Shown: piece after piece, positions 1 to 64,000 of the stretch | Position numbering within the stretch: position 1 is the first letter of the stretch | Layout: every line of letters begins with the position of its first letter | Source: Candidatus Helarchaeota archaeon | Lineage (GTDB): Archaea; Asgardarchaeota; Lokiarchaeia; Helarchaeales; RDOG01 | DNA length: 64,000 nucleotides | Assembly: GCA_019058315.1 (NCBI GenBank) | Contig: JAHPZH010000001.1 | Coordinates: 1,347,218-1,411,217 of the forward strand | Direction: 5' to 3' | Translations under genes and position numbers: made by a program | Notes under the pieces: model-generated | Told to the model about the DNA's origin: nothing | Databases searched by the model: none | Seen by the model: only the letters and a program-made list of their open reading frames with translations

Positions 1-1799
1 ATATACGTTAGAGTCATTAAAGCTCTATCAAATGCGTCACTTGCTTTTTTATAATTATCTGCAGCGGCAGTGTAATTACATAATCGGTCTTCAATTTGTG
101 CAAGATAAATATATCCCGATCCGACTAAATTTGAATATCCTTGATCTTTACAAAATGTTATTGCATCATTATATGCCACGATTCCCTTATTAAACATATC
201 ACCATTTGTTAATATTCCCAATTCATAATATGTTTCTCCAATCATAAACAAATTTTCAATGTAATACCATGTTTCCTCATAAATATGCTTTTTTAAAAAG
301 AATTCAAGCGATTTTTTTAGATAATTTACCTTTTCTGATTTATCTTTTGAATGTTTTGCTAATAATAATCCAATTCTTGGATAACAATACCCAAAGACAT
401 GGCTATAATTATAAGATCGTTCCTTTGTAACTCCAATATAATTCGAAATCTCATTAAAATATTCAATAGCACTTTGTAAATGCTTGTTTCTTTTTATATC
501 CTCAAATATATCTCCCAATCCTATATGACCCACACATAAAAGAGCTTTATAAAATTGATTATATAAAATATAATTTGGATCAATCATTATTGGAATTCTA
601 AAATTTGTTAACATATCCAATATCCTATTAGCAAACTCCACTCGTTGAATACTTAACGTTGCACGACTCATAGCCCCGATCATGAAGGTAAATGCACTAT
701 AAAAAACCCCATGTGCTGCCATAATTTTAGGAAAATGTAATTTACTAGCATTAATACTTTTTTCTAAGTCTTGTAGAATTAAATTAACATCTTTTGCGAA
801 AAAACCAATAGAAATTAAGAACATTGCAGTGGAGAATCGCGAGTAATAAAAAAATATTAAACCTGAAACGGGGATGCTTTTTGATAAGAATTCATCTCCT
901 TTCTTTGCGGCCTTTTGAGCTCTATTTAAATATTTTTTTTGTTCAAATTGACTCAGTGCAAAATACGCACTAAAAATAAAATTAAAAAATAAATTAGCAG
1001 CATATGAAAAAAATAACCAAGGAAGTTTATTCGATTTTTTAAATTTACTAATTAATTCATCAGATAATTCTAGCCAATTGAGGACATGTTGTTTTATATT
1101 TTTTTTATCAATTGGTGAATAGACAATAAGCCATGCAGTATATTCCTCAATACTAATTAAAAAATGATAGAAGCAAATTTCAGGTACATTTTGTTCCTTT
1201 CTTAATTCATCCCATATGTTTTCTAGAGTAATTTTAAATTCTAAAGATAAATCATCAAAATTTGCATTTTTATCATTTCTAATACATTTTTCAGCAAAAA
1301 TCAATTCTTGTGTTCTGTTTTCTAGAACTGCCATTTTTAATGATTCTATTCCATTTCCTTTTTTGGTATTTAGGATTTTTGCATCATGAAAATTTTTTTT
1401 AGCAGATTCAAGTAATAATTTTTCTTTTCCTTTCTCGGCTTCTGATATATATTTTAAAATATCAATAAAACCTAAAGTTCCTTTAATTTTTTCTTCTATT
1501 TGCAACTGAGTAAATATTTTATATGCTTTCTGATAATATTCTAAAGCAAATTTAAAATCATTTAATACATTTTCTTCTGTTTTTTCGAAATCTGCGGCTA
1601 TTTGATAGATCTCACCAAGTTTATAATATGCTTCACCTATTTTCTCTTTAAAATTTTCAGGTTGAGTTTGATGAATTTTTTCTATATTTTTTAATATCTC
1701 TATAGCCTTTCCCCAATTATGATTGTGTTCTTCTATCTCTACTTTTTTTAAAAAGTCATTAATTACTTCTAAGCTTTCCTTTTTCGAGATATCTGACAT
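1..1799 (-). CDS. TPR/alpha-solenoid protein, partial (runs off left edge; not in ORF track)
   Basis: ATG at 1799 (MSDISKKESLEVIND...). Frame open in the segments I translated at both ends. TPR-like helices: IGEAYYKLGEIYQIAA..ALEYYQKAYKIF and GYIYLAQIEDRLCNYTAAADNYKKA. Confidence 0.8.
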   Translation of the reverse strand, partial: MSDISKKESLEVINDFLKKVEIEEHNHNWGKAIEILKNIEKIHQTQPENFKEKIGEAYYKLGEIYQIAADFEKTEENVLNDFKFALEYYQKAYKIFTQLQIEEKIKGTLGFIDILKYISEAEKGKEKLLLESAKKNFHDAKILNTKKGNGIESLKMAVLENRTQELIFAEKCIRNDKNANFDDLSLEFKITLENIWDELRKEQNVPEICFYHFLISIEEYTAWLIVYSPIDKKNIKQHVLNWLELSDELISKFKKSNKLPWLFFSYAANLFFNFIFSAYFALSQFEQKKYLNRAQKAAKKGDEFLSKSIPVSGLIFFYYSRFSTAMFLISIGFFAKDVNLILQDLEKSINASKLHFPKIMAAHGVFYSAFTFMIGAMSRATLSIQRVEFANRILDMLTNFRIPIMIDPNYILYNQFYKALLCVGHIGLGDIFEDIKRNKHLQSAIEYFNEISNYIGVTKERSYNYSHVFGYCYPRIGLLLAKHSKDKSEKVNYLKKSLEFFLKKHIYEETWYYIENLFMIGETYYELGILTNGDMFNKGIVAYNDAITFCKDQGYSNLVGSGYIYLAQIEDRLCNYTAAADNYKKASDAFDRALMTLTY

Positions 1800-1949
1800 A
1801 ATAATATCCCCATGTAATCTTCCGTTGAGATGTTAAATAATAATAGAAAAGACAATAAAAAATTTATTAAAAATTCAAATAGATAGTAATTTATACTATT
1901 TCAAATAAAATTGAAGAATAAATTATCTAAAAATTAGCGAGAACAAAAA

Positions 1950-2450
1950 ATGGCTGAAATTCTCATTATTCGACAACCTAAAACTGAAAAAGAATTTGAA
2001 TTAATGTATAATTTGAGATGGCGAGTTTTAAGGAAGCCTTGGGATCGACCTCGGGGTTCTGAAAAAGATGAAGATGAATCTATCTCGAGTCATTTTATTG
2101 CAATAGCGGATAATAAAATTATTGGGACCGCACGATACCATAAGATAAATGAAAAGGTTGGTAGGGTTAGGTATCTAGCTGTAGCTGAAGAATATCGTGG
2201 AAGAGGTGTTGCTCGTTCTATAATGGAAGCAATTGATCTAACAGCATGCAATCAGAATTTAAAATACTTGATTCTGAGTGCACGACATACAGCTGCGGAA
2301 TTTTTTAAAAAGATGGGTTATAAAATAATGGGAGAAGGAAAAACACTTTTTGGAGAAATCAAACATTATAAAATGGTAAAAAAATTTAAAGAAAATATTT
2401 CTAGAATGCAAGAAATAATTGATAATTTAAGAAAAACGCTAGATTCTTGA
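1950..2450 (+). CDS. GNAT N-acetyltransferase
   Basis: Acetyl-CoA motif LAVAEEYRGRGVA; FFKKMGY. Confidence 0.9.
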   Translation: MAEILIIRQPKTEKEFELMYNLRWRVLRKPWDRPRGSEKDEDESISSHFIAIADNKIIGTARYHKINEKVGRVRYLAVAEEYRGRGVARSIMEAIDLTACNQNLKYLILSARHTAAEFFKKMGYKIMGEGKTLFGEIKHYKMVKKFKENISRMQEIIDNLRKTLDS

Positions 2451-2508
2451 ATTAAATTCAAAAATCAGCATTATAAAGTAATATTATTTAAATGGAGATA
2501 GGATATAA

Positions 2509-3153
2509 ATGATCTATTTAGAAGAAACGTTTAATATTGTTCCAGCCAGTCCTGAAGGCTTGGATATATTTGTTAGATTTGTGCAAGAGAAATTAATGCC
2601 AATAGGTCAAAAACTAGGGTTGAATTTGATAACGGCTTGGTTTAGCAATGTTGATTTATTTAGCCAAGTTACACATATAACGGAATTTGATGACTTGGAA
2701 GCATTAAAGGTGTTCCGGATTAAATCCAGCGAAGAGAAAGCATGGGGAGAATATTTAGCAGGTTTGGAAGAATTAGCTCCAGAACGGCACTCTCGATTAT
2801 TAGAACCATTAGAAAGTGTTCCGCCTAAAGCTTTACATAAAGCAATTAAAAGAAGCCAACGAAAGCCATTAGATGTTTATAGCCTAGCAGTACTCGAAGT
2901 GGCCCCTGGTAAGATGCAAGATTTTATTTCATCGCTAAAGGATGCGGCCAAAGGGTTCCCAATTATAGCTAGTTGGCGTCCTGTTACGGGAAGCCCAAAT
3001 GAGGTGATTGATTTATGGAAGGGATCAATAACACAACAAAGTTACAAACCAGCTGACGACTTTATGAAAGAATTTTTTAGACAAGTCCGAGACTTAGCAC
3101 CAAAAGAACGTTTGAGAACTGTATATGCACTACCATACTCACAATTGAGATGA
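2509..3153 (+). CDS. NIPSNAP-family protein (two domains)
   Basis: Two NIPSNAP-like halves (VTHITEFDDL; VAPGKMQDF...GSPNEVIDLW...PYSQLR). Confidence 0.7.
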   Translation: MIYLEETFNIVPASPEGLDIFVRFVQEKLMPIGQKLGLNLITAWFSNVDLFSQVTHITEFDDLEALKVFRIKSSEEKAWGEYLAGLEELAPERHSRLLEPLESVPPKALHKAIKRSQRKPLDVYSLAVLEVAPGKMQDFISSLKDAAKGFPIIASWRPVTGSPNEVIDLWKGSITQQSYKPADDFMKEFFRQVRDLAPKERLRTVYALPYSQLR

Positions 3154-4445
3154 AGGTTATGTCTGAAAAATCAGGTAAATCTATGAGAAAAAGAAGTGAT
3201 AAACTCAAAGGGTTACAAGTAATTACAAGTCAGGGTATTAAATTTCGTCATCCTATGAAAGATGTTCATACAGCCAGTATGATCATTTCTGGATGTGGTT
3301 GGGTCGACACGGACGATGGCATTGTGTTAATTGACACTTTGATCAATAAAAAAGCTGCTAAAACGACTTATGATAAGATCCATGAGGTAAGTAAAGGTAG
3401 GATTAAATATATAATTTATACACATGGTCATGGAGATCATATCGGTGGATGTGAAGTTTTTATGGCTGACAAACCAGAAGTCATAGCTAGCAAATATTTA
3501 CCCGCCCGACTTGATAAATATAGAATGTTGGCTCAACATAGAAACCGAATTTCAGCTCAACAGTTTGACTTGCCAGAAATAAAAATGCCTGAAAAACAAA
3601 TCGCTAGAATATATTCCAGTGTTATCTATCCAACTAAAACGTTTTTAGGAGAGATGACTTTTAAATTAGGAGATAAAACCTTTGAACTCCATACAACACG
3701 TGCAGAAACTGATGATGCGTGTTGGGTATGGATACCTGAGATAAATGCAGCATTTGTTGGAGATTTGATTATTGGAAGTTTCCCAAACATTGGCAATCCA
3801 TGGAAACCAACTCGTTTCGCCTTGGATTGGGTAAAAGCATTAGAAGAGGTTCGAGCCAAAGAGCCTGAAATCATTTTTGCTAGTGGAGCAGGCATAATGT
3901 ATAGAGATGATGATGTCTCAGCCGTTTTAGATGCAAATATCGAAGCAATCCGTAATATGCATGATCAAGTCATTGACTGTATTAATAAGGATATCCATAT
4001 AACGGAGATGATTCATAAAATTCAGCTACCAGATCATCTCAAAAATAATCCACATCTTGCTTTCTTATACTCTCGACCAGAATTTTTTGTATACAATGTA
4101 TATCGGTGGTATCATGGTTATTTTGATGGTAATCCAGCAAATCTATTACCCCGACCAGAGAAAGAAGTTATGGATGAGATTTATAAAATTATAGGTGATC
4201 CAGAAAAAATCTTGAATAGCGCCAAAGATCTCTTCGATCAGAATCAGGTGCAACTAGGTCTTCAAATATTGGATATTTTGATTCAGGCAGATCCAGAAAA
4301 TATTAATGCACGAAAATTACGGATAAGAATGCTTAAAAAATTAGGTTCAAGGGATTATTGTTTAATGTCCCGTAACGCTTGGGTTTATTTTATTAAAAAG
4401 GATAAGAAATTTATTCGCTCAAGAGAAAAAGCTAAGACTAATTAA
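3150..4445 (+). CDS. MBL-fold alkyl sulfatase-like hydrolase (SdsA family)
   Basis: YTHGHGDH motif, FPNIGNP, YHGYFDGNPANL dimerisation region. True start may be ATG 3159. Confidence 0.85.
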   Translation: MKVMSEKSGKSMRKRSDKLKGLQVITSQGIKFRHPMKDVHTASMIISGCGWVDTDDGIVLIDTLINKKAAKTTYDKIHEVSKGRIKYIIYTHGHGDHIGGCEVFMADKPEVIASKYLPARLDKYRMLAQHRNRISAQQFDLPEIKMPEKQIARIYSSVIYPTKTFLGEMTFKLGDKTFELHTTRAETDDACWVWIPEINAAFVGDLIIGSFPNIGNPWKPTRFALDWVKALEEVRAKEPEIIFASGAGIMYRDDDVSAVLDANIEAIRNMHDQVIDCINKDIHITEMIHKIQLPDHLKNNPHLAFLYSRPEFFVYNVYRWYHGYFDGNPANLLPRPEKEVMDEIYKIIGDPEKILNSAKDLFDQNQVQLGLQILDILIQADPENINARKLRIRMLKKLGSRDYCLMSRNAWVYFIKKDKKFIRSREKAKTN

Positions 4446-4473
4446 AATAAATCCATTAAGATGGAAACCTAAC

Positions 4474-6006
4474 TTATGCATCAAAATCTTTCAATTTATC
4501 AATTAATTCTTGAGCTCTTTCTTCCAAAATTTTTAAATCTGCCAATTTAATTCCAGACTTCTTCATTTGTGCTTTAATTGATTCTAATTCCTTAAATATA
4601 TTCTTCTTTTTCTCTTTATAGCTTTTACAATATTTCACTACTGCCTTTGCATCATTAATATTCAAACCCTCTATTTTTTCGATCTGATTATTAGATAGAT
4701 CTAAGGTTTGTAATTGGGAGAGGGGTTCCAACCCCTGTATTTTATCGATCCGATTATTAGATAGTAATAGTGATAGTAATTGGGAGAGATTTTCCAATCC
4801 CTCTATCTTAGCAATCTTATTATTATTGAGAGATAATGTTTGTAACTGGTTCAGGTTTTCCAATCGCTCTATCTTTGTGATTTGATTATTTGCAAGAAAT
4901 AATTCTATCAAATGGGAGGGAGTTTCCATTCCCTCTAATTTGACGATCTGGTTATTGCTGATAGATAATAATTGTAACTGGTTAAGCTTTTCTAATCCCT
5001 GTATCTTTGTGATCTGATTTTCTGTAAACTCTAAATGTTCTAATTGGAGGAGGGTTTCCAATCCCTCTATCTTTTTGATCTGGTTTTTAAATAGAACTAA
5101 TATTTTTAATTTGGTGAGGTTTTCTAATCCTTCTATCTTTGAGATTTGATTATTCGAAAGATATAATGTTAGTAAATTGGAGAGAGTTTTCATACCTTCT
5201 ATCTTCGCAATCTGATTATTAACGAGAGATAAAGTTTGTAATTGGTTAAGATTTTCTAAGCCCTCTATTTTTGTGATCTGATTATCTACAAGCTGTAAAT
5301 CTTGTAATTGGGATAGAGTTTCCAATCCTTCTATCTTCTTGATCTTATTACGTTCAAGATATAAATTTTTTAATTGAAGGAGGGTTTCTAACCCTTCTAT
5401 CTTGGTAATCTGATTATTAAATAGAGCTAATGTTTGTAATTTGGTGACTTTTTTTAATCCCTCAATTTTTGTGATCTGATTCAACCCAAGATTTAATAGT
5501 TTTAATTGGAAGAGGGTTTCCAATCCCTCCATCTCTTTGATCTGATTATTTTCAATCCATAATTCCTGTAATTGGGAGAGTGGTTTCAAGCCCTGTATCT
5601 TATCTATCTGATTATAATTAAAATCTAAAATTAGTAATTGGGAAAGATTTTCCAATCCCTCTATCTTTGTAATTTGATTTTTAGTGAGAAATAATTTTTG
5701 TAATTGAGTAAGATTTTCTAATCCCTCTATCTTTGTGATCTGATTGTCCCCAAGACTTAATACTTGTAATTTGGAGAGTTTGTCCAACCCCTCTATCCTT
5801 TTGATCCGATTTTGTGCTAGATATAATGTTTCTAAATGAGAGAGTCCCTCCAACCCCTCTATTTTAGTGACCCCTTTATTAGATATGTTAATGGAATAAA
5901 CGTGCCAGTCTTTATTTACCAATATATCAAATTTACTAAGTTTATATTTCTTTGTTAGTCTTTCAATTGCTTCTTCTTCTTCTGGCTGAAATTCAATATT
6001 TGCCAT
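4474..6006 (-). CDS. SDS22-like leucine-rich repeat protein (~18 x 22-aa repeats) with C-terminal coiled coil
   Basis: Repeated IEGLENLSQLQxLxLxxNQITK; no signal peptide. Confidence 0.95.
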   Translation of the reverse strand: MANIEFQPEEEEAIERLTKKYKLSKFDILVNKDWHVYSINISNKGVTKIEGLEGLSHLETLYLAQNRIKRIEGLDKLSKLQVLSLGDNQITKIEGLENLTQLQKLFLTKNQITKIEGLENLSQLLILDFNYNQIDKIQGLKPLSQLQELWIENNQIKEMEGLETLFQLKLLNLGLNQITKIEGLKKVTKLQTLALFNNQITKIEGLETLLQLKNLYLERNKIKKIEGLETLSQLQDLQLVDNQITKIEGLENLNQLQTLSLVNNQIAKIEGMKTLSNLLTLYLSNNQISKIEGLENLTKLKILVLFKNQIKKIEGLETLLQLEHLEFTENQITKIQGLEKLNQLQLLSISNNQIVKLEGMETPSHLIELFLANNQITKIERLENLNQLQTLSLNNNKIAKIEGLENLSQLLSLLLSNNRIDKIQGLEPLSQLQTLDLSNNQIEKIEGLNINDAKAVVKYCKSYKEKKKNIFKELESIKAQMKKSGIKLADLKILEERAQELIDKLKDFDA

Positions 6007-6073
6007 ATTTTAACACGAAATTGATATTTACTTTATTTACTACAACATGCTTATTGCCTTTTCTATTAGATTT

Positions 6074-7093
6074 TCATTTATTAATTGCATTCAATTTATC
6101 AATTAATTGTTGAGCCCTTTTTTCTAAATTTTCTAAATCTACCAACTTAATGCCTGGCATGTTCATTTGTTCTTTTATTGATTCTAATTTCTCTAATAGA
6201 TTTTGTTTGTATAAGTTTTTAGAATATTTTACTATTGCTTGTGCATCATTCATATCCAAACCGTCCACTTTAGCGATTTGATTATTTTCAAGGTATAATG
6301 ATTCTAATTGTGAGAGGTGTTCCAATCCCCCTAATGTCTCTATCTGATTACCAGAAAGATCTAATTTATTTAATTGGGAGAGGTTATCCAGTCCCTCTAT
6401 TTTGGTGATTTGATTATATCCAAGACGTAATTCTAGTAATTGGGATAGGGCTTCTAATCCTTCTATCTTTTTGATCTGATTGTTGAAAAGGTGCAATGTT
6501 TTTATTTTGGTGAGGTTATCCAGCCCCTCTATCTTTTTGATCTGATTATTGTGAAGAGTTAAAGCTTGTAATTGGGAAAGGTTTTCTAACCTCTCTATCT
6601 TCGTGATCTGATTACTTCCAAGCCATAAATATTGTAATTTGGAGAGTGTCTCTATGCCCTCTATCTTTTTGATCTGATTGTCTTCAAGTTGTAATAATTT
6701 TAATTGAGAGAGATTTTCTAATCCTTGAATATTCGTAATCTCATTACTATAGACTTCCAATGTTTCTAATTGAGAGAGATTTTCTAACCCTTCTATCTTT
6801 TTGATTTGATTATTACCTAGATATAATATTTTTAATTGAGATAGCATGTCCAACCCCTCCATCTTAACAATCTTATTACCATAAAGTTCTAATTGTCGTA
6901 ATTGGGAGAGAGTTTCCAACCCTTCTATCCTCGTGAACCCTTTAAGTGATAGACCAAGAGAATAAACGTGTCCTTCATTATTAACATCGAAATCTTGCTC
7001 CTCAAGTCCATAGTTCTTTATTAAGAAATCAATTGTTTCTCTTTCTTCTTGAAATTTAATTTTTTCCATGTTCAACCACGAAGTCGATGTCAT
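6074..7093 (-). CDS. SDS22-like LRR protein (~10 repeats), tandem paralog of 4474..6006
   Basis: Same 22-aa repeat; shared N-cap and C-terminal LESIKxQM..GIKL.DL..LE.RAQ.LIDKL. Confidence 0.95.
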   Translation of the reverse strand: MTSTSWLNMEKIKFQEERETIDFLIKNYGLEEQDFDVNNEGHVYSLGLSLKGFTRIEGLETLSQLRQLELYGNKIVKMEGLDMLSQLKILYLGNNQIKKIEGLENLSQLETLEVYSNEITNIQGLENLSQLKLLQLEDNQIKKIEGIETLSKLQYLWLGSNQITKIERLENLSQLQALTLHNNQIKKIEGLDNLTKIKTLHLFNNQIKKIEGLEALSQLLELRLGYNQITKIEGLDNLSQLNKLDLSGNQIETLGGLEHLSQLESLYLENNQIAKVDGLDMNDAQAIVKYSKNLYKQNLLEKLESIKEQMNMPGIKLVDLENLEKRAQQLIDKLNAINK

Positions 7094-7203
7094 GATGATG
7101 TATTTACAACAGGTCTATTGAGTTTTCTTTTTTATTTAATCTCAATTTAAATTAATAGCAGCTATAGTGTTATTATAAAAAATTTTTTTTTAATTCTTAC
7201 TAT

Positions 7204-7833
7204 TTATAATAATTCTTCACATTTTTTTACAGCATCTTGGGGATCTTTACCGAAGGCAACACCTAATTTATCTGCAATAGCTTTAGTGAATGCAGACCCT
7301 CCAACAATTATTTTAATTTTATCTCTAAGATTCTCCTTTTCCAATAAATTAGTAATTTCTTTTACAGATTCAATTGCCATTGTGAGAAGAGCTGACAATG
7401 CCAAAATATCAGCATTCATTTTTTTAATAAATTCTATAAATTTTTCAGCAGGAACATCAACTCCTAGATCTTCGACATAGAATCCTGCTGCTCTTAATAT
7501 TGTAATTACGATATTTTTTCCAATATCATGAATATCACCTTTGACAGTTCCAAATACAATTTTTCCTTTCGCTTTTGTTTTAATATCTTCCTTTAATATA
7601 GGTTTTAATTCTTCGAACGCATCCTGGAAGATGTCTCCACCTGTTATTAGCTCCGCTAAAAAATATTCTTTTTTCTCAAATAAATCACCTACAATTTTTA
7701 CACCTTGAGAAAGCCATTCTATTATTTTTAAAGGTTTTGTACCTTTTTCAATTTCTTTTTTCACGAGCTCCATAACTTTGGCTCTTTTTAAATCGCCCAT
7801 TGCATTAATTAATTCATTATTCATATTAATCAC
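7204..7833 (-). CDS. Corrinoid (B12-binding) methyl-carrier protein
   Basis: GTVKGDIHDIGKNIV (DxHxxG), SALLT, VGG; N-terminal cap domain. Likely start ATG 7824. Confidence 0.95.
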   Translation of the reverse strand: MINMNNELINAMGDLKRAKVMELVKKEIEKGTKPLKIIEWLSQGVKIVGDLFEKKEYFLAELITGGDIFQDAFEELKPILKEDIKTKAKGKIVFGTVKGDIHDIGKNIVITILRAAGFYVEDLGVDVPAEKFIEFIKKMNADILALSALLTMAIESVKEITNLLEKENLRDKIKIIVGGSAFTKAIADKLGVAFGKDPQDAVKKCEELL

Positions 7834-7837
7834 TTAT

Positions 7838-8980
7838 TTAAGCTTTATATAAACCATATTTCATTACAGAATCTCTCATTGCTTTTAAATTAGCAAGCGA
7901 AACGTTGTCAGGTAGAACGCAAGCAGAACATAGCATATATCCTCCACCTTCTTTGCATCCTTCAATTTGTTTCCTACAGTATTTTTCGACTTCCTTTGGG
8001 GACCCCAAACCGGTAATTTGAGGTGGTAAATTCCCCATTATACAGGCTCTATCTCCCAAAATTTCCTTAGCTTTGAAAATATCGGTTAGGTCTAAATGAA
8101 ACATAATCTTACCCTTAGGAAATTCCGTAAAATACTCTAATACATCTGTATAGTCATTATCTAGATGATATTGAACAATACAACCTTTTTTAATAATGAA
8201 ATCAGAAATTTTTTTAATATGTGGCCAAAATAACTCAAATTTTTTAGGAGAAATTAAATTAGTTGCTATACGACTGAATCCGAAAAGGACCATTTTTGGA
8301 CCTTTATGACCTCCAAGAGTAAGGATTTGTAATTGCCCATCAAGAGTTTTCAGCATTTCATCAGTAGTAGCATCACAGGCTTCTACTAATTTTTCTGGAA
8401 TTTCCACTACATCTGTTAAATATTTGTTAAAGGACCTCAGAAAAGAAATAATATCCACAGGTGGTTCAATATACCCATGTGCAAGCGCCATAAGTCCCTT
8501 TTCTTTATGCCAACGACCAATATCTAGTGCCACATAGTCATTTAATATTTTGGACAGCTCTTTCTGTAACTTTCTATCCTTTCTTTTAAAGAGAGAATAA
8601 CCCTTTTCTATTAATAGATCATAATCCTCACGCTTCATTATTTCACGTTCATTCATCTGCTCTGAAACATTACCTTTTGGGAGCGTCCAGTCGAAATAAA
8701 ACATACTATGACTGTTGGGAAAAGGTGCATAATAGCCCAATATGGGAGATGTTCCTGATAAAATATCAAACCCGCCAGTCATATTCCACAATTTTTTACT
8801 TGCTTCAAATGATTTAGATATGTCAAAAAAAAACTCTTCAATCGTTATTCCTGTTAATAATGCAGGAGCACAATGGAAGGCTGCTACTACTGGCACCCTA
8901 TCCGGTTCCTTAATGGATAAAACTGTCTCTACACGCTCTTTTGGAAGCATGGTGTCCTTATCGTGTAATTTAAAACTCAA
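7838..8980 (-). CDS. Uroporphyrinogen decarboxylase-fold methyltransferase (MtaA/CmuA-like)
   Basis: EPDRVPV, AKEILGDRACIMGN, GGGYMLCSAC; 4 nt upstream of the corrinoid protein. Confidence 0.85.
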   Translation of the reverse strand: MSFKLHDKDTMLPKERVETVLSIKEPDRVPVVAAFHCAPALLTGITIEEFFFDISKSFEASKKLWNMTGGFDILSGTSPILGYYAPFPNSHSMFYFDWTLPKGNVSEQMNEREIMKREDYDLLIEKGYSLFKRKDRKLQKELSKILNDYVALDIGRWHKEKGLMALAHGYIEPPVDIISFLRSFNKYLTDVVEIPEKLVEACDATTDEMLKTLDGQLQILTLGGHKGPKMVLFGFSRIATNLISPKKFELFWPHIKKISDFIIKKGCIVQYHLDNDYTDVLEYFTEFPKGKIMFHLDLTDIFKAKEILGDRACIMGNLPPQITGLGSPKEVEKYCRKQIEGCKEGGGYMLCSACVLPDNVSLANLKAMRDSVMKYGLYKA

Positions 8981-9045
8981 ATGAACACTTCTGTCAAATA
9001 TTTTAGGTTAAACATTAAAAAATAAGAAATTTAATTTTAATATAA

Positions 9046-9903
9046 TTATTTTACTGGTTTCAAAGATTCTCTAAACACAAAGGGCATCATTTTATTATAT
9101 TTTTTGATATTGCGAAGAATTTTTTCATTTAATTGGGGTTTAATATCTTTAAAGAGTGTTTTCCAATCGGGATAAGTACGTCCTTGAATTAATGGTGTAA
9201 TTGTGGCTTTCATATTGTCCAATTGAATACGCTTAACCACCGTTCCAGAAGGCAATTTATTTTCATTAGAAGCGAGGTAACTCGCGATTGGTCCTATAAT
9301 TTCAGGGGGGTCCTTTCTACCAGGAGAAGCTCCAGCTAATCTTGTATCAATTAATCCGGGATTAATTGTATATACTTTAACATGTTTTTCCTCCTTTGCA
9401 AGGACATCTGCAAAAAGTAGTAATCCTGCTTTAGAAACTCCATAGGCACTTAAATAAAGCTGACCTTCAATACCAAAACCTGACGATATATTAATAATGC
9501 AACCAGATTTTTGCTTTTTCATAATATTTAAGCTTTCCCTTGTTGCAATAAATGCACCTCTAAGGTTAACATTCATAATCAAATCCCATTCGCTTGTTTT
9601 CATTTTAGCAATAGGTGATCCTCCAGAAACACCTGCATTATTTACCAAAATATCAATTTTATTAAATTCTTCAAATGTCTTGGAAATTAAAGCCTTAATA
9701 TCTTCTTCTTTAGTCATATCTGTGCGTATGGATAATGATTTACGTCCCAATTTATGAATTTCATCTCTAACATTCTCAATTTCGCTTACAGTTCTTGCGG
9801 CAACGACAACATCAGAGCTATTTCTTGCAAAATCTAATGCAATAGCCTTCCCAATGCCGCGTCCGCCACCAGTAACAATTGCTACTTTTCCTTCTAAACT
9901 CAT
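9046..9903 (-). CDS. Short-chain dehydrogenase/reductase
   Basis: TGGGRGIG, NNAG, YGVSK. Confidence 0.95.
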   Translation of the reverse strand: MSLEGKVAIVTGGGRGIGKAIALDFARNSSDVVVAARTVSEIENVRDEIHKLGRKSLSIRTDMTKEEDIKALISKTFEEFNKIDILVNNAGVSGGSPIAKMKTSEWDLIMNVNLRGAFIATRESLNIMKKQKSGCIINISSGFGIEGQLYLSAYGVSKAGLLLFADVLAKEEKHVKVYTINPGLIDTRLAGASPGRKDPPEIIGPIASYLASNENKLPSGTVVKRIQLDNMKATITPLIQGRTYPDWKTLFKDIKPQLNEKILRNIKKYNKMMPFVFRESLKPVK

Positions 9904-10038
9904 TAAGGTTCCCTCATGTTTTAATTAAAATTTTTAATATTGATTCATGAAATAAATTACAATTGGTTAATAAATTATTATTATTTCTGACTCACTATTA
10001 TCTTACTAAAACTTGAAATATTATGGTTTGGGAATAAA

Positions 10039-11166
10039 ATGGATGTAAATAAATTAAGTATTGGGACCGAAGCGTCTTTTTTTCCACCATTTGAAAAGGG
10101 AATAAATACAATTAAGAAGCTTGAAGAATCGGGTTATGATTCTATTTGGTTAGCAGATCACCTGATGGCTTGGGTTCCAGAATCAATTTGGACACCAGAA
10201 ATTACAGGATTAGCGGCTAAAGGAGTCAATACTCCACACATTTATTTTGATGCCCTTTGTACACTTTCAATTGCAGCGTGGAATACCGAAAAAATTCAAA
10301 TAGGAACTGCCGTTACTGAAACCTTCCGTCGTCATCCGGCTATGTTAGCGCAAGCATTTCTGACTTTAGATCATCTATCAAAAGGAAGAGCAATTCTAGG
10401 ACTTGGTGCAGGTGAAGGGGAAAATATTACCCCTTATGGTATTAAATGGAATAGACCTGCAAGCAGACTAGAAGAAGCTATTAAAATAATTAAGTTGTTA
10501 TGGAAAAGCGAAAAGAAGGTTGATTTTGAGGGGAAATTTTGGAAATTAAAAGATGCAGTATTAGGTTTGCCACCTTATAAAAAAGGGCAATATCCTCCAA
10601 TTTGGATTGCAGCCATGGGACCAAAAATGCTCGATATTACTGGTAAACTAGGAGATGGATGGCTGCCTGTAAATCTAGATATAAATTCATACGAAAAGGG
10701 GTTTAAAATTATAAAATCTTCAGCAAAAAAAGTAGGGCGGAATCCTGCTGAAATAACTCCATCACTATATAGTTATATAATTATTGATGAGGATTATGAT
10801 GAATGCCTCCGTTTGCTTGAAACTCCAATGTCTAAGAACTTTATTCTAATAGCATCAAATGAAACATTTAGGCGATATGGTTGTACACATCCCCTTGGTG
10901 AAAATTTCTATGGACTTCGAGACTATATACCAAGTCGATATGATCGGGAAGCTGCTCTTGATGCCATTGAAAAAGTCCCTACAGAATTATGTTCTGACAG
11001 TTATTTAATTGGAACTCCTGAGGATATAATAGATAAGATAGAAAAATATATGGAAATTGGTCTACAACATATAGTTTTATTTAATATAACTTACTACTGT
11101 GACTCTAATAAAATAAAAAGCTCATTTGGGGGAATAAAAAAAGTATTAGAACATTTTAAAGGTTAA
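10039..11166 (+). CDS. LLM-class (probably F420-dependent) oxidoreductase
   Basis: YDSIWLADH, RHPAMLAQ, GRAILGLGAGE, PPIWIAAMGPKML. Confidence 0.9.
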   Translation: MDVNKLSIGTEASFFPPFEKGINTIKKLEESGYDSIWLADHLMAWVPESIWTPEITGLAAKGVNTPHIYFDALCTLSIAAWNTEKIQIGTAVTETFRRHPAMLAQAFLTLDHLSKGRAILGLGAGEGENITPYGIKWNRPASRLEEAIKIIKLLWKSEKKVDFEGKFWKLKDAVLGLPPYKKGQYPPIWIAAMGPKMLDITGKLGDGWLPVNLDINSYEKGFKIIKSSAKKVGRNPAEITPSLYSYIIIDEDYDECLRLLETPMSKNFILIASNETFRRYGCTHPLGENFYGLRDYIPSRYDREAALDAIEKVPTELCSDSYLIGTPEDIIDKIEKYMEIGLQHIVLFNITYYCDSNKIKSSFGGIKKVLEHFKG

Positions 11167-11229
11167 AAAGAATTAATATTTGAAAAATCCTAATACTTAT
11201 TGAAATTAAAAAAAATGGGATAATTAACT

Positions 11230-12294
11230 ATGATTTTAGATCCTCTAGAATTTACTTCCTTATTAATGCGATTTGCCTTTGCAATTGCCTCTATTCTTAA
11301 TGCTGGGGTTTTCTTTTTGAAAGTAAAACGTGCAAAAGGATCTATGTTTGATTTTTCATCTTTTTTTGGATTAGGAATCTTTGCCCTCCTTGGTGGAATA
11401 GCAGAAATTTATTTCACCTATTACTACTACTATATTTTTGTATTTAATCAAGAATTATTTGATATTTACACATACGCAACATATGTAGGTTACTTGGGGG
11501 TAATTGGGATAATTTTTTTATCAGAAAAGATGTTTGGTAAAACAAAATATGTTTTTACCATTTCTTGTATTATTAGTTTCATTTGTGCTATTTTTTTTGT
11601 AAATTCAATTGAAGAATTACGGGTTTATACCACCATAATGCTCCCAACATCGGGGTTAATTGTTTTCATCAATTTTGGTTATTCAATGGTGTTTAAAACG
11701 ACGGGCGAAATCCGGAAAAAAATGAGAAATGTATTTATTGGCTTTTTAACATTCATGATATTCTATATGCTAGATTCTGAGCTTGTAAAAAATTCTTTTC
11801 CTATTCACCCACAAATTACAACCATTATTGCAATGCTTGGACTTATAGTAATCATTAGTTGGTGGGCATACATATTTCTCAGCTTTGAAACCTTTACTGA
11901 ATTTGGGTGGAGGGAAAAATTAAAAGAACTTTATATCATTGCACCAAATGGGGGAACCTTATTCCATTATTCTTTTGAAAAAGGCACACCAGAAAAAACA
12001 CCTGATCTAGTAAGTGCTGGTTTAACGGGATTTAAAGATGTTATAGCAGAAATAATACAAAGTAGGCAGAATTTAAAAGTCATGGATCATCAGGATGTAA
12101 AAATTATTTTTGAATATGGAAATTATTCAACTTTAGCTTTAATAGCATATGAAAATTTAAAGATATATCAGTCTAAATTAGATTCCTTAATAAAGCAGTT
12201 CGAAAATTTATTCCAAGATGTTCTTTCAGACTGGAAAGGAGAGACTGAGGTCTTCCTACCTTCTAAAAGATTAATAGAAGAAATTTTTGGATGA
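11230..12294 (+). CDS. Multi-pass (~7 TM) membrane protein with C-terminal longin/roadblock-like domain
   Basis: About 7 hydrophobic segments, then LYIIAPNGGTLFHYSF...PDLVSAGLTGFKDVIAEI...KIIFEYG...FENLFQDVLSDWKG. Confidence 0.75.
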   Translation: MILDPLEFTSLLMRFAFAIASILNAGVFFLKVKRAKGSMFDFSSFFGLGIFALLGGIAEIYFTYYYYYIFVFNQELFDIYTYATYVGYLGVIGIIFLSEKMFGKTKYVFTISCIISFICAIFFVNSIEELRVYTTIMLPTSGLIVFINFGYSMVFKTTGEIRKKMRNVFIGFLTFMIFYMLDSELVKNSFPIHPQITTIIAMLGLIVIISWWAYIFLSFETFTEFGWREKLKELYIIAPNGGTLFHYSFEKGTPEKTPDLVSAGLTGFKDVIAEIIQSRQNLKVMDHQDVKIIFEYGNYSTLALIAYENLKIYQSKLDSLIKQFENLFQDVLSDWKGETEVFLPSKRLIEEIFG

Positions 12295-12305
12295 ATTTGA
12301 ATAAT

Positions 12306-13238
12306 TTAATCTTTTGTTGTTGCAGTAAGGACTGGTCTTTTTTTCTTCATAACTTCATCGTAACCAACTTTTGAAAATGGACAGACTTTAATACAGATAG
12401 AACATCCAAAGTGTTTAAAGAAATGAGGAAAACATTTATCCCCATCAATGTTTTGAAGATATTTTCCATTAGGTGATTGCTTTTTTTTATCATGCGGAAA
12501 TATTGCTCCTCCAGGACAGGCTTTAACACATAGTTCACATGTTTTACAATATTCTCTTATCCCTAAATTTGGTTTCTTTGTTTCTGGTAGTGAAGCATCA
12601 GTTGCAATCATGGATAATCTTTGTCTAGGTCCAAATTTACGGGATATTAAAACTCCATTAACTCCAATTTCTCCTAATCCTGCTTTTTCTGCCATAGGTG
12701 GATAAAGAACTGGACCTCCAAATGGATGAAATGCTTGTGCCTGAAATCCACGGTCTCGAAGATATTGCGCTAATTTAACAGTGGCTTCACCTAGATCTGC
12801 ATATATTTTCATTGCTTCGGCTCCAGCTGGTGGTTTTGGAGCTTGTTCAATCCTGCCTTTATCCATTTCCATACCTAAAACAATTGCATTATCTAACACA
12901 TTATCTTTAACGCGATAATCAGTCATCTCTTCTTCAAAAATAAAATATTCATCGACTTCGGTGAAACCAATTAAATCAATTCCAATGGATTTTGCATATT
13001 CAACCAATTCGTCCCAAAATTTTTCGTCAGCCTTAGGTCTTTTTGATTGATCTACTTGTTTATTATATTTTTTTGATCTTTTAGCTTTACTTAAACCCTT
13101 AAAAGTTCGACCAATATGGGAAAATACTTCATCTAATAATTCTTTATTTGATTCATTTCCGAAACGTTCTGTACGAACTCTGTCCATATCAATATATCTT
13201 TGTTTTAATCCACCTTTAGCTTTTTTAATTCTGAACAA
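12306..13238 (-). CDS. Reductive dehalogenase / epoxyqueuosine reductase-like 2x[4Fe-4S] protein
   Basis: AEKAGLGEIG, FGPRQRL, CKTCELCVKACP, C..GCSICIKVCPF. Confidence 0.8.
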   Translation of the reverse strand: MFRIKKAKGGLKQRYIDMDRVRTERFGNESNKELLDEVFSHIGRTFKGLSKAKRSKKYNKQVDQSKRPKADEKFWDELVEYAKSIGIDLIGFTEVDEYFIFEEEMTDYRVKDNVLDNAIVLGMEMDKGRIEQAPKPPAGAEAMKIYADLGEATVKLAQYLRDRGFQAQAFHPFGGPVLYPPMAEKAGLGEIGVNGVLISRKFGPRQRLSMIATDASLPETKKPNLGIREYCKTCELCVKACPGGAIFPHDKKKQSPNGKYLQNIDGDKCFPHFFKHFGCSICIKVCPFSKVGYDEVMKKKRPVLTATTKD

Positions 13239-13332
13239 CTCCGTGATTTAGTAAATAAAATTCAACAATTAATCCAACAGTCTTTTAATTATTTTTAAAA
13301 ATATTTATAATTGACTCATTCAATACCAATTT

Positions 13333-13884
13333 ATGAATAATTCAGATTTCTCTCTTGATAAAAAAGGATTTTTAATACAAATATTAATAGCAATCATTAT
13401 TTCTGTGCTTCTTCAAATAATTGTTGTTCCTCTGATTATTGATCCTCTCACCAGCAGATTTCCCACCATATTTGAAAGAAGGGCTACAATTTTAATAACT
13501 ACTTTGAGTTTCTGGTTTTTTTCTTTTTCAGTTGCTTTCTTTTTCTATCCCGAAAATGAACTTATTAACTCATATTTATTGTGTTCATTTATTCCATTGT
13601 TAGTGATTATTATTCAAGAATTTATGGGGTTATTCTTCTTTGACATATTACATATGCTTCCAATTATCGTAGTAATTTATATAGTTTGGAAATTGCCAGA
13701 TACAATCAATTTGAAATACACAACCATTGCTTCACCAATATTATTAATCTGGTTTTTGATAGTTCGATTACTTGGAATAAATTATCCAGATTTTGAATTA
13801 TCTTTTCTTGGAATAAGTTACTTAATTATTTGGGGAATATCAAATATCATCATAGCATATATAATAACAAAAAAAAGGGACTAG
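13333..13884 (+). CDS. Hypothetical membrane protein
   Basis: 183 aa, about 6 hydrophobic segments. Confidence 0.7.
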   Translation: MNNSDFSLDKKGFLIQILIAIIISVLLQIIVVPLIIDPLTSRFPTIFERRATILITTLSFWFFSFSVAFFFYPENELINSYLLCSFIPLLVIIIQEFMGLFFFDILHMLPIIVVIYIVWKLPDTINLKYTTIASPILLIWFLIVRLLGINYPDFELSFLGISYLIIWGISNIIIAYIITKKRD

Positions 13885-13891
13885 TTAGAAT

Positions 13892-15163
13892 ATGAGTGGG
13901 GATGAAGAAATTGAAATTGGGGTTAAAGAATGGAATAAATACCATACATATTTAATAATTTTCTTTTCTATTATGAATTTTTTTGGTTTATTCAATATCG
14001 TTTTTGGAGGTTTTGTTTTAAATGAAGTTGCACAATCATTTGGAGTCAGCGTTGTAATAATCCCCATTATTTCTTCAATTGCAGGTATTGGGCTATTTTT
14101 TTCAATTATTACTAGAACCTTACCAGACCATTTTGGCCGTAAGAGAACATTATTTGTTTTGACGATTTTAGCGTATACAAACCTATTTATTACTGTATTA
14201 GCCCCCAATGTTATTATTTATACTATATTTGGAATTACAGGTAATATGTTAGCCTCAAATACTGCTACAGTGATTATCTCTGAAGAAATTCCCGCAGATT
14301 ATCGAGGGACTGCGGTTGGTCTCGTCCAAGGGATTGGAATGACTGCCGCCCCTTTTTCAGCTTTTATATCAATCTATGCAGGAGGTTTTGATGTATGGAG
14401 ATATATCTATCTAATAGTTAATATACCAGCAATCATTATTTTTACGATTCTTTGGTTTTGGTTAAGAGAACCAGAACGATATCTCCAAGAAAAGAAAATA
14501 CGAGAAGAAACAGGTGAGGATAAACCCAGTATATTTGCGGTTTTTCAACACAAATATTTGAAAACCTTTCTTATGAGTTCAATATTATTATTTATGACAC
14601 AGTTCATCTATTTAACAATCAAACGTTATTTCAAACCATTTCTTATTAATGAAAGAGGACATTTGGGATTTAATAATGCCACAGTTGGGTTCTGGATGAT
14701 TTTTATATATATAGGGTCCATTTTAGGGTATTATTTATCAGGTTATTTAGCGGATCGTCTTGGTAGACGACTTTCAATTTATATCACTGCATCTTTATAC
14801 TTTATTTTTAATATTACCTTCGTAATTTCAGGAACTATGTGGGGTATTCTCGTTAGTTTTTTTGGTCTCAATTTGAGTTTTTCGATTTTCATGATTGTAG
14901 CTACGATATATTCTTTTGAATTTTATTCAACAAAAGAGCGTTCTACAGGTTCTGGATGGGTTCAAGTTCTTGGAAATTCAGCATGGATTTTTGCTAACTT
15001 GGTGATTTCTATTTTTGTATATTCTTTGAATTTTACATGGGGTGAAACATTCCTAATTTTATGTTTTGCACCGATCTTACTAATAATTATTACCTACTTT
15101 ATGCCAGAAACTAAGGCTCTCGAATTGGAGATAATTGTTGAAAAATATGTAGAAAAAAAATAA
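13892..15163 (+). CDS. MFS transporter
   Basis: Motif A twice (DHFGRKR, GYLADRLGRR); ~12 TM; MPETK. Confidence 0.9.
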   Translation: MSGDEEIEIGVKEWNKYHTYLIIFFSIMNFFGLFNIVFGGFVLNEVAQSFGVSVVIIPIISSIAGIGLFFSIITRTLPDHFGRKRTLFVLTILAYTNLFITVLAPNVIIYTIFGITGNMLASNTATVIISEEIPADYRGTAVGLVQGIGMTAAPFSAFISIYAGGFDVWRYIYLIVNIPAIIIFTILWFWLREPERYLQEKKIREETGEDKPSIFAVFQHKYLKTFLMSSILLFMTQFIYLTIKRYFKPFLINERGHLGFNNATVGFWMIFIYIGSILGYYLSGYLADRLGRRLSIYITASLYFIFNITFVISGTMWGILVSFFGLNLSFSIFMIVATIYSFEFYSTKERSTGSGWVQVLGNSAWIFANLVISIFVYSLNFTWGETFLILCFAPILLIIITYFMPETKALELEIIVEKYVEKK

Positions 15164-15250
15164 GAAATCAACGCTTTTTAAAAATCTTTAAATAATTTTC
15201 CCGAGTCAATCCATATATTATAACATATAAATTAAAGGATTTGTTACCAA

Positions 15251-16510
15251 ATGAGCAATGAGGTAGAAGCTAAAGAATGGATCGGCTACCACACTTACTT
15301 GGTAATATTTCTATCTATTGTTAACTTTTTTACTCTATTTGGCGTGGTTTATGGAAGTTTGACCATGAATAACGTTGCTAAATCATTTGGTATTAGTGTG
15401 ACTATAATTCCCTTGATTACTTCAATCATGGGTATAAGTATGATTTTTTCTATTTTATTTCAAAATCAAGCAGATCGGTTTGGAAGAAAAAAGATAATGT
15501 TTATTTTTTATATGCTAGTTCATATTAATGGATTTTTTCTAGTATTATCCCCCAATATAATTATTTACACTATCCTTGGCTTTATAGGATCAATGTTTGG
15601 TGTAAATCTCATAAATGTAGTAATTTCAGAGGAAATACCTGCGAGATTTAGGGGAACGATAATTGGTGTTGTCCAAGGTGTTGGTATGAGTGCTTCTGTT
15701 TTAGCTGCATTTTTAAGCTCATTTTTAAGCTTATCACAAAATATGTGGAGATACCTCTTTCTTATTGTAGATGTTCCCGGAACAATTATTTTTTCAGTAT
15801 TATGGTTATGGATGAAAGAACCAAAAAGATTCCAAAAAGAAAAGGACATTAAACTAATCGAAAAGAAATCTAGCTCTGGAATTTTCGCTGTTTTTCAACC
15901 GAAATATATAAAAATATTTGGTTTAAGTTGTTCGTTAGTCTTCTCAGCTTCTTTTATTTATATAACTATCAAGCGTTATTTCAAACCGTTTCTTCTTGAT
16001 GAGAGAGGTTATTTGGGGTTTAATGATGCCACGGTTGGGTTCTGGATGATTTTTATATACATAGGGTCCATTTTGGGATATTATTTATCAGGTTATTTGG
16101 CGGATCATCTTGGCAGACGCAAGACAATCTATATTTCTGCATTTATCTATTTCATTTTTAACATTACCTTTGTAGTTATTCAAATTGATTGGGTTATATT
16201 TTTAAGTTTGCTTGGCATTAACACAAGTTTTTCCATATTTTTCATTACAGTAAACATTTATGCAGTAGAATTTTTTTCAACAGAAGAAAGAGCTACGGGA
16301 TTGGGTTGGATAATGATAATAGGAAACTCTCCATGGATTTTTGGGAATTTACTTATTAGTCTCTTGCTTGGTTTAGGACTTTCTTGGGGTGCAGTTTTTC
16401 TTATTTTCTCATTTTTTCCAATTCTACTAATTATATTGACAAAATTAATGCCAGAAACCAAAGAGTTAGTATTAGAAGATATTCATAAAAAATTTGTAGA
16501 AAAGAAATAA
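15251..16510 (+). CDS. MFS transporter, tandem paralog
   Basis: ADRFGRKK, GYLADHLGRRK, MPETK; collinear with 13892..15163. Confidence 0.9.
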   Translation: MSNEVEAKEWIGYHTYLVIFLSIVNFFTLFGVVYGSLTMNNVAKSFGISVTIIPLITSIMGISMIFSILFQNQADRFGRKKIMFIFYMLVHINGFFLVLSPNIIIYTILGFIGSMFGVNLINVVISEEIPARFRGTIIGVVQGVGMSASVLAAFLSSFLSLSQNMWRYLFLIVDVPGTIIFSVLWLWMKEPKRFQKEKDIKLIEKKSSSGIFAVFQPKYIKIFGLSCSLVFSASFIYITIKRYFKPFLLDERGYLGFNDATVGFWMIFIYIGSILGYYLSGYLADHLGRRKTIYISAFIYFIFNITFVVIQIDWVIFLSLLGINTSFSIFFITVNIYAVEFFSTEERATGLGWIMIIGNSPWIFGNLLISLLLGLGLSWGAVFLIFSFFPILLIILTKLMPETKELVLEDIHKKFVEKK

Positions 16511-16586
16511 TATTAGATAAATAATTGTTTTCTTATTCTAATTTTAATAAATTAATATTTTTTAAATAAAAAGGAGATTTTATACA

Positions 16587-17969
16587 ATGGAGACTGAAAA
16601 ACCAAGTTTTACCAAGCGAGAGAAAACTTATTGGAGTTTAGCAGCTATATCTTCTGCTGTACCATATCAAATGTTTAGTGCTTATATTTTTTATTTTTAT
16701 GAGACTGTACTTAATCCCGGCTTGCCTCCAATTTATGTAGCTTTAGGATTAGTAATTTGGAGTATATGGAATGCTTTAAATGACCCATTACTCGGTTACG
16801 TTTCAGATCATACCAAAACTAAAGAGGGAAGGCGTATACCATATATCAAATATGGGACAATCCCATTTGTTATTATATTCTTTTTAGTTTGGATTCCACC
16901 AGGTGCTGATTTAATTGTTGTATTTATTTATTTTTTAACAATGATTTTATTATTTGATACTCTTTATACAATGGTTATATTAGGTTGGACTTCATTATTT
17001 CCAGAAATGTATAAAACACATCAGGAAAGAGTAGAAGTCACAGGAATGAGACAATTTTTTACCTTAATTGGAGCGATACTAGCATATGTAGTTCCATCAT
17101 TTTTACCTAATGTAGATCCAGTTCCCTGGATAATGGTTGGTTTGTTCTTTACTATTATTACCGCAGTGTTTCTTTTTATTTCTTTAAAAGGGAGTAGGGA
17201 AGATTTGGCATATCAAGATGAGGGAGCATTAGGATTCAAAGAAACTTTTACTGTCTCATTAACTAATAAATCTTTTCTCACCTTTGTTTTTACTCATTTA
17301 TGTATCCAATATGGTCAAACTCTACTTACTTCTGCCTATCCATATTATAGGGACTATGCTTTGAAAATTCAGCCTGAAAATCTTCTTGGGGGAATTATAT
17401 TATTATTAGTATTTGTTTATGCAATTCTCACTATTCCTCTTTGGGGAAAACTAGGACAAAAATATGGTAACAGGAAATGTTGGATTTTTGGTTTGATAAT
17501 TTCGATCTTTTCACTTCAAGCATTTTGGTTCACTGCACCTTTAATTTTACTCGTATTAATATTTCCATTGGGTTTAGGACTTATGTCACAATTATTTTTT
17601 ATGGATAATATAATAGCAGACATAGTAGATGAAGATGAATTGAAAACAGGACTCCGTAGGGAGTCCACGTATTTTGGAATGAACGCATTTGTGATGAGAT
17701 TGGCTGTCGCTTTTCAAGCACTAACACTCGGAATTACTTTACAATTAACTCAAGGATTTGAATTAGTTCTTAGTCTTCCTAGTAATACTATCAGGTTAGT
17801 TCTTACAGGTTCAACTGAGTTCTGGATAACATTTATTATGGCCATCCCAACAGCTATAGCTTTGGGGATTGGAGTTCTAATTATGAAATATTATCCTTTA
17901 CATGGAGATTATCTAATCGATGTTAAAAAAAGAGTTAAAGAATTGCATGAAAAGAAGGGAACAGAATAA
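16587..17969 (+). CDS. GPH-family (MelB-like) MFS symporter
   Basis: WNALNDPLLGYVSD..GRRIPY; ADIVDEDELKTGLRRE. Confidence 0.9.
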   Translation: METEKPSFTKREKTYWSLAAISSAVPYQMFSAYIFYFYETVLNPGLPPIYVALGLVIWSIWNALNDPLLGYVSDHTKTKEGRRIPYIKYGTIPFVIIFFLVWIPPGADLIVVFIYFLTMILLFDTLYTMVILGWTSLFPEMYKTHQERVEVTGMRQFFTLIGAILAYVVPSFLPNVDPVPWIMVGLFFTIITAVFLFISLKGSREDLAYQDEGALGFKETFTVSLTNKSFLTFVFTHLCIQYGQTLLTSAYPYYRDYALKIQPENLLGGIILLLVFVYAILTIPLWGKLGQKYGNRKCWIFGLIISIFSLQAFWFTAPLILLVLIFPLGLGLMSQLFFMDNIIADIVDEDELKTGLRRESTYFGMNAFVMRLAVAFQALTLGITLQLTQGFELVLSLPSNTIRLVLTGSTEFWITFIMAIPTAIALGIGVLIMKYYPLHGDYLIDVKKRVKELHEKKGTE

Positions 17970-18031
17970 CCCTTTTTTCAATTTTAATTACCCCATATTA
18001 AATTTTTTAATCAAATGGAAAGGAAATCAGA

Positions 18032-18280
18032 TCATTTATAATTTTTAAGCACTATAAACGTATTTATTTCTATAATCCCATCAATAGGATCAATTTTTTC
18101 AACTATTAAATCATTTATAACCTCGATATTTTCAGCTTGAATCTCTATCATTAAATCGTACATACCTGCAAGATGAGAAATTTGTTTTAATTCGGAAATT
18201 TGCTTCAAACTATTTATAACTTTTTGAGTATAACCCATTTTTAATTTAATAACAGAATATGCTTCTATCAATTTCATCAC
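18032..18280 (-). CDS. Stand-alone Lrp/AsnC ligand-binding (RAM) domain protein
   Basis: LAGMYDLMIEI...IDGIIEINTFIVL; no HTH. Overlaps the stop codon of the upstream gene. Confidence 0.85.
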   Translation of the reverse strand: MMKLIEAYSVIKLKMGYTQKVINSLKQISELKQISHLAGMYDLMIEIQAENIEVINDLIVEKIDPIDGIIEINTFIVLKNYK

Positions 18281-19713
18281 TTTTTTACTTCAAATTCTAT
18301 TAAGTTTTCCATATCCAATATACTATCTAATTGCTTTAATTTTTCGATAAAATTCTGTAAAAGATAATTACTTTGGAAAAATGTTCTTATTAAAACGTTA
18401 TATTTACCTGATATAGTTTTCAACTCAATTATATTTGGATTATATTTCAATCTATTGATTAAATCATTCAGTCTATTTGACTTAACTTTAAGAAATATAA
18501 TTGATTTTAAGCTATTTTTTTCATGATAATATCGTAACAGAATGGTTATTGATAATATGATAATTGCCATGCTCAATAATATTAGATCATATCTAACTCC
18601 TTCGTTACTAATAACAAAACCAACAAAAATCGATGTAAAAGGTTCAAAAACCGCAAGAATTGCAACCCATTGGTCCCATTTTAGACGGCGTGAAGGCCAA
18701 TTATTTTGACTTGAAAAATAAACAATATAAGGAATGATTGTGCTCTCAATTCCTAGAACCCAAGTCCAGATATTAAAAATTATTGCAGGAAAATTTTGAT
18801 ATTCAAGAAGAAAATTTTTTATTTCAATTCCAATTGTAGTTGATTCTAGAGGCAAAATTTCAATGATCAAAGAAAAAATGATAAGTCCCAAGAAGCTTGA
18901 CAGGAAAAAAAAGAAAATTTTTACAATTGATTTTGTAAGTTGAAAGTTTGTATTTTTATCACGAAATCCAAGAATTCTTTCTTTCTCATAAGCTGTAAAT
19001 TCATCAAATCCGGATATTATGATAAATAATACCCAGAAAATTAAAGTCATGCCTAAAGCAATGAACCCATAGAAGCTGGCTTCACTATTAATTGTTAGAG
19101 GAGTACTTATTATCGTTAGAACACCAGCAATAACAAATAAGGACAAATATGAGAATTTAATAGAGTCCATATACTCCAATCTTCTGCTTAAATTCCATAA
19201 AGCCACTATAATTATTGACCCCACTGTATTTAATATGGCTGAAAAGATTATCCCTAGAATTTGATAAGCTTTAAAGTAAAAATAGATACTTACGACATAA
19301 AAGATGCCTAATGAAAAATAATATACCAAATAAGGAATTCGAGATTTTCTTTTAGATGTCAAAATTCCACTTAAAGGAAGATTACTCGTTATTTGTTTTT
19401 TAAAATCTTGAAATGAATATTGAAACCAACTCCATTTTCCTTTTCTATTATATAATGATGAAAGAATGAGTGATATAAATATGAAAAAGAACGCTCCAAT
19501 AATTGAAAGTAATGTTCTCATAAATGCTACCATTAAGATGGAGTTTAAAGTTTCGTTAAGATATAAAAATGGCCATGGGATTAATCCCCACATTATCGTA
19601 GTTATTAAAATTGCAATAAAATTTACCTTTTTCTTAATCGAGATTAATGATAAAATCAATAATATTACGGTAATTATATTAAAAAACACTAATGAGCTAA
19701 AATCGTCTATCAT
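18277..19713 (-). CDS. DMT/EamA-like membrane protein with C-terminal RAM domain
   Basis: About 10-11 TM with EamA-like TTIMWG, AFMR, EP signatures; C-terminus ISGKYNVLIRTFF resembles RAM. Confidence 0.65.
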   Translation of the reverse strand: MIDDFSSLVFFNIITVILLILSLISIKKKVNFIAILITTIMWGLIPWPFLYLNETLNSILMVAFMRTLLSIIGAFFFIFISLILSSLYNRKGKWSWFQYSFQDFKKQITSNLPLSGILTSKRKSRIPYLVYYFSLGIFYVVSIYFYFKAYQILGIIFSAILNTVGSIIIVALWNLSRRLEYMDSIKFSYLSLFVIAGVLTIISTPLTINSEASFYGFIALGMTLIFWVLFIIISGFDEFTAYEKERILGFRDKNTNFQLTKSIVKIFFFFLSSFLGLIIFSLIIEILPLESTTIGIEIKNFLLEYQNFPAIIFNIWTWVLGIESTIIPYIVYFSSQNNWPSRRLKWDQWVAILAVFEPFTSIFVGFVISNEGVRYDLILLSMAIIILSITILLRYYHEKNSLKSIIFLKVKSNRLNDLINRLKYNPNIIELKTISGKYNVLIRTFFQSNYLLQNFIEKLKQLDSILDMENLIEFEVKK

Positions 19714-19854
19714 TCTATAATTATCTTCTTTTTTAATTTATTAAGATTAGATTATCAATAAATAAAAACAAAATAAAGTTTTAAATTATTTTAAAAAAAG
19801 AGAAATTGACGATATTCATAAAAAATAGAGAAATTTTGTTAATTCCACCGCTAA

Positions 19855-20622
19855 CTAGGACTCCCAGCCGATCTTATTTTTAAACCATTCAGGCATAGAA
19901 AAGCAGACATACATTATTATAGTAGATGCTAATAGAACAAATAAAGAAATTGCAAAAATTGGAATTAACATTACAAGATAGGTTGATCCAAAACAAGTTA
20001 ATGCTATTCCCATCCATAAAGATAGGTTGGATTTTGGTCTATTTTCTTCACGGATCTTTGAAGCAAAATAAAAGAAAATTATTGGACCAACAAAAAAATT
20101 CGGTAGAACATATCCAGTATAAAAATAATTAACAATGGGATCATAAGCTAATATAAATCCTTTAACCTCTGCATATGGAGGTCCTAATATATTTGCATAA
20201 ATTATTAATAGAATAGCTATTATTCCTAAAATTGTTACTATTATTATTAATTTATTCTTTTTATCTGGATATGTCATAATCAAAGCAAAATTATCAAGAC
20301 TAATAATTGCAAAAATACTGAAAGACAATGCAATAATCGACATCAATCTACCAAAATCGGGTTGACCTAGAGTAGTATAACTTATATTTTCTATAATCAT
20401 AAATATTACAGCTATTTCTGTAAATAAAAACGCAAATAACATTGATAAGGTAGTTTTTTCTTTAGTTTTTCTATATTTTTTAAATAAATTCACTATAATT
20501 AGAGTCGATACACCCAATATAATAAAAATTAGGTAAGGAACTATAAATCCGGATGGATCTCTATTGCTAAAGTACCCTGTTAATTGGTTTAAAGTAAATT
20601 CAATTGAATAAATTAATCCCAT
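19855..20622 (-). CDS. Hypothetical ~7TM membrane protein (paralog A)
   Basis: About 7 hydrophobic segments; C-terminus MPEWFKNKIGWES. Confidence 0.8.
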   Translation of the reverse strand: MGLIYSIEFTLNQLTGYFSNRDPSGFIVPYLIFIILGVSTLIIVNLFKKYRKTKEKTTLSMLFAFLFTEIAVIFMIIENISYTTLGQPDFGRLMSIIALSFSIFAIISLDNFALIMTYPDKKNKLIIIVTILGIIAILLIIYANILGPPYAEVKGFILAYDPIVNYFYTGYVLPNFFVGPIIFFYFASKIREENRPKSNLSLWMGIALTCFGSTYLVMLIPIFAISLFVLLASTIIMYVCFSMPEWFKNKIGWES

Positions 20623-20915
20623 TTTCGTTCATAACCATTATTGATAGTTTTTATTAAATTTAATTTAGAGTAATTTATTTTTATTAATTTTTATATTTAT
20701 ATCCTTATTGATATTTACTTCTTTAAATAATGTAAAATTAAAATATTTTTATGTAGAGTTTTTTAAACCATTTTGAGAAATTTTTTCGATAAATTATCAA
20801 TTGAGTTTTAAGTTTTTCAGGTTTTATATTGCTCAAGAGTGTAAAGTTTTTTAATGATACCGTTTTAATTGTTCATTCATAAAAAATAGAGAAATTATGT
20901 TAATTCTAACGCTAA

Positions 20916-21683
20916 TTAGGACTCCCAGCCGATCTTATTTTTAAACCATTCAGGCATAGAAAAGCAGATATACATTATTATAGTAGATGCTAAAAAAATA
21001 GACAAAGGAATTGCTAGAATTGGAATAACTATTAACAAATAGCCCAATCCAAAACAAGTTAATCCTATTCCGATCCATAAAGATAGATTAGATTTTGGTC
21101 TATTTTCTTCACGAATCTTTGAAGCGAAATAGAAGAAGATTGTAGGACCAATGATAAAGTTTGGTAAAATTAATGAGAAAATAAAATAGCTAATTATAAC
21201 ATCATATATTAATAAAAATCCTTGAATATATGAATACGGATATCCTAACGTATTTGCAAAAATTACCAATAGAATGGCTATTATTCCTAAAATTGCCACT
21301 ATTATTAATATTTTATTCTTTTTATTTGGATATGTCATAATTAAAGCAAAATTATCAAGATTAATAATTGCACAAGTAGTGAAAATCATATTAAGCACCG
21401 ACATCATTTTACCTAAATCGGGTTGACCTAGAATAGTATAACTTATAGTTTCTATAACCATACATATTGCAGCTAATTCTGTAAATAAAAATGCAAGTGC
21501 CCATGATAAAGTAGAATTTTCTTTAGTTGTTTTATATTTTTTAAATAAACTCAATGTACTTATAGTCGCTACTACCAATATTGCGAGAACTAGATAATAA
21601 ACTATCACTCCTGATGGATCTCTATTGTTAAAGTACCCGGTTAATTGGTTCAAAGTAAATTCGATTGAATAAATTAATTCCAT
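20916..21683 (-). CDS. Hypothetical ~7TM membrane protein (paralog B)
   Basis: Same length (255 aa) and gapless alignment with paralog A. Confidence 0.8.
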   Translation of the reverse strand: MELIYSIEFTLNQLTGYFNNRDPSGVIVYYLVLAILVVATISTLSLFKKYKTTKENSTLSWALAFLFTELAAICMVIETISYTILGQPDLGKMMSVLNMIFTTCAIINLDNFALIMTYPNKKNKILIIVAILGIIAILLVIFANTLGYPYSYIQGFLLIYDVIISYFIFSLILPNFIIGPTIFFYFASKIREENRPKSNLSLWIGIGLTCFGLGYLLIVIPILAIPLSIFLASTIIMYICFSMPEWFKNKIGWES

Positions 21684-21854
21684 TTTAATTCATATCTGTT
21701 TTTAATTGTTTTTATTAAAATTAATATTGCAGAAAAAATTAATTCAAATGGTCTATAATTTTATATATATTCTTATATAAAAATTCTTCAATATCGATGA
21801 ATCCTTTAGTTATGAAGATTTATTTATTAAAAATCCTCAATTGGAGGTTTTAGT

Positions 21855-22634
21855 ATTTCGTTTTTAGATGATCCATTAGTTTCAAGCTTTGTTTTTTATC
21901 CAAGGAAAATATCTATTCCAAAAAATTTAGGACCAAACGTACGCATTTTAAAATTTCAAATTACAGATGATATTTTAATCGGAGGTTTTTGTTACTTAAA
22001 AGATGCTAATCTACCAACTATGTTAATGTTTCATGGAAATGGGGAGATAGCTCTTGATTATTTAAATATATATGAGTTATTCCATGAATGTGGCGTCAAT
22101 TTGGCAGTTGCTGATTTTCGAGGTTATGGTTTTAGTTCAGGTCAGCCCTTCTATACGAGTTTAATTAAAGATGCTATGCCGATTTATAATCATTTCAAAG
22201 ATTGGGTAAAAAATGAGGGTTTAAAAAACTCATTATTTATAATGGGTAGGTCCCTCGGTAGTATTTGCGCATCAGAGATAGGTTCACAAAATCCACCTGA
22301 TGTTCGAGGAATCTTCTTTGAGAGTGGATTTGCTAGTATTTATAACTTGATGACTCGTCTCTTTCGTGTTGATGGACCAAATATAACCCCAGAAGCTTTA
22401 AAAGATTGGTCAAATGATACCAGGATTGCAAAGATTAGGAAACCAGTTTTAATAATCCATGGAGGTAACGATTGGATTATTCCAAGCTCAGAAGCAGAAT
22501 TAATTCATGAAACTCTTCCAGAAGATATCGATGCAAAGCTTTTTATCATTAGAGGGGCTGGACATAATAATATTTTAATGTATGGAGAAAAATATACTCA
22601 TCCATTAAAACAATTCATTGAAAAATACGGATAA
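21855..22634 (+). CDS. Alpha/beta hydrolase (ABHD17/BEM46-like); start extended to ATT 21855
   Basis: FHGNGE, DFRGYG, GRSLG, HGGND, GAGHN. Frame open upstream to (M)SFLDDPLVSSFVFYPRK behind a GGAGG. Confidence 0.85.
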   Translation: MSFLDDPLVSSFVFYPRKISIPKNLGPNVRILKFQITDDILIGGFCYLKDANLPTMLMFHGNGEIALDYLNIYELFHECGVNLAVADFRGYGFSSGQPFYTSLIKDAMPIYNHFKDWVKNEGLKNSLFIMGRSLGSICASEIGSQNPPDVRGIFFESGFASIYNLMTRLFRVDGPNITPEALKDWSNDTRIAKIRKPVLIIHGGNDWIIPSSEAELIHETLPEDIDAKLFIIRGAGHNNILMYGEKYTHPLKQFIEKYG

Positions 22635-22650
22635 TTTTTGGTTAATTTGA

Positions 22651-23541
22651 ATGCCAAGTGAACAATATAATAAAATTATTGAATTGCTTAAATCAACTAA
22701 AGTTGATAGAACTGTCACAATTGAGGAAAGACGTAAAAATTTAGAGAAGATGGCTTCGCTTGTAAGGCTCCCACGGGATATTCGTTTTGAATCTTTAAAA
22801 GTTGGAAAAACTCCTGCTGAATGGATAATCACTCCAGTATCCGTTGAGGATCGAATCATTTTATACCTTCATGGAGGGGGATATGTGATAGGCTCGATTA
22901 AGACTCATAGAGAATTAGCAAGTCGTATAGCAAGGGCTTCTAAAGCACGAGGACTTTTAATTGAATATCGATTAGCACCTGAGCACAAATTTCCCGCTGC
23001 CTTGGAAGATTCTACTTTAGCTTATCGTTGGCTACTCAAAGAAGGATATAATCCCGATCGAATAGTAATTGCTGGGGATTCTGCGGGAGGTGGTTTAACA
23101 GTGGCAACCCTTGTTGCATTAAGGGATCAAGGAGAACCTTTACCTGCAGCAGCTATATGTTTGTCTCCATGGATTGATTTGGAGGGGCTTGGTAAATCTG
23201 TAAGGACAAAAGCCAATATTGATCCTTTATTTGACATAGATGGAATTATTCAAAATGCTAAACTATACCTCGGTGGTGAGGATCCCCATAACCCTCTTGC
23301 TGCCCCTTTATATGCTGATCTTACAGGCCTTCCACCGATGCTGATACAAGTTGGCACATGGGAAATTTTACTTGATGACTCTTTACGACTCGCTGAACAA
23401 GCAAAAAAGGCAGGTGTTGAGGTTATTCTTGAGAAGTGGGAAGATATGGTTCATGTTTTTCAAAGTTTTGGTTACTATCTTCCTGAAGCACAAGAAGCAG
23501 TTGAACATATTGGTGATTTTGTTATTCAATATACAAGCTAA
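22651..23541 (+). CDS. HSL-family esterase/lipase
   Basis: HGGG, YRLAPEH, GDSAGG, HVF. Confidence 0.95.
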   Translation: MPSEQYNKIIELLKSTKVDRTVTIEERRKNLEKMASLVRLPRDIRFESLKVGKTPAEWIITPVSVEDRIILYLHGGGYVIGSIKTHRELASRIARASKARGLLIEYRLAPEHKFPAALEDSTLAYRWLLKEGYNPDRIVIAGDSAGGGLTVATLVALRDQGEPLPAAAICLSPWIDLEGLGKSVRTKANIDPLFDIDGIIQNAKLYLGGEDPHNPLAAPLYADLTGLPPMLIQVGTWEILLDDSLRLAEQAKKAGVEVILEKWEDMVHVFQSFGYYLPEAQEAVEHIGDFVIQYTS

Positions 23542-23560
23542 AATTTATTATATCTAAATA

Positions 23561-24076
23561 TTATTTTTGTGAATGGAGGGCATAATACCGAGATATTAAT
23601 GACAATACAAAAAATCCCAACATCGCAATAAGCAATATGTTGTAAATTAGACTATCAGCAAAGATGAGTGTTATACCTATTATTATATAAAGAAATAGTC
23701 CAGAATATCTACCTATAGGATCGTAAACCGGCTTTTTTTGTTTCGATGTTAAAATAAATTGTAGAAACATAAACCCTATTATAATAAGTATCCAAAATGG
23801 ATATATTTCCTTTAAAATAAATGCAAAGAATAATATAAAAATAATAACAAAGTCAGAAATAGCATCGAAATATGCCCCAAAGGTAGATGTAACTTCTAAT
23901 TTTCTTGCAATGGTCCCATCAAGGATATCTGTGATCCAAGAGATAGTAAAGAGAATAAAGCACTCTATGATTAAATCATTGAATAAGAAAATTAATAATG
24001 GTGGAATTAATACGATTCTTAAACCAGTGATGATTTGAGGGATAAGAAACCTCTTATTATACCTTTTATTTTCCAT
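23561..24076 (-). CDS. CDP-alcohol phosphatidyltransferase family
   Basis: TDILDGTIARK...FGAYFDAISD motif. Confidence 0.9.
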   Translation of the reverse strand: MENKRYNKRFLIPQIITGLRIVLIPPLLIFLFNDLIIECFILFTISWITDILDGTIARKLEVTSTFGAYFDAISDFVIIFILFFAFILKEIYPFWILIIIGFMFLQFILTSKQKKPVYDPIGRYSGLFLYIIIGITLIFADSLIYNILLIAMLGFFVLSLISRYYALHSQK

Positions 24077-24215
24077 TTTCTCTCATTCTAAAAACAATTT
24101 AGTCAATAATCTTTTAAAATTATTTCATATCAATCTATAACAACAGTCAGATGACAAATATAGTACAAAAAGAGTAATATTATGAATTATATTAACTATA
24201 AATTGAGATCTAAAA

Positions 24216-24857
24216 ATGAAAAAAGAATCTATAATAACCACGATTTACGGATTACTCACCATTAGTTTAATAATAATATTGTATTTACTTCTTGCCAACT
24301 CAATACCTAATATTTTTATATTAAGCGAATGGACTGAATTTTTAATACTATTATGTCTAATATTTCCAATTATAACCACATTTTTAGCACTTATTTTTTA
24401 TTTTACTTTAAAAATCGCAATTCCAATGGTATTTTCAGGTTTAGGTTTTCTATTTTTTCAAGGAATCTGGTTTCGATTTCCAACTATTAATGTTATGATG
24501 AGTTCAGCTTATTTTTTAGTAGGTATGTTGTTTATTGGACTGGGATTGTGGTTAGAATCTGACCTTTTACCAGTAAGATATCCTGAAGCATTTGAAGATA
24601 CAGAGGAAAAACCTGAGCCTATGGATATTGAATTTTCTGAAGAGGATTATAAAGATGAAGTAAAATTTTGGATTAAATTACTTGATAGTTCTGATGAAAA
24701 ATATCGAGAAGAAGCAATAATTTCATTAGGTGAAATAGGAGATAAAAGAGCAATTCCACATTTAGAAAAATTACTTGAGGATGAATCAAAATCTACTCGT
24801 GAACTCTCAAGAAAAGCAATAAAATCAATAAAATCAATAAAAGGGAAAGTTAATTAA
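24216..24857 (+). CDS. 4TM membrane protein with C-terminal HEAT (PBS-lyase-like) repeat
   Basis: Hydrophobic N-half; REEAIISLGEIGDKRAIPHLEKLL. Confidence 0.8.
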   Translation: MKKESIITTIYGLLTISLIIILYLLLANSIPNIFILSEWTEFLILLCLIFPIITTFLALIFYFTLKIAIPMVFSGLGFLFFQGIWFRFPTINVMMSSAYFLVGMLFIGLGLWLESDLLPVRYPEAFEDTEEKPEPMDIEFSEEDYKDEVKFWIKLLDSSDEKYREEAIISLGEIGDKRAIPHLEKLLEDESKSTRELSRKAIKSIKSIKGKVN

Positions 24858-24896
24858 GTATTATAATTAATAAAAGTTCAAAGGAGGAGAAAATAT

Positions 24897-25601
24897 ATTA
24901 TTTTTAATAGAGTTCGTGTAGCAATAAGATTTACAGATGAGCAAAATAGAAAAAGAACTATTGGAGCGAATTGTAGAGTAAGCTTCAGCTCAAATTTTAT
25001 AGAAATTATATCAAGAAAATTATTAAGACTCAAGCTTAGGAATGAATTGGAGAGATGGTTTGCATTTCAAGAAGTCCCTATATTTACAGAAGAAAATTTA
25101 CATCTTTTATTTAAAGTATCTAGAGAATTATGGGTTCCTTGGCCTTATATTATGAAATTTAAATTTAATCTCAAAAATATTTCCTATGAAAAATTCGAAA
25201 AATCTATAGATCTCGTAAAACGAGGTTTAAAAAACGTTATCCTTCATTTTAATTCAAGTCATGGGATAATTATTTTAGAATTGAAAAATAAAAAAGCAGC
25301 TATAACCGATATTATTTTATCTTATGGGGAGAAGATTGGAGAGATTGAAGAAGAAGTCTTTGTTCCAGCTGACTTTGGGTTTGAGGAGGCTGACTTTAAA
25401 GATGAAACTGAATTTTGGATTAAATCCCTTGGAAGTTTGGATGAGGCTTATCTAGAAGAAGCAATTATTTCATTAGGGGAAATAGGGGATAAAAGGGCCA
25501 TTCCATATTTAGAAAAATTCTTGGAAAATGAGTCAAAATCACTTCAAAAATTATCAAGGAAATCGATAGAATCAATAAAAAGGAAAGGAAATCAAAATTA
25601 A
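24897..25601 (+). CDS. Soluble protein with C-terminal HEAT repeat; start possibly ATT 24897
   Basis: EEAIISLGEIGDKRAIPYLEKFL. Frame open 50 codons upstream of TTG 25047, back to an AGGAGG. Confidence 0.7.
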   Translation: MIFNRVRVAIRFTDEQNRKRTIGANCRVSFSSNFIEIISRKLLRLKLRNELERWFAFQEVPIFTEENLHLLFKVSRELWVPWPYIMKFKFNLKNISYEKFEKSIDLVKRGLKNVILHFNSSHGIIILELKNKKAAITDIILSYGEKIGEIEEEVFVPADFGFEEADFKDETEFWIKSLGSLDEAYLEEAIISLGEIGDKRAIPYLEKFLENESKSLQKLSRKSIESIKRKGNQN

Positions 25602-25614
25602 ACAAATAAGATTT

Positions 25615-26595
25615 TTATTTTTCCTCTAATTCCTCTTTTGTACCTACAATAACATTTAAACTGTTTGGAATGATTTCAAATTCAAAATCTGTCCCTTTTC
25701 CGACCTGTTCACCATCCAAGTCTAAAAAAACAGGATCTTCACTTAAAATTTTAACGTTTATACAAAGATCATGTTCTTTAACTTGAGGCATCTTTAGATG
25801 TGAACCATCATAAATTTTCCCGATATTTGTTAATAGCATCCATCTAGATCCATCTTGAATTGTAATAATACTAAATTTTCCATTTGTTGAATCTGAGTTT
25901 GGAGAAATCATCATTCCTCCCCCAAAATATTTTCCAATACAGATACATGTCATATTAGCATTATACTCATACGCATTTTCTTCATCTTCATCTAAAATAA
26001 GGCGAGTTAGGCTTTTATGATGATGCATAATTCCACGTATAGACCCAATAAGGAATGAAAATTTTCCCCCAAGACGTTTTGTTGTCCGATTAACACGATC
26101 TACAACATCACCACCTAAACCAGTATCAGCAACATTAACAAATAAACGAGTTCCCGGATTTCCTTCCAAATCCTTAAATTTTGCAATACCAACATCTTGC
26201 TTCTGAATAATTCCATGTTCTAGAATATCTATTGATCCCTCTATTTCTTTAGGAATTTCTACTGTTTTAATAAAATCCGAACCAGTCCCGCTTGATATTA
26301 CACCAAATTTGCACTCAGGGTTTAGAGGAGTAAAATTTTCAGGATCAAAAAATCCATTTGCAACTTCATTAAATGTCCCATCGCCACCAACTGCTACAAT
26401 AAAATCTTCATTTTGTTTAATGGCTTCTCTTGCCAATTCCGTAGCATGATTAGGACCTTCTGTAAAAATATGGGTATATTCTATTTTTTTCCCATCTAGA
26501 AGAGGTTTAATCTCTTTTTCCCATCGTTTTTTTGTTTTACCATTTCCCGCCTTTGGATTAATTATAATATACAAAATTTCAACTCCAGAAATCAA
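25615..26595 (-). CDS. Diacylglycerol/lipid kinase family (YegS/DgkB-like)
   Basis: INPKAG, GGDGT.NEV, GTGSDF, YFGGGM, LDGE. Confidence 0.95.
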   Translation of the reverse strand: MISGVEILYIIINPKAGNGKTKKRWEKEIKPLLDGKKIEYTHIFTEGPNHATELAREAIKQNEDFIVAVGGDGTFNEVANGFFDPENFTPLNPECKFGVISSGTGSDFIKTVEIPKEIEGSIDILEHGIIQKQDVGIAKFKDLEGNPGTRLFVNVADTGLGGDVVDRVNRTTKRLGGKFSFLIGSIRGIMHHHKSLTRLILDEDEENAYEYNANMTCICIGKYFGGGMMISPNSDSTNGKFSIITIQDGSRWMLLTNIGKIYDGSHLKMPQVKEHDLCINVKILSEDPVFLDLDGEQVGKGTDFEFEIIPNSLNVIVGTKEELEEK

Positions 26596-26654
26596 GCAAA
26601 TAAAATAATAACGAATAAGTTATTTATGCCTTTTTTAATATAACATATTCTAGA

Positions 26655-27965
26655 GTGATCAAATTGGAGAATGATAAACAATTCGTGTTATGGGATCAGA
26701 TTTTACATTATTTTGAAATGGCGATGAAGATATTTGAAAGTATGGAAGGACGACTTCAAAATCAAGAATTTGTAGATATGTTTTTTAATTATTTCAAGAA
26801 GCTTCGTATCGCTAAAAAAGAAAATAAACCGATTGTGATGACAAATTTTTGTCTCCCACCGGAGATCATTTATGCTATGAATTGTTATCCAATGTGTCAA
26901 GAAATAGGGAGTGTTGCGCTTTCCATTGCAAATGCAGGATTGAAATATATTGATGTAGCCGAAGAAAAAGGCATTGATAAATTTCAATGTAATGCACAAA
27001 AAGTTTGGATAGGCGCCAGTATGTTAGGAGAAGCTCCATTTCCAGATTACATAATTTACGGAAGTCAGCCTTGTGATTCAACTAATTCCCAATATCAGGT
27101 TTTAAGAAGAATTTATGATAAATCTTCTGTTTATACAATAGATATTCCTTATTGGCATTACGACCCTCAAAATAAGTATTACGATGCCGATACCGTTCCG
27201 TATGTTGCAAAACAATTAAAAAATTTAATTCCTTGGTTGGAAGAAAGAACTAAAACTAAAATGGATCATGACAGATTTATGGAAACAATAAAAAATTCGA
27301 ATAAGACTCGAGAAATTATTATGGAAGGGATGGAGTTGATGAAGGCAGTTCCTGCGCCATTACCCTCATTGGCAGCTTTTAACAATTACGGTGTTCTTCT
27401 AACTTCGGGTGGACTACCTGAGCCTATAAAATATGCTGAATGGGTGCGAGATACAGCTAAAGAAAGGATTAAGAATAAGCAAGGTGCTTTAGCAGAACGG
27501 GGAATTGAAGAAAAAATTAGGATTATGTGGATTTATTTACCAATTTTTTTCGATTCATTTTTATTTGATTGGTTAGAAAGAAAATTCGGTGCAGTAACTG
27601 TAATGGATATGATGGGTTATACTATGAGTCAAATAATAAATACAAAAAATGATGATACAATTTTTGAAGGATTGGCTGCTCAAATTTTAGATACACCTAT
27701 GGGAAGACAGTCGAGAGGACCGGCAGAGTTCTATATCGATGATCTGCTCAGGATCGGCAAAGAATATAAGGTTGATTGTGCTATTTATGGAGGCCACCTC
27801 GGGTGTAAACACTCACACGCGATAGCAGTCATGATCAAGGAAATTATTGAAGCCGAATTAGGTATACCATGCCTTAATTTTGAAGTAGACTGTATTGATT
27901 CAAGACCAATCACTGGAAGGGAAGTGAAGAGGAAACTTAAATTATTTCTGAAAAATTTAGAATAA
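26655..27965 (+). CDS. 2-hydroxyacyl-CoA dehydratase / benzoyl-CoA reductase subunit family (HgdB/BcrB-like)
   Basis: Cluster cysteines QCN, SQPCDS, LGCK; ELGIPCLNFEVD. Confidence 0.85.
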   Translation: MIKLENDKQFVLWDQILHYFEMAMKIFESMEGRLQNQEFVDMFFNYFKKLRIAKKENKPIVMTNFCLPPEIIYAMNCYPMCQEIGSVALSIANAGLKYIDVAEEKGIDKFQCNAQKVWIGASMLGEAPFPDYIIYGSQPCDSTNSQYQVLRRIYDKSSVYTIDIPYWHYDPQNKYYDADTVPYVAKQLKNLIPWLEERTKTKMDHDRFMETIKNSNKTREIIMEGMELMKAVPAPLPSLAAFNNYGVLLTSGGLPEPIKYAEWVRDTAKERIKNKQGALAERGIEEKIRIMWIYLPIFFDSFLFDWLERKFGAVTVMDMMGYTMSQIINTKNDDTIFEGLAAQILDTPMGRQSRGPAEFYIDDLLRIGKEYKVDCAIYGGHLGCKHSHAIAVMIKEIIEAELGIPCLNFEVDCIDSRPITGREVKRKLKLFLKNLE

Positions 27966-28076
27966 CATCTCTTAACTAAAAAAAGATAAAAATAGGATTT
28001 ACTCATTAAATCAATCTAATATTTGATATTTATAATTAGTTGAAAATCTTTTAAAAAATAGTAAAAAGTATAGGAG

Positions 28077-29279
28077 TTATATTATTTTTTCATTTCTAAA
28101 TTTATCTATCTCTTCTTCTGAATAACCTAATGATCTGAGAATTTCATTATTATGCTCTCCATATTCAGGAGCATCGGATCTGATTTGGCATGGAGTTTTG
28201 GACAATTTGAATGGAAATCCAACCATTTTACATGGACCTAACTTGGGGGAATTGAATTCAATGAACATTTTTCGATTTTTCACATGTTCGTCCTTGATTA
28301 CCTCTTTAAATTCATTAACTTTTGAAATACAGACGTCATAGCCTTTCATTTGTTCGAACCATTCGTCTCTTGTTTTTTCTTTAAATTTTTCTTTTAAAAA
28401 ATTAAGTATTTCGTCTCTTCTAGAACCAGAGGGAGAATAATCTTCACTATATTCGGGGCAATTTAAAATTTGACATAATTTCTTCCAGAATTTTTCTTCC
28501 AACGCACCTAATGCTATATATTTTTCATCTTTTGTTTGATATATGTTATAATTTGGTAAATATCCAGTTAATCTTTCTCCTCCAGTTCGAGGTTCTCTAT
28601 TATTTACAATAAATTCAGCAAACTTTCTTACTAACCAATAAATAGCACCATCTTGCATAGCAACATCAATATATTGTCCCAAATCAAATTTATCTCGGGC
28701 AATTAACGCACTTAAAATTGCAATCACACAATTCATACCCCCTGTTCCCAAGTCTGCAATTTGAATTCCTGGTGGATGGGGGTTTCTTCCATACTCACCA
28801 GTCAACATACCCAGTCCTGCAACGCTGATGTAATTCAAGTCATGACCAACCATGTTAGCATAACTTCCATTTTGACCATAACCAGTAAGTGAGCAATAGA
28901 TAATTCTCGGATTAATCTTTTTTATCGTCTGATAATCAATCCCAAGTTTTTTTACCACTCCAGGACGAAACCCCTCTAAGATCACGTCATAATTTTTTGC
29001 TAGCTGATAAAAAATCTCACGACCTTGTTGTGTCTTAAGGTTTAGAGTCATAGATTTTTTATTTCTATTTAAACAATAAAAAGTATAATTGATTTTTTTC
29101 CCGTCATTTGTTGTAATGTATGGTTCCCGCCATCTTGCATAGTCTCCTTGTATATTATCTTCGATTTTAAGCACATCGGCACCCAAATCTCCAAGAAGCA
29201 AGGTAGCAAATGGACCAGGCAGTAATCTTGATAGGTCTAAAATCTTTATTCCTTCTAATGGTAGAGGCATTTTTATCAA
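28077..29279 (-). CDS. Family III CoA-transferase (CaiB/BaiF)
   Basis: LDLSRLLPGP, NRNKKS, FRPGV, GHDLNY, IADL, APEYGEH. Confidence 0.95.
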   Translation of the reverse strand: MIKMPLPLEGIKILDLSRLLPGPFATLLLGDLGADVLKIEDNIQGDYARWREPYITTNDGKKINYTFYCLNRNKKSMTLNLKTQQGREIFYQLAKNYDVILEGFRPGVVKKLGIDYQTIKKINPRIIYCSLTGYGQNGSYANMVGHDLNYISVAGLGMLTGEYGRNPHPPGIQIADLGTGGMNCVIAILSALIARDKFDLGQYIDVAMQDGAIYWLVRKFAEFIVNNREPRTGGERLTGYLPNYNIYQTKDEKYIALGALEEKFWKKLCQILNCPEYSEDYSPSGSRRDEILNFLKEKFKEKTRDEWFEQMKGYDVCISKVNEFKEVIKDEHVKNRKMFIEFNSPKLGPCKMVGFPFKLSKTPCQIRSDAPEYGEHNNEILRSLGYSEEEIDKFRNEKII

Positions 29280-29429
29280 AACTATTAAATTTTTAATTCT
29301 TATTTTGCCTAAGCTTCATATTTATAAGTGAAATTTATATTAGATGTTGAAAAAATTAATCTAGAGTAAAGTGTTATATATCATTTCTAAAAATATATGT
29401 TCTTAAAATAAGACTAAATTTTCTAAAAA

Positions 29430-29720
29430 ATGTGTTACCAAATGGGTAAAAAGAAATTTTTCAAATGCCCGAAGTGCTCTTCTTTACTTCAAATAGAAAT
29501 AGAGTTACCAGAACACGTTGAATCATGGCCATATGTTATGCATTATAAGCATCCAGGTCCTAATAATACAGAATGCGATCTTGTCCTTGAAGTTGATTCA
29601 AATTATACTATTCGTGAACTGGGGAAAGAGGGACTAGACGAAACAAAAGAAGTTGTGAGTGAAAAAGTCACAGAAGAGAAAAAAGCTGAAGAATTAGGTT
29701 TTAAAGTCGTAAAAGAGTGA
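29430..29720 (+). CDS. Small putative zinc-binding protein
   Basis: CPKC...WP...H...C...D.NYTIR. Confidence 0.65.
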   Translation: MCYQMGKKKFFKCPKCSSLLQIEIELPEHVESWPYVMHYKHPGPNNTECDLVLEVDSNYTIRELGKEGLDETKEVVSEKVTEEKKAEELGFKVVKE

Positions 29721-29779
29721 AAATGAAAAAATTTGCTCATTGAGATTTATAAGAAGACAGCTCTTTTTTTGTATAAATA

Positions 29780-30727
29780 TCATTTTGAATATTCAATAGA
29801 TACATCACAACTTCTATCTCCAGCTGCTAACCTTTGGGACACATATGATTTTAATTTTTTATTTACAGCATGAACCAAACCATCTTCCCAACTTACAAAC
29901 GCTTGGCAAATTTTTGGATCTTTCATTCCTCGATGAGGGCATCTATAAGGATTCCCACAAAAGCTTATAATTGACTCCCTTGGATTTACTATAACCTCTG
30001 GCTCATTAAATGGGTAAATTACACGTTCCCACCCCGCCAACCCGTATAAAACATAGATATACATTATCATTTGAGTTGCTTTTGTAATATCATCTAATTT
30101 ACTTTCTTTAAAGAATTTGAGTTGTCCGAATTTTTTCCCATAATAATAACCTATTGGAAAACCAGCTTCTTTGGTAACTTTAATAAACTGATTTCGATAT
30201 TTTGAACGGCTTATCCAATTTATAACATATCCTGATAAACTTCCAGCCCAAAGTAAATAAGCCCGTATTGGATTATCACGAAATGTCTGCAAAAATAGAG
30301 AGCGCTGTTTAATGAATCGTTTAAACATGTGTAATACTGCTTTGGCCCCATAAGCAATTAGTCTAGGAATAAATGTTCTACCAATCTTTTTAGTTGTATA
30401 ATAAGTTCCAGACCTCAATAATAAAAACCAAAATTTCGCCCTATCCTCCCAAGTTACTTCATTTTTTAACTTTAGGACTTCTTCTGCTAACCATTCTGGT
30501 GGATTTTTCTCAATATTCCATTGACGAAATTTATTAGGAGGGGTTATGCGTTTAAAAAGCCTTACAGGCAATCTTAAAATTTTCGCAAACGCAATTATAA
30601 ATCCGTTACTTGAAATAAATCTTAAATATGTATATCCAGTTGATAATGCGTATAGTAATATTACTAAAAACATCAGAATTAAGAACATAGCTCCGGCTAC
30701 AAGAATTATACTCGCCATATTCGCCAT
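29780..30727 (-). CDS. Membrane-anchored protein with C-terminal V4R-like domain
   Basis: N-terminal TM; CPH...C....EDGLVHAVN...RLAAGDRSCDVSI. Confidence 0.6.
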   Translation of the reverse strand: MANMASIILVAGAMFLILMFLVILLYALSTGYTYLRFISSNGFIIAFAKILRLPVRLFKRITPPNKFRQWNIEKNPPEWLAEEVLKLKNEVTWEDRAKFWFLLLRSGTYYTTKKIGRTFIPRLIAYGAKAVLHMFKRFIKQRSLFLQTFRDNPIRAYLLWAGSLSGYVINWISRSKYRNQFIKVTKEAGFPIGYYYGKKFGQLKFFKESKLDDITKATQMIMYIYVLYGLAGWERVIYPFNEPEVIVNPRESIISFCGNPYRCPHRGMKDPKICQAFVSWEDGLVHAVNKKLKSYVSQRLAAGDRSCDVSIEYSK

Positions 30728-30863
30728 CTTTTAACTTTTCTTAAATTAAAGTTACCTACTTTTAAATGGCATTTATATTGAATCAAAATAGCAAGTAAGG
30801 TATAAAAAGATAATTTCTATTATTTTCTAAAATTAAATAATAAATTAATTAGAGGGTGAATCC

Positions 30864-31367
30864 ATGCCAAATACTCTTGATAATTTGAAAAGTGCATTTG
30901 CTGGTGAGAGCCAAGCGAATAGAAAGTATCTTGCTTTTTCAAAGAAGGCAGAAAAGGAAGGATTTTCTAATATTGCGAAAATGTTCAAAGCAATTGCAGA
31001 AGCTGAGACTGTTCATGCCCATAATCATCTAAGAACAATGGGCGGGATCAAATCCACTTTAGAGAACTTGGAGGAAGCAAAAGGCGGCGAGTTTTACGAA
31101 ATAACTAAAATGTATCCAGCTATGGTAGAAACGGCCAAAAAAGAGGGTAATAAACAAGCTGAACGAACAATGAATTTCGCTTTACAAACTGAAAAAATTC
31201 ATGAGAAAATGTATGAAAAAGCAATTGACAAAATCAAAGACGGAAAGGATATTGACGAAAAAGTGTTCCATGTTTGTCCCGTTTGCGGTTGTACATTCGA
31301 AGGAGAAGATCTGCCAGACAAATGTCCAATTTGTAATGCAAAAAAAGAATTATTTATGAAAATTTAG
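30864..31367 (+). CDS. rbr: Rubrerythrin
   Basis: AFAGESQANRKY, EAETVHA, EKIH, CPVCG...CPIC. Confidence 0.95.
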   Translation: MPNTLDNLKSAFAGESQANRKYLAFSKKAEKEGFSNIAKMFKAIAEAETVHAHNHLRTMGGIKSTLENLEEAKGGEFYEITKMYPAMVETAKKEGNKQAERTMNFALQTEKIHEKMYEKAIDKIKDGKDIDEKVFHVCPVCGCTFEGEDLPDKCPICNAKKELFMKI

Positions 31368-31499
31368 CATAAAAACTAATTTTTTTCAAATTTTCCTTTT
31401 TTATTTTGTTAATTTGATTTTAATTTAATTTATTTTTTATAGTTTTTTTCATAATGTTTTATAAATTCATAAAATCGATTATTTTCATTTGTTAAACTA

Positions 31500-32015
31500 A
31501 TGGTGAAATTAATGGTGAGTACTGAAGAGAATCTGAAAACTGCATTTGCAGGTGAAAGTCAAGCAAATAGAAAATATACTGCATTTTCGAGGAAAGCAGA
31601 AAAAGATGGATTTCCTAATATTGCAAGAATGTTTAAAGCAATTGCAGAAGCTGAAACAATACATGCTATTAATCATTACAAAGCATTAAGTATGGTAAAA
31701 TCCACTGCTGAGAACCTTCAAGTGGCAATTGATGGTGAACATTATGAAGTTACAGAAATGTATCCTCCAATGGTCGAAACGGCAAAAAAAGAGGGACATA
31801 AACAAGGAGAACGTTCAACCCATTTTGCGTTAGAAACGGAAAAAGTCCATGAAAAAATGTACAATGTTGCATTAGAAAAAGTAAAAGCTGGGGAGGACGT
31901 TAAAAAAGTAAATTATTTTATCTGTCCTGTTTGTGGCTATACATTTGAAGAGGACGATCTACCAGATAATTGTCCAGTGTGTAAAGCAAGAAAAGAATCG
32001 TTTATGAAATTTTAA
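31500..32015 (+). CDS. rbr: Rubrerythrin (tandem paralog)
   Basis: Same diiron and rubredoxin motifs. Confidence 0.95.
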   Translation: MVKLMVSTEENLKTAFAGESQANRKYTAFSRKAEKDGFPNIARMFKAIAEAETIHAINHYKALSMVKSTAENLQVAIDGEHYEVTEMYPPMVETAKKEGHKQGERSTHFALETEKVHEKMYNVALEKVKAGEDVKKVNYFICPVCGYTFEEDDLPDNCPVCKARKESFMKF

Positions 32016-32029
32016 AGGAGTTAGAAAAA

Positions 32030-32203
32030 ATGCCTTTTTGGAAATGTGAAAAATGTGGTTATATCCACGAGGACCAACTACCGCCAAGTGAGGGTATCTG
32101 TCCAAGTTGTAAAGATACCTGCACATTCAAAAATGTAACATGTTATTTACCAGAATGTGGTCATGAAGCGGGAAGCAAAGAACACATAGACCCTAGACTA
32201 TAA
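32030..32203 (+). CDS. Small rubredoxin-like protein, 57 aa (not in ORF track)
   Basis: AGGAG then ATG 32030: MPFWKCEKCGYIHEDQLPPSEGICPSCKDTCTFKNVTCYLPECGHEAGSKEHIDPRL*. Confidence 0.85.
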   Translation: MPFWKCEKCGYIHEDQLPPSEGICPSCKDTCTFKNVTCYLPECGHEAGSKEHIDPRL

Positions 32204-32224
32204 TTCTTTTTTTTATTCTTTTTA
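32204..32224 (+). terminator. Oligo-T archaeal terminator candidate
   Basis: TTCTTTTTTTTATTCTTTTT directly after the stop of the rubredoxin-like gene. Confidence 0.45.
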
Positions 32225-32246
32225 AAATGAAATTTAATTAATATAC

Positions 32247-33155
32247 TTATTCATCTGCCAGAATTTTAATTATTCGAGGATGGATATATTCGCAAATGCT
32301 TAAAGAAGAACCTCCATGAGTATTAATCAAATAACGACCTTCACAAACTTCATTCGCTGCAGATTTAACCATTTTTACTAATTCTAAGAAAAAATCTCTA
32401 CTTAAGCCACGATCTCCATAATCGCCACGTGCAGTATCATGTCCTAATAAATGTAAAATTATACTTGGACAAAATTTTTTAATTCTATTGATGAATTCTT
32501 TATCAACTTTTTTTAAATATTCTTTATCAGTTGTTGAATAACCTGAATCAACGCAAATTTTTGTATTTTCATCTTCTATTCTATTTGAGCTACAAAAACA
32601 GACATGGAGGACATTATGATTTCCCATAGTAACATTTCGAGTTCCATTTCCATGATGTGAGTCTGTATCTAGTATTGCAATTTTGATATCTCTGAATTTT
32701 TCTTCAAGATTGGCAATTACTGCTCCAGATACTGATGCGTAAGTACCTCCCCAAGCAGAATCTTTTTCTGCATGGTGCCCCGCAGCCACACCAAAACATA
32801 GAGCATTTTTGAATTCCCCTTTTACAATTCTTTCAGCTGCTTCAACACATCCACCAATAGTATAACGGGCACCTTCATAATCCCACCTAGTTTTAAGACG
32901 TTTAAAATATCGTTCTGTATGAACTTTAAGGAGTAGATTTTCAGAAACCAATTTTGGTTCAATCAATTTAACGTTTTCAATCTTTAATTCATTTTCCATT
33001 ACAGTAGGATAATTTTGAAATTTGTTATTTATTATATCCCAGATTTTTTTATTAAAAAGATCATGAAAATAAACAGCTGTAATTCCTTGCAATTTACTTT
33101 TCATTCCTATCATTTCAATAAGTATTTCATCTTTCAAAATAGGAGAAATAACCAC
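32247..33155 (-). CDS. Histone deacetylase-family amidohydrolase
   Basis: VHTERY, AGHHA, DTDSHHGNGT, GHD...GD. Start probably a downstream ATG (~33104-33113). Confidence 0.85.
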   Translation of the reverse strand: MVISPILKDEILIEMIGMKSKLQGITAVYFHDLFNKKIWDIINNKFQNYPTVMENELKIENVKLIEPKLVSENLLLKVHTERYFKRLKTRWDYEGARYTIGGCVEAAERIVKGEFKNALCFGVAAGHHAEKDSAWGGTYASVSGAVIANLEEKFRDIKIAILDTDSHHGNGTRNVTMGNHNVLHVCFCSSNRIEDENTKICVDSGYSTTDKEYLKKVDKEFINRIKKFCPSIILHLLGHDTARGDYGDRGLSRDFFLELVKMVKSAANEVCEGRYLINTHGGSSLSICEYIHPRIIKILADE

Positions 33156-33666
33156 CTAAAAATCCTAAAATTATAGTAATTATGATATTAGTGTCAATTA
33201 TATCAAGAATTATAATTGGTTCTGTTGGGAAAGGAAGTTTAAATATTAAATTTTCTGTAAATAAGTCAATAAGAACTAAAATTAAAGCAATAATAAAGAG
33301 AATTGTACCTATAAGACCAATTTTATTCTTTCTTTGAAAGGAAATTACACCACCGATAAAAAATAGAGTGTTAACGATAAAAATTAGTATAATATTTATA
33401 ATATCTAAAAGATTATGCCACCTAAGAAATGATATAAGATCACTTAGTAGATCTAAAATGTTTGTAATGCCATAAATTAGCCATCCATTTAAGGAACTTC
33501 CCATTGATCCTTTTAGATTTATTGCAGGAATAGAAAAACCTAGGAAAGGGGAAATACCTAAAATTAAAAGAAAAATTGCGTTTGACAATAATAAAAAGCC
33601 GGCAATTTTAAATTTAGGATCTCCCGACTTTTCTTTTTTTAATTTATCCAAGGTATAATCCTTCAT
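33127..33666 (-). CDS. Hypothetical membrane protein
   Basis: About 4-5 hydrophobic segments; 4-nt overlap with the upstream hydrolase. Confidence 0.65.
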   Translation of the reverse strand: MKDYTLDKLKKEKSGDPKFKIAGFLLLSNAIFLLILGISPFLGFSIPAINLKGSMGSSLNGWLIYGITNILDLLSDLISFLRWHNLLDIINIILIFIVNTLFFIGGVISFQRKNKIGLIGTILFIIALILVLIDLFTENLIFKLPFPTEPIIILDIIDTNIIITIILGFLGGYFSYFER

Positions 33667-34751
33667 ATTTTATCAGTTAAAAGATCTATTACAAAATTTT
33701 TTCTTGATGAACTTGGTGTAAGAAGAGACCCGTGAGATTCGTAATCCCAAACATAATTTTGAGCACCATTCAACTTTGCACTACGCGGAGCAACTAAACC
33801 ATCAGTTCCTACATCCATCCAAAGAAATAATTGTTGAAGCAAATTTAAAATCAATATATTTTTTCCTCGTTCCCAATCATCATATTCAAAAACCGTAAAT
33901 TCAGCCTGCATATGCTGAAAATAAGCTAAATAATCAAATAAAAACCTGCCAGCAATTGTAGTCCAGGTAATATTTGCATCATACGGAGTTTCATCTCCAG
34001 CAACTTTCAAAGTCTCAAAATATGGACTATTTTTTCTGATTTGGATTAGCTGGTGGTTTAAATCCAAAATATGATGATAAACATAACTCATTAACAAACT
34101 TATAGTGGGATCTTCCATAATTAGAAGAATTCTTAAATAGATTAGATAATCTAACAAACCTTGATATGGATGAGAACCTTTACGAAAAGCTATAGCGAGT
34201 GATCCCTTGTTTGGGGTTCCCATTGTGATTACATCATCTATATTGATACCACTAGCATTTAAATTTGGATAATAATTACAAATCAAATCACGAACAACTA
34301 TGCCACCCATGGAATGACAAAGAAAATCAACATCGGTAAAATTTGAAGAATTTAAATATTGAAAAAGATAGTAGCTTATATTGGAAATATCTGTCTCTAA
34401 ATCTATTGGATTATGATTTCCTATGTAGTTTTTAGGTTCAGAACCGCTTCCATCCCAATAATAATTTATTGCAACGACTTTATTGTAGTAATTTGCGTAA
34501 ATATTTGAATCATTCCAACGATCAAATACACTGGAACTAGCAGCATGCCCATGAATTAGAATTAAAGATTTGTTAGTTCCTCCATTTTTAGGAGCAGTTG
34601 GTCTATGAATGGGAGTTCTTATTGAAGCAGTAACGTAACAGATATTCTGTTCTAATACTGAATTATTTCTATTTATCGGAATTATTGTTAAGAATAAGCA
34701 AGTTATACTAATAAATGATATAAATATCAGTGATTTTTTTGATGATTTCAA
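33663..34751 (-). CDS. Secreted/anchored PGAP1-like alpha/beta hydrolase (lipase)
   Basis: LILIHG, CHSMGG, ITMGTPNKGS, DGLV, H. TTG 34751 chosen because a signal-like helix follows and it avoids overlap with 34844. Confidence 0.8.
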   Translation of the reverse strand: MKSSKKSLIFISFISITCLFLTIIPINRNNSVLEQNICYVTASIRTPIHRPTAPKNGGTNKSLILIHGHAASSSVFDRWNDSNIYANYYNKVVAINYYWDGSGSEPKNYIGNHNPIDLETDISNISYYLFQYLNSSNFTDVDFLCHSMGGIVVRDLICNYYPNLNASGINIDDVITMGTPNKGSLAIAFRKGSHPYQGLLDYLIYLRILLIMEDPTISLLMSYVYHHILDLNHQLIQIRKNSPYFETLKVAGDETPYDANITWTTIAGRFLFDYLAYFQHMQAEFTVFEYDDWERGKNILILNLLQQLFLWMDVGTDGLVAPRSAKLNGAQNYVWDYESHGSLLTPSSSRKNFVIDLLTDKI

Positions 34752-34843
34752 GTCTAAACTACCATTGGTCTCTTTTCTCGTATAGTAATAAAAATTTTTA
34801 TTACTTAATGTGTTACTTTTTTTTAAAATAATAATAGAGGTTT

Positions 34844-36043
34844 TTGAATTTGAAACCAAGTGTATTTTATACTGATGAAGAGCAAAAATTTAGACAAGAA
34901 GTTCATGATTTTGTACAAGATAAAATGCCTCCTTTTGTCGATGATATTATCGAAGGAGGAAGAACTCATGATTTTGAACCATTAAGGAAAGCCATTAAGC
35001 TTTTGGGAAGTAAGGGGCTAATTGGGTCAATTCATCCAAAGAAGTATGGTGGTACTGAACGTGGAATGATAGGAGAGGCAATTGTGGCTGAAGAAGTAGC
35101 CAAAATAAATGGAGCATTAGAACTTACTAGATTAGTTACAGCAACATTATTCGGAATGCCTTTATCTTTCTATGGTTCTGAAGAACAAAAAGCAAAATAT
35201 TTACCAAAAATATGTAGCGGTGAATATCTTGGCTGTATTGCAATGACTGAAGATCAAGCAGGTTCGGATTTAGCAGGAATGCAAACCATGGTTAAGAAGG
35301 AAGGAGACGACTATGTAGTAAATGGACATAAGAAATATATTACTAATGGAGGAGTTGCAGAATTAGTTGCATTATTTGCAGTTTTAGAAGATATTGAGGA
35401 TAAAGATCCAAGAAAAAAACTTATTGGACTTCTAATTGATACAAAAAATACAAAAGGATTTAATGTAGTCTCACAATTTGATTTAGCAGGCATGGAAGGG
35501 GCATCAAACGTCCGCATAGAATTCGATGAAATGGTTGTTCCAGGAAATATGGTATTAGGTAAAGAAGGACAAGGTTGGGAAATATTAATGTCAGAATTGA
35601 ACGAAGAGAGATGTGGTATGGCTGCCGATTGCGTTGGATTTGCCCAAGAGGCTTTTAATTTGGCATTGAAACATTCTAATGAACGGGTTCAGTTTGGTAT
35701 GCCAATATCTCGACAGCAAGCAGTTAGTTTCAGAATAGCAGATGCTTATACAAAAATTCAAGCCGCAAGATTGTTGACTCTTGAAGCTGCAAGATATATC
35801 GACATGCATGATCGTGCTGCAACAATGTCAGCTTCGATGGCATTTGCATACGGATCAGAAATGCTCCTTGATGTTTCAGAGGGTATGTTATTAACTTTAG
35901 CTGGTGAAGGAGTTGCAAATCGAGCAAAACAAGCCGCGGTATTTCATAGAATGGGTCCCATCATGTGGGTCGTTGGAGGGACAACAGATGTACAGAAACA
36001 TATCATACAAAGAGAACTTTATAAGTCTTTAAAGAAAAAATAA
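34844..36043 (+). CDS. Acyl-CoA dehydrogenase
   Basis: AMTEDQAGSD, NGHKKYITNG, LNEER, RVQFGMPI, GGTTDVQK. Confidence 0.95.
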   Translation: MNLKPSVFYTDEEQKFRQEVHDFVQDKMPPFVDDIIEGGRTHDFEPLRKAIKLLGSKGLIGSIHPKKYGGTERGMIGEAIVAEEVAKINGALELTRLVTATLFGMPLSFYGSEEQKAKYLPKICSGEYLGCIAMTEDQAGSDLAGMQTMVKKEGDDYVVNGHKKYITNGGVAELVALFAVLEDIEDKDPRKKLIGLLIDTKNTKGFNVVSQFDLAGMEGASNVRIEFDEMVVPGNMVLGKEGQGWEILMSELNEERCGMAADCVGFAQEAFNLALKHSNERVQFGMPISRQQAVSFRIADAYTKIQAARLLTLEAARYIDMHDRAATMSASMAFAYGSEMLLDVSEGMLLTLAGEGVANRAKQAAVFHRMGPIMWVVGGTTDVQKHIIQRELYKSLKKK

Positions 36044-36047
36044 AGTA

Positions 36048-36075
36048 ATTTTTTTATTTTTCTTTTTTTATTTTC
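36048..36075 (+). terminator. Oligo-T terminator candidate
   Basis: Long T-run immediately after the acyl-CoA dehydrogenase stop. Confidence 0.4.
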
Positions 36076-36206
36076 TCCATTTATTTATTAAATCCCATCT
36101 TTTAAATTAATTCTAGCAATATATTAATATTATTACTTATTTAATATTAAATGTTTCAATTGAAAATAGTTTATTATACAAATTTTGTTTAAATTAAACA
36201 AGAAAT

Positions 36207-37367
36207 ATGATAAGGGTTTTTATTTTGACGGAAAATAATGATAAATATTATAAGAAGATAGCTGATGCACTTTTGTTACCTAAAGGAATGAGAAAAGATC
36301 TTTTTAAAATATTAAAATTTTGGTTTACTCCAGAAGAAGCTAAAATTGTATCGGTTTTTGGAACATCAATGATGGATTCATATCCTGTTGAAAAAATAGC
36401 TAAAAAAACGAAAGAACCCGAAGAAAAAGTTGCAAAAACTTTAGATAAACTTGCTAAAAAGGGTCTGATATTCACTTGGCATAACAAAAAATTGAATAAA
36501 AAGATGTATACAATTCCAATGTTATTCCCTGGATTATTTGAATGGTATTTTGCAAGCAAGTTTAATAGTATGGATGAATTAAGAGAGGCGGCAAAAGCGT
36601 TTCTCCCGTTAGAGAGTAATTTTATGAGTATGGCATCAAATTATCCAATTTCCCGAGTTGCTCCTAGTATTAAACCATTGGAGAAAATAATTGAGGTTAA
36701 TAAGGGTGTCGAAGTCGGAAAAGGTCAGGTATTAATATTTGAAGATGTCAAGCAGATTCTCCAGAACTCATGGAAAATAGCCGTCATGCCTTGTCCTTGC
36801 AGAATATTCCATGGAATTTTAGGAGATGCTTGTGATAAACCAATTGAGGTTTGTTTTAATTTAAATTCATCAGCTGACTATGTAATCAAAGAGGGGATAG
36901 GACGAGAATTAACAGTTGAGGAAGGAATTGATGTATTAAGAATGGCTGAAGAAGCAGGATTAGTACATGTTATAAATAATCAATCAGATAAATTTACATT
37001 TATCTGTAATTGCTGTGATGATTGTTGCGGTTTTCTTGGAACAGCTAACAAATATAACTTGATAAATAAGTCCATTGCAAAATCGAACTACTTCCCTAAA
37101 ATTGATCATATGAAATGCAAGCGGTGTAAAAAATGTTTAAGTTTATGTCCTGTTAATGCAATTTTTCTCAATTATGGTGAAAAAGAAGATCTATCCGATT
37201 CTTTTATTACCATCCGGGAAGATTTGTGTATAGGATGCGGGATTTGTGCTACTAACTGTTCATGGGATGCTATTACACTAGAAAAAATTGGTAATGTTAC
37301 GGATGCAGACCTAGAAAGTAAAATTTGGCAAGCAGGTATGCGAAGCCGTCAAGAAAAATTATTTTAA
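36207..37367 (+). CDS. HTH + Cys-rich + 2x[4Fe-4S] ferredoxin-domain protein
   Basis: FTPEEA, CPCR, AEEAGLVH, ICNCCDDCC, two CxxCxxCxxxC motifs. Confidence 0.85.
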   Translation: MIRVFILTENNDKYYKKIADALLLPKGMRKDLFKILKFWFTPEEAKIVSVFGTSMMDSYPVEKIAKKTKEPEEKVAKTLDKLAKKGLIFTWHNKKLNKKMYTIPMLFPGLFEWYFASKFNSMDELREAAKAFLPLESNFMSMASNYPISRVAPSIKPLEKIIEVNKGVEVGKGQVLIFEDVKQILQNSWKIAVMPCPCRIFHGILGDACDKPIEVCFNLNSSADYVIKEGIGRELTVEEGIDVLRMAEEAGLVHVINNQSDKFTFICNCCDDCCGFLGTANKYNLINKSIAKSNYFPKIDHMKCKRCKKCLSLCPVNAIFLNYGEKEDLSDSFITIREDLCIGCGICATNCSWDAITLEKIGNVTDADLESKIWQAGMRSRQEKLF

Positions 37368-37631
37368 AATTTTTTCAACTTTTTATAGAATTTTTTAATT
37401 TTTTTGTTTATTTCTAGAAAAAAAATTTTCTATTAATATTCAATATTTTTTTTCAGTCTGAAGTCAAGTTTTTCTTTTTGAGATCAAAATTCTTTGAAAT
37501 TATTCTTTTCAATCTGAGATTTCAATTTGTTTTTGGGCATTTTTTTTAATTAAAATTTTTTGAATTGAATTTTTTGAACTTTTTTTTTCAAATACTTTTC
37601 TTTCTAAATTTATTCAAATTCAAAATATTAG

Positions 37632-37662
37632 TGTCAGACGAAATGTCAGACAACTGTCAGAC
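37632..37662 (+). repeat. Three direct repeats TGTCAGAC (37632, 37644, 37655); putative operator/iterons
   Basis: Exact 8-mers spaced 12 and 11 bp apart in very AT-rich DNA, ~100 bp upstream of an RHH gene. Confidence 0.75.
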
Positions 37663-37759
37663 ATATTTAAATAATAATTCTGTTTCTAAAATATTGAATA
37701 AAAATATTTTATGGTGAATAATATCTGCATAATATTTTGAGTTTGAGAGGATTTTAGGA

Positions 37760-38023
37760 ATGATTAAAGAAAATAGAGTTACTTTTCGCCTTAAAGATTT
37801 TACAATAGAACAATTAGATGAATTAGTCAAAGAGAAGGGATATGAAAATAGGTCTGCTCTAATAAATCAAGCAATTAAAAAGCTAGTTGAAGGAAAAGAG
37901 GATAAAAAATTAAAGAAACATTTGAAATTTTTTTATGATATTTTTGTTAAAAATGCCTCAAAATTTGTTATGGATATAAATGAAATAGAAAAAGTAGAAC
38001 TTATTGAGGGTGTTTTAGATTAG
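37760..38023 (+). CDS. Ribbon-helix-helix (CopG/NikR-like) DNA-binding protein
   Basis: RVTFRL...LDELVKEKGYENRSALINQAIKKL; GAGAGG upstream. Confidence 0.85.
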   Translation: MIKENRVTFRLKDFTIEQLDELVKEKGYENRSALINQAIKKLVEGKEDKKLKKHLKFFYDIFVKNASKFVMDINEIEKVELIEGVLD

Positions 38024-38039
38024 TAAATTATCAGAAATA

Positions 38040-38291
38040 ATGAGACAAAGATTGTTGGAAGATAAACAAAAAGAAAAGAAAAAAGAAAAATCCAGAAAAA
38101 GAAAGCCTAAAGAGGGAATAATAAAACCGAAAAGAATTAGAAAATCAAAAAAAGGTTTAAAAGTGAGACGGGGTGGACCCACTTTTCGACAACTTATGTT
38201 TATTGCCGAGATGTGGAAGATTCCTAATTCTACAAATGTAACTTCAAAAACAAAGTTGAAAAATATGATAATTAATTTTTTAGAAGAATAA
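38040..38291 (+). CDS. Small very basic protein with C-terminal HeH/Rho-N-like motif
   Basis: K/R-rich N-half; TFRQLMFIAEMWKI....SKTKLKNMII. Confidence 0.6.
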   Translation: MRQRLLEDKQKEKKKEKSRKRKPKEGIIKPKRIRKSKKGLKVRRGGPTFRQLMFIAEMWKIPNSTNVTSKTKLKNMIINFLEE

Positions 38292-38300
38292 AAAGCTTGA

Positions 38301-38500
38301 ATATTTGGTTTTTTTAAGCTATTGAACTAGCCCTCCCTAATGGGAGGGGATTCGTAATTCATCGAGGACGGCTGATATAGCATCAGTCTAACGTCCTCTC
38401 CAAACGCATCGACCGCAGTTCCTGCGGCAGCATTATTATTAATGATTTTGATATGATTATTTTTAAGACATTTTAACCCTTCTTTTTTAATATTGATAGA
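38301..38500 (-). ncRNA. Predicted TnpB omega/reRNA (boundaries approximate; guide from 38321 downwards)
   Basis: Inferred from the known TnpB layout: scaffold overlaps the tnpB 3' end and right end, and the guide is the flanking DNA. Confidence 0.5.
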
Positions 38501-39720
38501 GGCATTAATATCTCTATCATGGTGGGCAGAACACTTAGGACATGTCCAAACTCTATCGGTCAGTTTTACATCTTTGTTTTTAAAACCGCATTTGGAACAA
38601 AGTTTGGAACTTGGAAAATAACGATCTATTAAGACAAGATACCCTCCTCTGTCTTCCATCTTATATTTTAGAATATTTATGAATTGATTCCAAGAAAAAT
38701 CAAGTGTAACCGATTTAGATACACCCGAATTGAACTGTTGCATTCCTTTAATGTTCAAGTTTTCTAATATTATTCCCTCAAAATGCTGACTCATACAAAA
38801 CGTTAGCTTATGTACCCAATCCAGTTTACGGTTTCCTATCTTCTCATATAGGCGGGCTAGTTTCACCCTTACTTTGTTACGATTACTACTTCCCTTTTTC
38901 TTTCTACTCAACGCTCGGTGTAGTTTTTTCAACTTACCCTCTTCAGTTCTATACCATCGGGGACTTGAGAGTTCTATCTCTTTGGCTATCAGAAACTTAG
39001 AAACACTCATGTCAAAGCCGATAATAGTCTCCTCTCTTATTACCTGTTTTGGGAGAAGGGTATGTTCGGTCTCTATCAAAATGGAGGCGAAATAGGTTCC
39101 AGACCTATTTTTGGAGACCGTTATGTGATGTATTTCCTCATGAAACATACGGTTATCACGATACCGTATCCACGTCTTTATCTTGGGCAGTTTTAATCTC
39201 TTCTTTCTAAAATCTAGCTTACAGTTGTTATTAATATTAAACGTGGTGTAGGACTGCTTAGACCTCTTAGACTTAAATCTCGGAGACCCCTTCTTTATCC
39301 CCTTCTTAATATTCCTGAAGAACCCATCATAAGCGGATTTTAGATGTCTCCACTCACATTGTAATGCCTTTGCATCAACCTCCTTTAAAAACGGAAACTG
39401 TCCTTTATACTCCCTCTCCGTTTGATATGTATGGGCATAAAGAGTCTCCTTGTCATCCTTTAACTCTTTATATACTTTAATCCTCTCCTCTAACATCTTA
39501 TTATAGATGAACCGACAGCAGCCAAAGGTTTGATCTAACAATGCTCTCTCTTCTCTATTGGGATACAACCTAACCTTGACTGCCCTATATAGCTTCATCA
39601 GCTACTCTATCTTGGTTACCCTATTTAAACCTCTAGAGACTTCTTGATAATTGAAAAAAATTACTATGTTGTTGTTGTATTCATCCCCGCCTGAAATCAG
39701 GGGCATTCTGCAATTTTTAG
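38322..39720 (-). mobile_element. IS200/IS605-family (IS1341-like, TnpB-only) element
   Basis: Minus strand left end TTAC|CTAAAAATTGCAGAATG-CCCCTGATTTCAGGCGGGG (hairpin 39685-39703). Right end GAAT-C-CCCTCCC ATTA GGGAGGG-CTAGT-TCAA| (hairpin 38331-38348). Visibly more GC-rich than flanks; no tnpA. Confidence 0.85.
38327..39598 (-). CDS. tnpB: RNA-guided endonuclease TnpB
   Basis: HTH_OrfB N-terminus (RLYP...FGCCRFIYN); RuvC GFD / ILENL / HDRDINA; zinc finger CSKC..CPKC. Confidence 0.95.
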   Translation of the reverse strand: MKLYRAVKVRLYPNREERALLDQTFGCCRFIYNKMLEERIKVYKELKDDKETLYAHTYQTEREYKGQFPFLKEVDAKALQCEWRHLKSAYDGFFRNIKKGIKKGSPRFKSKRSKQSYTTFNINNNCKLDFRKKRLKLPKIKTWIRYRDNRMFHEEIHHITVSKNRSGTYFASILIETEHTLLPKQVIREETIIGFDMSVSKFLIAKEIELSSPRWYRTEEGKLKKLHRALSRKKKGSSNRNKVRVKLARLYEKIGNRKLDWVHKLTFCMSQHFEGIILENLNIKGMQQFNSGVSKSVTLDFSWNQFINILKYKMEDRGGYLVLIDRYFPSSKLCSKCGFKNKDVKLTDRVWTCPKCSAHHDRDINASINIKKEGLKCLKNNHIKIINNNAAAGTAVDAFGEDVRLMLYQPSSMNYESPPIREG

Positions 39721-39841
39721 GTAAAAAGTAATAAGATATTATTTTCGATTTTTCAAAATTAATTTGCAATCCTAGTTAGGAATACTTAATAATTTTTTTT
39801 TGAAGGAAATTCTGTTAATAAAGCAATAATAAGGAATTTCA

Positions 39842-41563
39842 ATGACTGAATCTGAAAGAAATGCTGGACAAGTGGTTAAAGGTGGAAGCCTTGTTTTAAT
39901 ATCCAGTTTACTTGCAGGCACAATTGGCTGGATATGGGGTGTTTTAGCCTCTCGTTCTGATATCGGATTTGGAGCTGCAGGTTATGGAATTGTATCTATG
40001 GCAAATTCAGTAATCATTTCCATGCTAGCTATATCAGGGGGTTTACATCAATCGTTCTCTAAAAAAATTTCAGAATCCCTTGTGACTTCAAATGATATAG
40101 CTTTGAAATATTCTAGAGCGGGATTTAAAATTTCACAATTATTCGGCTTTGCGTTTTTTATTCCGCTTTTAATTTTATCAATATATTTTTTTATTAATCA
40201 GGATTCCTTGATGGGTTCTATTATACTTACTATCTCAATTGCGATGTATTTAGCTTTTTTTCGGGATAATTTTATAGGAACGCTTGGAGGAATTCAACGT
40301 TTTGACTTAATTGCAATTGTGAACTTTATGTCAATGGTTGGAGGTATTTCTATAGGTTTTTTAATTCTATTTCTGGTTCCTCCTCCTGAAAATGCAATTC
40401 TAGCGCTTATAACATTAATAACAGGTCCTATTCTACAACTATTTGTTGAATTTTTTTTCTTAAAAAAATCTTTACCATTTTCATTAAAATCATCAATATT
40501 TGGTGGAACTGATAGAAGTATTGTGATTGAAACATTAAAATATGGATTATATTGTGCTTTACCAATGGTTATTTTAAATGGAAGTATCTATACTCTTCAA
40601 ACACTATTTTATTCTTTATTTTTTAGACCAGGTCCGGCAATTCCAATCCCTGCATTACAACAATTAAGTTCTTTTCTATTTCCAGAATCTAATATAATAG
40701 GAATTTCTGCAATTTTTATTGGATATGCAGGTGTAATGAATGCAGTAGCAGTAATGGCTTGGCCTCTTGTTCCAGCACTTTCAGAAGCAAAGGCAATTTC
40801 AGAGTCAGCTACAGCCACCGAAGAAGAAAAATCGAAAAATACGTTACTTATCGATGATTATGTAAAATCTTCCTTCAAAACAGGATTTAATCTTACCTCA
40901 TTTTTTATGATAATATATATTGGTCTTTCATATTCACTTTTATATCTTCTTCATGGTCCAGAATACACAATTGGTTACTTTCCTTTTATAATCCAAAGTG
41001 TCGGAGTAGCATTTACGGGTATTGTTTTTTTAATCTCAGCCGTATTAATGGGATTAGGTGAGGGTCGAAAAGCTGCAATAAGTATTGGTACATTATTAGG
41101 CACTAATATAGTATTAATACCACTTTTTATTATTTTATTTAAAACGAATAATCCTAATAATTCCTTATATGCAGGGCCTATTTCATTGCTACTGGCTTCG
41201 GGAGTAATTCTTATTTTTACTTTTCATTATCTTACGAAGCTCACAAGAAATCCTAGAAGTTATTTTTTATCAGTCCTTGGAAAGGGTTCATTAAGTGTAG
41301 TTGTAGCAATTCTTATTTCATTTTTTATTGATAAGTATCTATATCCTTATCATCAAAATATTCTTTCATTTTTACTTGGAGGAGTAATTGTCGGAGTAAT
41401 TTATTTATTTACTATGCTTTTTTTAGCAGCATATGATGAGGAGGATTTAAAATTAATGGAAGGTTTTGGACCTCTAAGCGGTTTTACAAAAATGGCACGG
41501 AATATAATTCGAAAAAGTCCATTTTATAAAGAAAATGAAGATCAAAAAACCGATTCTAAATAA
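39842..41563 (+). CDS. MOP-superfamily flippase / polysaccharide exporter
   Basis: About 14 TM; GAAGYG, GIQRF, LVPALSEA, MGLGEGR. Confidence 0.8.
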   Translation: MTESERNAGQVVKGGSLVLISSLLAGTIGWIWGVLASRSDIGFGAAGYGIVSMANSVIISMLAISGGLHQSFSKKISESLVTSNDIALKYSRAGFKISQLFGFAFFIPLLILSIYFFINQDSLMGSIILTISIAMYLAFFRDNFIGTLGGIQRFDLIAIVNFMSMVGGISIGFLILFLVPPPENAILALITLITGPILQLFVEFFFLKKSLPFSLKSSIFGGTDRSIVIETLKYGLYCALPMVILNGSIYTLQTLFYSLFFRPGPAIPIPALQQLSSFLFPESNIIGISAIFIGYAGVMNAVAVMAWPLVPALSEAKAISESATATEEEKSKNTLLIDDYVKSSFKTGFNLTSFFMIIYIGLSYSLLYLLHGPEYTIGYFPFIIQSVGVAFTGIVFLISAVLMGLGEGRKAAISIGTLLGTNIVLIPLFIILFKTNNPNNSLYAGPISLLLASGVILIFTFHYLTKLTRNPRSYFLSVLGKGSLSVVVAILISFFIDKYLYPYHQNILSFLLGGVIVGVIYLFTMLFLAAYDEEDLKLMEGFGPLSGFTKMARNIIRKSPFYKENEDQKTDSK

Positions 41564-41570
41564 GAAAAAA

Positions 41571-42866
41571 TTAATTTTTACTACTCCGATCGAGGTATTT
41601 TCCAACTTTAACTACTTTTTTCTTTTTCTTAATTCTAGTAGGTGGCTTCAAATATTTTGTATTTAAACCATGACCTATTGAAATAATATGGTCTCGAGTC
41701 ACCTTATCTTCAATCTCAGTTTCGTGTGTGATATTGAATAGAACACCAGATAGGACTTCTTCGAATGAAAGATCAAGATCTTCGTAATGAATTCTAGGAC
41801 CTTTAGGATAAATAAATTCATTTTGTAACCATTTTTTGTTTTCTTTATCATATTTAGGTATTTTACAATTAACAGTTTGCCAAGGTAAAGCAATTCCTTG
41901 ATGATATTTATAGGAAATTAATTTTAGAAATTGTTCAAATCCTTCAGGTTCGTGTTTTTTCATAAATTCTAAACTTTCTTTTTCGAAATAATTAAGAAAT
42001 AATTTATTATTAGTTAACATCTGGGTAATTTTTATAGCCCATTCACCTCTGGTAAGGCCGAATAGCATATTCAGAATAGGAGGCCAAGGTTCATAACCAA
42101 AAAGACTATCTTTCATACCATAAATTCTTTGTGCATTTACTCCATCCCATAAACTTGCTGATGAATTCCAATTGGAAATTGCCGCAACCAAACCAACTCC
42201 AGTAATGTATACTAAAGAAATATGATAAGTGGAATTAGACCATTCGGGTCTTAACTCATTTCTTACATCAGTTAATATATCACGAATCTTAACGCTGGCT
42301 TCCGCCATATTTTTTGTCCGGTTAGGTATTTCGCGAAGTTTATAACCAAGTTTCATGTGTCTACGGTCAAAGATTTCATCGTCTGATAATTTAAACCAAA
42401 AATCCTCAACCACACCATCTTCTTCATGGGCATTGAAAATCAGTTCAATCTCACCAGTAATATCATTGACAGCACAGAAGGAAATATCAGCAGATGGTCC
42501 ATAAATCATTTTTGCAGACATGCCTGAATAAGTAGCAAGCATTGGGATAACTGGAGGAATTCCCCAATATACAATTGTATGCTTTTTTCTATTTCTTGGA
42601 ATTCTTCCATCTTTTATAGCTTTTTCAACTTCTCTAGTCTCATTCCATCTTGTTTCTATCATTTTTTTTGCATATTCTGCAAAAACTAAAGTAGATTCAG
42701 CTCTTCCCTCATACATTTTAAAATCTTTGACTAATCTAAGTGCAATTAATGCGTTTTCAGACATGGGCAAATATTCTTTTAATTTATATTCACTTGGTAA
42801 GTCTCTCATAACTTCAGAAATAGATCTTAATTTTAATTCTTTAGCATCATAAGGTTCAATTGGCAT
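41571..42866 (-). CDS. Hypothetical soluble protein
   Basis: 431-aa ORF with GAGGG upstream of ATG; no family recognised. Confidence 0.8.
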   Translation of the reverse strand: MPIEPYDAKELKLRSISEVMRDLPSEYKLKEYLPMSENALIALRLVKDFKMYEGRAESTLVFAEYAKKMIETRWNETREVEKAIKDGRIPRNRKKHTIVYWGIPPVIPMLATYSGMSAKMIYGPSADISFCAVNDITGEIELIFNAHEEDGVVEDFWFKLSDDEIFDRRHMKLGYKLREIPNRTKNMAEASVKIRDILTDVRNELRPEWSNSTYHISLVYITGVGLVAAISNWNSSASLWDGVNAQRIYGMKDSLFGYEPWPPILNMLFGLTRGEWAIKITQMLTNNKLFLNYFEKESLEFMKKHEPEGFEQFLKLISYKYHQGIALPWQTVNCKIPKYDKENKKWLQNEFIYPKGPRIHYEDLDLSFEEVLSGVLFNITHETEIEDKVTRDHIISIGHGLNTKYLKPPTRIKKKKKVVKVGKYLDRSSKN

Positions 42867-43026
42867 AAAATTCCCTCAATTATTAACTATTAAACTTTAA
42901 TCAAATTAGGTTAATTACTTATTAAAAAAATTATGATTTCTATCTAAACTCATATAATTGAAAGAAATAAAATTTGATATTTTTATAAAAGAAAAACATT
43001 TCATTAAAATCTCTTCGTGAATAAGG

Positions 43027-43794
43027 ATGAAATACACCTTTGGGACAAGTAAAATAGCTGCAGAGAGGTTGGAGAATATTTCAAACTTTTTTAATCCTCT
43101 TGCTATTAGAATTATAAAAAAATTTATTGATAAACCCATTAATTCTGCTTTGGATTTAGGTTGCGGACCAGGTTTCACAACAAATATGCTTTATAACGCA
43201 TTAAATTGTGGTAAAGTCTATGGATTAGATATATCGGATAATTTCTTACGTTTAGCTTCAAAAAGATTTAAAAATTGTATTTTTATAAAACATGATGTAA
43301 CCAAGACTCCATTTCCAGTATCTTCAGATGTAATCTATGTGCGTTTTCTACTCTCACACCTCAATAATATTATTAATTTAGTAAATCGATGGATAGGTGA
43401 ATTAAGTAATAATGGTATCTTGTTTATTGATGAAGTAGAAGATGTAAAAACAGTAAATGTTTTTTTTCGAAAATATCTTGAAATAAATAGAGGACTTGTT
43501 GGTTCACAAGGTGCAAATCTTTTTGTTGGTAGTATATTAGCCAAATCGAATTATGATGCTTCTATCCTATGTAATGAATGTTTTACTATTCCTGTAGCGA
43601 ATTGGGAAGCTGCAACGTGGTTCTACCCAAACACCATAACAATATGGGAAAAAGAAAAATATGTTTGTAACAAGCTTACTAGGACCGAGAGAAAAGAAAT
43701 ATCTGAAAAACTTTTACAAATAAAAGAATTAAAAGAGCAAAAGAGTGAAATTACTTGGTATATGAGAAGAATTGTTTTAAAAAAAATCGATTAG
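43027..43794 (+). CDS. Class I SAM-dependent methyltransferase
   Basis: ALDLGCGPG, GLDIS, RFLLSHL. Confidence 0.9.
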   Translation: MKYTFGTSKIAAERLENISNFFNPLAIRIIKKFIDKPINSALDLGCGPGFTTNMLYNALNCGKVYGLDISDNFLRLASKRFKNCIFIKHDVTKTPFPVSSDVIYVRFLLSHLNNIINLVNRWIGELSNNGILFIDEVEDVKTVNVFFRKYLEINRGLVGSQGANLFVGSILAKSNYDASILCNECFTIPVANWEAATWFYPNTITIWEKEKYVCNKLTRTERKEISEKLLQIKELKEQKSEITWYMRRIVLKKID

Positions 43795-43851
43795 AGATTT
43801 AATACCTTTATTTAATGTATATTAATAAAAATAAAAAAAGAAAATTCTGTT

Positions 43852-44406
43852 CTATTTTTTCAATACCGCTTCTACTATCTGATTTAACTTTGCTGGATTT
43901 GCTCCAAGAAGTGTTTCAAATAAATTTCCCTCCTTATCAAACACAATCAAATATGGAATCGCATTAACACCATAAGGTTTAGCATAAGTCATAAATAAAT
44001 CGCCACCGACTTGAGTTTCCGTGTCGACTTGAATCACATTTAATTCATCTTTATACTTATCTTTTAATTGATGGACCACTTCCCCAATCATACGGCAAGG
44101 GGCACACCAATCCGCCCAAAAGTCTACTAAGGTTGGTTTTCCTTTTAAAGATTTTACCTTCTCGTTATCCAGTTTTTCTAATTCTTTAGAATATTCTTCA
44201 ATTTTTTTGGTGTATCCATCTTCCGCAATGAATTTTTTTATTGCTTTAATTTCATCCTCTAAGGATTTTATCCTAGCTTCTAATGATTTATTTTCTTTTG
44301 CTTTTTTGATATTTTCTATCTCTCTTTTTATGGTTAATTTCGTATTTTCAAGAAGATTTTTTTGGTTTTTTTCTATAGGATCTATATTTAATTTTTCTTT
44401 ACTCAT
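43852..44406 (-). CDS. Thioredoxin with N-terminal coiled coil
   Basis: VDFWADWCAPC, cis-Pro AIP; ~85-aa charged helical N-terminus. Confidence 0.9.
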   Translation of the reverse strand: MSKEKLNIDPIEKNQKNLLENTKLTIKREIENIKKAKENKSLEARIKSLEDEIKAIKKFIAEDGYTKKIEEYSKELEKLDNEKVKSLKGKPTLVDFWADWCAPCRMIGEVVHQLKDKYKDELNVIQVDTETQVGGDLFMTYAKPYGVNAIPYLIVFDKEGNLFETLLGANPAKLNQIVEAVLKK

Positions 44407-44712
44407 TAAATCACGATCTTTTTAATTGAATCCAATATTATATCTTGTTATTTTATGAACAAAACCCCTCCTTTATTTAATAACGTAGTATTTGCTAATA
44501 TTTTATAAAGAAGAGTATTTTAATCTATAAAAATAATATTGGTATAAAAACATTTATACTAAAAATTTTCAAATAGGTGAAATAAATAGGACTGGCTCCT
44601 AATTATTTGGAAGATAAGATTATTATAGAAGATTTAATGAAATTTCATGAAATTAAAGTTACTCTTTTGAGAGGCGTTTTAGCGAAAAGCATTTGATTTT
44701 TAAAATTAAAAG

Positions 44713-45207
44713 GTGTATTATTTGAAAATATTAATTTGTTATCATACTATCACTGGAAATACAGAAAAAGTTGCAAAAAGTATTAAACAGGGTTTAACTG
44801 GACAGGATGTTACATTAACTCCAGCATTAGGCGTGGATCCTGTTGATTTGGCTTCCTTTGATATCGTATTCCTGGGATCTGGAACTTATGCTGCTAGTGT
44901 TGGAAAATCTATTAAAAAACTAATAAAAAGTGCTGAAAAACTCCCTTCAAAATTTGTCTTTTTTTATACACATGCATCTCCAGGTTCAAATAAGTGTTTT
45001 TATCGAGTTGAAAAAGAAATAACTAGAAAAAATTCTTCGATAATAGCGAAATTTGAATGTTTAGGTGCTACAAAACCAACTAAGGAACAATTAGAGTTAA
45101 TGAATCCTAAACAGAGAGAAAATTATAATAGTTTAATAGGTCATCCAGATGAGATAGACCTTGAAAATGCTAAAGAGTTTGCAAAAAAGGTAATTGTAAA
45201 TCTTTAA
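44713..45207 (+). CDS. Flavodoxin-family protein
   Basis: YHTITGNTEKVA, LGSGTY, GHPDEIDLENA. Likely start TTG 44722. Confidence 0.9.
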   Translation: MYYLKILICYHTITGNTEKVAKSIKQGLTGQDVTLTPALGVDPVDLASFDIVFLGSGTYAASVGKSIKKLIKSAEKLPSKFVFFYTHASPGSNKCFYRVEKEITRKNSSIIAKFECLGATKPTKEQLELMNPKQRENYNSLIGHPDEIDLENAKEFAKKVIVNL

Positions 45208-45217
45208 TTAACTATTT

Positions 45218-46252
45218 TTATTTGCTGTACCAATAAGTAACACTGGAATAATCAGCTTTTACTTCATTCCATTCTCCAACGGTTATATTAACAGTTATTG
45301 ATTTTTTATATGGAATTCCATCTGGATGAAATCGATAAACACTAATTTGACGTTTCCATTTGCTCATAGAAGTAAGACCATGATATAAATGACTAAATTC
45401 ACCTTTCATAAAATACCAAGCGCCCATAAAATAATCCTCTGTTCCAGTATATTCGATTGAAGGCTCACCTTCTCTATCTTCATCATCAACCCAAACTTTT
45501 AAGTTGCCTTCCATGAAATCAAATTGTCCTAAAAACAAGCTAAGCGTCCATGCTATTGGATTCAAGTTCCACATCCACCCATACCTCTTCATATTCAGAA
45601 CTACACCCACATAATGGCCAGGACCGTTATTATCATCTAAAATAACATAAGGTTTACCTTTAGTTGTTGGATTTTGACGTTGAAATTTTGCATTGAAATA
45701 TAACAAATCTTCTGTAAATTCGGGAATTTTATGATAGGTTACTGCACCATACAAAGCAAGTTTTTTCTTTTTATGGGTATTTTCAAATTCAACTCTGCAT
45801 TTTTTTGCAAACGGCATAGGGAAATAACAATAAAACCCCCCTGAGGTCATACCTACGAATGCTGACCTACACTGCCATTTTTTATATTCACTAAATCCTG
45901 AACCAAAAAAATCCCCCACAGGAGAATCAACTCTAGGTTCCGGTTCATCGTCAAAATATATCCTAATTCTCATTAATCTTAACATTGGTAATTTCGCAGA
46001 AGCTCTCGAATACCAATTTAGAGAACTAGATAGCTTATAAGGTGCCATTGTAATCCAAATACAATTAACAATTCCTGGACCATCATTAATCTCTGGAAAA
46101 GTATATGTGGACTTTGGCTCAATTTCAACCCAATCTTGATGATTTTTTTTACCTATATGAGCATGAGTGGATACTTGTTTACATTTAGTGTTTTTCACAT
46201 AAGCCAAACCTGCAGTATCCGAGCGATATATTAGATTATTTATTATAATCAC
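45218..46252 (-). CDS. DUF2961 / GH172-like glycoside hydrolase
   Basis: GPG.V..IWIT, PVGDFFG, CYFPMPF, GHYVG, EG, TGTEDYF, YRFH, SSVTYWY. Confidence 0.85.
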   Translation of the reverse strand: MIIINNLIYRSDTAGLAYVKNTKCKQVSTHAHIGKKNHQDWVEIEPKSTYTFPEINDGPGIVNCIWITMAPYKLSSSLNWYSRASAKLPMLRLMRIRIYFDDEPEPRVDSPVGDFFGSGFSEYKKWQCRSAFVGMTSGGFYCYFPMPFAKKCRVEFENTHKKKKLALYGAVTYHKIPEFTEDLLYFNAKFQRQNPTTKGKPYVILDDNNGPGHYVGVVLNMKRYGWMWNLNPIAWTLSLFLGQFDFMEGNLKVWVDDEDREGEPSIEYTGTEDYFMGAWYFMKGEFSHLYHGLTSMSKWKRQISVYRFHPDGIPYKKSITVNITVGEWNEVKADYSSVTYWYSK

Positions 46253-46361
46253 CCTTAATTCATGGATGAAAATAATATTATTAAATTATTTTAAAAAGAT
46301 TGGTTATCGAAAAAATTTTACTTATATGATTCTAAAGAACTAGAAAAAGAAAAAATTATGA

Positions 46362-47111
46362 TTATTCGTCATGATGGACTGCTCGTGATCTATCTCTTAG
46401 AATGCCGTCAGTTACAGGTTCATTTCCTTCCGGTAAATATCGCTCACGATAATAAATGGAAGTTTTATTCATAGAAGGCTCGTAATAAGCACAGTCTCGA
46501 TATTTCTTAACACTATCTGGAGGAAAACCAGTTAATCCAATATTATATGGGCAAAATTGAAATTTAGCACAATGTCCATACCTAAACATATGTTTACATG
46601 TTTCTTCCTCAATAGTCAAAGGTTGAGGTGCTTTTTTTATTATAAAATTACAATGGTCTGATTTTTTCTTCTTAAGACTAGCTTCGATTCTACTTTCAAC
46701 TTCTACTTCGTATTCTGGATTAATACCCTTCACAAGCCCCTCAGCCATAGCACCACAAATTATATCCCCACAAGGTATTTCATATTGAATTATATCTATT
46801 TCTTCTGAAGTCATCCAGTCATATATTGGACATTTATGTGAAACAATGGTTCCAGAGCCAGTTTTTTCTAATTCAATTCCCAACCTGCCCAGTGCTACTG
46901 AAACAACATCGGTTAAAGTTTCTAAATCCTTAGGAATACCAGAAAATCGAGTTGTAATTTCATTTCCTGCACCCTTAAAAGTACCATGCCAAGCCCTATT
47001 CATACTTAAAGGTCCTACCAAAGTTCTCATAGACAACCAGTTGTATTTCATAACCAATTTAAAGAAGTCAATCAAATTTACGTTAGCTTTTAACATTTTT
47101 GCTAAAGACAT
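46362..47111 (-). CDS. V4R-like domain protein with C-terminal Cys/His-rich extension
   Basis: KCPI...C....C...EGLVKGINP...CNFII, then CKH...HC....CPY...C. Confidence 0.6.
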   Translation of the reverse strand: MSLAKMLKANVNLIDFFKLVMKYNWLSMRTLVGPLSMNRAWHGTFKGAGNEITTRFSGIPKDLETLTDVVSVALGRLGIELEKTGSGTIVSHKCPIYDWMTSEEIDIIQYEIPCGDIICGAMAEGLVKGINPEYEVEVESRIEASLKKKKSDHCNFIIKKAPQPLTIEEETCKHMFRYGHCAKFQFCPYNIGLTGFPPDSVKKYRDCAYYEPSMNKTSIYYRERYLPEGNEPVTDGILRDRSRAVHHDE

Positions 47112-47117
47112 TTTTCC

Positions 47118-47915
47118 TCACCAATCAAGTTTATTCTTGGGTTTGTACCACTTACCCCACTCATCCTCAAATGCCAATTTTTCAACTTTAGTCCGTGGAG
47201 GACCTAATGTTCTTTCACGAATCGGAATACCTAAAGACAGTGTAGCAGAAATTTTCCAATGAGGTTGAGGTATATTAAGCATTTCTGCTATTTCTCTCTC
47301 ATCTGTAGGATCCTGAAATTCAAAGTTATGGATACATGATCCAAGACCTAAAGCTGAAGCCATTAAACTGGCATTCATAAGGGCTAGACCCGAACATACG
47401 AAAGGTAGATGATTTAAATGCGCTCCTGAGATTACCGTAATAGGACTAATATCTTTAGCCATTGCTCTTTTTGAATCTACTGCTACAACAATTTGAACTG
47501 GAGCGTCTCGAATATAACACATCCTCCATCCACTTGCCATTAAATTTACACTCACCGCGACTGCACGTGATGGCATATAACCAAAGCGATGGTTTATTTC
47601 AGTTCTAGGTAACATCGTTCCAAACATAGTCACACAGCCCTTGATAGCATGTTCTCCCATAATTTTTAATTTCTTTTTATCTCTAACAATAATAAATCGC
47701 CAAGGTTCATAGTTTTCTGGACTGGGAGCATGAGAAGCAGCCTCTAAAACTTTATGAATATACTCGTCTGGAACGGGATCTTTTTTAACATCTCTTACTG
47801 CCCTACGACTTTTAATATTTTTAAAAAGTAATTTTGCATCTTCAATTTTATCATCAGGAATTTTCCAACTGGACAAATAAACAACCTCAAATTTTTTAAT
47901 TTGTAATTTTTTCAA
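47118..47915 (-). CDS. Nitroreductase-family FMN protein
   Basis: IKSRRAVR, APSPENYEPWRF, ALGLGSC. Confidence 0.9.
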   Translation of the reverse strand: MKKLQIKKFEVVYLSSWKIPDDKIEDAKLLFKNIKSRRAVRDVKKDPVPDEYIHKVLEAASHAPSPENYEPWRFIIVRDKKKLKIMGEHAIKGCVTMFGTMLPRTEINHRFGYMPSRAVAVSVNLMASGWRMCYIRDAPVQIVVAVDSKRAMAKDISPITVISGAHLNHLPFVCSGLALMNASLMASALGLGSCIHNFEFQDPTDEREIAEMLNIPQPHWKISATLSLGIPIRERTLGPPRTKVEKLAFEDEWGKWYKPKNKLDW

Positions 47916-48160
47916 ATAGCTATTTTACATTCTATCTTAAAAATAACAAAATCAAAATTTTATAAAAATATATTTTATTTAGGCTTTTTTCAATAAATCT
48001 ATAGAAAAAATTAACAATTTTCCTTAAATATTCTTTAATTTAAATTTTTTTTAAATTTCAAGGAAGTTATTAAAAATTAGATAAGAAAATAATTAATATC
48101 AACCAAAAAAAGGGTAATTTATTAATCTAGTTATAAATTTGTGAAAATTGGATATTTTCT

Positions 48161-48973
48161 ATGGTGTTTATATTGCCAAAAATCAAAGATCCGATTGAAA
48201 AAGATGCTATTAAAAACTTAAAGAAGAAATGTAAATTAAGAAATAGAGAATTTAAAATTACAGAAGAGGGATTTGTTAATATAATTAAGTTATCAAGTAA
48301 ATCCTTAAAGGAAATCCCCGAAGAGATTAAAAACTTTCCTCAATTAAAAAAGTTACTTATTGATTACAATCAAATTGAGAAAATACAAGGATTAGAAAAC
48401 CTACAGAATTTAAAAGATTTAAATCTTGGTAGTAATAAAATAACTAAAATAGACGGATTAAATGAATTAAAATCATTAAAAATACTAGATCTAAGCTATA
48501 ATCAAATTTCTAAAATAGAAGGATTAGAGAATCTTTCAAATTTAAGGAGATTATTTCTATTAAAAAATAAAATTTCTAAAATAAAGGGATTAGATACCCT
48601 CATCAATTTGAATATATTAAATCTTAATAACAATCAAATTTTAAAAATAGAAGGATTAGATAAACTCAACCAGATACAAAATTTACGTTTAAGCAATAAT
48701 CAAATAATGAAAATAGAAGGTCTGGATAGTCTCACACAATTGGATTCATTAGAACTCAGTGTGAATCACATTTCAAGAATTGAAGGATTATCAACACTTA
48801 AAGATTTAAATAAATTATTTCTTTCACATAATCAAATTACTCATGTAGAAGGGCTTAAAAATCTTCCACAGCTTGAATGGTTAGACCTTGATTTTAATCC
48901 TTTAGTAGAAGAGGATAAAGCTCATTATAAAAAAGGTTTGAAAGCAACTATTGAATATTTTCAAAAAAAATAA
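48161..48973 (+). CDS. SDS22-like LRR protein (~9 repeats)
   Basis: IEGL..L..L..L.L..NQI repeats, ending LDFNPL. Confidence 0.95.
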   Translation: MVFILPKIKDPIEKDAIKNLKKKCKLRNREFKITEEGFVNIIKLSSKSLKEIPEEIKNFPQLKKLLIDYNQIEKIQGLENLQNLKDLNLGSNKITKIDGLNELKSLKILDLSYNQISKIEGLENLSNLRRLFLLKNKISKIKGLDTLINLNILNLNNNQILKIEGLDKLNQIQNLRLSNNQIMKIEGLDSLTQLDSLELSVNHISRIEGLSTLKDLNKLFLSHNQITHVEGLKNLPQLEWLDLDFNPLVEEDKAHYKKGLKATIEYFQKK

Positions 48974-49011
48974 AATAAAAAATTATAGAAAAATAAAAAT
49001 TTTAAAGGTTT

Positions 49012-49509
49012 TTATTTCATCATGAAAATTGTTGCTTCGCCTTCAGCAACAACAGTATCTTTTGGAAATTTTCCACTATCAAATACACAACTATCCTTTA
49101 CAACCGTTGTTTTGATAATTAATCGTTTACCTTTTTCCTTTTTTTCGATAACTTCGGCTATTGCAGTTAAAGTATCTCCGAAGTGGACAGGGGCGGTAAA
49201 TCTTACTTTTTGAGAGCCGTAAATACACCCAGGACCTGGTAATTTCATTCCAATTACCGCACTTATCAGACCAACTGTATATGCCCCATGAACAATTCTA
49301 GTTTTGAACTGAGTTGTTTTTGCATATTCCTCATCAATATGCACAGGGTTAAAATCTCCAGAAATTCCAGCAAACAAGGCATCATCAACTTGAGTTACCG
49401 TTTTTGAAAATGTTGCTTTTTCACCGACTTTTATTGAATCATATGTTCGAATTTCATAATCAGCCATCTTTTTTTCTCCTATTAGTAGATATTTATTAGT
49501 GAAGTTCAA
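49012..49509 (-). CDS. MaoC-family (R)-enoyl-CoA hydratase
   Basis: SGDFNPVH...IVHG, LPGPG, FTAPV..GDTL. Likely start at ATG ~49467. Confidence 0.95.
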   Translation of the reverse strand: MNFTNKYLLIGEKKMADYEIRTYDSIKVGEKATFSKTVTQVDDALFAGISGDFNPVHIDEEYAKTTQFKTRIVHGAYTVGLISAVIGMKLPGPGCIYGSQKVRFTAPVHFGDTLTAIAEVIEKKEKGKRLIIKTTVVKDSCVFDSGKFPKDTVVAEGEATIFMMK

Positions 49510-49768
49510 TATCTTTTAAAATTTAATCCATTAAAATTTTATATTTCTCAAGATCTGTTCTAATTTTTGTTATAGGATTTTAAAAATGTCTAACAATTTA
49601 AAAAAAATATTTTATAAATGTAAAATAATTATAACACTATTATACAATTATAAAATAACTAATATTTCTAAGATTCAGAATTTTAATGAAAAAATGCAAG
49701 CAATACCTTTTTAAATATCAAAGAATTTCATTATTTCTAATGACTAATTTATTAAAATTAAAAAAATA

Positions 49769-51397
49769 GTGATTTTTTTGTTAGATCAAAAACAAGTTCA
49801 AGATTATAAGGTTTTACGAAAAACAGCTAGTATTTGTCACTTTTGCCTTCAAGAGAAAAATGAAATCAATACAGTGAGAGCTAAAATCATTGAAGTTGAT
49901 GGAAAAGTTTATATCAGGAAGACATGCCCAATTCATGGTGAATTTCAAGAAATTTATTGGTCCAATTCCACTTTGTATAAGAAATTTATGAAATGGTTCG
50001 CCACGGGTAAGGGGGTTGACAACCCATCAATAACCGGTAAAGCTCCATGTCCCATTAGTTGTGGTTTATGTAAAAGTCATAAATCAAACACATTAATTGC
50101 AAATATTGATGTTACTAACCGTTGTAACCTTCATTGCTGGTATTGTTTTGCAAATGCTAGGTCTGCTGGATTTGTTTATGAACCCAGTACAAAGCAAGTC
50201 AAACAAATGATAAAATTTTTACGTGATCAAAAACCAGCACCTGTCGAGGCAGTACAATTTAGTGGCGGAGAACCAACTGTAAGGTTAGATATAGGAGATT
50301 TAGCTTCTGAGGCTTATCGTAGAGGTTTTAATCAAATTCAAATGGCTACTAATGGAGTTTTAATTGGCAAAGATTACGATGTAGCAGAAGAAATAGTTGA
50401 AGGTGGCGTCAATACAGTTTATATGAAGTTTAATGGAACAAATAAACAGACGAATCCCGAAAATTGGTATCTTATAGATGATATTTTAAATAATTTACGA
50501 AGGGCAGGTATACAAGAGAACCGTCATGGTGGAGTAGTATTTGTTCATGCCACAATTAACGGGTTTAACGAAGATCAGATCTATCCTATTATTAAATTCG
50601 CCATGAAAAATATTGATATAGTTCGTGGAGTAAACACTCAACCTGTTTCTTTTGTAGGACGATTTGCGGATGCTAATGCAAAACCTTTACCTGAAGATGA
50701 ACGATTAAAGATGAGATTTACTCTTCCAGATTACATAAGAAACTTAGAAGATCAGTCTAATGGCAAATTTTCATGGGAAGACTTCAGACCTGTCCCAGTG
50801 GTCCTTCCGATATCTCATTTACTTGAAGTTCTTCAAAAACAAGATTTAATTGAATTTACATCTCATCCCGCCTGTGGTATTGCAACATATGTATTTGAAG
50901 TAGAAGGTGAAATGGTTCCAATTACTAGATTTTTTGACATAGACAGAGTGATGCTTGCAATGGAAGATATGGCTGTAAAACTTAAATCTGGAGAAATTAA
51001 AGGTGGAAAAGCACTGACATTCATATTAAAAGAATTAGAAGAATCTCTTAATAAAGAGAAGGCACCAAAAAAGTTCAATATACAAAAATTAATGTTTGAT
51101 ATTATTCAAAAGGGTTCCTTCGAAGCATTAGCAGATTTTCACTATAGAAGTCTGTTAGTAAGCGGTATGCACTTCCAAGATCCTTTTAATTATGACTTAG
51201 AGAGATTAATGCGTTGTGTTGTTCATATGACCATGCCTCCAGATGACGATACAGAAGGTATGACGCCTAAATTGATTCCATTTTGCGCCTACAATTCACT
51301 CCCAATTTACAGAAGAAAACTAGAAAATTTACATGGTATGTCAATAAAAGATTGGGAATCACAACATTCAGGTCTAAAAATAAACCAAAGAGCCTAA
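49769..51397 (+). CDS. tes: Radical SAM tetraether lipid synthase (Tes / GDGT-MAS, MJ0619 family)
   Basis: N-terminal CHFC..CPIHG, CPISCGLCKSH, DVTNRCNLHCWYCFA, SGGEPT, HPACG, MHFQD, RCVVH, IPFCAYN. Confidence 0.8.
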   Translation: MIFLLDQKQVQDYKVLRKTASICHFCLQEKNEINTVRAKIIEVDGKVYIRKTCPIHGEFQEIYWSNSTLYKKFMKWFATGKGVDNPSITGKAPCPISCGLCKSHKSNTLIANIDVTNRCNLHCWYCFANARSAGFVYEPSTKQVKQMIKFLRDQKPAPVEAVQFSGGEPTVRLDIGDLASEAYRRGFNQIQMATNGVLIGKDYDVAEEIVEGGVNTVYMKFNGTNKQTNPENWYLIDDILNNLRRAGIQENRHGGVVFVHATINGFNEDQIYPIIKFAMKNIDIVRGVNTQPVSFVGRFADANAKPLPEDERLKMRFTLPDYIRNLEDQSNGKFSWEDFRPVPVVLPISHLLEVLQKQDLIEFTSHPACGIATYVFEVEGEMVPITRFFDIDRVMLAMEDMAVKLKSGEIKGGKALTFILKELEESLNKEKAPKKFNIQKLMFDIIQKGSFEALADFHYRSLLVSGMHFQDPFNYDLERLMRCVVHMTMPPDDDTEGMTPKLIPFCAYNSLPIYRRKLENLHGMSIKDWESQHSGLKINQRA

Positions 51398-51888
51398 ATT
51401 TTTTTATTTGTAATTTTTTTTCTTTCTTTTCTATTTCTAATTTCGATTAATAAAAACATTATACTAGCATAGCAAAATATTACTATTACAGTCCAAAAAA
51501 AAATATCACCTGTAAATTGAATTAAAGAAAACCCTACACCAAAAAGAAATCCAGTAAATACTCTAAGATAATTATTACTCTCTCGTATTGCTACTTTTTG
51601 GGTTCCCCAATCAATTAACAAAGGAGCAGCTAGAACAACTGCAAATTCAAGACTTATAACTGGATCAATTAATTTTCCAAAAAGATGATATCCATAAATT
51701 AATCCGACCACGATTGCAATTATTAAACCTAAATATATACCTGTACATCTAGCGCATAGCCGAATTTCACTGTCCCGAATTCTTATACGTATTGTATGTG
51801 TATAATAGTCAATATGGCCTTTTCTATGGTGTGCACATATGCCAAAAGATCTATCAGGGGTTTTATTTTTTATTTTTTCAGAAATTAT
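51394..51888 (-). CDS. DUF2085 membrane protein; start extended to ATA/ATT (~51885-51891)
   Basis: Signature C.H...LCARCTGIYLG lies upstream of the tracked GTG 51711 in the same frame; DWGTQ...RESNNYLR..TG. Confidence 0.85.
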   Translation of the reverse strand: MISEKIKNKTPDRSFGICAHHRKGHIDYYTHTIRIRIRDSEIRLCARCTGIYLGLIIAIVVGLIYGYHLFGKLIDPVISLEFAVVLAAPLLIDWGTQKVAIRESNNYLRVFTGFLFGVGFSLIQFTGDIFFWTVIVIFCYASIMFLLIEIRNRKERKKITNKKI

Positions 51889-51915
51889 AATTACACCTGA
51901 CAGAAAAACAAAAGC

Positions 51916-52248
51916 TCAAAATATTATACTTAATAGAATCATTAAAACAAAGGAAGTTAATATAACAAAGGTTGTAGTCCCTCTATAGCCTACTTCAGTT
52001 TCAACAGGAACAATATCGGTTTTGAATCCATCAATTTCTGATGGTATAATATCATTTGGATCTAATTTATTTTTACGAACTTTTTTCTTAACAAGAACTG
52101 AAAAACAGGGTTCTCCAGTATCTTTACCCCCTACTTCTTTAGTTCCTATCGATACTTGTAATACATTTGGGTATTTCATTAATTTATCTTGGATTCTTTT
52201 CTTCTCTTGTCGGTATTTCGCTATTTCAGTTACCATATTTTTCACCAA
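51916..52248 (-). CDS. Small protein resembling a Nal1-type protease N-terminal domain, with C-terminal TM helix
   Basis: PNV..V.IG.KE.GG..TGE.C..VLV.KK.......IIP.EIDG..TD.V, then a hydrophobic tail. Confidence 0.6.
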   Translation of the reverse strand: MVKNMVTEIAKYRQEKKRIQDKLMKYPNVLQVSIGTKEVGGKDTGEPCFSVLVKKKVRKNKLDPNDIIPSEIDGFKTDIVPVETEVGYRGTTTFVILTSFVLMILLSIIF

Positions 52249-52438
52249 ATAAAAATAATAAATGTATATAATAATTATATCTACTTTGTTTTAACTTAAA
52301 TTAATTATTCATGCTTTTGACAACCCAAAATATTTTATAATTTCCCTTCATATTAACACATTTAATTATTGAAAATAAAGTATATTTTTTAAGATTATAT
52401 AAAAATCTACGAACCCTAAAGTTAGGAGTAGTAATATA

Positions 52439-53644
52439 ATGCCTAAAGGTCTTGAAGTTAAAAGTTTTGATGATAAATGGACAGCTTTTAAAGAAAGAGG
52501 TAAAGAGCTAGAAAAAATTCAAGAATTATTTATTTCTTATTATGAGTGGTATCTTTGGGATTGTGCAGCAGATGATTTAACAGGAGATGGAAAAGCGGAA
52601 GTTGTTGGGGCGAGTGAAGATTCTACGTTAAGAGTTGTTGATGGTAATAACAAAGAATTATGGAGTAAAAATTTCCATAGGGCAGTATTTTTCTGTAAAA
52701 TAGCTGATTTAAATAAAGATGGTAATAAAGAAGTCATATGTGGAGGAGTTGAAGGTAAAGTCTTTGTTTTTGATAAGTCCGGAAATCCGAAATGGGAAAC
52801 AGATATTGGGAAATGGATATATGAAGCACAGATTGCGGATATAACAGGTGATGGAAAATTAGAAATTATAGCAGTTAGTAGAGATAAAACAATTAGAGTT
52901 ATTGATTGTGAAGGAAATGAGCTATGGCAACAAAAATTTAAGAGATATGTGAAACATTGTGGTTCTGGGGATATTAAAGGAGATGGAAAGCTTGAAGTTA
53001 TTGGTTCAGATGATGACAAATTTTTAAAAATCTTTGATAATAAAGGGAATGAGCTATGGGAATTCCAATTTACATTAATGCCTCCAGATGCAATGATTGA
53101 AGTAAGATCAGATGTTGTTTTTGAAACAGGTGATTTGACAAAAGATGGGAAAGAAGAAATCGTTGCAGGAAGTGATGATTCTTACCTACGCGTATTTGAT
53201 GGAAATGGAAAAGAATTATGGAATTATAAGTTCGAAGGTGCGGTTCATACCATATCAATTACAGATATTAATGGGGATGGAAATTTAGAAGTTATAGTTG
53301 GTGCTGAACCAGAATTGGATCCAGAGGGCAAAGCTACGGAAAAAACTAAGAATTTAATTGTTTTTGATAACACTGGAAAAATATTATGGGCTAAAAAATT
53401 CGATGGTGGAGTGTTTTGCTCAACAATCGGTGATGTTAATAAGGACGGAAAACCTGAATTAATTGTAGGAACTCAGACCTCTTTTATAGGCATCTTTGAT
53501 AAAGATGGAAATGATTTAGGACACTATAAATTTGATAATTACGTTAGAAAAATTGCTTTGGGAGATATTGACGGCGATGGACAATTAGAAATAATAGGAG
53601 CTTCGAGAGATCACACCATTCGTGCATTAAAATATAAAAAATAA
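52439..53644 (+). CDS. FG-GAP/VCBS-repeat beta-propeller protein
   Basis: About 8 repeats of D(L/I)xGDGKxE(I/V)(I/V)xxSxD...G.ELW; no signal peptide. Confidence 0.85.
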   Translation: MPKGLEVKSFDDKWTAFKERGKELEKIQELFISYYEWYLWDCAADDLTGDGKAEVVGASEDSTLRVVDGNNKELWSKNFHRAVFFCKIADLNKDGNKEVICGGVEGKVFVFDKSGNPKWETDIGKWIYEAQIADITGDGKLEIIAVSRDKTIRVIDCEGNELWQQKFKRYVKHCGSGDIKGDGKLEVIGSDDDKFLKIFDNKGNELWEFQFTLMPPDAMIEVRSDVVFETGDLTKDGKEEIVAGSDDSYLRVFDGNGKELWNYKFEGAVHTISITDINGDGNLEVIVGAEPELDPEGKATEKTKNLIVFDNTGKILWAKKFDGGVFCSTIGDVNKDGKPELIVGTQTSFIGIFDKDGNDLGHYKFDNYVRKIALGDIDGDGQLEIIGASRDHTIRALKYKK

Positions 53645-53718
53645 TAATAATTTTTTTGATAAAATGTAATTCATTTCCAATAATATTTTATTCATTGTAT
53701 TTCATATAGAGGTTTCAA

Positions 53719-54438
53719 ATGGTAATTAATTATTATGCTCTTGATGAATCCAATCTAAAAGAAAATGAAGAAATACAAAGAATCGATAGAAATTTATTAC
53801 TTCTAAAAGCTGCTTGGGTTAAAGAAGTTTATGACGGACTAGATTATATAGAAGGAAATATGAGCGGAGTTCTAATTAAAGGAATTTTAAAAAAATTACA
53901 GAATGTTGTTGATGATATATCTCATGGACTTATAAAAAAAATATATGATTTATTTTTGGCTGATTTAAGAGACAAAACTATAAAACAAATTGATGTTTTT
54001 ATAAAATGCGCTAAATTATATGATGGCTCTAATCTAGATGAATTGATGGAAAAATATACGAAAGAGTATCTCAAATATGATCTAACTTATAAGTCTTGTA
54101 TGAAAAAACATCAAAAATTTAAGGACCTTGAAAATTTTCAAATAAATACTTTTAAACATAGAATTATCCAAACAAATAAAATGATGGCATGTAATGGATG
54201 TGCTAATTCTGATAAAGATATTGTTCGAGAGATTTACAAAGATTATGATACTGCAAAAAGAGAATTATATAAACAAATTGGATATACCCAAAAATCAATA
54301 AATTTAATATTTTCAGATGATTCAATTTTAAAAGTTAACCCCATTATTAAACGCCCTGTTTTAGATGTTCTTCGTATGGGTTATGAATACGCAGTAAATC
54401 ATCTAATTTCAAATTTGAAAGAAATTTTTAATAAATAA
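53719..54438 (+). CDS. Hypothetical helical protein
   Basis: 239-aa ORF with GAGG upstream; no family recognised. Confidence 0.75.
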   Translation: MVINYYALDESNLKENEEIQRIDRNLLLLKAAWVKEVYDGLDYIEGNMSGVLIKGILKKLQNVVDDISHGLIKKIYDLFLADLRDKTIKQIDVFIKCAKLYDGSNLDELMEKYTKEYLKYDLTYKSCMKKHQKFKDLENFQINTFKHRIIQTNKMMACNGCANSDKDIVREIYKDYDTAKRELYKQIGYTQKSINLIFSDDSILKVNPIIKRPVLDVLRMGYEYAVNHLISNLKEIFNK

Positions 54439-54446
54439 CAAAATTT

Positions 54447-55151
54447 CTACCAATTGATTTTTCTTCTATCCTTGAAAAAAAGTCCTGTTGGTCCATCATC
54501 TGGGAGGGTGGCAAGCCACACAATTGTATCAACCCCTTCTTCTACAGTTCTTGGGGCCCAAGCACCTCCCATATCGGTCTTTGTCCAGCCTGGGGATGCA
54601 GAATTTACTAATATATTATATTGTTTTAACCTACTCGCAAGAATTATGTTAAGAGCATTCAATGCGGTTTTAGAAACACGATAACTTGGCCATCCTCCGC
54701 TCATAGAAGATAATTGCCCTAATTCACTAGAAACGTTGACTATTCTCCCATAATTATTTTTTTTCATTAAAGGTATAAATGCTTGAGATACCAATAGAGG
54801 CCCATAAACATTAGTTTCGATTGTTTTGCTAAAGGTTTCTAAGTCAATATCTAAGACTCCTTTACCTTTATCAATATTAATACCAGCATTATTTATTAAA
54901 ATATCCAATTCCCCAAATTTTTTTTCAATATTTTGATGTGCTTTTTTTATGCTTTCTTGATCAATTACGTCCAATTGTTGGAAAAAAACATTAATTCCTT
55001 CTTTTTTTAAAGATTTACAAGCAGATTTCCCCTTATTTTCATTTCGAGATGTCAAAATTACTTTTATTCCCATTTTTACAAGTTGTCTGACTGTTTCAAA
55101 TCCGATTCCTCTATTTGCTCCAGTAACAAGTGCAATTTTATTATTATTCAT
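54447..55151 (-). CDS. SDR, carbonyl reductase-like
   Basis: TGANRGIG, NNAG, YRVSK, PGWTKTDMGG. Confidence 0.95.
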   Translation of the reverse strand: MNNNKIALVTGANRGIGFETVRQLVKMGIKVILTSRNENKGKSACKSLKKEGINVFFQQLDVIDQESIKKAHQNIEKKFGELDILINNAGINIDKGKGVLDIDLETFSKTIETNVYGPLLVSQAFIPLMKKNNYGRIVNVSSELGQLSSMSGGWPSYRVSKTALNALNIILASRLKQYNILVNSASPGWTKTDMGGAWAPRTVEEGVDTIVWLATLPDDGPTGLFFKDRRKINW

Positions 55152-55194
55152 AATTAATTTTTATCATTTTCCAAAATAATGATATTGATACACA

Positions 55195-55407
55195 TAATTT
55201 TCCGAGAAATTTCTGAATATCAATTTAGTTAGAGAGTTTTTGACATCTATTAGAAGTTTTAGTATGGAATTATCAGTAGCATAGGAAAAAGCTATGCAAG
55301 GGTTATCGTATCAACATTTCGAAATTCAACTACAAGAAGGAAAATATATTACGGTTGTATTGATAACTTAAGGAATTCTAAATCAGTTAACAGTAACTGT
55401 TTTTTAA
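55195..55407 (+). pseudogene. Decayed longin-like domain fragment
   Basis: Frame from 55201: SEKFLNINLVREFLTSIRSFSMELSVA*EKAMQGLSYQHFEIQLQEGKYITVVLIT*GILNQLTVTVF*. Confidence 0.55.
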
Positions 55408-55544
55408 ATTATTCGAATTAGTAAAAAAAATAATCTATTTTCAAACATAAACAATAATATAGGTGAAGAGAGATAACTTTCATACTTTGATATCATTCAA
55501 ATTTTATTTCAAAATATTAAATTCCACTTTATGGAGTGCTAGAA

Positions 55545-58500
55545 TTGAAAAAAAGTAAAATTTTTAGTTTATCATTCATTATATCAATGATGCTTACTTT
55601 AATTCCTATAATTTATTCTCATTCAACAAGTAAATTACCTATTTGGAATAATTTATCTTTGAATATAGATGAAGAAATTGACTCTTCTGTCTATCTGGTT
55701 GATTGGCAACCCAATGGCACAATTGTATGTAATAAAACAAGTGATGCAAATTACCCAGAATTATGTTATGATGGAGAAGGTGGTGTCATAATTGTATGGC
55801 AAGAATCAAGAGGGGCAACAGATACTGATATTTATGCACAAAAATTGAATTCTACAGGACATATTCAATGGACTTTAGATGGGGTTGCAATATGTAATTA
55901 TAATGGGGATCAATGGTTTCCTATAGCTTGTACCGATGGAGAAGGCGGAGCAATTATCATATGGGAAGATAATCGAGGTACATTTAGTCGTATATATGCA
56001 CAACGAATAAATTCAACTGGACATTTATTATGGACAGCTAATGGAACTTCATTAATGACTGCGGGAGCAATAAGTTTTTATTCACCTAAAATCATATCTG
56101 ACGAAGAGGGCGGAGCTTTTATAACATTTCATAGTTCTGATATTCTTGCTCAAAGAATAAATTCTACTGGAGGTTTATTATGGGGTAATGGTATCACAGT
56201 GTGTTCAGCCAGTGGTAACCAGCAATATCCAACAATATGTTCAGATGAAGCTGGAGGAGTGATAATCACATGGCATGATTATAGAGGAGCTGAAAATGAT
56301 ATTTATGCCCAGAGAATTAATTCAAGTGGAGTTGAATATTGGACAACCAACGGTATTATTGTTTGTAATGCAACAAATTATCAATGGTTCCCTAAAATTG
56401 TGAGTGATGGAAATGGTGGGGCAATAATAACATGGGAAGACGATAGGGAAGGTTCCAGTAATAAAAATATATTTGCACAAAAAATTGATTCATTTGGAAA
56501 TAATGTTTGGCTTAATAATGGGACTCCAATATCTGAAGCAGTAGATGACCAAAGGAGTCCTGAAATATGCAGTGATATGAATGGTGGTGCAGTTATTGTT
56601 TGGAAAGATGACAGGGTAAGTTCAGATGGAGATATCTATGTTCAAAAAATCAATTCAGGAGGGGCAATTGAATGGTCAGCAAATGGATCTATAATATGTA
56701 ATTTACCAGAAGTTCAAGATCTTCAACAAATTTGTAGCGATGGTCAAGGAGGTGCAATAATTACATGGTACGATAGGCGAAGTACTGTAGATTATGATAT
56801 TTATACACAAATTATCGATTCTACTGGAACAATTCAACTCGTTGACAACGGAATAACAATCTGTAATGCGACGGGAACTCAACTTGTTCCAAAGATTGTT
56901 AGCGATATGGAAGGAGGAGCATTCTATACTTGGGCGGATGATAGAGATGGAGATTTTGATATTTATGCATACCATTTACAGAATTTAATAAACGAACCTC
57001 CTAACTCTAATAAACCTCATGATATAATTACTTTTAACTATTCAATAGAAACTATAGATTGGGTATTATGGGATGATTATAAAGAAGGCGAATTTCGTGT
57101 TTGGGTAAATGATAGTAATAATAATTATTATGTTTGGGAAAATTGGACTTCTTGGGTTAATAACACAGAAATTAATGTTGAAATTAATCGATCTGCTTAT
57201 GGTTTATATAATTACACTATCGAATTTTCAGATTCTTTGGGTTTAACTGCCACTGATGAAGTACTAGTTTCATTTATTGAACACAATATTATGATTTGGC
57301 AAGCAAACGGGACACCTATAAATAATCAGGTGTATGATCAGGAACTTGTCGTAGCTTGCTCTGATGGGCAAGGTGGAATTCTCATTGCTTGGCAAGATGA
57401 TCAGACGGGATCCAATGATGATAGAATTTATGCCCAACGAGTCAATTCTAGTGGAGCCCATCTTTGGGGGGCTAATGGAACTCCCATTTGTTCTTTTGCT
57501 GATAATCAGAGGGTTCCAGATATATGCAGTGACGGAAATGGAGGCGCAATTATCGCCTGGCAGGATTTAAGGGCAGGTAATTATGATATTTATGCTCAGC
57601 GAATTAATTCCAGTGGAATAATCCAGTGGACACCTTCAGGTATTCCGATTTGTAACTTGAATGGTGTTCAAAATCAAGTAAAAATTTGTAGCGATGGGGT
57701 TAATGGAGCTTTTATCACTTGGGAGGATTATAGAAGTGGAGGTCCTCCCACCTTTTATGATATTTATGCTCAACGTATTAATTCTAGCGGAGATGTTTAT
57801 TGGACAGCTAATGGAACTTTAATTTGTAATGAAATTAATTCACAAGGAGTAGTAAGAATTATTTACAATGGGGCTAAGAGTGCAATAATTGCTTGGGAAG
57901 ATCTAAGAGCTGGTTCAGGTAATTATGATATATATGCCCAAAAGATCAATTATACCGGAAATACCTTGTGGACTGCTAATGGAACTCCCATAGTTACGGC
58001 TACTGATGCGCAGCAATCTCCTCAATTATGTAACGATGGAAACGAAGGTGCTTTTATAGTTTGGCAAGATCTTAGAAGTGCAAGTTATCTTGATATTTAT
58101 GCCCAGCATATAAACTCAGCGGGAGTAGGGCAATGGACTAGTGATGGTATACCAATTTGCAATGCCAGCGACCATCAATATAATCCACAAATTACTATTG
58201 ACGATAATAATGGTTCAATCATAACATGGTATGATAGAAGATCCGGAAATTATGATATTTATTCTCAACGGATTAGTTTTCAAGGACAAACACTGTGGTC
58301 AGATAATGGAACTCTCATATGTAATTCAGAATATAGTCAATATGATCCTCAAATTTGTCCTGATGGTGCAAATGGTGCATATATTGCATGGTTTGATTAT
58401 AGAGGAGGATCTAATGCCGACATCTTTGCACAGCACGTAAGTTCGGAAGGAATTACCCTATTTGAGGATAATGGTACTGCAATATGCACCGAAGTACTTG

Positions 58501-61500
58501 ATCAGAATAACGTTAGGATTGTTAGTGATGGAATTGGTGGTGTAATTATGGTATGGGAAGATAATAGAAACGGAGGACTCACACCCCATGACATTTTTGC
58601 ACAAAGAGTATTACCTTATCCAGATGATCCCCCAACTTCAAACCACCCAGATGATATTACAACTTCTGTATTAGAAAAAATAACCATTAATTGGAAGCTA
58701 TACGATACATATTATGGCTCTCACTATACTGTTATAGCCAATGATACGAATAATGATTGGTATACGTGGATAGATTGGACGCCATGGGTTACTAATACCT
58801 CCATTAATATTCCAATTAATCGTACTGCTCTTGGAGTTTTTAATTATTCAATACTTTTTAATGATAGCCAAAATAATTATGGCTATGATTTTGTTATTGT
58901 CGAAGTTACGGCCACATCATTTCCATGGGGAAACAATGGCGTAGTAATCAGTAATGCAAGTAATTCGCAACTTACTCCTCAAATGTGTAGTGATATGGCT
59001 GGAGGAGCCATTATTACCTGGTCTGACGCTAGAGATGTAGGAACCCAAGAAGATATTTACGCACAGCACATTAATTCGGCTGGTCAGATATTGTGGGAGT
59101 TGAATGGGACATTGATATCTAATGCAACAAATGCTCAATCCGAGCCAGTTATTTGCAGTGATGGTCAACGAGGAGCTATTATAGCCTGGAGAGATGATAG
59201 GACAACAGTATATGATATTTATGCGCAACGAATAGATGCAAATGGAAATGTATTATGGGCAACGAATGGAATCCCAATATGTACTGCTGATAATCCTCAA
59301 TATAATCCACAAATTATTAACGATGGTATGGGTGGGGCTATTATAGCTTGGGATGATGATAGATCTTCAGATACTGACATATATGCTCAAAAAGTTGATG
59401 CAGACGGAAATATTCAGTGGACACCTAATGGGACTGCGATTTGCACGGCAGAATTTGGTCAAGGTGAGGTTACTCTTAGTAGCGATGGATCTGGAGGGGC
59501 GGTTATCGCTTGGGAAGATTTTAGAAGTGACAGTGATGAAGATATCTATGCACACAGAATTTCCGCTTCTGGAGAATTATTATGGGATAATAACGGTATG
59601 GTAATTTGTAATGAAACAGGAAATCAAATATATGTGGAAGTGGTTAGGTATGGTGAGGAAGATTTTATTTTTGTTTGGATGGATTCAAGAGACATCGCGA
59701 TTTCTGGCTATGATATATATGCACAACGAGTAGGACCGAATGGAAATTCCTTATGGCTATTAAATGGAACACCGGTCTGCACAGATCTGGATAATTCGCA
59801 ATTTCCTAAAATCGCTAGTGATGGGACAAATGGAGTTATTGTTACCTGGGATGATAATAGAGGCACAGACTATGATATATATGCTCAATTAATACTTGAT
59901 AACGGTAATACCGCGTGGGGTGGAAATGGGACGGTTATATGTGATGCTCCTAATAATCAAAGGTATCCTGAAATCTGCATTGATGGCTCTGGTGGTGCAA
60001 TAATTGCATGGTCTGATTATAGAAATAGTAATTATGATATTTATGCACAGGCTATTAATATTGATGCGGTAGAACAATGGATTCGCGATGGCATTCCAAT
60101 TTGTACTTCTGGCGATACACAAGAACAAATTGCAATTATATATGATGGAGTTGATCCAGCTATTATAGCTTGGAGCGATTATAGGGATGGGAGTTATGAT
60201 ATTTATGCTCAAACTACTAGAGCGAACGAACCTCCAACTTCAAATCATCCTGATGATATTAATACAATTGATATCGGACCTGAAACCATTGATTGGATAC
60301 TATATGATGCCATGACTCCAAGTCATTATAGAGTTTTAATAAATGACACCGTTAATGAATATACATGGGTTGACTGGACTCCATGGTCAAGTAATACAAA
60401 TCTTCATGTTCCAATCAATAGAACAATACATACTCCTTATAATGATACATGTCTTGGAATTTTTACTTATATAATACAATATAATGACAGTTTTAATGTA
60501 TGGGGTCAAAACGATTTAGTTAATGTTGCTGTTAAAAAAGGACCAATTCAATGGCAGAATAATGGAACGCCAATAAGCATAGATGTTCAAGATCAATTTT
60601 TAGTAGATCAATGTCTTGATGGAGAGGGGGGAGTAATATTTGTATGGATAGATCAAAGAGATATTGGTACAAGTGGGGAAGACATTTATGCCCAGCGTGT
60701 GAATTCTACAGGACATTATTTGTGGCAAGCAAATGGAACTCCCATCATAACACAGACTAATCCCCAATTTGGGGTTAGTGTTTGCAGCGATGGTTTTGGT
60801 GGGGCAATAATCGCTTGGAATGATCAACGCTATGGAACTGATGACATCTTTGCACAACATATAAATTCGTCTGGACATGTTCAATGGGCAGCCGATGGAG
60901 TTCCTATTTGTACTGAAGATTCTCAGTATCAGCATTTTCCTCAGATCTTTAACGATGGTGAGGGTGGAGCAATTATAATTTGGGAAGATGGAAGATCTTT
61001 CCCCAATACGGATATTTATGGACAACGAATTAATTCAAGTGGTAATATGCTTTGGGCACTAAATGGAACACCTATATCTAATGAAAACGGTGATCAGATA
61101 AATTTTGCAGCAAGCCGCACTGAAGGTGGTGTCGTTGTAGTTTGGGAAGATGGAAGAGCAGAAACTGCCATTTATGTAGATAAAATAGGTTTAGACGGTA
61201 CAAGCCAGTGGATATCGAACGGAACCAAAATTCATAACGCAACTTTGTCCACACAGCCAGAAATATGTTCCGATGGTGCAGGAGGTGCAATTGCTGTTTG
61301 GATTGATGATAGAAACCTAGGGAAAACTGATATGGATATTTTTACGCAAAAAATTGATTCTAGCGGAAATATACAGTGGATAGTTAATGGAACGGTTGTT
61401 AGCAACGCGTTATTGAATCCATCTCTACCTCAGATTGTTAGTGATGGAAACGGCGGTGCAATAATTGCCTGGAATGATGATAGAGACATGTTCACTACTG

Positions 61501-64000
61501 GAACGGATATCTATGCACAGAAAATAGATGCAACAGGTGCTATTTATTGGGGAAATGGAAGTCTGGGAGATAAAAATGGGTCGATAATTTGTAATGAATT
61601 GACTCCTCAGGGACAAGTTCAGCTTTCTAGCGATGGGGCAGGTGGAGCTTACATAGTTTGGCAAGATCCAAGATCAGGATCTAATATTTATGCACAAAGA
61701 ATAACTGCAACAGGGGAGTTTCATTATACATTGAATGGCACTCCGATTTGCAACGGATTAGGGTTTACTGACGATCCTAAAATTATGAGTGATGGATCTG
61801 GAGGGGCGTTCATTTCTTGGGTTAATGATAGGAATTCCTTAAATTGGGATATATATGCACAATATTTTAGTAATTTAGGAAATATACCTCCTTATTCAAA
61901 TCATCCAAATAATATCACAACTTCTGCGAGCGGAACGGAAACTATTGATTGGATAATCTACGATGACTTTGGTTCTGGTTATTATAAAGTTTTGGCTAAT
62001 GACACAACCGATAATTATTATATTTGGCAAGATTGGCAGCAATGGGAAAATGGTACAAGCCTTAATGTGCCAATTAATCGCACCGCACCAGGATATTATA
62101 ATTATACAATCGTATATTGGGATTCTGCTGGTCTATTAGAGGCTCCAGATACTGTTTTTGTGACCATTATTGATGCCTTGCCCACCTCCAATCATCCTGC
62201 AGATATAATAACTACTGCAAATGGGTCAGAGACTATTAATTGGACCCTTTATGATGATTTCGGAGGAGGTGCTTATCGTGTTTGGGCAAATGATTCCAAT
62301 GGTAATTATTACCTTTGGTTTCCTACTTGGACTGGATGGGGTAATGCCTCGACACTTTTTATACCAATTAATCGCTCCACTCCAGGAGTTTTTAACTATA
62401 CAATCGAATATTATGATTATGATGCTCTTTACGGTATTCCAGATACTGTTATCGTTACAATACAAAATGCAGTACCCACCTCAAATAACCCATGGGATTT
62501 AGATATTCCTATATCTGGATCACAAACTATTGATTGGATTCTTTATGATGATTTTGGACCTGGACAATATCGTGTATGGGCTAACGATACCAATGATAAT
62601 TATTATGTTTGGCAAGATTGGCAGCCATGGGCTAATAATACAAATCTTGCAGTCCCAATTAATCGTAGCGCTCCAGGAATTTTTAATTATACAATCGAAT
62701 ATTATGATAATTATACTCTTTATGGTTCTCCGGATACTATTATAATTGAATTAAACGCCATTCCGTCAATAAATCAACCACTTGATATTTCAACTTTTGC
62801 AAATGGTTCTGAAGTTATTAATTGGACTATTTATGATGATGATGCGTTGGGAAGTTATTGGGTTTGGGTTAATGATACTAGTGATAATTATTATATCTGG
62901 GAAAGTTTTCAATGGTCAAATAATACCCCACTTGATGTACCAATTAATCGGACTGCTCCAGGAATTTATAACTATACAATTGAGTATAGCGATGGTTCAC
63001 AATATGGCATTCCAGATACTGTAATAGTTATAATTGGAGATTTCGTTCCCACTTCAAATCACCCAGGAGACTTTCCAACATTTGTTGGGGGATCTGAAAA
63101 TATCACTTGGTACTTATACGATGATTATGGTCCAGGGCAATATAGAGTCTGGCTTAATGATACTAATGATGATTATTATGTTTGGCGAGATTGGACACCT
63201 TGGATAAATAATACTAATTTGAATATTCCAATAAATCGCACTGCTCCAGGCATTTTCAACTATACAATAGAATTTAATGATACATATGGACAAATGGGTA
63301 TTATAGACACAGTTTTTGTAATAGTTATTAATCAATTACCAACTTCAAATTCTCCAGCTGATTTTCCAACTTTTAATGATGGATTAGAAAATATTACTTG
63401 GTTTCTATATGATGATTATGGTCCTGGTCATTATAGAGTCTGGGTTAACGATACTAATGATAATTATTATGTCTGGCAAGATTGGACAACATGGACAAAT
63501 AATTCCAACTTGAATATTCCAGTAAATCGCACTACTCCAGGGATTTTTAATTACACAATAGAATACAATGACACGTATGGACTAGTAGGACTTGTTGATT
63601 CGGTCTTAGTTACAGTTATCAATCGGATACCCACTTCAAATACTCCAAGCGATTTTTTTACTTTTGCTGGAGGTTCTGAAAATGTTAATTGGACACTTTA
63701 TGATGATTATGGTCCTGGATTTTATCGAGTCTGGGTTAATGATACCTCAGATAATTATTACGTTTGGGTGGACTGGACGTCTTGGTTTAATAATACTAAC
63801 TTGAATGTTCCAGTAAATCGCACTGCTCCAGGAGTTTATAATTATACAATTGAATTTGATGATGAGTATAATAGTTTGGGAATACCAGATACTGTTATGG
63901 TCACAATCATAAACCAGATGCCTACTTCAAACCAACCTGCTAATATTATAACTTATGCTAATGAAACTAATAATATTACTTGGTTTTTATATGATGATTT
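55545..64000 (+). CDS. Giant secreted/surface glycoprotein (>2,800 aa, partial): 4 x [8-repeat beta-propeller + Ig-like domain], then tandem Ig-like stalk (not in ORF track)
   Basis: GGAG then TTG 55545; signal-like KKSKIFSLSFIISMMLTLIP. One frame holds at every point checked up to the window end. 32 repeats of WxxNGxxIC...P.I.SDG.GGAII.W.D.R...DIYAQRI and at least 11 repeats of PTSNHP...W.LYDD.G.G.YRVW.NDT...INRT.PG..NYTIE. Confidence 0.9.
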   Translation, partial: MKKSKIFSLSFIISMMLTLIPIIYSHSTSKLPIWNNLSLNIDEEIDSSVYLVDWQPNGTIVCNKTSDANYPELCYDGEGGVIIVWQESRGATDTDIYAQKLNSTGHIQWTLDGVAICNYNGDQWFPIACTDGEGGAIIIWEDNRGTFSRIYAQRINSTGHLLWTANGTSLMTAGAISFYSPKIISDEEGGAFITFHSSDILAQRINSTGGLLWGNGITVCSASGNQQYPTICSDEAGGVIITWHDYRGAENDIYAQRINSSGVEYWTTNGIIVCNATNYQWFPKIVSDGNGGAIITWEDDREGSSNKNIFAQKIDSFGNNVWLNNGTPISEAVDDQRSPEICSDMNGGAVIVWKDDRVSSDGDIYVQKINSGGAIEWSANGSIICNLPEVQDLQQICSDGQGGAIITWYDRRSTVDYDIYTQIIDSTGTIQLVDNGITICNATGTQLVPKIVSDMEGGAFYTWADDRDGDFDIYAYHLQNLINEPPNSNKPHDIITFNYSIETIDWVLWDDYKEGEFRVWVNDSNNNYYVWENWTSWVNNTEINVEINRSAYGLYNYTIEFSDSLGLTATDEVLVSFIEHNIMIWQANGTPINNQVYDQELVVACSDGQGGILIAWQDDQTGSNDDRIYAQRVNSSGAHLWGANGTPICSFADNQRVPDICSDGNGGAIIAWQDLRAGNYDIYAQRINSSGIIQWTPSGIPICNLNGVQNQVKICSDGVNGAFITWEDYRSGGPPTFYDIYAQRINSSGDVYWTANGTLICNEINSQGVVRIIYNGAKSAIIAWEDLRAGSGNYDIYAQKINYTGNTLWTANGTPIVTATDAQQSPQLCNDGNEGAFIVWQDLRSASYLDIYAQHINSAGVGQWTSDGIPICNASDHQYNPQITIDDNNGSIITWYDRRSGNYDIYSQRISFQGQTLWSDNGTLICNSEYSQYDPQICPDGANGAYIAWFDYRGGSNADIFAQHVSSEGITLFEDNGTAICTEVLDQNNVRIVSDGIGGVIMVWEDNRNGGLTPHDIFAQRVLPYPDDPPTSNHPDDITTSVLEKITINWKLYDTYYGSHYTVIANDTNNDWYTWIDWTPWVTNTSINIPINRTALGVFNYSILFNDSQNNYGYDFVIVEVTATSFPWGNNGVVISNASNSQLTPQMCSDMAGGAIITWSDARDVGTQEDIYAQHINSAGQILWELNGTLISNATNAQSEPVICSDGQRGAIIAWRDDRTTVYDIYAQRIDANGNVLWATNGIPICTADNPQYNPQIINDGMGGAIIAWDDDRSSDTDIYAQKVDADGNIQWTPNGTAICTAEFGQGEVTLSSDGSGGAVIAWEDFRSDSDEDIYAHRISASGELLWDNNGMVICNETGNQIYVEVVRYGEEDFIFVWMDSRDIAISGYDIYAQRVGPNGNSLWLLNGTPVCTDLDNSQFPKIASDGTNGVIVTWDDNRGTDYDIYAQLILDNGNTAWGGNGTVICDAPNNQRYPEICIDGSGGAIIAWSDYRNSNYDIYAQAINIDAVEQWIRDGIPICTSGDTQEQIAIIYDGVDPAIIAWSDYRDGSYDIYAQTTRANEPPTSNHPDDINTIDIGPETIDWILYDAMTPSHYRVLINDTVNEYTWVDWTPWSSNTNLHVPINRTIHTPYNDTCLGIFTYIIQYNDSFNVWGQNDLVNVAVKKGPIQWQNNGTPISIDVQDQFLVDQCLDGEGGVIFVWIDQRDIGTSGEDIYAQRVNSTGHYLWQANGTPIITQTNPQFGVSVCSDGFGGAIIAWNDQRYGTDDIFAQHINSSGHVQWAADGVPICTEDSQYQHFPQIFNDGEGGAIIIWEDGRSFPNTDIYGQRINSSGNMLWALNGTPISNENGDQINFAASRTEGGVVVVWEDGRAETAIYVDKIGLDGTSQWISNGTKIHNATLSTQPEICSDGAGGAIAVWIDDRNLGKTDMDIFTQKIDSSGNIQWIVNGTVVSNALLNPSLPQIVSDGNGGAIIAWNDDRDMFTTGTDIYAQKIDATGAIYWGNGSLGDKNGSIICNELTPQGQVQLSSDGAGGAYIVWQDPRSGSNIYAQRITATGEFHYTLNGTPICNGLGFTDDPKIMSDGSGGAFISWVNDRNSLNWDIYAQYFSNLGNIPPYSNHPNNITTSASGTETIDWIIYDDFGSGYYKVLANDTTDNYYIWQDWQQWENGTSLNVPINRTAPGYYNYTIVYWDSAGLLEAPDTVFVTIIDALPTSNHPADIITTANGSETINWTLYDDFGGGAYRVWANDSNGNYYLWFPTWTGWGNASTLFIPINRSTPGVFNYTIEYYDYDALYGIPDTVIVTIQNAVPTSNNPWDLDIPISGSQTIDWILYDDFGPGQYRVWANDTNDNYYVWQDWQPWANNTNLAVPINRSAPGIFNYTIEYYDNYTLYGSPDTIIIELNAIPSINQPLDISTFANGSEVINWTIYDDDALGSYWVWVNDTSDNYYIWESFQWSNNTPLDVPINRTAPGIYNYTIEYSDGSQYGIPDTVIVIIGDFVPTSNHPGDFPTFVGGSENITWYLYDDYGPGQYRVWLNDTNDDYYVWRDWTPWINNTNLNIPINRTAPGIFNYTIEFNDTYGQMGIIDTVFVIVINQLPTSNSPADFPTFNDGLENITWFLYDDYGPGHYRVWVNDTNDNYYVWQDWTTWTNNSNLNIPVNRTTPGIFNYTIEYNDTYGLVGLVDSVLVTVINRIPTSNTPSDFFTFAGGSENVNWTLYDDYGPGFYRVWVNDTSDNYYVWVDWTSWFNNTNLNVPVNRTAPGVYNYTIEFDDEYNSLGIPDTVMVTIINQMPTSNQPANIITYANETNNITWFLYDD
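61885..64000 (+). repeat. Tandem ~290-bp coding repeats (Ig-like stalk units)
   Basis: Recurring TATGATGATTATGGTCC, TATAGAGTCTGG, GATAATTATTATGT and AATCGCACTGCTCCAGG at ~290-bp period. Confidence 0.85.

Follow-up and report, generated by a model that had tools for sequence, protein, structure and literature searches.

In the window, that is, the whole 64,000-nucleotide stretch of DNA that was analysed, a single uninterrupted frame occupies the forward strand from position 55536 or 55545 to 63998 and exits the window end without a stop, as the first-pass annotation had stated. The TTG codon at 55545, with GGAG 8 nt upstream, is favoured as the more likely start; an alternative in-frame start is GTG at 55536. 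Reading of the first residues (55545..55622, +), in which the TTG is followed by KKSK, a hydrophobic core, and SHS, suggests a Sec-type signal peptide, in keeping with the signal-like N-terminus noticed earlier. Just upstream of the gene lies a decayed, paralogous longin-domain relic (55201..55395, +), which carries in-frame stops and shares 59% identity over 65 aa (tblastn) with the gene's own C-terminal domain. The neighbouring genes were examined for pathway hints, and none pointed to a pathway. The window end coincides exactly with a scaffold gap of 100 N that falls within a tandem repeat, a point absent from the first-pass annotation. Past the gap, the gene resumes at L009:9321-12239 (extrapolated window positions 64103-67021) in the same frame and with the same domain type. 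The encoded protein has at least 3,776 aa, a lower bound, as the gap may hide stalk repeats; residues are numbered in P0001 for the pre-gap part and in P0002 for the post-gap part.

The ectodomain opens with four propellers, all on the forward strand. Propeller 1 (55689..57002; P0001 aa 52-489), delimited by its HMM envelope and an AlphaFold2 model, comprises 8 blades of about 55 aa with an IYAQ repeat. Propellers 2 (57294..58631; aa 583-1033), 3 (58923..60233; aa 1126-1567), and 4 (60549..61889; aa 1668-2119) were placed by the repeat motif, identity to unit 1, and the HMM envelope. The propeller HMM gave 4 full-length envelopes, offset by no more than some tens of bases from the four blocks first proposed, and the earlier count of 8 repeats per block holds as well: I-[YF]-A-Q occurs eight times in each of the 4 blocks with a spacing of 50-59 aa, one block-2 copy deviating to IYSQR. 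Each block is followed, as had been described, by one W-rich spacer of 97-105 aa. The first of these, S1 (57003..57293, +), is an Ig-like beta-sandwich with 7 strands in the AlphaFold2 model (model residues 453-536); S2 (58632..58922, +) is likewise W-rich and Ig-like, as is S3 (60234..60548, +), which reaches 105 aa with an insertion. The statement that many repeats carry two Cys stands only in part, since both Cys (i/i+12) are found in 8 of 32 blades and most of the others keep one only.

AlphaFold2 models cover unit 1 and the cytoplasmic tail. The unit 1 model (pLDDT 91.6, pTM 0.85), which represents the fold check proposed for one block and its spacer, shows a propeller and an Ig-like domain, with 32 strands in 8 four-stranded groups and a 7-strand beta-sandwich. 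As modelled, the propeller domain is thus an 8-bladed beta-propeller, and propellers head both the Foldseek and the ESM Atlas match lists for this unit. Units 2-4 share 42-47% identity with unit 1 over their full length, which agrees with the proposal of four diverged heads. A maximum-likelihood tree built from 47 propeller units is star-like and gives no support to a common clade of the four: units 1 and 4 group together (SH-aLRT 86), and units 2 and 3 are weakly placed with other proteins. No duplication order for the four units therefore follows from this tree, and the four propellers appear to be anciently diverged.

Pfam gave no match on the propeller, and for the W-rich domain a weak beta-sandwich signal (hGDE_N) was all that it returned; the unit alignment, searched as a profile against PDB sequences, gave no match either. 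The enzyme CylK, sialidases, and GH-family propellers are among the top solved structures matched by Foldseek, and the bacterial relatives often carry dockerins or are secreted by the T9SS, like many degradative enzymes. Both observations would suit catalytic propellers (glycosidase-, lyase-, or alkylating-enzyme-like) in a cell-bound array of polymer-degrading enzymes. This is considered very improbable, as the solved matches are generic (TM-score by query ≤0.49, identity 9-16%) and stand beside lectins and designed propellers, and no enzyme family was matched in Pfam or NCBIfam. Moreover, the conserved positions (W, G, Q, D, GG, W-D-R, and DIYAQR) recur from blade to blade, which is not what one active site would show, and they look structural.

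After block 4, the W-rich domain runs on as a tandem array which the first-pass annotation did not mention. This stalk consists of S4, T1-T6, and the first 26 aa of T7 (61890..63998, +), with a period of 95-98 aa, and is truncated at the window end; T8, T9, and the remainder of T7, also W-rich and Ig-like, lie past the gap within L009:9321-12239. There are at least 9 such domains beyond S4, at least 10 after the last propeller, and at least 13 in the protein. The stalk is followed by a juxtamembrane beta domain (P0002 aa 278-417), for which an ESM Atlas feature search returned archaeal “hypothetical” clusters only (scores ≤0.92). Extension of the contig had been proposed earlier as a way to find a transmembrane (TM) helix, and one was found (P0002 aa 435-456, L009:10623-10688), followed by a positive-inside RRKK. 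The density of N-x-S/T sequons noticed at first sight is likewise borne out, with 126 in the ectodomain compared to 47 ± 6 in composition-preserving shuffles, about 5-6 in each Ig-like domain of the stalk, and 2 in the 516-aa tail. The N-terminal signal peptide, the RRKK after the TM helix, and the distribution of sequons (outside rather than inside) fit a predicted type-I topology.

The two parts of the gene are joined only by the 100-N gap, within a repeat family present in 19 ORFs, and a decayed paralogue relic sits just upstream. Hence an assembly artefact or a pseudogene has to be considered, in which an ectodomain contig was joined to the TM helix and tail of a paralogue, or in which the gene is decaying. 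The overlap across the gap, 55 nt in length, is nevertheless exact, in frame, and unique to the locus: the 55-mer at the break has 3 copies in the genome, all within this gene, and it is identical in T7 and T8, which share 82% identity. Of the final 120 nt ahead of the gap, 114 agree with the T7/T8 junction. In-frame stops, which the first-pass annotation had named as an observation that would split the gene, are absent from about 11.4 kb of frame. Finally, the order of W-Ig domain, juxtamembrane domain, TM helix, and tail recurs in the independent assemblies P0004 (ENA), P0006 (NCBI Helarchaeota), and P0007 (JGI). An artefact or a decaying gene is thus regarded as extremely improbable.

The cytoplasmic tail (P0002 aa 457-972, past the gap) has 516 aa and was modelled with a pLDDT of 86. 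In this model, it folds as an adaptin/COPI-type appendage, made of an Ig subdomain (aa 474-579) and a platform subdomain (aa 580-695), followed by a Vps28-C-like helical bundle (aa 696-842) and a longin domain (aa 843-972). The cytosolic longin domain that contig extension was meant to look for is therefore the fold in which the tail model ends. Foldseek placed the COPI gamma/beta and AP2 alpha/beta2 appendages on top (E 1e-9 to 1e-6, about 230 columns). In VIA-align comparisons, the tail appendage aligned with the alpha-adaptin appendage with Z 13.7 over 201 residues and with the AP-4 beta platform with Z 13.0 and rmsd 2.7. For the longin part (model residues 379-508), VIA-align gave Z 12.5-13.8 against the longins of CPLANE, Sec22, and VAMP7; the wider set of longins, including AP sigma/mu and TRAPP, gave Z 11-13.8 with rmsd 2.5-3.5, and MglB and Roadblock scored slightly lower (Z 10.9-11.2).

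Pfam VPS28 had no direct match to this tail, and the link to ESCRT-II depends for this reason on transitive homology and on a generic four-helix fold. BLASTP aligned the helical bundle (4e-29) with a stretch of the Lokiarchaeal PCI protein P0059 that scores above the Pfam VPS28 cut-off (25.2 against 24.5 bits), and the fold match of the bundle is that of a generic four-helix bundle, the FAT domain giving Z 12.3 in VIA-align. In eukaryotes, the contact sites of Vps28-C lie in Vps36-specific inserts.

Homologues of the tail, related by fold and sequence, include HTH-, TPR-, PCI-, and Zn-ribbon-fused members in Helarchaeota and Lokiarchaeota. The complete tail module was found only in the source genome's own order, whereas its longin part occurs across the phylum; a pattern-based scan of genome contigs yielded 5 loci only, all from Helarchaeota or uncultured archaea. 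Receptor-fused tails form their own similarity group with 58-71% identity, as compared to 50-56% or less with the HTH forms. P0006 and P0007, from other Helarchaeota MAGs, are single-propeller receptors with the same tail, which is also found in P0005, P0008, and P0319, paralogues in the source genome; across these five, the tail has 57-71% identity. All five follow one plan (signal peptide, propeller and/or W-Ig, juxtamembrane domain, TM helix, and the same tail) but have 0 or 1 propeller and 1,252-2,607 aa, against 4 propellers and at least 13 W-Ig domains in this gene. Outside this genome, no protein with this tail was found to exceed 1,700 aa. The source genome, which belongs to a Helarchaeota-type Asgard archaeon and encodes roughly 5,000 proteins, also has a ubiquitin-ESCRT locus with E1, E2, UEV-Vps23-like, Vps25-like, Vps4, and three ESCRT-III genes. 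Its Vps22/36-like proteins are encoded at C3:249813-250181 and C5:1094888-1095250, and its Vps25-like protein at C10:106736-107032. Adjacency of stand-alone tail-module genes to propeller or W-Ig genes was considered too and set aside as unconvincing (3 of 9 lie within 6 kb, a zone that makes up 11.5% of the genome; binomial p ~0.08).

With four propellers and an Ig stalk outside and a trafficking-type module inside, the protein looks like a surface receptor joined to trafficking parts. The gene probably encodes a type-I, heavily N-glycosylatable receptor or adhesin of the plasma membrane that is fused to an ESCRT/GTPase-type adaptor module, and the earlier interpretation as a large adhesin or receptor is supported. 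A passive envelope or glycocalyx protein has been weighed against this. It would be an abundant, glycan-coated spacer of a non-crystalline Asgard coat, and the tail would do no more than sort it or anchor it to structures like the cytoskeleton or protrusions. The extreme sequon density and the long, mucin-like Ig stalk are in line with such a role, as are the 31 propeller ORFs and 19 W-Ig ORFs of the genome, a number that coat components would have, and the homogenisation of stalk repeats that is evident in T7 and T8 and their common 55-mer. On the other hand, the tail is 94% identical in P0004 and common to soluble HTH-, TPR-, and PCI-fused proteins, which goes far beyond what an anchor needs. 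Over residues 1-260 of P0004, which span the juxtamembrane domain, the TM helix, and the beginning of the tail, identity is 64% overall and the differences are mostly extracellular, as one would predict for a surface protein whose inner module is under constraint. In addition, the degree of divergence among the heads suggests differing specificities and not a repetitive lattice unit, and no S-layer family was matched. A purely passive coat protein is therefore held to be unlikely, though still credible.

For a receptor or adhesin with an adaptor-type tail, the following mechanism may be envisaged. The propeller heads would reach tens of nanometres out from the cell and there bind ligands, for example, glycans, polymers, or the surfaces of partner cells. 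Beneath the receptor, the appendage could act as a protein-interaction hub, the Vps28-C-like bundle would face ESCRT-II, and the longin domain would face a small GTPase. Occupancy or clustering of the heads might then lead to membrane remodelling, sorting, or vesicle budding, so that the protein would be, in effect, a cargo covalently fused to its own adaptor. A more speculative and rather doubtful extension is that the gene is a natural “Rosetta-stone” fusion, which would reveal the adaptin-ear, Vps28-C, and longin modules of Asgard archaea as parts that work immediately under surface receptors at the plasma membrane. If true, this would represent receptor-coupled membrane trafficking in a prokaryote, predating eukaryotic adaptor coats, with ligand-triggered budding, protrusion formation, or receptor turnover driven by ESCRT or a GTPase, and the four diverged heads would be multivalent sensors of partner cells or polymers.

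Asgard archaea possess many eukaryote-like trafficking parts whose cellular roles and membrane targets are unclear. The protein described here ties an appendage, Vps28-C-like, and longin module covalently to a huge extracellular array of putative binding heads. It offers a concrete, testable object, with the tail as bait and the heads for ligand screens, and it may be large enough for detection in cryo-tomograms. It also draws attention to the propeller + Ig unit, for which there is no solved relative by sequence.

With 27,311 cluster representatives, most of them bacterial T9SS proteins, the propeller family is very large; no function study of the propeller + Ig family was found, and no Pfam model covers the propeller repeat. 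The blade repeat is the same as that of TIGR04275 (“beta_prop_Msarc”), which matches P0001 with 58.3 bits (E 4.5e-16) and its aa 1-1100 with 63.6 bits, below the cut-off of 85 bits, and matches 43 of 46 aligned relatives. Bacterial T9SS/FlgD-Ig propeller proteins share the shape of the unit (ESM Atlas TM 0.75-0.79 over 437-480 residues) but end in T9SS sorting, dockerin, or FlgD-Ig domains, whereas this protein ends in a TM helix and a trafficking-type tail; among C-terminal sorting signals, GG_III-CTERM reached 10.6 bits against a cut-off of 22, and a further 516 folded residues come after the TM helix. Tandem propellers with spacers of about 90 aa are present also in P0068, P0077, and P0191, and the layout is not unique to this protein. 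Multi-propeller giants occur elsewhere too.

Among animal receptors, LRP5/6, LRP4, LRP2, and Sevenless share the type-I layout, with four pairs of a propeller and a small domain, further repeats, one TM helix, and an adaptor-binding tail. The propellers are 6-bladed YWTD propellers with EGF domains in LRP, and 8-bladed IYAQ propellers with Ig-like sandwiches here. Pfam Ldl_recept_b and EGF had no match in P0001 at E ≤ 1, and LRP2 and LRP4, although among the Foldseek matches to unit 1 (E ~5e-9), have TM-scores of 0.20-0.22. The first-pass annotation had called the resemblance to LRP5/6 architectural only; with no YWTD/LDL-B or EGF signal and 8 blades instead of 6, it is an analogy and not a homology. 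FG-GAP, the integrin alpha-like, 7-bladed propeller, had no match in P0001; the FG-GAP protein of the region is the product of a neighbouring signal-less gene at 52439-53644.

On the cytoplasmic side, BBS9, BBS2, and BBS7 of the BBSome align with the tail (GAE-type Ig sandwich, platform, and helical region) over 255-409 columns, and Pfam GAE_BBS1 has weak matches in 17 of 44 tail homologues. In BBS2/7/9 and in the large subunits of adaptors and COPI, a propeller or solenoid and an appendage are all cytosolic and are parts of coat complexes, whereas the propellers of this protein are extracellular and come from an unrelated repeat family. The closest precedent for the tail is the combination of Vps28-C, appendage, and longin domains in Asgard proteins, for which the text of Makarova et al. 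2024 (PMC11188069) proposes links to ESCRT-II and GTPases; that text gives TPR, Ig-like, and HTH/PCI partners for the module and describes no such receptor. The proteins treated there appear to have the same three-part module as this tail. The tail module itself is already known in Asgard archaea; here, it lies on the cytoplasmic side of a type-I protein that comprises at least 3,776 aa and carries four propellers outside the cell, and this receptor-fused, four-propeller form is a new variant.

On the plus strand, the frame beginning at GTG 55536 is open through the final base of the window and encodes 2,821 aa (P0001, the pre-gap translation); the absence of a stop within the window had been recorded in the first-pass annotation. 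The start chosen there, TTG 55545, is more likely than GTG 55536, as it lies 8 nt downstream of a GGAG and its product opens with KKSK and then a hydrophobic core, which reads as a Sec signal peptide pattern. The window covers G000:C3:1347218-1411217, and its last base (64000) directly adjoins a 100-N scaffold gap (C3:1411218-1411317) whose two sides are identical over 55 nt, a length typical of assembler k-mers. This 55-mer has three copies genome-wide, all within the locus of the gene (the third is 291 bp downstream), and 114 of the final 120 nt ahead of the gap are identical to the next repeat junction. Since the identical 55-mer is confined to the locus and the junctions are so alike, the assembly is considered to have broken within a tandem repeat and the join to be locally unique; an assembly artefact as the source of the gene is accordingly given the smallest chance of any reading. 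As the gap sits inside the repeat, only a minimum can be given for how many 97-aa stalk repeats there are. Past the gap the same frame runs for 972 more codons to a stop at C3:1414238 (P0002, the post-gap part, L009:9321-12236), giving a minimal protein of 3,776 aa, or 3,773 aa counted from the TTG.

The I-[YF]-A-Q motif occurs in eight copies, spaced 50-59 aa apart, in each of four blocks. A profile made from the aligned family places four full-length propeller envelopes on the plus strand at 55689-57002, 57294-58631, 58923-60233 and 60549-61889. Each is followed by one W-rich domain of 97-105 aa that opens with P-T-S-N-x-P, so that both motif and profile reproduce the four blocks of eight repeats with W-rich spacers first read from the sequence, at agreeing coordinates. 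The dense N-x-S/T sequons described at the same time are borne out by 126 copies in the 3,256-aa ectodomain vs 47 +/- 6 in shuffles; past the TM helix there are 2 in 516 residues. The Cys pair (IC...ICSD) said to mark many repeats does exist, but both residues are found in only 8 of the 32 blades. Along 56000-62000 the G+C content is 0.36-0.38, against about 0.25-0.35 across the remaining window, and the GC skew is steadily positive at about 0.2; both probably follow from the Gly/Asp/Trp-rich composition.

At least 10 W-rich domains (S4 and T1-T9) lie past propeller 4. Identity among the W-rich Ig-like domains of the protein climbs toward the gap, from 40-56% for S1-S4 to 67-74% for T4-T6 and 82% for T7/T8, a gradient that points to homogenisation of the stalk repeats going on now. 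C-terminal to the stalk, a beta-rich juxtamembrane domain of about 140 aa is joined by a short acidic/Pro linker to a TM helix (P0002 aa 435-456); RRKK with a Pro/Lys linker then leads on to a cytoplasmic region, with 516 residues in all past the helix. Extending the contig, as the first-pass annotation had suggested, hence led to a membrane anchor and a tail ending in a longin domain, and the sequence predicts a type-I topology.

Unit 1 (one propeller plus one W-rich domain) was modelled from alignment A2, which combines the four internal units with 42 homologous segments, and the model has a pLDDT of 91.6 and a pTM of 0.85. In it, 32 strands form eight sets of four and a seven-strand sandwich comes next; the propeller fold expected for the blocks is thereby supported for this unit. 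Among solved structures there are generic propeller matches only (TM by query <=0.49), to CylK, Photorhabdus and Chromobacterium lectins, sialidases and designed 'Cake' propellers, and the family profile finds no match in PDB sequences. An enzymatic array is a very unlikely reading of the protein. In the ESM Atlas, bacterial proteins of T9SS, FlgD-Ig or dockerin type, labelled 'hypothetical', come closest in shape (TM 0.75-0.79, 437-480 residues aligned).

The propeller family comprises 27,311 cluster representatives at E <= 1e-3, of which 6,956 remain at E <= 1e-30; they are mainly bacterial surface proteins ending in T9SS or FlgD-Ig, with some archaeal members. The repeat is not represented by any Pfam model; NCBIfam TIGR04275 (beta_prop_Msarc) matches 43 of 46 relatives, and the protein itself scores 58.3 bits, under the 85-bit cut-off. 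Tandem propellers with spacers of about 90 aa are also present in P0068 (4,286 aa), P0077 and P0191 (5,506 aa). In P0069, a JGI metagenome protein of 1,977 aa, two IYAQ propellers, five W-rich Ig-like domains and one TM helix precede a tail of about 520 aa annotated as Pfam TIR_2, and the ectodomain plan thus seems to be paired with differing cytoplasmic modules. The genome holds 31 propeller ORFs; only one other has two propellers, and this gene alone has four. Its units are mutually 42-47% identical, about as distant as from other paralogues, and a single clade of the four is unsupported in the tree.

The tail, modelled on 43 homologues (alignment A1; pLDDT 86; residue 1 is P0002 aa 465), has four parts: an Ig sandwich (10-115) and an alpha/beta platform (114-231), which together form an appendage, a helical bundle (232-378) and a longin domain (379-508). 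The appendage matches those of AP2 alpha/beta2 and COPI gamma/beta (Foldseek E 1e-9 to 1e-6; Z 13.7, 13.1, 13.0) and also BBS9, BBS2 and BBS7 over their GAE-platform-helix part. The longin domain reaches Z 12.5-13.8 to CPLANE, Sec22 and VAMP7 longins, with MglB and Roadblock lower, at about 11. Pfam VPS28 does not match the helical bundle directly; the bundle aligns at 4e-29 to the segment of P0059, a PCI protein from Lokiarchaea, in which Pfam VPS28 is passed. In A1, three Cys vary little or not at all (P0002 aa ~546, 578 and 725), two in the Ig sandwich (LTPLTCGK, QIKCPLV) and the third in the helical bundle. Such conservation is unusual in a cytosolic domain, and a metal or redox site is possible.

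Tail matches were found in 64 proteins of 534-1,701 aa, exclusively from Helarchaeota, Lokiarchaeota, Hodarchaeota or metagenomes, the majority with HTH, TPR, PCI or Zn-ribbon N-termini. The complete module turned up solely in genomes of the same order (1-6 copies each vs 13 here); of 151 genomes sampled from the phylum, 134 have the longin part alone. Receptor-type proteins, with propeller and/or W-rich Ig-like domains, juxtamembrane domain, TM helix and tail, are P0005, P0008 and P0319 from the same genome and P0006 and P0007 from other MAGs, and their tails are the most similar (57-71% identity). In P0004, from an independent ENA assembly, the tail is 94% identical, and the first 260 residues (juxtamembrane domain, TM helix, tail start) are 64% identical overall, with differences mostly extracellular. 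Among proteins above 1,701 aa, the sole carrier of the tail is a paralogue from the same genome.

The flanking genes, namely a signal-less FG-GAP propeller, an SDR, an alpha/beta hydrolase and an aminotransferase, do not point to an operon or a pathway. The FG-GAP protein (52439-53644, plus strand, 401 aa, no evident signal peptide) has Pfam matches including BBS2_Mid, Itfg2 and the BBS7 beta-propeller and is unrelated by sequence to the adjoining IYAQ propellers. At 55201-55395 (plus strand), 150-340 bp upstream of the start, lies a decayed longin relic of about 65 aa with in-frame stops and 59% identity to the C-terminal domain that the gene itself encodes, probably the leftover 3' end of a paralogue after a past rearrangement. 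Two stand-alone HTH, appendage, Vps28C-like and longin genes adjoin surface-protein genes: C3:1063956-1066181 (minus) is 12 bp from a 1,449-aa propeller receptor (C3:1059598-1063944, plus), and C11:263725-266010 (minus) is 103 bp from a giant surface-protein gene of about 11 kb (C11:252577-263622, minus). Overall, 3 of 9 stand-alone tail-module genes lie within 6 kb of propeller or W-rich Ig-like ORFs vs a background of 11.5%, which is not significant. A ubiquitin-ESCRT locus of the canonical Asgard type is on another contig (L018, G000:C10:98000-115999), with E1 (ThiF), E2, UEV/Vps23-like, Vps25-like, Vps4 and three Snf7-type genes and an interleaved HerA-like ATPase; the E1 has a weak, sub-threshold ubiquitin-family match at its C-terminus. 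Two EAP30-type genes are present in the genome.

The architecture, fold assignments and family relations rest on tool results. Judging from the named families, it is fairly probable that the heads bind extracellular ligands and that the tail would link the receptor with the machinery of ESCRT-II or of small GTPases; a passive coat protein is an unlikely reading, though less so than the other alternatives. The tail family is that of the Vps28-C, adaptin appendage and longin proteins described by Makarova et al. 2024 (PMC11188069), who proposed that they associate with ESCRT-II, activate GTPases and have an ESCRT-0-like role.

The likeness to LRP5/6 is a convergent layout only, in line with the first reading, which had called it architectural and claimed no homology. 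For four heads with at least 13 Ig domains and the tail, no counterpart turned up among 5.8 billion proteins outside this genome, a search in which fragmentation of giant repeat genes in MAGs could hide orthologues. Single-propeller receptors with the same tail are already present, unremarked, in public MAGs, and neither the tail module nor the propeller family is a new kind, though the latter is uncharacterised. The novelty lies in the scale and the combination: a trafficking-type tail fused to four heads and no fewer than 13 Ig domains.
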